32,000 nt of DNA from Kineococcus radiotolerans SRS30216 = ATCC BAA-149 (GTDB taxonomy: Bacteria > Actinomycetota > Actinomycetes > Actinomycetales > Kineococcaceae), in contig NC_009664.2 in assembly GCF_000017305.1 (NCBI RefSeq), forward strand, positions 2,940,001-2,972,000, written 5' to 3'. The notes under the pieces are model-generated. The model was not told the DNA's origin, searched no databases, and worked only from the letters and a program-made list of their open reading frames with translations. Both the position numbers and the translations under genes were made by a program. Below are positions 1 through 32,000 of the stretch, in pieces (positions within the stretch are counted from its first letter, which is position 1; every line of letters begins with the position of its first letter).

Positions 1-266
1 ATCGCCCGGGCTTCGGCGCTCGGGCGGCGGCGTCCTGGGATCCACTCTAGGCGCGCGGGGTCCCCGGGAGCGCTCCGCGGAGTCCTCGCGGAGGATTTGT
101 GACGAAGGACTCACGGCACCGTGCGGCGCACGTCACGCAGGACAGGCTCACCTTAAGGTCCGGAGGTCTCCCCGGTCGACCTCCTACGGCGTGTCGGAGC
201 AACCGCGTCACCCGATCGGGTCGAGGCGGGGGAGACGGGCGGGCCCGACCGGATAGGTTCCCGCCC

Positions 267-1448
267 ATGACTGACGGGGGACAGGCAAGCGCGCGGAGCT
301 GGTCGGCGGCGTGGTCGGAGGACGACCTCGAGGACGGCCAGATCGACCTCTCCGACTTCCACGCCGTCGTGCCCGCCGGGGGGGCCGGCACCCGGCTCTG
401 GCCGCTCTCGCGCAGCGACCGGCCCAAGTTCCTCCTCGACCTCACCGGCCGCGGCCGGACGCTGCTGCAGTCCACCTGGGACCGCCTGCTGCCGCTCACC
501 GAGGCCTCGCGCACCTGGGTCGTCACCGGCCGCTCGCACGCCGACGCCGTCGCCGCCCAGCTGCCGGACCTGCCGGGCGAGAACCTCCTGCGCGAACCGT
601 GCCAGCGCGACTCCGCCGCCGCCATCGGCCTGGCCGCCGCCGTCCTGGTCCGCCGCGACCCCGACGCCGTGCTCGGCTCCTTCGCCGCCGACCACAACAT
701 CTCCGGGCGCGACGACTTCGAGAGCTCCGTGGAGGAGGCCGTCGTCACCGCCCGCCGCGGGTTCGTCGTCACCATCGGGATCGCCCCCTCCCACCCCGCC
801 ACCGGCTTCGGCTACATCCGCCTCGGCAAGCGGCTGCGCCTGCAGGGCGCGCCCAACGCCCGCCGCGTCGTGCAGTTCAAGGAGAAGCCCGACGCGCGCA
901 CCGCCGCGGCCTACCTCTCCACCGGCGACTACCGCTGGAACGGCGGCATGTTCGTGGCCCGCGCCGACGTCCTGCTCGAGCTCCTCGCCGCCCACGCCCC
1001 CGCCCTGCACGCCGGCCTGCAGCGCATCGCCGACGCCTGGGACACCCCCCAGCGCGACGCGGTCCTCGAGGAGCAGTGGGCGGCGCTGCCCGCCATCGCC
1101 ATCGACCACGCCGTGGCCGAACCGGCCGCCGAGGAGGGCCGGGTCGCCGTCGTGCCCGCCACCTTCGGCTGGGACGACGTCGGCGACTTCTCCTCCCTCG
1201 CCGAGCTGCTGCCCGCCGACGTCGACATGCCCAAGGTGCTCGGGGACCCCCACCTCGTCATCACCGAGGGCGTCGCCGGGGGGCTCGTCGTGCCGGGCAA
1301 CGACCGCGTCGTGGCCCTGCTCGGCGTCGACGACCTCGTCGTCGTCGACACCCCCGACGCCCTCATGGTGACCACCCGCGCCCGCGCGCAGGAGGTCAAG
1401 AAGCTCGTCGCCCGCGCCCGCGAAGCCGGCCTGGACCACGTCCTGTGA
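267..1448 (+). CDS. manC: mannose-1-phosphate guanylyltransferase-like NTP-transferase (no C-terminal isomerase/cupin domain)
   Basis: In-frame ATG at 267 inside track ORF 99..1448. Motifs HAVVPAGGAGTRLWPLSR (nucleotide-binding loop), GFGYI, and FKEKP...YRWNGGMF. Start is uncertain between ATG 267 and GTG 99; the SD is weak. Confidence 0.8.
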   Translation: MTDGGQASARSWSAAWSEDDLEDGQIDLSDFHAVVPAGGAGTRLWPLSRSDRPKFLLDLTGRGRTLLQSTWDRLLPLTEASRTWVVTGRSHADAVAAQLPDLPGENLLREPCQRDSAAAIGLAAAVLVRRDPDAVLGSFAADHNISGRDDFESSVEEAVVTARRGFVVTIGIAPSHPATGFGYIRLGKRLRLQGAPNARRVVQFKEKPDARTAAAYLSTGDYRWNGGMFVARADVLLELLAAHAPALHAGLQRIADAWDTPQRDAVLEEQWAALPAIAIDHAVAEPAAEEGRVAVVPATFGWDDVGDFSSLAELLPADVDMPKVLGDPHLVITEGVAGGLVVPGNDRVVALLGVDDLVVVDTPDALMVTTRARAQEVKKLVARAREAGLDHVL

Positions 1449-1536
1449 CCCCGGCCGCGCCCGCGCCGGCCCCCCGGTCCCCCCGCGGGACCGCGGGGTC
1501 GGCGCCCGGCAGCGGCGGCGGGTAGCGTCGAACCCC

Positions 1537-2784
1537 GTGAGCAGCGACACGAGCACCACGAGCACCCCGGACGCCGCGGCCGCGCGGACCGAGGGGCTCG
1601 CGGCCCGCGTCGCCGACCTCGTCGTCGCCCACGAGCCCACCGCCCGCGCCCTGCGCCGCGACGTGCACGCCCACCCCGAGCTGGCCCACCAGGAGCACCG
1701 CACGACGGCCCGGATCGCCGAGCTGCTGGCCGACGCCGGCGTCGCCGTCCGGCTGCTGCCGGGCACCGGCCTCATCGCCGACATCGGCCCCGACGGGCCC
1801 CGCGTGGGGGTCCGCGCCGACATCGACGCGCTGCCCGTGCCCGAGGCCACCGGCCTGCCCTACGCCTCCACCGCGCCCGGCGTCGCGCACGCCTGCGGCC
1901 ACGACGTGCACACCGCCTCCGTGCTGGGCGCCGGGCTCGTCCTGGCCGACCTCGCCCGGGCGGGGGTCCTGCGGCACGGGGTGCGGCTGGTGTTCCAGCC
2001 CGCCGAGGAGGTCATGCCCGGCGGGGCGCTCGGCGTCATCGGCGCCGGCGTCCTCGACGGGGTGGCCGCGATCTACGGCCTGCACTGCGACCCCAGCCTC
2101 GACGCCGGCACCGTCGGTCTCAAGGCCGGCCCCATCACCTCCGCCTCCGACCACGTGACCGTCCGGCTGCGCGGGACCGGCGGGCACACCTCCCGCCCGC
2201 ACCTGGCCGGGGACCTCGTCTTCGCGCTGGGGCAGGTCGTGACCCAGCTGCCGGCCGTCATCGCCCGCCGGGTCGACCCGCGGGCCGGGGTGAACCTCAC
2301 CTGGGGCGCGGTGCACGCCGGCGACGTGGCCAACGCCGTGCCCGCCGAGGGCTACGCTGCCGGCACCCTGCGCTGCATGGAGACCGAGGCCTGGCAGCAC
2401 GCCGGGGAGCTCGTCGAGTCCGTCGTCGCCGACCTCGTGCGGCCCTACTCGGTGCGGGCGGAGGTCAGCCTGGTCCGCGGCGTCCCGCCCGTGGACAACG
2501 AGGTGCACTCCACCGCCGCCCTCGACGAGGCCGCCCGCGCCCTGCTCGGTCCCGACGGGGTCCTGCCGACCCGGCAGTCCCTGGGCGGGGAGGACTTCGC
2601 CTGGTACCTGCACCACGTCCCCGGCGCCATGGTGCGGCTGGGCACGCGCACCCCCGGCGGCACGACCTACGACCTGCACCGCGGCGACTACGCCCCCGAC
2701 GAGGCGGCGCTCGCCGTGGGCATCGGGGTGCTGGCGGTGACGGCGGCCTCCGAACGGGCGCTCCCCGCTGGTCTGCAGGGCTGA
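1537..2784 (+). CDS. M20-family amidohydrolase (N-acyl-L-amino acid amidohydrolase / hippurate hydrolase-like)
   Basis: Track ORF of 415 aa with a GTG start. Motifs HAHPELAHQE and HACGHDVH (metal ligands), plus FQPAEE. Strong G/C at third codon positions. Confidence 0.85.
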   Translation: MSSDTSTTSTPDAAAARTEGLAARVADLVVAHEPTARALRRDVHAHPELAHQEHRTTARIAELLADAGVAVRLLPGTGLIADIGPDGPRVGVRADIDALPVPEATGLPYASTAPGVAHACGHDVHTASVLGAGLVLADLARAGVLRHGVRLVFQPAEEVMPGGALGVIGAGVLDGVAAIYGLHCDPSLDAGTVGLKAGPITSASDHVTVRLRGTGGHTSRPHLAGDLVFALGQVVTQLPAVIARRVDPRAGVNLTWGAVHAGDVANAVPAEGYAAGTLRCMETEAWQHAGELVESVVADLVRPYSVRAEVSLVRGVPPVDNEVHSTAALDEAARALLGPDGVLPTRQSLGGEDFAWYLHHVPGAMVRLGTRTPGGTTYDLHRGDYAPDEAALAVGIGVLAVTAASERALPAGLQG

Positions 2785-2924
2785 AAGATCTCGATCTGGA
2801 CAACCTGCCCGCTCGCGCGGACGGAACCCTGCTTTTCGCACCGTACGATGTGCGCGCGTTCGCCGATCCGTCCTTCCGCGTCGTCGTCGTCCGCCTCCGC
2901 CCCCCGACCTGGAGGACCCCCGCC

Positions 2925-4016
2925 ATGAAGACCCTGCACCGCTTCGCCCCCGTGGCCGCCGTCGGCGCCGCCGCCCTGCTGCTGGCCTCCTGCGGCAGCC
3001 GGCCCGACGACACCGCCGGCTCGGCCGAGGGCTCCGGGGGCGGCGACGCCTTCAAGGCGTGCATGGTCCTGGACACCGGCGGCGTCGACGACCGCTCGTT
3101 CAACCAGAGCTCCTACGCCGGCATGGAAGCGGCCAAGGCGGAGAACCCGAACATCGAGATCTCCTACGTGCCCTCCGCCGACGACACCCAGTACACGCCG
3201 AACCTGCAGGCGCAGGTCCAGGCCGGCTGCGACACGATCATCGGCGTGGGCGGGCTGATGGCCGACTCCATGAAGGAGGTCGCCTCCGCGAACCCGGACC
3301 AGTCCTTCGCCGAGATCGACTCCTCCTCCGAGGAGGCCAACGTCTACGCGCTGCAGTACAACACCGCCGAGGCCGCCTTCCTCGGCGGTTACCTCGCCGC
3401 CGGCATGACCAAGACGGGCGTCGTGGGCACCTGGGGCGGTCTGCCCATCCCGCCGGTGACCATCTTCATGGACGGCTTCTGGGAGGGCGTCCAGCACCAC
3501 AACCAGCAGAAGGGCACGAACGTCCGCGTCCTCGGCTGGGACGAGAACAACCCCGGCGGCGGCACCTTCGCCAACAGCTTCCAGGACCAGGCCGCGGGCC
3601 GCTCCATCACCGAGACCCTCGCCGGCCAGGGCGCCGACGTCATCATGCCGGTGGCCGGCCAGGCCGGCCTCGGCGCGGGCGCGGCCGCCGAGGCCGCCGG
3701 CGGGAACCTCAACCTCGTGTGGGTGGACACCGACGGCTGCGAGAGCGCCGAGCAGTACTGCAAGTACTTCATCTCCTCGGTCACCAAGAACCTCACCGAC
3801 TCCGTGAAGGAGTACGTGCTCGCCGCCGCCGACGGCGAGGCCCCGACCGGTTCCTACGTCGGCACCCTGGAGAACGAGGGCGTCGGCCTGGCGCCGTTCA
3901 ACCAGTTCGACGCGCAGGTGCCCGCCGAGCTGAAGAGCGAGCTGGAGGCCGTCCGCGCCGGCATCGTCGACGGCTCGATCGAGATCACCTCGCCCAGCGC
4001 GATCGCCGCGAGCTGA
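2925..4016 (+). CDS. BMP-family (PnrA/NupN-like) ABC substrate-binding lipoprotein, probable nucleoside binding
   Basis: ATG 2925 inside track ORF 2850..4016, with GGAGG at 2911..2915 nine nt upstream. Signal peptide [25 protein letters not shown] has lipobox L-A-S-C. BMP-like body ([14 protein letters not shown]). Followed by a cognate ABC ATPase and permeases. Confidence 0.9.
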
Positions 4017-4021
4017 TCCCC

Positions 4022-4050
4022 GCCCGGCCGGGCCCCGCGCCCGGCCGGGC
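4022..4050 (+). terminator. GC-rich stem-loop just after the substrate-binding-protein gene (attenuating terminator or mRNA-stabilising hairpin)
   Basis: The self-complementary 12-mer GCCCGGCCGGGC occurs twice (4022..4033 and 4039..4050) with a 5-nt spacer. The two copies can pair as a 12-bp stem. No U-tract follows. Confidence 0.35.
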
Positions 4051-4101
4051 CCGCACCACCGACGCACCACCGATGCAGGCGACGAGGGGAACGACGCGCA
4101 C

Positions 4102-5616
4102 GTGGAGCTGGAACTCCGAGGCATCACCAAGCGCTTCGGGTCCCTCGTCGCCAACGACGGGATCGACCTGACGGTCCGGGAGGGCGAGATCCACGCCCTG
4201 CTCGGTGAGAACGGCGCCGGCAAGAGCACGCTGATGAACGTGCTCTACGGGCTCCACGCGCCCGACGAGGGGGAGATCCTCGTCGACGGGCGGGCGGTGC
4301 GCTTCTCCTCGCCCGGGGACGCGATGGCCGCCGGGATCGGCATGGTGCACCAGCACTTCATGCTGGTGCCGGGCTTCACCGCCACCGAGAACATCGTCCT
4401 CGGCTCCGAGCTGACGCGCGGGGGCGGTCTGCTGGACCGCCGGCGCGCGCGGGCGCGGGTGCTGGAGACCTCCGAGCGCTTCGGGCTGGCGGTGCCGCCG
4501 GACGCCCTGGTCGCCGACCTCGCCGTCGGCGTGCAGCAGCGCGTGGAGATCCTCAAGGCGCTGCTGCGCGAGGCGAAGGTCCTCGTGCTCGACGAGCCCA
4601 CCGCGGTGCTCACCCCCGCCGAGACCGACGACCTCATGCGCGTCATGCGCGAGCTCGCCGACTCCGGCACCTCGATCGTCTTCATCACCCACAAGCTGCG
4701 CGAGGTGAAGGCGGTCGCCGACCGCATCACCGTCATCCGCCGCGGCCGCGTCGTCGGTTCCGCGCAGCCCACCGCCTCCCAGGAGGAGCTCGCCGCGCTC
4801 ATGGTCGGGCGCGACGTGCGCCTGGTCGTGGACAAGGCGCCCGCCGCCCCGGGCGAGCCGGTGCTGGAGGTGTCCGGCCTGCGGGTCACCGACCCCGCCG
4901 GCGCGGTCCTGCTCGACGACGTCAGCCTCACCGTGCGCGCCGGGGAGGTGCTCGCGATCGCCGGGGTCGACGGCAACGGCCAGAGCGAGCTGACCCGCAG
5001 CGTCGTCGGCCTGCAGGCGGTGGACGCCGGCCGCGTGAGCCTGGGCGGAGAGGACCTCACCGGCCTCTCCGTGCGCCAGGTCCTGCAGCGCGGCGTCGGG
5101 TACGTGCCCGAGGACCGCCTGCACGACGGCCTCGTGGGCTCCTTCAGCATCGCCGAGAACCTCGTCCTCGACCTCGTCGACACCCCCGCGTACTCCGCGG
5201 GCCCCTCCGTCGACCGCGCCGCCGTGGCCCGCAACGCCGCCGAGCGCGTCGAGGAGTTCGACATCCGCGCCGCCGGCCCGCAGGCCGCGGTGTCCACCCT
5301 CTCCGGCGGCAACCAGCAGAAGGTCGTGCTGGCCCGCGAGATGTCCCGGCCGCTGAGGCTCCTCGTGGTGGCCCAGCCCACCCGCGGCGTCGACGTCGGC
5401 AGCCAGGAGTTCGTGCACCAGCGCATCGTCGCCGAGCGCGACCGCGGTGCCGCCGTCCTGCTCGTCTCCACCGAACTGGACGAGGTGCGCGCCCTGGCGG
5501 ACCGCATCGTCGTCATGTACCGCGGGCGCATCGCCGGGGAGGTCGGCCCCGACGCCGGCTCCGAGCAGCTGGGTCTGCTCATGGCCGGCGCGCGACCGCA
5601 GGAGGGAACCGCGTGA
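4102..5616 (+). CDS. ABC transporter ATP-binding protein with two fused ABC domains (CUT2 sugar/nucleoside type)
   Basis: Walker [10 protein letters not shown] in domain 1 and [10 protein letters not shown] in domain 2. Signature [11 protein letters not shown] start at 4102. Confidence 0.92.
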
Positions 5617-6839
5617 GCACCGAGACCCCCGCGAAGGAGGTCCCGCCCGGGGGCCCGGCGGGCGCCGCGCCGCGGCGCCCCGCCCCGCGCCGGACCTGGC
5701 TCGTCACCGTCTTCGCCGTCGTCGGCGCCGTCCTCGTCGGTGCGGTCCTCATCGCCGTCGGCGACGCGCGCACGCGCGCCGCGGCCGGCTACTTCTTCAG
5801 CTACCCGTGGGACACCTTCTCCAACGCCTGGTACGCCGTGCGCGACGCCTACCTGGCGCTGCTGGAGGGCGCGCTCTACAGCCCGGACCTGTCCGGGCGG
5901 GCCGCCCTGGGCCCGATCTCGGAGACGCTGGTCAACGCCACGCCGCTCGTCCTGGGCGGTCTCGCGGTGGCCCTGGCGTTCCGGGTGGGGCTGTTCAACA
6001 TCGGCGGCCAGGGGCAGGTGATCCTCGGCGCGGTCGGCGCCGCCTGGCTCGGGTTCGCCTGGGACCTGCCCGCCGGGCTGCACCTGCTCGTCGCCCTCGT
6101 CGGCGGCCTCGTCGGCGGCCTGCTCTGGGGCGCGCTCATCGGCTGGCTCAAGGCCCGCACCGGCGCCCACGAGGTCATCACCTCGATCATGCTGAACTAC
6201 GTCGCGCTGAACCTGCTGAACTTCCTGCTCAGCACCCGCGGCTTCCAGCGCCCGCCCTACGGGCAGGCGATCTCCGAGCAGGTCGCGGGCAGCGCGCGCC
6301 TGCCGCTGCTGCTGGGCAGCCCGCTGCGCGTGCACGCCGGCCTGCTGCTGGCGCTGCTGGCGGCGGTGGTCGTGCACTGGCTGTTCAGCCGCTCCCGCCT
6401 CGGCTTCCGGCTGCGCGCCGTGGGCGCCAACCCCGAGGCCGCGCGCACCGCGGGCATGTCGGTGGGCCGCCTGCAGATCACCGCGATGGCGCTCTCCGGC
6501 GGGCTCGCCGGCCTGGCCGGCGCCTCGCAGGTCCTCGGCGTCAGCGGCAGCGTCACGGGCAGCGTGGCCGGCAGCATCGGCTTCGACGCGATCACCGTGG
6601 CCCTGCTGGGCCGCAACAACCCCTACGGCGTCATCGGGGCCGGTCTGCTGTTCGGCGGCCTGCGCGCCGGCGGGGTGCAGATGCAGTCGACCACCGGCGT
6701 GCCGGTGGACCTGGTGGGGGTCCTGCAGGCCCTCATCGTGCTGTTCATCGCCGCCCCCGCCCTCGTGCGCGCCGTCTTCCGGCTGCGCGCGGGCGGCGGC
6801 GGCGTCGGGACCGAGCTGGCCGGGGGGTGGAGCAGGTGA
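5613..6839 (+). CDS. ABC transporter permease (YufP/NupP-like)
   Basis: GTG 5613 overlaps the upstream TGA (GTGA, 5613..5616); GGAGGGA at 5601..5607. Multi-pass hydrophobic protein of 408 aa. Confidence 0.85.
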
Positions 6840-8143
6840 GCGCCGCGGAGCAGCGGGCCCGTCCGGAGGCCGTCGTCGTCCACGAGGTGCTCGAGCAGCC
6901 CGTCAGCCTGCGCAAGCGGGTCGTGACCGGTGCGCTGCTCGTGCTCGTCGGCGCGGTCACCGTCGTCGGCTGGGGCCTGGGCGCCGGCGCCGGCGACGCC
7001 ACCTTCGCCTTCGGCGGCGGCACCGCGGTGCGGCTGCCCGACCTCACCCTCCCGGCCACCGCCACCGCGGTGCTCCTGGGCGCGGTCGTGGTGGTGCTGG
7101 GCCTGTTCCAGCTCGTGCGCGGCTTCCGCGCCCGCCGCGGCCCGCTGCTGGTGGGCGCGGCCGTGGCCGCGTTCATGGTCTCGTTCCTGTGCTGGGCGAT
7201 GAGCGGCGGCGAGGCCTCCTCCATCGACGTGGTGCAGCTGCTGCGCCAGACCCTGTTCCTGGCCACCCCGCTGATCCTGGGGGCGCTGGCCGGGGTGCTC
7301 GGCGAGCGCAGCGGCGTCGTCAACGTCGCCATCGAGGGGCAGCTGCTCACCGGCGCCTTCACCGCCGCGCTCGTGGGCACCCTGGCCGGCAGCCTCGGCG
7401 CCGGGGTCGTCGGCGGGGTCCTGTCCGGAGCGCTCGTGGGCTGGCTGCTGGCGGTGTTCGCCATCCGCTACCGCGTCAACCAGGTCATCCTCGGCGTGGT
7501 CCTCAACGCGGCCGCGCTCGGGTTCACCGGCTGGGCGTACAAGGCGCTCATGCAGTCCGACACCGAGCGGTTCAACGCGCCCGGCCAGCTGCAGACGCTG
7601 CCGATCCCCGTGCTCTCCGACATCCCCGTCCTGGGCCCGCTGCTGTTCGAGGCCAACGTCGTCGTCTACGTCATGTACGCCCTCGTCGTGGCGCTGCAGG
7701 TCGTGCTGTTCCGCACCCGGTGGGGGCTGCGCACCCGCGCGGTCGGCGAGCACCCCAAGGCCGCCGCCACCCTGGGCGTGCCGGTCCTGCGCATCCGCTA
7801 CGTCAACGTGGTCGTCGCCGGCGGCATCGCCGGGCTGGGCGGGGCGTTCCTGTCGGTCGGCACCATCGGCCCGTTCACCGAGAACATGTCCGCCGGCAAG
7901 GGGTTCATCGCCCTGGCCGCGGTCATCTTCGGCCGCTGGACGCCGAAGGGGGCCGTCGCGGCGTCGCTGCTGTTCGGGTTCTTCGCGGCCCTGCAGACCC
8001 TCGTGGGGGTCCTGCCGTACGGTTCGTCGGTGCCCTCCAGCTTCCTGTCCGCCCTGCCGTACCTGGCGACCCTGTTCGCGGTCGCCGGCTTCGTCGGGCG
8101 GGTGCGTCCCCCGGCGGCGAGCGGGGAGCCGTACCCGGCGTGA
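6836..8143 (+). CDS. ABC transporter permease (YufQ/NupQ-like)
   Basis: GTG 6836 is in frame with track ORF 5447..8143 and overlaps the upstream TGA (6836..6839). From [11 protein letters not shown] onward the protein is hydrophobic and multi-pass. The upstream part of the 898-aa track ORF is Arg/Pro junk overlapping the previous permease. Confidence 0.85.
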
Positions 8144-8550
8144 ACCCCGACTTCGACGTCCTGCGCGCCGCCGCCCGCGAGGCGCTGGCGCACTCCTACT
8201 CGCCGTACTCGAACTTCCCCGTCGGCGCGGCCGCGCTCGTCGACGACGGTCGCGTCGTGTCCGGGGCGAACATCGAGAACGCCTCCTACGGGGTCACCCT
8301 GTGCGCGGAGTGCACGCTGGTGGGGCAGCTGCGGATGACCGGCGGGGGCAGGCTCGTGGCCTTCGCCTGCGTCGACGCCGTCGGCAACGTCCTCATGCCG
8401 TGCGGGCGCTGCCGCCAGCTGCTGTACGAGTTCGGCGGGCCGGACCTGCTCGTGGACTCCCCGCGCGGCGTCGTGCCCATGACCGAGGTGCTGCCCGACG
8501 CCTTCGGGCCGCACGACCTCACCGACCCCGCCCGGAAGGCCCCCCAGTGA
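8140..8550 (+). CDS. cdd: cytidine deaminase
   Basis: GTG 8140 overlaps the upstream TGA (8140..8143). Motifs [19 protein letters not shown] and PCGRCRQ (zinc site). 136 aa. Confidence 0.9.
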
Positions 8551-9833
8551 GCCAGCAGCAGTTCGCCGCCGTCGACGTCATCCGCACCAAGCGCGACCGG
8601 GGGGAGCTCTCCGACGCCCAGATCGACTGGGTGGTCGACGCCTACACCCGCGGCGAGGTCGCCGAGGAGCAGATGTCGGCGCTCGCGATGGCCGTCCTGC
8701 TCAACGGGATGACGCGCGCCGAGGTCTCGCGCTGGACGGGCGCGATGATCGCCTCCGGCGCCCGGCTGGACTTCACCGACCTGCCCCGGCCCAGCGTCGA
8801 CAAGCACTCCACCGGCGGGGTGGGGGACAAGACGACGCTGCCGCTGGCGCCGCTCGTCGCGGCCTGCGGCGCGGCCGTCCCGCAGCTGTCCGGGCGCGGC
8901 CTCGGCCACACCGGCGGGACCCTGGACAAGCTGGAGGCGATCCCCGGCTGGCGGGCGTCGCTCACGCTGCCGGAGATCCGCGCGCAGCTGACCGACCTCG
9001 GCGCGGTGATCTGCGCGGCGACCGGCGACCTCGCCCCGGCGGACAAGAAGCTCTACGCCCTGCGCGACGTGACCGGCACCGTGGAGGCGATCCCGCTCAT
9101 CGCCAGCTCCATCATGAGCAAGAAGATCGCCGAGGGCACCAGCGCGCTCGTCCTGGACGTCAAGACCGGCTCCGGGGCGTTCATGAAGGAGCTCGCGCAG
9201 TCCGTGGAGCTGGCCCGCACGATGGTCGACCTCGGCACCGACGCCGGGGTGCGGACCGTCGCCGTCGTCACCGACATGTCCACCGTGCTGGGCCGCACCG
9301 CGGGCAACGCGCTGGAGGTGCGGGAGTCCGTCGAGGTCCTCGCCGGGGGCGGGCCCGCGGACCTGGTGGAGCTCACCCTGGTGCTGGCCCGGGAGATGCT
9401 CGCCGCCGTGGGCCTGGACGCCGTCGACCCCGCCGACGCCCTCGCCGACGGCCGCGCCATGGACGCCTGGCGGCGGATGGTCGCCGCCCAGGGCGGGGAC
9501 CCCGACGCCCCGCTGCCGGTGGCCCGCCACACCCAGGACGTGCTGGCCCCGGCCGACGGGTTCCTCCACGTCGACGCGATGGCCGTCGGGGTCGCCGCCT
9601 GGCGGCTGGGGGCGGGACGCTCCCGGCGCGAGGAGGCCGTGCAGGCCGGCGCCGGGGTGGAGCTGCACGCCGTGCGCGGGGACCGGGTGCGGGCCGGGCA
9701 GCGGATCGCGACCCTGCACACCGACACCCCGGAACGCTTCGAGTGGGCCGTGCAGGCCCTCGAGGGCGGTTTCCCGGTGTCGGCGACGGCCCCCGAGCCG
9801 GTGCCGCTGGTCCACCAGCGCGTCACCGCCTGA
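8547..9833 (+). CDS. deoA: thymidine / pyrimidine-nucleoside phosphorylase
   Basis: GTG 8547 overlaps the cdd TGA (8547..8550). Motifs [12 protein letters not shown] and [16 protein letters not shown]. Confidence 0.92.
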
Positions 9834-9916
9834 ACCCGCACCACCCGGACGGGCCGACGGTGGATCGAGGTCCGGCGGCCCCCGCCCGATCCCCCCGGGG
9901 ACAGGGGGGAGACCAC

Positions 9917-12202
9917 GTGGACCTGGGACCGCGGCCCGGCGCGGGGGCCGGGCGGCGCCACGGGTGGCTGGGGTGGGTGCTGGTGGCCGCGCTGGCCGGC
10001 GCGGGCTACCTGGCCCCCCTGTCCGACGCCGCCCGCAGCGCCCTGTTCGGCGGCCTCGGCGCGGTCGTCGTCGCCCTGTGCGCCGTGGTGGTCCGCCGCC
10101 GCCGCCCGACGCCCCCCTGGAGCTGGTCGCTCGTCCCCGCCTTCACCGCGCTGTTCCTCCTCGGGGCGGTGTGCCGGCCGTGGGCCGACGGCCGCCCGGG
10201 CCCCACCGCCTTCGTGCCCGACGTCTTCAGCGTCGCCGGCTACCTCGTCCTGGTCCTCGCCCTGGGCCGGATGGCGCGGGCCTCCGGCGGCCTGCGGCGG
10301 GAGGTGGTGTTCGACGCACTCGTCGCCAGCCTCGCCGGGGCGGGCGCGGCGGTGCAGTTCCTCGTCCTGCCGGTGCTGGAGGTGCCGGGGCGGTCCCTCC
10401 CCAGCTCCGTCCTGGCCGGGGTGTACCCGCTGCTCGACGTCGTGATCGTCGTCCTGGTGCTCGACCTCCTCCTGACCGCCCCCGCCGTCGTCGGCCACCG
10501 GTGGCTGGGCGCCGCCGTCGGGTGCCTGCTCGTGGGCGACCTCGGCTACGCCGTGCTGGGCCGGCAGGGGATCTTCGTCGCCCCCACCCGCTACGACGCA
10601 CCGTTCGTCCTGGCCTACGTGCTGCTGGCCGTCGCGGTGCTGCACGCGCCGCGCCGCGGCGAGCTCACGCCGCGGGGCCCCTCCGTCGACGCCTGGTCGC
10701 CCGCCCGCCTCGTGGCGCTGTGCCTCTCCCTCGTCGGCGGGGCCTACCTGGCCAGCACCCGCACCGACCAGGGCCTCGCGGAGCAGGTCGTCGCGTTCGC
10801 GGTGCTCTGCCTCGCGATCGGGCTCGTCCTCGCCCGGGCGGTGTCGGCCGTGAACGGGCACGCCGCGGCCAAGGTCGTCCTCGAGCACCGGGCCACCCAC
10901 GACGCCCTCACCGACCTGCTGGGGCGCGACGAGTTCACCCGGCGCGTCGAGGAGGACCTCACCGCCTCCCGCGGCCCCGGCGGGCCGGGCGTGCACCTGC
11001 TCTTCGTCGACCTCGACGGCTTCAAGCGCGTCAACGACACCCACGGCCACGGCGCCGGCGACGAGCTCCTCTGCGAGGTCGCCGCCCGCCTGCGGGCCCT
11101 GGCCCCGCCGCACGCGGTGATCGGCCGCCTCGCCGGCGACGAGTTCGTCGTCGCCGCGACCGGCGGGGTCGACACCGCCGTCGGGCTGGCCCGGGACCTG
11201 CTCGACGGCCTGCGCACCCCGGTGCCGCTACCCGTCGGGGAGGTCGTCGTCTCCGCCTCCCTCGGGATCGCGGAGGTGACGACCTCGCTGGCGGTCGCCC
11301 TGCGCGAGGCCGACGCCGCGATGTACCGGGCGAAGTCGCGCGGGCGCAACCAGTTCGTCGTCTGGGACGCGGCGATGCGCGAGGAGATCGGCGACCAGGT
11401 CGAGTTCGAGCTGGACCTGCGCAGCGCGGTCGCGGAACAGGCCCTGGAGGTCCACTACCAGGCCGTCGTCGCCGTGGCCGACGGCACCCCGCGCGGCGTG
11501 GAGGCGCTGCTGCGCTGGATCCACCCCCTGCACGGACCCGTCTCCCCGGTCGAGTTCGTCCCGGTCCTGGAGGAGACGGGTCTCGTCGTCGACGTCGGCC
11601 GCTGGGTGCTCGACACCGCGCTGGCCGACCTGAGCGCGTGGCGGCGCGACGGGGTCGTCGGCGACGACTTCGTCCTCTCCGTCAACGTCTCCCCGCGGCA
11701 GCTGCTCGACCCCTACTTCGCCGAGACGGTCCGCGAGCGGCTGCAGGCCCACGGGGTCGAGGGGAGGTCGCTGCTGCTGGAGATCACCGAGTCCTCCCTG
11801 CTGGAGCACGACGAGCGGACGCTGCGCCTGCTGGAGAGCCTGCGGTCCCTGGGGGCCGGTCTCGCCGTCGACGACTTCGGCACCGGGTACTCCTCCCTCA
11901 GCTACCTGCGCAGCTTCCCCGTCACCCGGGTGAAGGTCGACCGCAGCTTCGTCGCCGGGGTCAACCACCACGTCGGTGACGAGGCGGTGGTGCGCGCCGT
12001 CGTCGCCGTCAGCGAGGCCCTGGCGCTCGCGGTGACCGCCGAGGGGGTCGAGACGGAGGACCAGCGCCGCACCCTGCAGGAGCTGAGCGTCGCCCACGGG
12101 CAGGGGTGGCTGTGGCACCGGGCGCAGCCGGCCGGCGAGACGGCGGCGTACCTGCGGGCCGGCCGCGCGGCGCTGGGCCGGCTGCCCGTCAGGCCCGACT
12201 GA
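9917..12202 (+). CDS. membrane-anchored GGDEF-EAL protein (c-di-GMP turnover); degenerate GGDEF (AGDEF) and intact EAL
   Basis: GTG 9917 with GGGAG at 9907..9911. About nine to ten N-terminal hydrophobic segments. GGDEF domain (DALTDL...FKRVNDTHGHGAGDE...RLAGDEFVV). EAL domain (GVEALLRW, NVSPRQL, LEITE, DDFGTGYSSL, KVDRSF, EGVET, QGWLW). Start is approximate. Confidence 0.85.
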   Translation: MDLGPRPGAGAGRRHGWLGWVLVAALAGAGYLAPLSDAARSALFGGLGAVVVALCAVVVRRRRPTPPWSWSLVPAFTALFLLGAVCRPWADGRPGPTAFVPDVFSVAGYLVLVLALGRMARASGGLRREVVFDALVASLAGAGAAVQFLVLPVLEVPGRSLPSSVLAGVYPLLDVVIVVLVLDLLLTAPAVVGHRWLGAAVGCLLVGDLGYAVLGRQGIFVAPTRYDAPFVLAYVLLAVAVLHAPRRGELTPRGPSVDAWSPARLVALCLSLVGGAYLASTRTDQGLAEQVVAFAVLCLAIGLVLARAVSAVNGHAAAKVVLEHRATHDALTDLLGRDEFTRRVEEDLTASRGPGGPGVHLLFVDLDGFKRVNDTHGHGAGDELLCEVAARLRALAPPHAVIGRLAGDEFVVAATGGVDTAVGLARDLLDGLRTPVPLPVGEVVVSASLGIAEVTTSLAVALREADAAMYRAKSRGRNQFVVWDAAMREEIGDQVEFELDLRSAVAEQALEVHYQAVVAVADGTPRGVEALLRWIHPLHGPVSPVEFVPVLEETGLVVDVGRWVLDTALADLSAWRRDGVVGDDFVLSVNVSPRQLLDPYFAETVRERLQAHGVEGRSLLLEITESSLLEHDERTLRLLESLRSLGAGLAVDDFGTGYSSLSYLRSFPVTRVKVDRSFVAGVNHHVGDEAVVRAVVAVSEALALAVTAEGVETEDQRRTLQELSVAHGQGWLWHRAQPAGETAAYLRAGRAALGRLPVRPD

Positions 12203-12755
12203 AGTCGTAGGCCCAGTACGTCTGCACGTCGAGGCGCTCGCCCTCGGCCTCGTGGCCGAGGGAGTCCACGATGCGCCCGATCAGCTGGGGCAGCGCCAGC
12301 GCCTCCTCGTTGTAGCGGCAGATGTCCAGGCTGGCGATGCCGCCCCGCTCGTGGACGACGCGGCACACGGCCTCGACCAGCGTCACGAACACCCCGCTGC
12401 TGCGGTACGAGGGGTGCACCCCGACGCAGCCGATGTAGTAGATGGAGCGCTCGGCGAACTGGCGCGGCCAGCGGTGGCGGTAGTAGTCCTCGGAGAGCAG
12501 GTCGACGGCCGAGAGGTCGTCGGTGAGGGTGGCGAAGGAGCAGATGGCCTCGCCCCGGTCCAGGTCGCGCGTCACGTACTTGGTCCAGCGCTCGTCGGTG
12601 CAGACGTCCTCGAACTCCTCGCGGGTCATGAAGTGCTGCTGCACGGCGCGGGTCGCCAGCCCCGAGAAGGCGAGCTCGTAGGTCCTCCACGCCTGCTCGA
12701 GGTCGTCGCCGAGGAGGCGGGTGCTCGACTCGAGGGCGGTCCGGGCGCGGGCCAT
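12189..12755 (-). CDS. hypothetical protein, possible GNAT-fold acyltransferase
   Basis: ATG at 12755 (minus strand), with AGGAGG seven nt upstream (complement of 12763..12768). 188 aa with almost every codon ending in G/C. YYIGCVGVHPSYRSSGVFVTL resembles GNAT motif A; no other motif recognised. The upstream part of track ORF 12189..13238 is Arg/Pro junk. Confidence 0.6.
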   Translation of the reverse strand: MARARTALESSTRLLGDDLEQAWRTYELAFSGLATRAVQQHFMTREEFEDVCTDERWTKYVTRDLDRGEAICSFATLTDDLSAVDLLSEDYYRHRWPRQFAERSIYYIGCVGVHPSYRSSGVFVTLVEAVCRVVHERGGIASLDICRYNEEALALPQLIGRIVDSLGHEAEGERLDVQTYWAYDFSRA

Positions 12756-12768
12756 CTGGGTTCCTCCT

Positions 12769-12790
12769 GATCCGGGTGCTGCCCCGGATC
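12769..12790 (-). promoter_or_regulatory. 8-bp inverted repeat abutting the SD of the 12189..12755 gene
   Basis: GATCCGGG (12769..12776) and CCCGGATC (12783..12790) with a 6-nt loop. On the minus-strand mRNA the hairpin ends directly at AGGAGG. Confidence 0.3.
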
Positions 12791-12874
12791 CTCGCAGGCG
12801 GGGCCGGCGCTCTTGATCGCGAGTGGTCCCCGCCAGCCTTCCGGAACGGGGGCGGGGTGGGTATCGTCGCCCGC

Positions 12875-13171
12875 GTGGGTGACCGGGGGGTGCTGACGGC
12901 GCGGGTGTCGACCGCGCTGCTGCTGCCCCTGCTCGCCTCGGTCGTGCTGCTGGGCCAGCAGCCGCTGCTGGCCGCGGCGCTGCTCGTCGCCACCACCGTC
13001 GTGACCGGCCTCGTCGCGGTGCGCGGGGTCGTCGCGCAGCTCCTCGCGGCCGTCTCGCCGTCCCGGCCCCGGGCCCGGCTGGAACCCGCGGACACGTTGC
13101 CCCAGAACGAACCTGCTGCGGTGGGGAACCCGCAGCCGAGGGCACCGGGAGCGCAGCCGCTCCCGTGCTGA
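12875..13171 (+). CDS. small membrane protein with a C-terminal R-A-P-G motif; candidate arrest-peptide uORF for the downstream YidC paralog
   Basis: Internal GTG of track ORF 12776..13171 (alternative GTG at 12857). TATCGT at 12862..12867 lies seven nt before GTG 12875, a possible leaderless -10. Third codon positions are almost all G/C. Hydrophobic residues ~13-49 (STALLLPLLASVVLLG...LLAAALLVATTVVTGLVAV). Pro-rich tail NPQPRAPGAQPLPC, with RAPG at 13139..13150. Confidence 0.45.
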   Translation: MGDRGVLTARVSTALLLPLLASVVLLGQQPLLAAALLVATTVVTGLVAVRGVVAQLLAAVSPSRPRARLEPADTLPQNEPAAVGNPQPRAPGAQPLPC

Positions 13172-13191
13172 GCTGACGCGCGCACGGGAGC
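13159..13191 (+). promoter_or_regulatory. perfect 10-bp hairpin straddling the stop codon of the small ORF, upstream of the YidC paralog
   Basis: GCTCCCGTGC (13159..13168) pairs with GCACGGGAGC (13182..13191); the 13-nt loop contains TGA 13169..13171. A competing 7-bp pairing exists between ACGGGAG (13184..13190) and CTCCCGT (13198..13204). Confidence 0.4.
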
Positions 13192-13227
13192 CGTCGCCTC
13201 CCGTCCCCGCGATCCCCGGAGTTCCCC

Positions 13228-13929
13228 GTGCTCGACACCCCGCTGGAAACCCTGCACGCCCCGTTGCGCCCGGTCGAGGAGGCCGTGGCTCAGGTCCTCG
13301 TCCACCTGCACGACGTCGGCGCCCCCTGGCCGCTGGCGGTCCTCGGCCTCGTCGTCCTCGCCCGCACCCTGCTGCTGCCGCTGTTCGTCGCCCAGCAGCG
13401 CGCCGTCCTCCGCGCGGCCGCACTCCGCCCGCGGGTCCTCGCCGTTCAGGACCGCTACCGCGGCCGGACCGACCCCGCGTCCCGCCGGGCGCTGCAGCAG
13501 GAGGTGGCCGCCCTGCACCGGCAGGCTGGGGTGAACCCCCTCGGCGGGTGCCTGCCCGGTCTGCTGCAGGCCCCGGTCTTCCTGGCCCTCACCCTGACCC
13601 TGCAGTCCGGCGACACCCTGACCGCGTTCGGGTCCGCGACCCTCGCCGGGGCACCCCTGTCGGGGGTGCTCACCCACGCCCCGGGACCGGCGACGCTGCT
13701 CGTGGGCATCCTCCTGCTGCTGCTGACCGCCGCGACGCAGGTGGTCACGGTGCGCGCGGGAACCAGCGGGGTGCCCGCGCCGACGGCACTGCTGGTGGTG
13801 CTGCCCGCCCTCGTGGTCGTCCCCGCCGTGCACTTCCCGATCGGCGTCCTCCTGTACTGGGCGGCGTCGGGGGTGTGGTCGGCGGGCCAGCAGCTGGTCG
13901 CCCGCTGGGTCGTGCTCAGGCGGCGCTGA
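13228..13929 (+). CDS. YidC/Oxa1-family membrane protein insertase (short paralog)
   Basis: GTG 13228 with GGAG at 13218..13221. The segment LLLPLFVAQQRA...LRPRVLAVQDRY...LQQEVAALHRQAGVNPLGGCLPGLLQAPVFLAL matches the conserved YidC core (KQ..., NP-x-x-GCLP-x-L-x-Q-x-P). 233 aa. Confidence 0.8.
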   Translation: MLDTPLETLHAPLRPVEEAVAQVLVHLHDVGAPWPLAVLGLVVLARTLLLPLFVAQQRAVLRAAALRPRVLAVQDRYRGRTDPASRRALQQEVAALHRQAGVNPLGGCLPGLLQAPVFLALTLTLQSGDTLTAFGSATLAGAPLSGVLTHAPGPATLLVGILLLLLTAATQVVTVRAGTSGVPAPTALLVVLPALVVVPAVHFPIGVLLYWAASGVWSAGQQLVARWVVLRRR

Positions 13930-14893
13930 CCGCCGCGGCCGGGGCGCCGCTCGGCGGGGTCCCGCCCCCGCCCGGACCGCCCCCGGGGTGCCCGGAGCTG
14001 TCCGAGCCCATCCCGGCCATGGTGCCGGCGGTGGGTTCGGTGGTGGTGTCGACCCCGACGGTGAGGGCGATCGCGTAGCCGTTCGTCACGTCCCCGCTGG
14101 ACGTCGGGGTCTGGCTCGCCCCGCCGTCGTCGCCGAAGACGTTGTCGGTCGCCAGCGTGACCCGGGCGAGGTTCGTCACCGACTGCTCGTACCCGGTCGT
14201 GGCGTACACGGCCTCGCACGCCTCCTGCGGCAACGCCACCTGGGAGGTCGCGATGCAGTTCGCGACGTCGGTGATGCTCTCGGCGTCGGGGTAGACCTCG
14301 AAGTGGACGTGCGGCCAGCGCCCGTCGTAGCAGGCGGGGAAGACGCTGGTGAAGGTGACGTTCCCGTCGGCGTCGGCGACCTGCACCCCGCGCAGGTAGT
14401 TCTCGTCCGCGATGTCCTCGGAGTAGAGGGAGTACTCCCCGTCGCGGTCGCAGTGCCACACGTAGACGGCGACCCCTTCGAAGGGGACGTTCCCGCCCGC
14501 GAGGTCGACGACGGTCAGGGTGAGGGTCATCGGGACGCCCTCGGCGGTGGTGGTGCTGGTCCCGAAGCTGGAGCGGATGTCGCTGCGCACGACCCCGCTC
14601 CGCTCCAGGACGTCGACGCCGTTGGAGCCGTCGCCGGGGTAGGGGCCGGCGGTCTCGTCGGGGATCTCGGTGAGGGCGCCGGAGGTGGGGGCCGACGAGC
14701 TCGTGCTGCTGGAGGCGGTCGCGTCGTCGCCGCAGGCCGCCAGGGTCAGCCCGGCGGCGCCGAGGCCGAGCAGGCCGAGGGCGCGGCGGCGGGTCGCCAC
14801 GGTCGCGAGGTCGAACGCGAGACCCTGGTCGTCGACGTCCTCGGCGGGGCGGGGCAGGGGGCGACCCTCGTAGCTGGGGCGGTGGTTCGTCAT
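13916..14893 (-). CDS. intradiol ring-cleavage dioxygenase-like protein, predicted Tat-exported lipoprotein
   Basis: Twin-arginine n-region (ATRRRALGLLGLGAAG) followed by lipobox L-A-A-C. Dioxygenase core (VYVWHCDRDGEYS, GRWPHVHFEV). Gly/Pro-rich C-terminal tail. Confidence 0.75.
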   Translation of the reverse strand: MTNHRPSYEGRPLPRPAEDVDDQGLAFDLATVATRRRALGLLGLGAAGLTLAACGDDATASSSTSSSAPTSGALTEIPDETAGPYPGDGSNGVDVLERSGVVRSDIRSSFGTSTTTAEGVPMTLTLTVVDLAGGNVPFEGVAVYVWHCDRDGEYSLYSEDIADENYLRGVQVADADGNVTFTSVFPACYDGRWPHVHFEVYPDAESITDVANCIATSQVALPQEACEAVYATTGYEQSVTNLARVTLATDNVFGDDGGASQTPTSSGDVTNGYAIALTVGVDTTTEPTAGTMAGMGSDSSGHPGGGPGGGGTPPSGAPAAAVSAA

Positions 14894-14915
14894 GGCCCCA
14901 CCGTCGGTGGCCCGG

Positions 14916-16313
14916 TCAGGAGACGGCGGTGTCCCGCCGGTGCGTTCCCTGTGAGACGCGGCGGGCGGTGAGCAGGGCCAGCACGGCCAGACCCGCGCAC
15001 AGCGGCAGCGTCCCGGCGAACCCCGCCCACGCCGACACCGCCCCCAGCGCGCCGAAGGCCAGCCCGGTGAGGGCGGTGGCCGTCCCCCCGCCGGTGGCGT
15101 CCGAGATCGTCAGCGCCGCCGAACCGGCGCCCTCGGTGCCCGCGGGGGACTGCTCCAGCACCAGCACCGTGGTGCGGGGGTAGGCCAGGCCCATCCCGGC
15201 CCCCGCGACGAACCACCCCAGGGCGCAGGCGGTCCCGGCCACGACGGCGCCGGGGGAGACCGCCGCCACGACGGCCTGCGCCGCGACCCCGGTCAGCAGC
15301 AGGGCGCTGCCCGTCCGGACGGCGCGCGCGTGCGGGAGGCGGTGCCCCAGCCGACCCTGGACCGCCGCCCCCGAGGCCCACGCGACCGCGGCCGCGGTGA
15401 GCGTCGCCCCGGCCAGCCACAGCTCCAACCCGAAGCGCTCGTGCAGCATCAGCGGCAGGTAGACCTCGGTGCTGAAGAACGCCGCGGCCAGCAGCCCCCG
15501 CAGCGCGACGGTGGCGGGCAGCCCGGGCTGCGCGGTGAGGGAGCCGGGGGGCAGCAGCGGGCGCACGGCGACGACGAGCACGGCGAGCGCCGCCGCCGCG
15601 GCCACCCAGCGCCAGGGCCCCGCCGACCCCGCCGAGCTGAGGACCACGACCGCCCCCGCGACCCCCGCCGCGGCGACGAACCGGCGGCGCGGCGAGGGGC
15701 CGGCGGCGGCCGCGGAGGGCGGGACGCGCAGCAGGGCCGGCAGCACGGCCGCCGAGGCCAGCAGCACCAGCAGCAGCACCCCGGAGAACACCCAGGGCCA
15801 CCCCAGCGCCTGCGCCACCAGCGCGGCGAGGAACGGCCCCACCAGCGAGGGCAGCACCCAGGCGGAGGCGAAGGCCCCGAACACCGCCGGCCGCAGCGCC
15901 GGGGGGAACACCAGCGCCACCACGACGTACAGCGTGACGTTGATCCCGCCCGCCCCCAGGCCCTGCAGGAACCGCGCGGCGACGAAGAACCCCATCGTCG
16001 GGGCGAGGGCGGCGGCCAGCAGGCCGGCGGCGAAGACGGCGATCGCGGCCAGCAGCGGCCGGCCCGGACCGCGGCGGTCGGCCCAGCCGCCGGCGACGAC
16101 CATGCCCAGGACGCTCGCCGCGAGGGTCGCGGCGAACGCCGTCGCGTACTCCCCGCGCCCGCCCAGGTCGGCGCTGACCACGGGCATCACCGTCGTCACC
16201 GCGAGGCTCTCGAACGCGGTGAGGAACACCAGCGCCGTCGTCCCGAGGGTGGTCACGAGGTAGGGGCGGGAGAGGATGCCCGCGCTCGGGGCGGTGGTGG
16301 TGCTGGAGGTCAC
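14916..16313 (-). CDS. MFS transporter
   Basis: 465 aa with about 12-14 hydrophobic segments and typical MFS loops (GGWADRRGPGRP). Lies downstream of LysR on the same strand. Confidence 0.85.
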   Translation of the reverse strand: MTSSTTTAPSAGILSRPYLVTTLGTTALVFLTAFESLAVTTVMPVVSADLGGRGEYATAFAATLAASVLGMVVAGGWADRRGPGRPLLAAIAVFAAGLLAAALAPTMGFFVAARFLQGLGAGGINVTLYVVVALVFPPALRPAVFGAFASAWVLPSLVGPFLAALVAQALGWPWVFSGVLLLVLLASAAVLPALLRVPPSAAAAGPSPRRRFVAAAGVAGAVVVLSSAGSAGPWRWVAAAAALAVLVVAVRPLLPPGSLTAQPGLPATVALRGLLAAAFFSTEVYLPLMLHERFGLELWLAGATLTAAAVAWASGAAVQGRLGHRLPHARAVRTGSALLLTGVAAQAVVAAVSPGAVVAGTACALGWFVAGAGMGLAYPRTTVLVLEQSPAGTEGAGSAALTISDATGGGTATALTGLAFGALGAVSAWAGFAGTLPLCAGLAVLALLTARRVSQGTHRRDTAVS

Positions 16314-16346
16314 GCGGTCACGCTAGGTGCTGCAGCGCGCTTGAGC

Positions 16347-17234
16347 TCAAGCGCCGGCGGCGAGGGTCCGCAGGGCGTCGAGGACGGTGCGGACCCCGCG
16401 GCGGGCCAGGGCCTCCGGGCGCAGCAGCGCGTCCACGCGGCGGTTCACGCCCAGGTCGGCCAGCGGCCGGAGCACGACGCCGGGACCGGGGCGGGTCGTG
16501 CGGGCCGGCAGCAGGGCCACCGCGTCCCCGGTGGCGACGACGGCGGCGGCCACGAAGACCTCGTTGATGCGGTGCACGACGTCCAGCGGCCGCCGGGCCG
16601 CGACCGCGACGACGTCGAGGGCCCCGGCCAGCGGGAACCCCTCGTGGACCGAGACCCAGCGCTCGCCGGCGACGTCGGCGACGGTGAGGCGGTCCCGCCG
16701 CGCCAGCGGGTGGTCCGCGGCCAGCGCCACGTGCAGCGGCTCGGTGAGCAGCGGCACCACCCGCACCCGGTGCGCCGGCCACGGCGCCCCGGCCTCGGGG
16801 CGGTGGGCGATCACGACGTCGTAGTCGGCCACGAGGGCGGGGAAGTCCTGCTGGGCGACGTCCTCGTCCGCGCACCGCAGGGGCGGGGTCCCGTCCAGCT
16901 CGCGCAGCAGCGGCCCGAACCAGGCCAGCGCGGCGGAGTGGAAGGCGCACACGCCCACCGGGGCGTCGGGGGCGTCGAGGTGCTCGCCCACCGCCCGCGC
17001 GGCCCGGTCCAGCGCGGCCGCGACGTCCACGGCGGCCGCCGCCAGCGCCTCGCCCGCGGGGGTCAGGGCGAGGCGCCGGCCGCGCTTCTCGGTCAGCGGG
17101 GTGGGGCAGGTGCGCTGCAGCGCGGCGAGCTGCTGCGACACCGCGGAGGGGGTGACGTGCAGGGCGCGGGCGACGGCGACGAGGCTGCCCCGCTCGGACA
17201 GCTCGCGCAGGATCGTCAGCTGCCGCACGTCCAT
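16347..17234 (-). CDS. LysR-family transcriptional regulator
   Basis: N-terminal HTH MDVRQLTILRELSERGSLVAVARALHVTPSAVSQQLAALQR plus a LysR substrate-binding body. Divergent from the EamA gene. Confidence 0.9.
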   Translation of the reverse strand: MDVRQLTILRELSERGSLVAVARALHVTPSAVSQQLAALQRTCPTPLTEKRGRRLALTPAGEALAAAAVDVAAALDRAARAVGEHLDAPDAPVGVCAFHSAALAWFGPLLRELDGTPPLRCADEDVAQQDFPALVADYDVVIAHRPEAGAPWPAHRVRVVPLLTEPLHVALAADHPLARRDRLTVADVAGERWVSVHEGFPLAGALDVVAVAARRPLDVVHRINEVFVAAAVVATGDAVALLPARTTRPGPGVVLRPLADLGVNRRVDALLRPEALARRGVRTVLDALRTLAAGA

Positions 17235-17307
17235 GAAGCCAGGCTAAACCCCGGTGTGAGGAACCCGGGTCTGGACTGAACCGTCACGGGGGCCGGACGA
17301 TGGCGCG

Positions 17308-18264
17308 GTGATGCGGAACCGACGGGTGGACCTCGTGCTGCTGGGTGTGGCCGTGGTGTGGGGCAGCAGCTACCTGGCCGCCAAGGTCCTCGTCGACGTC
17401 GCCGGGGTCCTGCCGGTGCTGGCCCTGCGCTACGCGGGCGCCGCGCTGGCGCTCGCCGTCGTCGTCGGGCTCGCCCGGGCGCGGGTGGGCCGGGAGGAAC
17501 TGCGCTGGGGGGTCCTCCTGGGGCTCTCGCAGGCCGCGATCCTCGCCCTGGAGACGTTCGGCGTGGCCGGGACGAGCGCGACCAACGCGGGGCTGCTCAT
17601 CTCCCTGACCATCCTGCTGACCCCCGGCCTGGAGGGCGTGGTGCAGCGGTCGTGGCTGCCGCCGGCCTTCTTCGCCGCCGCGCTGGTCGCCGTCGCCGGG
17701 GTCGTGCTGCTGGTGGGCGGCGGCGGGTTGCGCGCCCCCAGCGGCGGGGACCTGCTCGTGCTGGCCGCGGCCGTGGTGCGCGCCGCGCACGTCACCGCGA
17801 TCGGGCGGGTCACCCGCACCCGCGCGCTGGACCTGCGGGGGCTGACGTTCGTGCAGACCGCGCTGGGCGCGGTGCTGTTCACCGCCCTGGACCCGCTGGG
17901 GGTGGCGCGCCTCGCGGCGGGCGCCACCCCGGCGCAGTGGGCCGGGATCGCCTACCTCGCGCTGGGCTGCAGCGTGTTCGCCTTCCTGGCCCAGAGCTGG
18001 GCGGTGCGCCGGACCTCGGCCTCGCGGGCCAGCCTGCTGCTGGGGACCGAGCCGCTGTTCGCGGTCCTGACCGGGGTGGTGCTCGGCGGGGAGGTGCTCG
18101 GGCCGGTGGGGGCGGTGGGCGCGGTGCTCATCCTCGCCGCCACCGCGTGGGGGCAGCGGGTGGAGGCGCGCGCCCGGCTCAGCGCAGCGGTGCCGGGGCC
18201 ACGTCCCGCCCCGGTCCCAGCGGACGCTGCAGACGGGTCACGTCCCACCAGCGGCCGAGCTTGA
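17308..18264 (+). CDS. EamA/DMT-family transporter
   Basis: About ten hydrophobic segments with two EamA-like halves (VVWGSSYLAAK...). Start is GTG 17308 or ATG 17311. Confidence 0.85.
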   Translation: MMRNRRVDLVLLGVAVVWGSSYLAAKVLVDVAGVLPVLALRYAGAALALAVVVGLARARVGREELRWGVLLGLSQAAILALETFGVAGTSATNAGLLISLTILLTPGLEGVVQRSWLPPAFFAAALVAVAGVVLLVGGGGLRAPSGGDLLVLAAAVVRAAHVTAIGRVTRTRALDLRGLTFVQTALGAVLFTALDPLGVARLAAGATPAQWAGIAYLALGCSVFAFLAQSWAVRRTSASRASLLLGTEPLFAVLTGVVLGGEVLGPVGAVGAVLILAATAWGQRVEARARLSAAVPGPRPAPVPADAADGSRPTSGRA

Positions 18265-18709
18265 AGCCGATGTCGCGGAAGGTCCCCACGACCTCGAACC
18301 CCGTCGCCCGGTGCAGGCCCAGGCTCGCCTCGTTGGGGACGGTCACCCCGGCGACCAGCGTCCGGAACCCGCGCTGCTCCAGCCGCGCGAACAGCTCGGT
18401 GTAGAGGGCGCGCCCGGCGCCGCTGCGCCGCAGCCCGGGAGCGAGGTAGACGCTCACCTCGCAGGACCAGTCGTAGGCGGGCCGCGCGGCGAAGGGGGAG
18501 GCGTAGGCGTAGCCCGCCACCCGCCCCGCGTCCTCCAGCACCAGCCAGGCGTGCCGCTGCCCGGACGCCTCGATGCGCCGGGCCACCTCCGCCGCGTCCG
18601 GGGGTTCGAGCTCGAACGAGATCGCGGTGTCGCGCACGTAGGGGGCGTAGACGGCGGCGCAGGCGGCGGCGTCGGCCGGGGTCGCCGGGCGGATGACTCG
18701 GTCGGGCAC
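18179..18709 (-). CDS. GNAT N-acetyltransferase, phosphinothricin/L-amino-acid N-acetyltransferase (PAT/YncA)-like
   Basis: IRPATPADAAACAAVYAPYV...TAISFE...GYAYASPFAARPAYDWSCEVSVYL...GAGRALY...NEASLGLHRATGFEVVG...GFKLGRWWDV follows the PAT-family pattern. Confidence 0.85.
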   Translation of the reverse strand: MPDRVIRPATPADAAACAAVYAPYVRDTAISFELEPPDAAEVARRIEASGQRHAWLVLEDAGRVAGYAYASPFAARPAYDWSCEVSVYLAPGLRRSGAGRALYTELFARLEQRGFRTLVAGVTVPNEASLGLHRATGFEVVGTFRDIGFKLGRWWDVTRLQRPLGPGRDVAPAPLR

Positions 18710-18770
18710 GGCCCGATGCTAGGCGGGCCGCCCCGCGCGGCCCGGGCGAGCGGGCTGGCACGATCGGGGG

Positions 18771-19889
18771 GTGAGCACCCCCGAGACCCCCACCGAGACC
18801 GCCCCCACCCCGGAGCAGGTGCGCCGCCTGCCCAAGGTGTCGCTGCACGACCACCTCGACGGCGGGCTGCGGCCCTCGACGATCGTCGAGATCGCCGCGG
18901 CGAACGGGCACGCGCTGCCCACCACCGACCCCGAGGAGCTGGGGGTCTGGTTCCGCGACGCGGCCGACTCCGGTTCGCTGGTGCGCTACCTGGAGACCTT
19001 CGACCACACCATCGCCGTCATGCAGGACGCCGAGTCGCTGGCCCGGGTCGCCACCGAGGCCGTCCTGGACCTCGCCACCGACGGCGTCGTCTACGGCGAG
19101 CTGCGCTACGCCCCCGAGCAGCACCTGCAGCGCGGCCTGAGCCTCGACGAGGTCGTCGTCGCCGTCGAGGAGGGCATGCGCCGCGGCGAGCAGCTCGCCG
19201 CGCAGGCCGGCACCCCGATCCGGGTCGGGACCCTGGTCACCGCCATGCGCCACGCCGACCGCGGCCTGGAGATCGCCGAGCTCGCGCTGCGCCACCGCGA
19301 CGCCGGGGTCGTCGGCTTCGACATCGCCGGCGCCGAGATCGGGTTCCCGCCCTCCAACCACCTCGCCGCCTTCGACCGCCTGCACGCGGAGAACTTCCCC
19401 GTCACCATCCACGCCGGGGAGGCGTTCGGCCTGCCCAGCATCGCCGACGCGCTGCACACCTGCGGCGCCGAGCGCATCGGGCACGGCGTCCGCATCGTCG
19501 AGGACATCGAGTTCGGCGAGGGCCGCGACCGGTTCGGGATGCCGGCCGCGACGCTGGGCCGGCTCGCGACGTGGGTCCGCGACCGCGGGATCGTCCTGGA
19601 GCTGTGCCCCTCCTCCAACGTCCAGACCGGGGCGGCGACCAGCGTCGCCGAGCACCCGATCACCGCGCTCAAGGACCTCGGGTTCTCCATCAGCGTGAAC
19701 ACCGACAACCGGCTGATGTCCGGGACGTCGCTGTCCCGGGAGTTCTCGCTGCTGGTGGACGAGGCCGGCTGGGACCTCGCCGACGTCGAGCGGGCGACCA
19801 TCACCGCCCTGTCGGCCTCGTTCCTGCCCTTCCCGGACCGGCTGGCGCTGGCCAGCGACGTGATCCGCCCCGCCTACGCCCCGGCCTGA
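18771..19889 (+). CDS. add: adenosine deaminase
   Basis: Motifs [16 protein letters not shown] and [11 protein letters not shown] start. Confidence 0.92.
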
Positions 19890-20839
19890 TCCCCGTACCT
19901 CCCGAGCACGTCGCGGGCCGTCGCCACGAGGTCCGCGACGAGCTCGGGAGGTTCCAGCACGTGCACCAGGGCCCCCAGGCCCAGCAGGACCGCGCGGGCC
20001 GCGGGCACGGCGCGGAAGGTGGCGACGACCTCGACGACCCCGTCGCGCTCGGTGAGGACGGGGTCGTCGAGCAGCTGCGCGTCGGCGATGCGCAGCAGCA
20101 CCCCGGCGTCCGCGGCCGCGACCCGCAACCGGGTCCGCACTGCGCCGGTCGCGGGACGCTCGACCCGTTCGCGCAGCCCGGCCCAGACGCCCGGCAGGTC
20201 CGGCAGCCCGGGGGGCACGGGGTCGTCCAGGACGTCGAGGCCGACGACGCGCTCGACCCGGAACAGCCGGTCCCCGTCCCGGGTGGCCGCCACGAGGTAC
20301 CAGACCCCGCCCTTGGCGACCAGGCCGATCGGGTCGAGGGTCCGCGTCGAGGTCCGGGTCGCCCCGGCGGAGCGGTAGCGCAGCCGGACGCGGCGGGCCG
20401 AGAACACCGCCTCCTGCAGGGCGGCCAGGTGCGGCGGGTTCGCCTCGCGGGAGCGCCAGCCGGCGGGTTCGACGAGGATGCGCTCGGCGGCGCGCTGGAA
20501 CGGGGCCCGCTGCTCGGCCGGGGTCGCGGCGAGCAGCTTCCGCACCGCGGACTCCCACGCCGGGCGCTGCGGGTCCGCCACGCCGGCCGCGCCGGAGAAC
20601 AGCGCCCGCGCCTCGCCCGCCGTGAAGCCGGAGACGTCGGTGCGCCAGTTCGGCATCAGCGAGATCCCGCCGCCGCGGCCGCGCTCGGTCCACACCGGGA
20701 CCCCCGCCGCGGACAGCGCCTCGACGTCGCGCAGCACCGTGCGGGTGGACACCTCCAGGCGCCGGCCGAGGTCCGGGGCCGTCATCCGGCCGTGCGCCTG
20801 CAGCAGGAAGAGCAGCGAGAGCAGGCGGTCGGCGCGCAC
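19874..20839 (-). CDS. HTH-WYL domain transcriptional regulator (YafY-like)
   Basis: N-terminal HTH ([41 protein letters not shown]). Literal WYL motif in [25 protein letters not shown] start at 20839. Confidence 0.85.
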
Positions 20840-20871
20840 CGCCCGAGGATGGCACGAGAACTCCGCAGAAC

Positions 20872-21507
20872 ATGACAGGAGGTGTCGTGTTCGCGGAGGA
20901 GGCTGGGGCCGTGACCGATTCCGCGGGAGACCCCCGCCAGCCCATGTTCCGCGCCGCCGACCTCGCCGGGCGCGTCCTCGACGCCGTTCCCGCCGACGCC
21001 GGCGCGCGCCCGACCCCCTGCACCGACTGGACGGTGGCCGACCTGGCCGGCCACCTCGTCGCCGTCACCGCCCGGGTGGCGCACGTCGCCCGCGGCGGCC
21101 ACCCCTCCGAGCGGCCGACCCTGCTGGAGGCCGAACCCGCGGGGGGTTTCGCCGCGGCCTACCGCGCCGGTCTCGCCGGGGTGCGCGAGGCGTGGGCCGA
21201 CGACGACCTGCTGACCCGCACCGTGCACCACCCGGCCGGGGAGATGCCGGGCGCGGCGGGGGCGACGATCTACGCGCAGGAGTTCGCCACGCACGCCGTC
21301 GACCTGGCCGTCGCGGTCGGGCGCACCGACCTGCTGGACGAGGAGTTCCTGGCCGGGATCGTCGACGTCGCCCGGCGGGTGGTTCCCGCCGACCGCGCGG
21401 GGTTCCCGTTCGCGCCGCCCGTCCCCGTCCCCGACGACGCCCCGGCGCACGCGCGGCTCGCGGGGTGGCTGGGCCGGGACCTGGCCGCGGGCGCGGTTCA
21501 GGGGTGA
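20872..21507 (+). CDS. DinB-like / TIGR03086-type (mycothiol-dependent maleylpyruvate isomerase N-terminal domain) family protein
   Basis: RPTPCTDWTVADLAGHL motif near the N-terminus. Start is ambiguous: ATG 20872, GTG 20887 (AGGAGG at 20877..20882), GTG 20911 or ATG 20944. Confidence 0.7.
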   Translation: MTGGVVFAEEAGAVTDSAGDPRQPMFRAADLAGRVLDAVPADAGARPTPCTDWTVADLAGHLVAVTARVAHVARGGHPSERPTLLEAEPAGGFAAAYRAGLAGVREAWADDDLLTRTVHHPAGEMPGAAGATIYAQEFATHAVDLAVAVGRTDLLDEEFLAGIVDVARRVVPADRAGFPFAPPVPVPDDAPAHARLAGWLGRDLAAGAVQG

Positions 21508-22571
21508 CGCTGGCGGTGCGCCTTGTGGATCCTCTTCCACTCGTTCCGGCGTTCGGCGGCCAGCCGGGCGTCGGTGCGGGAGGCGAACCAGGCCTGTTCC
21601 CGTTCCAGGCGACGGTAGCTGTCGAGGCGGCGGGCGCTCATGACCCCGGCGTCGATGGCCGCCAGCACGGCGCAGCCGGGTTCGGCGGTGTGCGAGCAGT
21701 CGGAGAAGCGGCAGTCGACGGCCACGTCCTCGACGTCGGCGAAGGTCCGTTCCAGCCCCTCGCCGAGTTCGGAGACCCCCAGGCTGCGCAGCCCGGGGGT
21801 GTCCACGAGGACGAGGCCGCCGGGGACGGGGACGAGTTCCCGGGTCACCGTGGTGTGCCGGCCCTTCCCGTCGGCCGAGCGCACGGCGCCGACGGCGAAG
21901 CGGTCCTGCCCGAGCAGCGCGTTCGCCAGGGTGGACTTGCCCGCGCCGGAGGAACCGATGAGGACCACGGTGCCGCGCAGGTGGTTCCGGAGTTCCCCGA
22001 CACCCCGGGGGCCGGTGGCGCTCACGGGGACGACCGCGACCCCGACGGCGTCGCCGCGCACCCGGGCCAGGACGTCCTCGAGCCCGTCCTCGTCGAGCAG
22101 GTCGGACTTGGTGAGGGCGACGACCGGCTGCGCCCCGGAGTTCCAGGCCAGGGCCAGGAACCGCTCGACGCGGCCCAGCGTCGTCCGGGAGTCGGCGCCG
22201 ACGGCGACGACGACGGTGTCCACGTTGGCGGCGAGCTGGTGCTCGGTCGAGCGGCCGGTGACCGAGGCGCGCGCGAGCACCGTCCGGCGGGCCACCACCC
22301 CGACGACCCGCGGGCCGTCCGGGTCGTCCAGCCGCAGGCCGACCCAGTCGCCGGTCGTGGGTTCGGGGACGAGGTGGCCCGCGGGGGTTCCGACCCGCTG
22401 CGGGCCCAGCGGGGTCTCCACGTCGCAGGCGCCGCGGTGGACGCGGACGACGCGGGCGGGCAGGAGGTCCCCGCCGGCCGCGACCGAGGCGCGGAAGGCG
22501 TTCCACCGGTCGTCCCAGTCCGCGTCCCAGCCCAGGCGGGCGAGGGGTTCGAGGATTTCGTGTTCCGGCAC
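21498..22571 (-). CDS. rsgA: ribosome small-subunit-dependent GTPase A
   Basis: Walker A GSSGAGKSTL, G4 motif (ALTKSDL) ahead of the P-loop (circularly permuted GTPase order), and zinc knuckle CRFSDCSHTAEPGCAV. GTG start at 22571. Confidence 0.9.
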   Translation of the reverse strand: MPEHEILEPLARLGWDADWDDRWNAFRASVAAGGDLLPARVVRVHRGACDVETPLGPQRVGTPAGHLVPEPTTGDWVGLRLDDPDGPRVVGVVARRTVLARASVTGRSTEHQLAANVDTVVVAVGADSRTTLGRVERFLALAWNSGAQPVVALTKSDLLDEDGLEDVLARVRGDAVGVAVVPVSATGPRGVGELRNHLRGTVVLIGSSGAGKSTLANALLGQDRFAVGAVRSADGKGRHTTVTRELVPVPGGLVLVDTPGLRSLGVSELGEGLERTFADVEDVAVDCRFSDCSHTAEPGCAVLAAIDAGVMSARRLDSYRRLEREQAWFASRTDARLAAERRNEWKRIHKAHRQRHP

Positions 22572-22607
22572 GTCCCGAGGTTAGGGAGGCGCGGAGGACG
22601 GCGGCGA

Positions 22608-22642
22608 GGGGTTTTCGGGGCGGGGGGTTCTCGGGGGCGGGG
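22608..22642 (+). repeat. five closely spaced G-runs (G4-G4-G6-G5-G4) in a roughly 14-nt repeating unit; potential G-quadruplex
   Basis: GGGGTTTTCGGGGCGGGGGGTTCTCGGGGGCGGGG sits between the oxidoreductase stop (22645) and the rsgA start (22571). The G-rich strand is the template strand for both genes. Confidence 0.5.
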
Positions 22643-22644
22643 TT

Positions 22645-23550
22645 TCAGAGCGTGACGACGACCCGGCCCCGCAGCCGGCCGGCCTCGCCGTCGGCGTGGA
22701 CGGAGGCCAGGTCCGCCAGGGGGCGGCGGTCGGAGACGTCGAGGACGAGTTCCCCGGCGTCGACCGCCGCGACCAGGCCGGCGAGCTGGGCGGGGTCGTC
22801 GCGCACGTAGAGGACCTTCCAGTGCACGCCCCGGTCCTCGTCGTCGGTCAGGGGCAGCGGCGGTGCGCTGACGGCCGTGCCGCCGTCGCGGACGAGGTCG
22901 GTCAGCCGGCTCAGTTCCGCGGGGTTCCCCGACACGTTGTTGAAGAGCAGGTCGACCGGTGCGGTCAGGGCCTCGGTCAGCGGGGTGGTGGTGTAGTCGA
23001 CGACCTCGTCGGCGCCGCGGGCCTCGACGGCCGCGCGGCTGCGCGGGCTCGCGGTGGCGATGACGTGCGCCCCGGCGCGCTTGGCGAGCTGGACGGCGAA
23101 CCCGCCGACCCCGCCGCCGGCGCCGTTGACGAGGACGCGCCGGCCCGCCCGCAGGCCGCCGTGGTCGAACAGGCCCTGGAACGCGGTGAGCCCGGCGACG
23201 GGGAGGACGGCGGCGTCGGCCAGCGGCACGGACCGCGGGGCGGGGACCAGCCGGTCGCGGGGGACGGCGGCGAACTCGGCGGCGCCGCCGCCGACGGGGA
23301 CGCCGAGGAAGGCGATGACCCGCTCGCCGGTGCCCTCGACGGTGCCGGCGAGGTCGAGGCCGGGGGTGTAGGGCAGCTCGACGGGGATCAGCTCGGTCAT
23401 GACGCCGGAGCGGATGGCGGCGTCGACGGCGTTGAAGGTGGTGCCCGCCACCCGGACGAGGACCTCGCCGGGGCCGGGGACGGGGCGTTCGACGTCGGCG
23501 ACCCGCAGGACGTCGGGGGTTCCGTAGCGGGTGACCTGGACAGCGCGCAC
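22645..23550 (-). CDS. NADPH:quinone oxidoreductase-like MDR-family (zinc-type alcohol dehydrogenase superfamily) protein
   Basis: GTG at 23550 with AGGAGG seven nt upstream. The track ORF's extra N-terminus runs through a low-GC region with poor codon usage. Starts VRAVQVTRYGTPDVL; cofactor loop NGAGGGVGGFAVQLAK. Confidence 0.85.
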   Translation of the reverse strand: MRAVQVTRYGTPDVLRVADVERPVPGPGEVLVRVAGTTFNAVDAAIRSGVMTELIPVELPYTPGLDLAGTVEGTGERVIAFLGVPVGGGAAEFAAVPRDRLVPAPRSVPLADAAVLPVAGLTAFQGLFDHGGLRAGRRVLVNGAGGGVGGFAVQLAKRAGAHVIATASPRSRAAVEARGADEVVDYTTTPLTEALTAPVDLLFNNVSGNPAELSRLTDLVRDGGTAVSAPPLPLTDDEDRGVHWKVLYVRDDPAQLAGLVAAVDAGELVLDVSDRRPLADLASVHADGEAGRLRGRVVVTL

Positions 23551-23574
23551 GATGGCTCCTCCTCGTAGTTTGCT

Positions 23575-23619
23575 CCGAATTCGAAGCATGTGGGGAGCGT
23601 AGAACTGTTTCGAATTCGG
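23575..23619. promoter_or_regulatory. probable MarR operator: perfect 11-bp inverted repeat, each arm containing the palindrome CGAATTCG
   Basis: CCGAATTCGAA (23575..23585) and TTCGAATTCGG (23609..23619) with a 23-bp spacer. It lies in the low-GC divergent region between the oxidoreductase (start 23550) and MarR (start 23638). Confidence 0.5.
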
Positions 23620-23637
23620 CGCAAGTACCCTGGGGTC

Positions 23638-24123
23638 GTGGACCGCGGCGGACTCAGCGAGCAGCAACTGGCGACGTACCTCACGCTCACCGAGGTGGGG
23701 AACCTGCTCCAGCAGGCCGTCACCGAGCAGCTGCGCGCCGACGGCGACCTCAGCCCCGTGCAGTTCCAGGTGCTCGCCGTCCTCGGGGCCTCACCGACCG
23801 CCGAGTTCCGGATGACCGACCTGGCCGACCGGATCGTCTACAGCCGCAGCGGTTTCAGCTACCAGGCGGGGCAGCTGGAGAAGCGCGGGCTCATCGAGCG
23901 GCGGCCGTCGCCGCACGACGAGCGCAGCACGGTCGTGAGCATCACCCCCGCCGGGCTGGACCTGCTGGGCCGGGTCATGCCCGGCCACGTGGAGGTCGTG
24001 CACGGGCGGTTCTTCGCCGACCTGCCCCCGCAGGACCTCGACGCGCTGCAGCGGGTCCTCGCGCCGGTGCGCGACCGGCTGCGGCAGGCCCCGCCGCGCT
24101 CCGCCCGCCGGCGCCGCTCCTGA
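23638..24123 (+). CDS. MarR-family transcriptional regulator
   Basis: Winged-helix core LSPVQFQVLAVL...MTDLADRIVYSRSGFSYQAGQLEKRGLIERRPSPHDERSTVVSITPAG. GTG 23638 is preferred over track start 23590 because 6 of the 16 codons in 23590..23637 end in A/T, atypical here, and that stretch contains an operator-like inverted repeat. Confidence 0.85.
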   Translation: MDRGGLSEQQLATYLTLTEVGNLLQQAVTEQLRADGDLSPVQFQVLAVLGASPTAEFRMTDLADRIVYSRSGFSYQAGQLEKRGLIERRPSPHDERSTVVSITPAGLDLLGRVMPGHVEVVHGRFFADLPPQDLDALQRVLAPVRDRLRQAPPRSARRRRS

Positions 24124-24152
24124 CCCGCCGCTCCTGACCCGCCGATCCGACC
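24112..24152. repeat. 14-bp tandem duplication with a degenerate third copy, spanning the MarR stop codon
   Basis: CGCCGCTCCTGACC at 24112..24125 and 24126..24139, then CGCCGATCCGACC at 24140..24152. Confidence 0.6.
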
Positions 24153-24183
24153 CTCCGACGCGGCCGGCTCGCCCGGTGGCGCG

Positions 24184-24828
24184 TCAGACCGTGCGGGTGG
24201 CGCCGGTGAGCAGACCGGCGACGAGGTCGAGGTCGCCGAGGGCGAGCAGCTCCTCCTCCGGCAGCGGGGGCAGCACCCGGACCCCCGCCTCCGCGCAGGC
24301 CAGCCGCAGGTCGGCGTCGTAGCCCTCCCGGGCCGCGCGGGCGTCCAGCAGCGCCACGCCTCCCAGGAGCCCCCGGACGGTGCCGGGGTCGCGGTCGGTG
24401 CGGGCCACGGCCCCGGCGGGGAACTCCGCGGCCAGGACCTCCACCAGGGCGGCGACGGCGGCGGAGTCGTGCACCACGACGCAGCGGGCCCCGGCCGCGA
24501 GCGCCGCGCACAGGACGCGGGCGGTGGGCAGGAAGTCCTCCGGGGCCAGGACCGCGACGGGCGGCGGGCGGCGGGCCGCGGCGGGCAGCAGCAGGTCGAG
24601 CTTGTCGGCCCAGCCCGCCCAGCGCACCACCGCGTCGATGCAGCCGTCGACCTGGGTGACGGCCTCGGTGATCCCGCAGCGGTGGGCGCGGCGCACCCGG
24701 TCGACGAAGCGGGTGCGTCCCGCCTCCACCTCGGCGGCGGCGGCGAGCAGCGCCCGCCCGCGGTGCGCGGGGTCGAGGACGGGGGCGGGGGGAGCGGCGG
24801 GGGGAGCGGCGGGGGCGGTCTCACCCAC
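24184..24828 (-). CDS. aldehyde-dehydrogenase-fold protein comprising only the cofactor-binding half; catalytic motifs absent
   Basis: HRGRALL...VRWAGWADKL...VAVLAPEDFLPTARVLCAALAAGARCVVV aligns by eye to the ALDH N-terminal half (RYYAGWADK, PWNFP, ATGN-VV-K region). It stops about where ELGGK would be. GTG 24828 overlaps the upstream TGA by 8 nt (GTGGGTGA). Confidence 0.6.
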   Translation of the reverse strand: MGETAPAAPPAAPPAPVLDPAHRGRALLAAAAEVEAGRTRFVDRVRRAHRCGITEAVTQVDGCIDAVVRWAGWADKLDLLLPAAARRPPPVAVLAPEDFLPTARVLCAALAAGARCVVVHDSAAVAALVEVLAAEFPAGAVARTDRDPGTVRGLLGGVALLDARAAREGYDADLRLACAEAGVRVLPPLPEEELLALGDLDLVAGLLTGATRTV

Positions 24829-26119
24829 GGCAGGCCCGGAGGAGGTCCAGGGCGTCCTGGCGGGGGTCCGGCGGGGCCGGGGCCTCCGCGCCCAGCTCCC
24901 CGCCCCAGACGGTGACGGACCCGGCGCCCTCCAGGTGCGGCAGCGCGTCGGCGGCGGTCCGGACCGTGCGCACCCCCAGGACCGGCCCCGGCGGCGGCCA
25001 GGCGCTGTGCCGGCCCACGGTCACCACGCCCGGCGGGGTCCACCACCCGCGCTCGGGCAGCCCGGCCGGCAGGGCGGTGGCCCCGTCGAGGACCTCGCGC
25101 GCGGCGCGGGCCAGGTGCGGGGTGGGGAGGGGGCCGACGGCGGTGGCCCGGTCGAGGGGGTGGCCGGTGCGCAGCTGCGCCACCACGGGCGCCACCCGCG
25201 CCACCAGGGCGTCCGCGACGGGACGGGCCACGACGACGCGGGACCCCCCGGGCCGCTCGTGGGCCCCGCCGGCCGCGGCGGCGACCAGGGACCTGGCCAC
25301 CGCCTCCAGGTCCGCCGCGGGCAGGACGACGTCCACGTGGGGGGCGTCGACCCGCTGCCGCAGCGGGGTCCCGGCGCGGGCGAGGGCGACGCCGACGCCG
25401 CGCAGGTCGTCGGGGGAGCCGTCGGCGCGGACGGCGACGAGCTCCTCGTGGTCCCACAGGCGCGCGTCGGCGGCGGCGTCGGCCCCGGGGGCCACCCGGA
25501 CGAGACCGGGCGGGAGGCCGGCGTCCTCGACGAGGCGGACGAGCTGCGCGGCGCCGGCGGCGGCGGCGGGACGTGCGCGCAGGACGACCCCGCACCCGGT
25601 GGCGAGGGCGGCGACGATCGCGGTGAGGGCGTCGGCGGTGCTGGTGCGCCACGTCGTGAGCAGGGCCACCACCCCGCCGCCGGGCCGGTGCGCGGCGCCG
25701 ACGGCTCCCAGCTTGTCGGCCCACCCGGCGGCGGAGAACGCCGCGGCGCGCGCGGCGGGGCCGTCGAGGGCGGAGCCCGCCGCGACGGGGCGCCCGGTGG
25801 TGAGGGCCGCGGTGACGGCGAGGGGCCGCAGGTGGTCGGCGAGGACGTCGGCGATGGTGAACAGGTACCGGGCGCGGTCCTCCGCGGACAGCCACGCCCA
25901 GTCGGCCCGGCTGCTCGCCGCGGTGGCGTCGACGACGACGCACAGCAGCTCGGGGGTGGTGTCCTCGACGCAGAGCAGGTGCTCCCCGGTGGTGGGGGCG
26001 TGCACGTCGAGCAGGGGGCCGGTGGGGATCGCGGTGCCGCGCGCCGCGTCGTCGGCGAGGACCACGGCGGGGACCTCGTCGAGCTCCTCGGGGGGAGCGG
26101 GGGGCGGGTCGTCGCTCAT
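24821..26119 (-). CDS. aldehyde-dehydrogenase-family protein with degenerate active site (probable pseudoenzyme)
   Basis: ATG 26119 with GGGAG seven nt upstream (alternative GTG 26158). Full ALDH scaffold (APTTGE, AAGWADKL, GLPPGLVRVAPG, GPLPTP). PWNFP is TWRTS, ELGGK is QRVDAP, the catalytic-Cys segment is GGAHERPGGSR, and EE-FGPV is PPPGPVL. Confidence 0.7.
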   Translation of the reverse strand: MSDDPPPAPPEELDEVPAVVLADDAARGTAIPTGPLLDVHAPTTGEHLLCVEDTTPELLCVVVDATAASSRADWAWLSAEDRARYLFTIADVLADHLRPLAVTAALTTGRPVAAGSALDGPAARAAAFSAAGWADKLGAVGAAHRPGGGVVALLTTWRTSTADALTAIVAALATGCGVVLRARPAAAAGAAQLVRLVEDAGLPPGLVRVAPGADAAADARLWDHEELVAVRADGSPDDLRGVGVALARAGTPLRQRVDAPHVDVVLPAADLEAVARSLVAAAAGGAHERPGGSRVVVARPVADALVARVAPVVAQLRTGHPLDRATAVGPLPTPHLARAAREVLDGATALPAGLPERGWWTPPGVVTVGRHSAWPPPGPVLGVRTVRTAADALPHLEGAGSVTVWGGELGAEAPAPPDPRQDALDLLRACRG

Positions 26120-26300
26120 CCGGGGGCTCCCGGGGGAGGGGAGGTGCGAGGTGGTCACGCGCAGCGGGGACTCCCGCGGGGCGCTCAGCTCCGCGACAGC
26201 ATCCGGTAGCGATGTGCTCACAGTCAGTGAGTCTACTGAGGTTCGTGTGCCCGGTGAGGGCCCTTCGGGCAGGAGATCTCCCGGCTGGCAGGCTGGGGCC

Positions 26301-27839
26301 GTGCACTCCCACGCGCCGTCCCCGCTGCCGCCCGACCCGATCAGCGCCGACGGCGACGACCGGGACTTCGCCTGGTACGCGGGCGACCACCACATCCACA
26401 CCACGTTCTCCCGCGACGCGATGTACTCCGTCGACGACCAGGTGCGCCGCGCCCGCGAGTGCGGGCTGGACTGGATGGTCATCACCGACCACGGCGGCCC
26501 CGACCACGCCAAGCAGTCGGTGGCGCTGCAGACCCCGCTCATCGCCGAGGCCCGCCGCCGCCACCCCGTCCTGGTCTTCCAGGGCATGGAATGGAACATC
26601 CCCGGCGCCGAGCACGCGACCTTCATCGCCCCCGAGCACGAGGACACCCCCGACCTGCTGCAGCGCTTCGAGCGCGCCTTCGACGGCGACGTCCTCGCCG
26701 CCCGGCAGAACCCCACCGGCCCCCGCCTCATCGAGCACTCCGTCCAGGGCGGGCCCGAGGCCGAGCAGCTCGGCCTGGACGCCCTGGCCTGGCTGGTGGA
26801 GGAGCTGCGGACGGGGACCGTCGGCGAGGCCCTGGTCCTCTCCAACCACCCCATGCGCACCGGCCGCGTCTCGCCCTCGAAGGTGCGCGGCTGGCGCGAC
26901 GCCGCCCCCGGGGTGTTCGTCGGCTGGGAGGGCGCCCCCGGCCACCAGGCCGCCGCGCTGCCCGCCCCCCTCGGGCGCGGGCGGGGCCGGGGGCAGTACG
27001 ACGAGTCCCCGGGGCCGTGGTCCTTCCCCGGCTACGACCTCGACCAGTACCGGACCTGGGGCGGTTTCGACGCCGCGACGGCCCGGATGGGCGGGTTGTG
27101 GGACGCGCTGCTGGCCGAGGGGCTGCCGTGGTGGATCACCGCGAACTCCGACAACCACTTCGACATCGGCGACACCGTCCGCGTCGGGAACCTCTCGAGG
27201 GAGCACTACCGCGAGCACGGGTCGCGCGGGGAACCCGTCGAGACCGGCGTCGTGCAGCACGGCTACGTCGACTTCGCCCCGGGGTTCTACTCGCGCACCT
27301 GCGTGGGGTCCCCCGCGCGGGACTACCGCTCGGTCATGGCCGCGCTGCGCTCCGGGCGGGTCTTCGTCGTGCACGGCGGGCTGGTGCGGGCGGTGGAGGG
27401 CCGGGTGCGCACCGGCCCCGGCCCCGGGGTGACGTTCGGGGCCCGCACCACCGTCGAGCGCGGCGGCGACGTGGAGGTGGAGCTGCGCGTCGACCCCGCG
27501 ACCGCACCCAACGGCAGCGGGCAGGTCCCGCGCTCCGCGCGCTGGGACGTCATCGTCGGCACCGTCACCGGCCGCGTCGCCGACACCGACCGCGACCTGT
27601 TCGAGGCCCCGGGCACCCGCGTCGTGGAGAGCTTCGAGGTCCCCGCCCGCGCGAGCGGGCGGCAGGTGTTCCGCACGACCCTGCGCGGGGTCGCGGACCC
27701 GCTCTACGTGCGCTTCCGCGGCAGCGACGGCCGGCACGCCGACGCCGACGGGCACCCGCGCGTGGACCGCATCGGCGACTCCGACCCGTGGGACGACCTG
27801 TGGTGCTACACCAACCCGGTGTTCGTCGACGTGCGCTGA
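26301..27839 (+). CDS. PHP-domain metallohydrolase (CehA/McbA-like) with an extra C-terminal domain
   Basis: GTG 26301 is where third-position G/C becomes near-uniform. PHP motifs GDHHIHTTFSRDA, WMVITDHGG, GMEWNIPGAEH, LSNHP and ITANSDNHF. About 170 residues at the C-terminus are unassigned. The track ORF 24912..27839 N-terminus is junk antisense to the ALDH-like genes. Confidence 0.75.
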   Translation: MHSHAPSPLPPDPISADGDDRDFAWYAGDHHIHTTFSRDAMYSVDDQVRRARECGLDWMVITDHGGPDHAKQSVALQTPLIAEARRRHPVLVFQGMEWNIPGAEHATFIAPEHEDTPDLLQRFERAFDGDVLAARQNPTGPRLIEHSVQGGPEAEQLGLDALAWLVEELRTGTVGEALVLSNHPMRTGRVSPSKVRGWRDAAPGVFVGWEGAPGHQAAALPAPLGRGRGRGQYDESPGPWSFPGYDLDQYRTWGGFDAATARMGGLWDALLAEGLPWWITANSDNHFDIGDTVRVGNLSREHYREHGSRGEPVETGVVQHGYVDFAPGFYSRTCVGSPARDYRSVMAALRSGRVFVVHGGLVRAVEGRVRTGPGPGVTFGARTTVERGGDVEVELRVDPATAPNGSGQVPRSARWDVIVGTVTGRVADTDRDLFEAPGTRVVESFEVPARASGRQVFRTTLRGVADPLYVRFRGSDGRHADADGHPRVDRIGDSDPWDDLWCYTNPVFVDVR

Positions 27840-28261
27840 CTCACCAGGGGACCTCCCCCTCGTCGTCGGAGAACGTCCCGGTGGGCCCCGTCGGGCAGGG
27901 TCGGGGTCCGGATCGCGGTGGCGGCGCCCTCCGTGGGGCTGCGCCCGACGAGACCGTGAAGTCCGTCGCGACCAGTCCGGGCAGGCCGGGTCCACCAGGA
28001 CCGGTGTCCCCACCAGCCGCCGGGCGTGCCGCGCGGCCACCGGCGCCGCGGCCCCGGCGGCGGACGCCCGCTGACCCCCCGCGGCCGGGTGGGAACCGCG
28101 GCGTCCCGCCCGCGGAAAACCCCCCGCGCGAGGCCGCGGACGCGGCTACGCTCCGACCCCGGCGGACCACGTGGACCCCCCCGGCGACGACCCCCGGGGA
28201 GGGGCCGCGGCGACCGCCGACCAGCCGCCGCACCCCGACCTCCCACCCCGAGGAACCGCCC

Positions 28262-28609
28262 GTGACCCGTCCCCGTCCCCTCGCCGGCCCCCTCCTGGCC
28301 GTCGCCACCCTCGTCCTCGTCCTCACCGCCTGCGGCGACCCCGTCGTGGGCACCGTCACGGCGAAGGAGCACGACGCCGCCGAGACCACGCACGGCACCC
28401 GCAAGGACTGCACCACCTCCACGTCGTCCACGGGCACGAGGACGACGAAGTGCAAGACCGTCCCCACCACGAAGCACGAGCCGGAGGAGTGGGAACTCAC
28501 CGTCGCCGAGGACGACGGCGACACCGTGGAGGTCGACGTCGACCAGGACGCGTACGACCGGATCGAGGTTGGCGACCGCTACGACGAGACCGCGGAGGCG
28601 TCCCGCTGA
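28262..28609 (+). CDS. small secreted lipoprotein, unknown function
   Basis: GTG 28262 in frame with track ORF 26459..28609; GAGGAA lies upstream. Signal VTRPRPLAGPLLAVATLVLVLTACGD has lipobox L-T-A-C. The mature part is Thr/Lys-rich then acidic, with two Cys. Confidence 0.6.
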   Translation: MTRPRPLAGPLLAVATLVLVLTACGDPVVGTVTAKEHDAAETTHGTRKDCTTSTSSTGTRTTKCKTVPTTKHEPEEWELTVAEDDGDTVEVDVDQDAYDRIEVGDRYDETAEASR

Positions 28610-28620
28610 CGCCGGGGACC

Positions 28621-28637
28621 GGGCCCGGCCCGGGCCC
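28621..28637. terminator. GC palindrome in a 30-nt convergent gap (candidate bidirectional terminator)
   Basis: GGGCCCGG-C-CCGGGCCC lies between the lipoprotein stop (28609) and the phospho-sugar mutase stop (28640). No U-tract. Confidence 0.3.
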
Positions 28638-28639
28638 GC

Positions 28640-30334
28640 TCAGCCGATCCCGACGGCCGCCCGCACGTCCCGGGTCACCGCGGCCAGGCGCTCGCGGGCC
28701 GCGGCCCGCGCCGCGGCGAGGTCGTCCCCGGCGCCGGCGACGACCTCGCAGTAGCTCTTGAGCTTGGGCTCGGTCCCGCTGGGCCGGACCACCACGCGGG
28801 TGCCGTCGGCGGTGCGCCAGCGCAGGCCGTCGGTGGGGGGCAGGCCGTCGACGCCGTCGGCGAGGTCCTCGACGGAGGTGACGGGCGAACCGCCCAGCTC
28901 CCGCGGGGGCTGCGAGCGCAGCCGGGACATCGCGGCCGGGATGAGCGACAGGTCCTCGACCCGGACCGTCACCGGGGCGGTCAGGTGGACGCCGTCGGCG
29001 CGGTCCAGGTCGTCCAGCACGTCGTGCAGGGTCCGGCCGGCGGCCAGCTCGCGGCGCACGATCCCCGCCACCAGCAGCGAGGCAGAGATCCCGTCCTTGT
29101 CCCGCACCACCTCCGGGGCGACGCAGTACCCGATGGCCTCCTCGTAGCCGAACGTCAGCTCCGGGACGCGCGCGATCCACTTGAACCCGGTGAGGGCGGT
29201 GGCGAACCGCGCGCCGTGGCGCGCCGCCACCGCGGCCAGGGCCTGCGAGCTCACCACCGAGCACGCCAGCACGGCCCCGGGGGCGGCCAGCTCCTCGCCG
29301 AGGACCCGCCCCAGGTCGTCCCCGCTCAGGGTCGTGAACCCCCCGGAGGCGGGGTCGGGGACGGCCACGCAGCAGCGGTCCGCGTCGGGGTCGACGGCGA
29401 GGACCACGTCGGCGCCGACCCGCTCCGCCAGGGCCACCGCGCGGTCCAGCGCGCCGGCCTCCTCCGGGTTCGGGAAGGGGACGGTGGGGAAGCCCGGGTC
29501 CGGGTCGGCCTGCTCGGCGACCACGTGGACGTCGTCGAACCCGCTGCGGCGCAGAGCCTCCAGCAGGACCGGCCCGCCGACGCCGTGCATCGGGGTGACG
29601 ACGACCCGCGGGTCGCGGCCCGGGGCGGGGCGCACGGCCCCGGTGACCGCGGCGAGGTAGTCCTCCACGACCTCCTCGCCCAGCACCGTCCAGCCGCCGG
29701 TGGCGCGCGGCAGGTCCCGCAACGGCCCCACGGCGGCGATGGCGGCGGCGATCCCCGCGTCGGCCGGGGGCACGATCTGCACCCCGCGCCCCTCCGGCCC
29801 GGCGGCCCGGCCCCCCAGGTAGACCTTGTAGCCGTTGTCCGCGGCCGGGTTGTGGCTGGCCGTCACCATGACCCCCGCGTCGGCCTCGAAGCGGCGCACG
29901 GCGAAGGCCAGCAGCGGCGTCGGCAGCGGGCGGGGCAGCAGCAGCACCTCGCACCCGGCCGCGGTCAGGACCGCGGCGGAGTCGTCGGCGAACGCCCGCG
30001 AGCCGTGCCGGGCGTCGAGCCCGACGACGACCCGGGGCCGCTCCAGCCGCCCGGTCAGCCACGCGCCCAGGCCCGCGGCGGCGCGCTGCACCACGGCCCG
30101 GTTCATCCGGTGCTCCCCGGCGGCGACCACGCCGCGCAACCCCGCGGTGCCGAACTCCAGCGGCCCGCTGAACCGGTCGGCGAGCTCGGCCCCGGCGGGG
30201 CCGTCCCCGGCCTGCGCGGCGCTCAGCAGCGCCGTCAGCTCGGCGCGGTCGCGGGGGTCGGGATCGTCCTCGATCCAGGTCCGGACGCGGTCGTGCAGGT
30301 CCTCGGGCGGGGTCGGCGACGGGGCGGTGCTCAT
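28640..30334 (-). CDS. phospho-sugar mutase (phosphoglucomutase / phosphomannomutase / phosphopentomutase family)
   Basis: Active-site loop TASHNPAADNGYKVY, Mg site VDPDADRC, and C-terminal RPSGTEPKLK. Confidence 0.9.
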   Translation of the reverse strand: MSTAPSPTPPEDLHDRVRTWIEDDPDPRDRAELTALLSAAQAGDGPAGAELADRFSGPLEFGTAGLRGVVAAGEHRMNRAVVQRAAAGLGAWLTGRLERPRVVVGLDARHGSRAFADDSAAVLTAAGCEVLLLPRPLPTPLLAFAVRRFEADAGVMVTASHNPAADNGYKVYLGGRAAGPEGRGVQIVPPADAGIAAAIAAVGPLRDLPRATGGWTVLGEEVVEDYLAAVTGAVRPAPGRDPRVVVTPMHGVGGPVLLEALRRSGFDDVHVVAEQADPDPGFPTVPFPNPEEAGALDRAVALAERVGADVVLAVDPDADRCCVAVPDPASGGFTTLSGDDLGRVLGEELAAPGAVLACSVVSSQALAAVAARHGARFATALTGFKWIARVPELTFGYEEAIGYCVAPEVVRDKDGISASLLVAGIVRRELAAGRTLHDVLDDLDRADGVHLTAPVTVRVEDLSLIPAAMSRLRSQPPRELGGSPVTSVEDLADGVDGLPPTDGLRWRTADGTRVVVRPSGTEPKLKSYCEVVAGAGDDLAAARAAARERLAAVTRDVRAAVGIG

Positions 30335-30372
30335 GCCCGGAGCCTACGAGGGGCGCGTGCGACGATGCTGCG

Positions 30373-31407
30373 GTGAGCACCCCCGTCGTCGTCCTCGCCG
30401 GGTTCCTCGGGGCGGGCAAGACCACGGTCCTCAACCAGCTGCTGCGCTCGGCCACCGACGTCCGCCTCGGGGTGGTCGTCAACGACTTCGGCGCCGTCGG
30501 CATCGACGCGCTGCTCGTCGCCGGCTGGGCCGACAGCGCGGTGTCGCTGGAGAACGGCTGCCTGTGCTGCTCCACCGACGACGGCAGCGTCGACGAGCTG
30601 CTGGCCCGCCTGACCGCCCCGCGCCGCGGGCCGGGGCTGGACGCGGTCGTCATCGAGGCCAGCGGCGTCGCCGACCCCGCCGCGATGGTGCGCCGGGTGC
30701 TGACCAGCTCGGTGCCGGGGGTGAGCTACGGCGGCCTCGTCGTCGTGGTCGACGCCGTCGAGTTCGCCGCCGCGCGCCGGCGCCACCCCGAGCTCGACGA
30801 CCACGTCGCGATGGCCGACGTCGTGCTGCTGACCAAGACCGACCTGGTGGGCCCGGAGGAGGCGGCCCGCACGGCGGCGGCGTGCCGGGAGCTCAACGCG
30901 TGGGCCCCGGTCGTGCCGGCGGCCCGGGGGCAGCTCGACGCGCGGCTGCTCTTCGAACCCCGCCCGCCCCGGCAGCGGCAGCTGGCGCTGGGGGAGGTGG
31001 TGGCCGGGCACCCCGACGGCCCCGACGGCCCCGACGGCCACGGCACCCACCTGCACGCCCTCTACGACACCCTCACCTTCCGCAGCGAGGACCCCCTCGA
31101 CCCGCGCCGCTTCGTGGAGTTCTTCCAGCGGCGCCCCTCCGGGGTGTTCCGCGTCAAGGGTTTCGTGCGCTTCGCCGTCCAGGGTTTCCCCCAGCGCTAC
31201 CTGCTGCACACCGTGGGCGCGGCGGTGCGCTTCGAGCGCGGGCCCTGGCCGCGCGGGGCGCCGCGCGTCACCGAACTCGTTCTCGTCGGGGCCGGCCTCG
31301 ACGCCGAGGGGTTGCGCACCGCCCTGCGAGCGTGCGTGCACGAGGGCCCGCCGCTGACCGACGAGATGGCGATGATGGGGGTCCTGCGCGACACCGAGGG
31401 CGCTTGA
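30373..31407 (+). CDS. COG0523 (CobW/YjiA/ZigA-like) G3E-family GTPase, putative metallochaperone
   Basis: Walker [10 protein letters not shown], CxCC motif (GCLCCS), and a His/Asp-rich linker [19 protein letters not shown] start. Confidence 0.88.
31012..31038 (+). repeat. perfect 9-bp tandem repeat x3 inside the COG0523 gene
   Basis: CCCGACGGC at 31012..31020, 31021..31029 and 31030..31038. It encodes the repeated DGP units of the linker sequence [12 protein letters not shown]. Confidence 0.8.
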
Positions 31408-31430
31408 ACGTCGCACCACCGCGGCGACGT
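31408..31430 (+). terminator. hairpin immediately after the COG0523 stop codon
   Basis: ACGTCGC (31408..31414) pairs with GCGACGT (31424..31430), with a 9-nt loop. No U-tract. Confidence 0.3.
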
Positions 31431-31541
31431 CGCCGCGCGGGCCCGTCCCGCGGTCCCGGGCCGGGTCGTGTCGGAGGGTGCTGCCACGCTGCCGGTGCGG
31501 GAGGGGGAACCGCCGAGGAGCCTGGCGGTCGCCCGGGGCAA

Positions 31542-31575
31542 CGGGAACTCCCGGTGGCGCCCCGATGAGTTCCCG
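31542..31575 (+). promoter_or_regulatory. 9-bp inverted repeat in the leader of the DrrA-like ABC gene (operator or RNA hairpin)
   Basis: CGGGAACTC (31542..31550) and GAGTTCCCG (31567..31575) with a 16-nt spacer, about 55 nt upstream of the candidate start at 31631. Confidence 0.25.
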
Positions 31576-31630
31576 AGGCCGCCGGGGTCGGAACGTCGGA
31601 GCAGGAACCGGACGGAAAGAGGTGGGCGCG

Positions 31631-32000
31631 GTGGCAGTGGTCTCTCCTAGGGTCGGGGACGTGGCAGCGAACGGGACGTCGGGCAGGCCAGCGGTCCAGG
31701 CGCGTGGGCTGGTGAAGCGGTACGGGGACGTCACGGCGGTCGCCGGCGTCGACATCGACGTGCCCGAGGGCACCGTCCTGGCCCTCCTGGGCCCCAACGG
31801 AGCGGGCAAGACGACGACGGTGCGGATGCTGACGACGCTGCTCGTCCCCGACGAGGGGACGGCGACGGTCGACGGGATCGACGTCGTCGCCGACCCGCAG
31901 GAGGTCCGGCGCCGCATCGGCCTCTCCGGGCAGTACGCGGCGGTCGACGAGAACCTCACCGGTTTCGAGAACCTCGACATGGTGGGCCGGCTGTACCACC
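31631..32000 (+). CDS. ABC transporter ATP-binding protein, DrrA-like (5' partial, runs off the window)
   Basis: Not in the ORF track because no stop falls in the window. The frame reads ...[47 protein letters not shown]...[18 protein letters not shown]. Candidate starts are GTG 31631 (AAGAGG at 31617..31622), 31637 and 31661. Confidence 0.8.

Follow-up and report, generated by a model that had tools for sequence, protein, structure and literature searches.

Actinobacteria carry, upstream of yidC2, genes for the arrest peptide ApcA, described by Sakiyama et al. 2021 (PMC7897499) and Fujiwara et al. 2024 (PMC10987492), the latter with about 1,590 sequences. The stall position of the Rhodococcus erythropolis ApcA rests on toeprint and tRNA northern data, and its distal residues G85, F87 and R88 are needed for arrest (PMC7897499). 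Stalling was shown only in a heterologous Bacillus system, control of yidC2 in actinobacteria was left as an open question, and no hairpin masking the Shine-Dalgarno (SD) sequence was found by those who described the family (PMC7897499). In Bacillus subtilis, a ribosome stalled on MifM opens a stem masking the yidC2 initiation region (PMC7897499); in Escherichia coli, the secA SD is concealed in a stem-loop that comes apart when the ribosome stalls on SecM (PMC10987492). In peptides with the core R-A-(G/P)-(P/G), the codon of the third residue occupies the P site (PMC10951233, PMC10951299, PMC12992588). Stalling on SecM, MifM, VemP, uDF_RQH and CliM induces the downstream gene (PMC10987492; PMC13183943).

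We analysed a 32,000-nt stretch of the Kineococcus radiotolerans chromosome (76% G+C; hereafter the window), in which an earlier note, whose account of the literature on ApcA, ApdA, ApdP, MifM and SecM was correct, had proposed an ApcA/MifM-like sensor of a YidC paralog. The gene pair and its initiation signals are as follows.

12862 to 12867, plus strand: -10-like hexamer TATCGT (TANNNT), 7 nt before GTG; probable promoter of a leaderless apcA-yidC2 transcript.
12875 to 13171, plus strand: apcA-like upstream ORF (uORF), 98 codons plus TGA, third-position G+C 0.92; RefSeq WP_157873602.1, 'hypothetical protein'.
13218 to 13221, plus strand: SD sequence GGAG of yidC2, 6 nt before GTG 13228.
13228 to 13929, plus strand: yidC2, encoding a 233-aa YidC/Oxa1-family insertase, an exact database match to ABS05404.1 / WP_012086311.1.

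The uORF was found as first described, from GTG 12875 (or GTG 12857) to TGA 13171 with third positions rich in G and C, and its product matches the 98-aa K. radiotolerans database protein exactly. G+C by codon position (0.84/0.56/0.92) follows the pattern of the adjoining yidC (0.83/0.51/0.95). Databases hold 12 homologs, all from Kineococcus or metagenomes, two of the Kineococcus ones named DUF6412 by NCBI. The earlier note had named loss of the ORF or its motif in relatives as grounds for abandoning the proposal; instead, the frame is open and R-A-P is kept in 16 of 16 loci, despite 57–80% protein identity, insertions and differing start contexts. Long spurious ORFs are plentiful in all frames of the window, and RNA-level constraints are clear in the 3′ part of the conserved region, as would be expected were the ORF a chance product of G+C-rich DNA before yidC and the region an RNA leader only. 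We consider this extremely improbable: besides the gene-like codon-position G+C and the frame held open across loci, many columns are invariant in amino acid and vary synonymously, and RefSeq and other pipelines call the gene.

The yidC2 product, a candidate secondary YidC paralog, matches PF02096 (60KD_IMP, E = 6e-32) and TIGR03592 (120 bits, cut-off 84), and the YidC/Oxa1 gene, GGAG and 56-nt intergenic gap noted earlier are all in place; against the actinobacterial YidC equivalog NF002350 it scores 126 bits, with a cut-off of 282. No rnpA, yidD or jag is among its neighbours, and the genes flanking the pair encode a GNAT protein, a GGDEF-EAL protein, a dioxygenase, an MFS transporter and a LysR regulator. 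Conservation of the uORF upstream of yidC, a check the earlier note had proposed, was seen in all 15 related loci with a downstream region, at a distance of 51–108 nt and with differing upstream neighbours; the contig of L018 ends before its yidC and lies outside this count. A 60KD_IMP Pfam match is recorded for 7 of the 15, the others being assigned from a translated N-terminus or having the gene cut by a contig end. Spacers measure 51–59 nt in group-1 loci, 75 nt in L014 and 90–108 nt in group 2, and CGGAG at the yidC SD is unchanged in 13 of the 14 loci aligned.

The TATCGT hexamer, noted earlier with the suggestion of a leaderless transcript, is present at its place, and a TANNNT box stands 7 nt before the corresponding in-frame GTG in 10 group-1 relatives as well as the window (6 nt before an ATG in L014). 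Among the group-1 relatives the box reads TATCGT, TAGGGT, TAAGGT, TAACGT or TATGGT, and its flanking bases and the upstream genes differ. Conservation of the box and its spacing supports a leaderless start at 12875, so the mRNA probably begins at that GTG itself. On this comparison GTG 12875 is the likelier start codon; it gives the 98-aa protein called by RefSeq. A scan for the sigma-70 promoter consensus, not tuned to actinobacterial promoters, found none.

Three parts of the encoded peptide matter for what follows.

12908 to 13021, plus strand: two hydrophobic segments (about residues 12–27 and 30–49) with GQQP between them, by Kyte-Doolittle; candidate YidC-dependent hairpin membrane anchor.
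13094 to 13150, plus strand: arrest domain TLPQNEPAAVGNPQPRAPG, residues 74–92, delimited by conservation, a DUF6412 match and hhalign alignment to published ApcA.
13139 to 13150, plus strand: R-A-P-G codons AGG GCA CCG GGA, six codons before the stop; predicted arrest site.

The N-terminal hydrophobic segments described earlier thus resolve into two. Nineteen-residue Kyte-Doolittle windows exceed 1.6 with a peak of 2.45 at residues 31–49, the second stretch extending to about residue 61; Arg residues precede the first stretch and follow the second. This hydropathy scale predicts two N-terminal transmembrane (TM) segments joined by a short external loop, with the C-terminus in the cytosol. All homologs share the hydrophobic character of this part, with residues that vary and a sequence less conserved than the tail. 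In 11 proteins L75, P76, Q77, N78, P80, A81, G84, N85, Q87, P88, R89, A90 and P91 are invariant, and the C-terminal 20 residues (LPQN.PA..GN.QPRAP) are fixed while their codons vary. With synonymous variation at many invariant columns of the arrest domain, the tail appears to be under selection at the peptide level.

This tail resembles that of ApcA. Residues 73–95 align to model positions 6–28 of 30 of Pfam DUF6412 (PF19950), the expected region, at 18.3 bits (E = 0.002), below the gathering threshold of 26.9. R. erythropolis ApcA itself scores 32.4 bits over its arrest domain, and the other published ApcA sequences score 20.6–29.7 bits, two of five tested (20.6 and 22.9) falling under the threshold. 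NCBIfam gave no match to the uORF product. The alignment with ApcA homologs that had been suggested as a check was made by hhalign: a Kineococcus profile against nine published ApcA sequences gave a probability of 94.6% (E = 6.9e-8; 27 columns, 41% identity), with the arrest domain aligned up to a terminal PRAPG. In that alignment, G85, F87 and R88 of the Rhodococcus peptide are not conserved. The published ApcA profile retrieves >1,275 DUF6412 proteins, and in both of two Streptomyces loci fetched from that set yidC lies directly downstream.

The uORF also agrees with the published searches for ApcA (PMC7897499, PMC10987492), which looked for ORFs of 80–200 aa without annotated function: it encodes a 98-aa hypothetical protein upstream of yidC, with hydrophobic segments, a 30–42-residue spacer and RAP(G/E). 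The spacer from the last TM segment to the P-site Pro91 is 42 residues if TM2 ends at residue 49 and 30 if it ends at 61, the published value being >30 (2024) or >40 (2021). Fujiwara et al. 2024 (PMC10987492) include assembly GCF_000017305.1 in their genome list and RAPE among the motif variants catalogued in ApcA clusters. Taken with the synteny, the DUF6412 and hhalign results support, at the level of sequence, the sensor first proposed. We think it likely, from these comparisons, that ORF 12875–13171 is the Kineococcus ApcA-family arrest peptide, a 'monitoring substrate' heading a two-gene apcA-yidC2 operon; by its sequence, it is a divergent member of an already known class and not a new class. 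Its product probably stalls its own ribosome, reports the state of membrane insertion and thereby controls the adjoining insertase gene.

The R-A-P-G motif was present where it had been noted (residues 89–92 of 98). By analogy with ApcA, arrest is predicted with Pro CCG 13145–13147 in the P site and Gly GGA 13148–13150 in the A site. R-A-P is invariant in 16 of 16 loci and is followed by G in 14 and E in two (RAPE in L007 and L014). Translated in six frames, the window contains 45 instances of RAPG or RAPP, with about 0.08 expected per 98-residue ORF; being so common in G+C-rich DNA, the motif alone is no evidence, and the feature exceeds chance because of its conservation, synteny and homology. 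The frequency of the motif would suit a two-pass small membrane protein co-expressed with YidC2 by plain translational coupling, with RAPG incidental and neither arrest nor sensing; so would the sub-threshold DUF6412 score, the divergence at the distal arrest residues of R. erythropolis and a hairpin spanning the uORF stop, which any terminating ribosome would open. On that account, however, the best-conserved part would not be expected to be a 20-residue cytosolic tail ending in PRAP, kept through synonymous changes, rather than the membrane segments; the tail is moreover homologous to a domain experimentally shown to stall ribosomes, R-A-P never varies, and the RAPE variants are among those catalogued for ApcA. 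We therefore regard an incidental motif as improbable.

Codon choice at the predicted arrest site is unusual. GCA, GGA and AGG are rare in neighbouring genes (1.4% of Ala, 3.2% of Gly and 2.3% of Arg codons, respectively); despite this rarity, GCA is used in 12 of 14 loci and GGA in 10 of 12. C is avoided as the last base of the R, A and G codons, although it ends 50–61% of codons of these families in neighbouring genes, and the arrest-site Arg is encoded by three codons read by different tRNAs, every one ending in a purine.

From the arrest site onward, the RNA contains a conserved structure, here called the rod.

13146 to 13203, plus strand: conserved long hairpin (rod), from local minimum free energy (MFE) folds, RNAalifold consensus and covariation.
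13146 to 13151 with 13198 to 13203, plus strand: base of the rod, CGGGAG with CTCCCG, including the A-site codon.
Within 13146 to 13203, plus strand: middle of the rod, variable post-arrest codons paired with variable spacer.
13159 to 13191, plus strand: top stem of the rod, GCTCCCGTGC / GCACGGGAGC; the uORF stop (13169–13171) lies in its 13-nt loop.

The 5′ arm of the top stem (13159–13168) is the perfect reverse complement of the 3′ arm (13182–13191); the 10-bp hairpin noted earlier around the stop codon is thus the tip of a longer rod. The rod appears in the local MFE of all 14 loci folded, including those with 50–80-nt loop insertions, and also in L017, the stretch of L001 being incomplete. 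Its RNAalifold consensus contains compensatory changes in four pairs. Covariation scores 0.155, a value reached by none of 500 shuffles (0.109 ± 0.013), and 94.4% of its cells are paired compared with 30–57% when the strands are slid. In the top stem, 97% of cells pair across 14 loci; between the two locus groups one pair changes in a compensatory way from U:A to C:G, and at several places G:U replaces G:C. Family-profile scans of genome and metagenome collections added only four loci, so these covariation statistics rest on 11–15 related sequences. The 5′-arm codons CTC CCG TGC show almost no synonymous variation; the encoded L-P-C lies outside the nascent chain at arrest yet lacks synonymous change, which points to constraint at the RNA level. 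As conservation and covariation show, ribosome-free mRNA should form the rod, with the A-site codon at its base. Rfam gave no match over 12700–13400.

Although non-coding, CTCCCGT and the YCCCGC next to it hardly vary. The earlier note had the 3′ arm of the hairpin switching partners here, with CTCC acting as an anti-SD element. The 7-bp pairing that it described is possible (ACGGGAG 13184–13190 with CTCCCGT 13198–13204), but the rod base accounts better for CTCCCGT; the alternative pairing is without covariation and weakened in L007, L017 and group 2, and we rejected it. The anti-SD role is likewise not the best supported: the duplex of CTCC with the initiation region is weak, at -6.4 kcal/mol compared with -20.4 kcal/mol for the arrest-site codons. 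A further hairpin, 13146–13153 with 13158–13165, is perfect in six loci and not general.

Those arrest-site codons provide one strand of a candidate helix, S1.

13140 to 13145, plus strand: 5′ strand of S1, GGGCAC, able to pair with the yidC start region.
13228 to 13233, plus strand: 3′ strand of S1, GTGCTC, the yidC2 start and next codon, from RNAalifold consensus and local MFE.

S1 is in the RNAalifold consensus of two alignments and is the closing helix of the local MFE fold for 9 of the 15 loci. A mean of 6.3 of its 7 pairs form across 15 loci, against 1.2–4.6 when either strand is slid. Five of the seven pairs are fixed by the encoded R-A-P and V-L, and random synonymous codons equal the observed pairing at P = 0.14–0.6 per locus. 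Averaged over 14 loci, the arrest-site window pairs with the yidC start at -16.5 kcal/mol (mean -9.6 ± 2.35 for uORF and spacer segments), and only one other segment ranks with it as a partner. This is 13123–13129, with which the start region pairs in the single-sequence MFE of the window in place of S1; this outer helix (GGGGAAC with GUUCCCC 13221–13227) was rejected as a conserved element, changes in relatives being uncompensated. Masking the footprint of a stalled, queued or terminating ribosome in partition-function calculations gave no consistent change in SD or start accessibility, mean start-codon accessibility going from 0.19 to 0.21 with the stalled-ribosome footprint masked. The complementarity between the R-A-P codons and the yidC start suggests SecM/MifM-like unmasking, but no confirmation came from the folding calculations. 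A frameshift at the arrest site that would lead into the yidC frame is ruled out, since TGA at 13174–13176 closes the -1 frame. Extending S1 to the Streptomyces loci is not supported, as the start region there has a better partner than the arrest-site codons; a related arrangement may exist through CCCUCC, which is found 10–15 nt past the first P-site base and can pair with GGAGGG, the yidC2 SD.

We propose the following sequence of events. Translation would probably begin at the 5′-terminal GTG of a leaderless mRNA and yield a nascent chain with two N-terminal hydrophobic segments that would require YidC-type insertion. Judging from ApcA, ApdA and ApdP, the tail ...LPQNEPAAVGNPQPRAP in the exit tunnel would block transfer from Pro91-tRNA to Gly-tRNA; insertion of the hydrophobic segments would pull the chain and free the arrest, and low insertase capacity would lengthen the stall. 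GGGCAC 13140–13145 could plausibly pair with GUGCUC 13228–13233, the rod keeping both strands near. A ribosome arrested on RAP|G, predicted to span about 13130–13160, would then open S1 and the lower rod and expose the yidC2 start. That the Kineococcus arrest site is built in this way into an RNA switch, with the A-site codon in the rod base, R-A-P paired to the GUG start and arrest opening yidC2, is a tentative proposal that we hold at somewhat less than even odds.

An ApcA-type arrest might instead be coupled to yidC2 by a route other than S1 unmasking, which the absence of clear support for unmasking in the computed accessibility would allow. CUCCCGU (13198–13204), freed from the rod base, might pair with the SD and make repression arrest-dependent: the segment that a stalled ribosome would free, 13192–13204, does contain CUCC, complementary to GGAG, and this non-coding tract is nearly invariant. 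That pairing amounts to only 4 bp, however, and is broken in L007 (CCCC), and all characterised monitoring substrates induce the downstream gene when stalled. Alternatively, the stable top stem, which begins at +14 from the P site, at mRNA entry, would outlast the stall and might prolong the pause or block resumption; or the hairpin might be cut by RNase III or otherwise processed, which would determine how stable the yidC2 mRNA is. A scan for intrinsic terminators found none with a U-tract, which also counts against these routes. Together we judge these other routes unlikely.

If true, the switch reading would supply the missing link from ApcA arrest to yidC2 induction, not found by the discoverers, and would account as well for the rare codons and for the residues conserved past the arrest point. 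The locus adds a divergent ApcA subfamily mostly missed by standard annotation, and leaves the picture of what arrest-peptide elements are unchanged. It offers a compact system (leaderless uORF, 56-nt spacer, one conserved hairpin) in which the Ala GCA codon, 13198–13203 and the GUG CUC start are handles on the coupling of arrest to translation.

Compared with the ApcA prototype of R. erythropolis, the uORF shares an actinobacterial host, a position directly upstream of a short, putatively paralogous YidC, a length of about 100 residues, one or two N-terminal TM segments, a cytosolic tail, ...P.A.G...PRAP(G) a few codons before the stop and profile homology of the arrest domain. It differs in belonging to a divergent subfamily so far confined to Kineococcus and related metagenomic contigs, in scoring under the Pfam gathering threshold and in being annotated as a hypothetical protein; in lacking distal residues important in the Rhodococcus peptide; in its probably leaderless start; and in a group-1 spacer of 51–59 nt, compared with 109–148 nt in the two Streptomyces loci inspected. 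The rod with the arrest site in its base and the R-A-P/GUG complementarity likewise have no reported counterpart in ApcA.

With MifM-yidC2 of B. subtilis, the locus would share a membrane-anchored uORF product that monitors YidC activity, with arrest near the 3′ end, and the stem-opening logic of MifM is the one proposed here. There is no sequence similarity. MifM, a protein of Firmicutes with only one TM segment, arrests translation at several consecutive codons by means of an acidic cluster, and not at RAP|G; the uORF tail contains no such cluster, and Pfam and NCBIfam searches returned nothing besides DUF6412.

SecM-secA of E. coli, ApdA and ApdP have in common with the uORF the arrest core R-A-(G/P)-(P/G) and, as predicted here, a block of peptidyl transfer, but they monitor Sec rather than YidC, carry signal peptides in place of a TM hairpin, lie upstream of secA or secDF and have Pro, not Gly, in the A site. 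CliM (uC_KYxIW), encoded upstream of yidC in Clostridia, is likewise a uORF arrest peptide reported to monitor YidC, whereas its motif K-Y-x-I-W is unrelated and it belongs to another phylum and to other arrest mechanisms (PMC13183943).

The uORF and the insertase gene downstream of it (yidC2) lie in a window with 76% G+C. On checking the sequence, we found every item in the earlier note's feature list in place; these items, the structures discussed below and the neighbour genes are as follows.

9743–12202, forward strand: membrane GGDEF-EAL protein, neighbour gene
12189–12755, reverse strand: GNAT acetyltransferase, divergent neighbour gene
12862–12867, forward strand: TATCGT, 7 nt 5' of GTG 12875
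12875 (or 12857)–13171, forward strand: uORF, GTG to TGA; G+C in codon positions 1, 2 and 3 of 0.84, 0.56 and 0.92
13139–13150, forward strand: RAPG codons, with the stop six codons further on
13146–13151 with 13198–13203: base of the long hairpin (rod), CGGGAG (Pro codon end and Gly codon) paired to CTCCCG
13159–13168 with 13182–13191: perfect 10-bp inverted repeat flanking the uORF stop codon
13184–13190 with 13198–13204: alternative 7-bp pairing
13218–13221, forward strand: yidC2 SD, GGAG
13228, forward strand: yidC2 start GTG, after a 56-nt gap from the uORF
13228–13233, forward strand: 3' strand of the candidate helix S1, comprising the yidC2 start codon and the next codon
13916–14893, reverse strand: dioxygenase-domain protein with Tat-like N-terminus, convergent neighbour gene
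14916–16313, reverse strand: MFS transporter, neighbour gene
16347–17234, reverse strand: LysR regulator, neighbour gene

The uORF product is identical to WP_157873602.1 (K. radiotolerans, 'hypothetical protein', 98 aa) and the yidC2 product to the K. radiotolerans entry ABS05404.1 (YidC). The latter is a YidC/Oxa1 insertase (PF02096, E 6e-32; TIGR03592 passed), scoring 126 bits against the actinobacterial YidC equivalog, far under its 282-bit cut-off. Hydropathy gave the uORF peptide two hydrophobic segments (residues 12–27 and 30–49, with GQQP between them), the last separated from Pro91 by a spacer of 30–42 residues. Among the five neighbour genes of the pair (9743–17234), none had a link to protein export; the dioxygenase–MFS pair is syntenic in one related locus (L004).

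ApcA was defined as an arrest peptide upstream of actinobacterial yidC2 (Sakiyama et al. 2021, PMC7897499). Its C-terminus is conserved, it carries one TM segment or two, and it halts the ribosome at R-A-P-G when Pro occupies the P site and the Gly codon the A site. A later screen, whose genome list includes K. radiotolerans, catalogued 1,590 ApcA-like sequences, exclusively from Actinobacteriota, with the variants RAPS, RAPA, RAPT and RAPE, the last rare according to the survey's code (Fujiwara et al. 2024, PMC10987492). What the earlier note said of this class agrees with both papers. The motif alone is at chance level, since translating the window in six frames yields 45 instances of RAPG or RAPP. 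We took as reference the nine published ApcA sequences (Table S7 of PMC7897499) and ran five against Pfam: that of R. erythropolis, which has been characterised by experiment, matched DUF6412 with 32.4 bits (threshold 26.9), exactly over the arrest domain, and the other four scored 20.6–29.7 bits. The window peptide aligned with the corresponding part of the model, and its score of 18.3 bits (E 0.002), though under the 26.9 threshold, is within the range of accepted members. A Kineococcus profile matched the nine-ApcA profile with 94.6% probability (E 7e-8, 27 columns), aligning ...LPQNEPAAVGNP-QPRAPG with ...LPQRDPDARGR-RPRAPG. The published-ApcA profile retrieved more than 1,275 DUF6412 proteins, and yidC lay directly downstream in both Streptomyces loci fetched (2/2). 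The DUF6412 and profile–profile matches, with the yidC synteny, support the ApcA-like reading first proposed from sequence: the uORF very probably belongs to this known family, as a new, divergent member.

Sequence and profile searches returned 12 homologues, each from Kineococcus or a metagenomic contig, and DNA was collected from 16 related loci, 15 of which extend into the downstream region. In all 15, the uORF is followed after 51–108 nt by a yidC homolog (60KD_IMP Pfam match in seven; the rest judged from a translated N-terminus or ending at a contig edge). The upstream neighbour differs, being a divergent GNAT gene in some loci and thymidine phosphorylase or others elsewhere. Conservation in the peptide is strongest in the tail rather than in the membrane part, with L75 P76 Q77 N78, P80 A81, G84 N85 and Q87 P88 R89 A90 P91 invariant, including R-A-P. 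Many of these columns vary synonymously, so selection acts on the peptide. In two loci RAPE (GAG) replaces RAPG (L007:1556-1567 and L014:1759-1770), and GGAG at the hairpin base is still kept. We hold the best explanation with good confidence as regards its parts on ApcA identity and on arrest, and the predicted arrest, with Pro91 (CCG 13145–13147) in the P site and GGA 13148–13150 in the A site, probably does occur.

Leaderless mRNAs are common in actinobacteria, where a TANNNT −10 box lies 6–8 nt upstream of the transcription start. A TANNNT element (TATCGT, TAGGGT, TAAGGT or TAACGT) lies 7 nt before the in-frame GTG matching 12875 in the window and 10 group-1 relatives, and L014 has TATGGT 6 nt 5' of ATG. 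This spacing supports the suggested leaderless start at 12875, and thus a 98-residue product. The three group-2 loci of this comparison have an ATG with a strong SD, not the leaderless layout; across L003, L008, L009 and L010 this SD is GGGGGAGGAGG. Group-2 loci also have a longer tail, PRPAASTA, with the stop 14 codons past the P-site codon and top-stem arms 65–83 nt apart.

The 10-bp stem only caps a longer hairpin. The RNA spanning the P-site codon through CTCCCGT folds as a single rod in all 14 loci of the folding set (the L001 stretch is partial) and in L017, even in loci with a 50–80-nt loop insertion, and RNAalifold recovers it. The 10-bp stem is conserved, being paired in 97% of cells across 14 loci, with a single compensatory change between groups, from U:A to C:G (Cys TGC to Arg CGC; non-coding A to G), and several further G:U-compatible changes. 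In the middle of the rod, variable post-arrest codons pair with variable non-coding spacer through compensatory changes (GCUG/CAGC in L012, GUCGUC/GACGAC in L007, GGGGACGA/UCGUCUCC in L002 and L017). On a structure-blind MAFFT alignment, 94.4% of rod cells were paired versus 30–57% in slid controls; both sides had changed in nine cells versus 4.1 in shuffles (2/500), and the covariation score was 0.155 versus 0.109 ± 0.013 (0/500), which we count as moderate support because related sequences inflate such numbers. Independent support comes from the post-arrest codons CTC CCG TGC, which would still be untranslated at arrest yet show hardly any synonymous variation. Likewise, for the A-site Gly, 10/12 loci use GGA, which is rare (3.2% of neighbouring genes' Gly codons), and none uses GGC. 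No Rfam family (12700–13400), terminator or consensus promoter (by a sigma-70 scan not tuned to actinobacterial promoters) was found in the region to explain it otherwise.

The top-stem loop (13169–13181, UGAGCUGACGCGC) is near-invariant in 9/11 group-1 loci, beyond a loop's needs. It holds a second TGA (13174–13176) in the yidC reading frame, so that frameshifted ribosomes could not enter yidC. In Kineococcus sp. SYSU DK006 (L003:2651-2686), the long-hairpin loop contains three tandem ACCCCGGCTCGA copies; the sister loci L008–L010 do not have this expansion, and the hairpin arms pair all the same.

Both RNAalifold runs also predicted S1, which pairs the R-A-P codons (GGGCAC, 13140–13145) with the yidC2 start (GUGCUC, 13228–13233). 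S1 averages 6.3/7 pairs over 15 loci, versus 1.2–4.6 with either strand slid, and closes the local MFE in 9/15; in L005, L007 and L014, CGAGCAC exactly reverse-complements GUGCUCG. When each 16-nt window of uORF plus spacer was scanned against the yidC2 initiation region, the arrest site averaged as one of its two strongest partners (−16.5 versus −9.6 ± 2.35 kcal/mol overall). Of the RNA switch suggested earlier, the 7-bp alternative pairing can form, but the anti-SD duplex is weak, at −6.4 kcal/mol versus −20.4 for the arrest site in the window. The R-A-P Ala codon is GCA in 12/14 loci (1.4% of neighbouring genes' Ala codons); Arg is CGA, CGG or AGG (different tRNAs, all purine-ending), never CGC, though CGC makes up 58% of neighbouring genes' Arg codons. 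Conserved rare A/U-ending codons abound throughout the arrest domain (13097–13150) across L001–L018, including TTG in 11/14 loci (1% of neighbouring genes' Leu codons) and GAA in 9/12; S1 and the rod account for only GCA, GGA and the non-CGC Arg.

A ribosome with 13145–13147 in the P site would cover about 13130–13160, and once arrested would sit on the 5' strand of S1 and on the lower rod. With this footprint, the earlier difficulty that a stalled ribosome merely abuts the hairpin disappears. Arrest might then open S1 and expose the yidC2 start. However, the residues encoded by the two strands already fix 5/7 S1 pairs, and random synonymous codons match the observed pairing with P = 0.14–0.6 per locus. 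In partition-function calculations, masking the footprint did not consistently make the SD or the start codon more accessible, and the initiation region always paired with some other partner in this G+C-rich RNA; the window's own MFE gives it a different, non-conserved one. S1 is absent from the two Streptomyces loci examined (L015 and L016), and the discoverers of ApcA found no SD-masking hairpin (PMC7897499). Weighed together, these points leave the unmasking model tentative, somewhat more probably wrong than right.

The analysis adds a conserved RNA architecture built around the arrest codons, and with it the problem of how arrest on ApcA is passed on to yidC2 can be reduced to a few point-mutation experiments. 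The two Streptomyces apcA–yidC2 loci differ in carrying CCCUCC in codons past the arrest point, 10–15 nt after the first P-site base (L015:1799-1804; L016:1811-1816). It exactly complements the yidC2 SD GGAGGG 110–150 nt downstream (L015:1914-1919; L016:1969-1974), with a duplex of −18 to −19 kcal/mol, and would lie under a stalled ribosome. The Streptomyces CCCUCC and the Kineococcus S1 may be lineage-specific variants of one theme.
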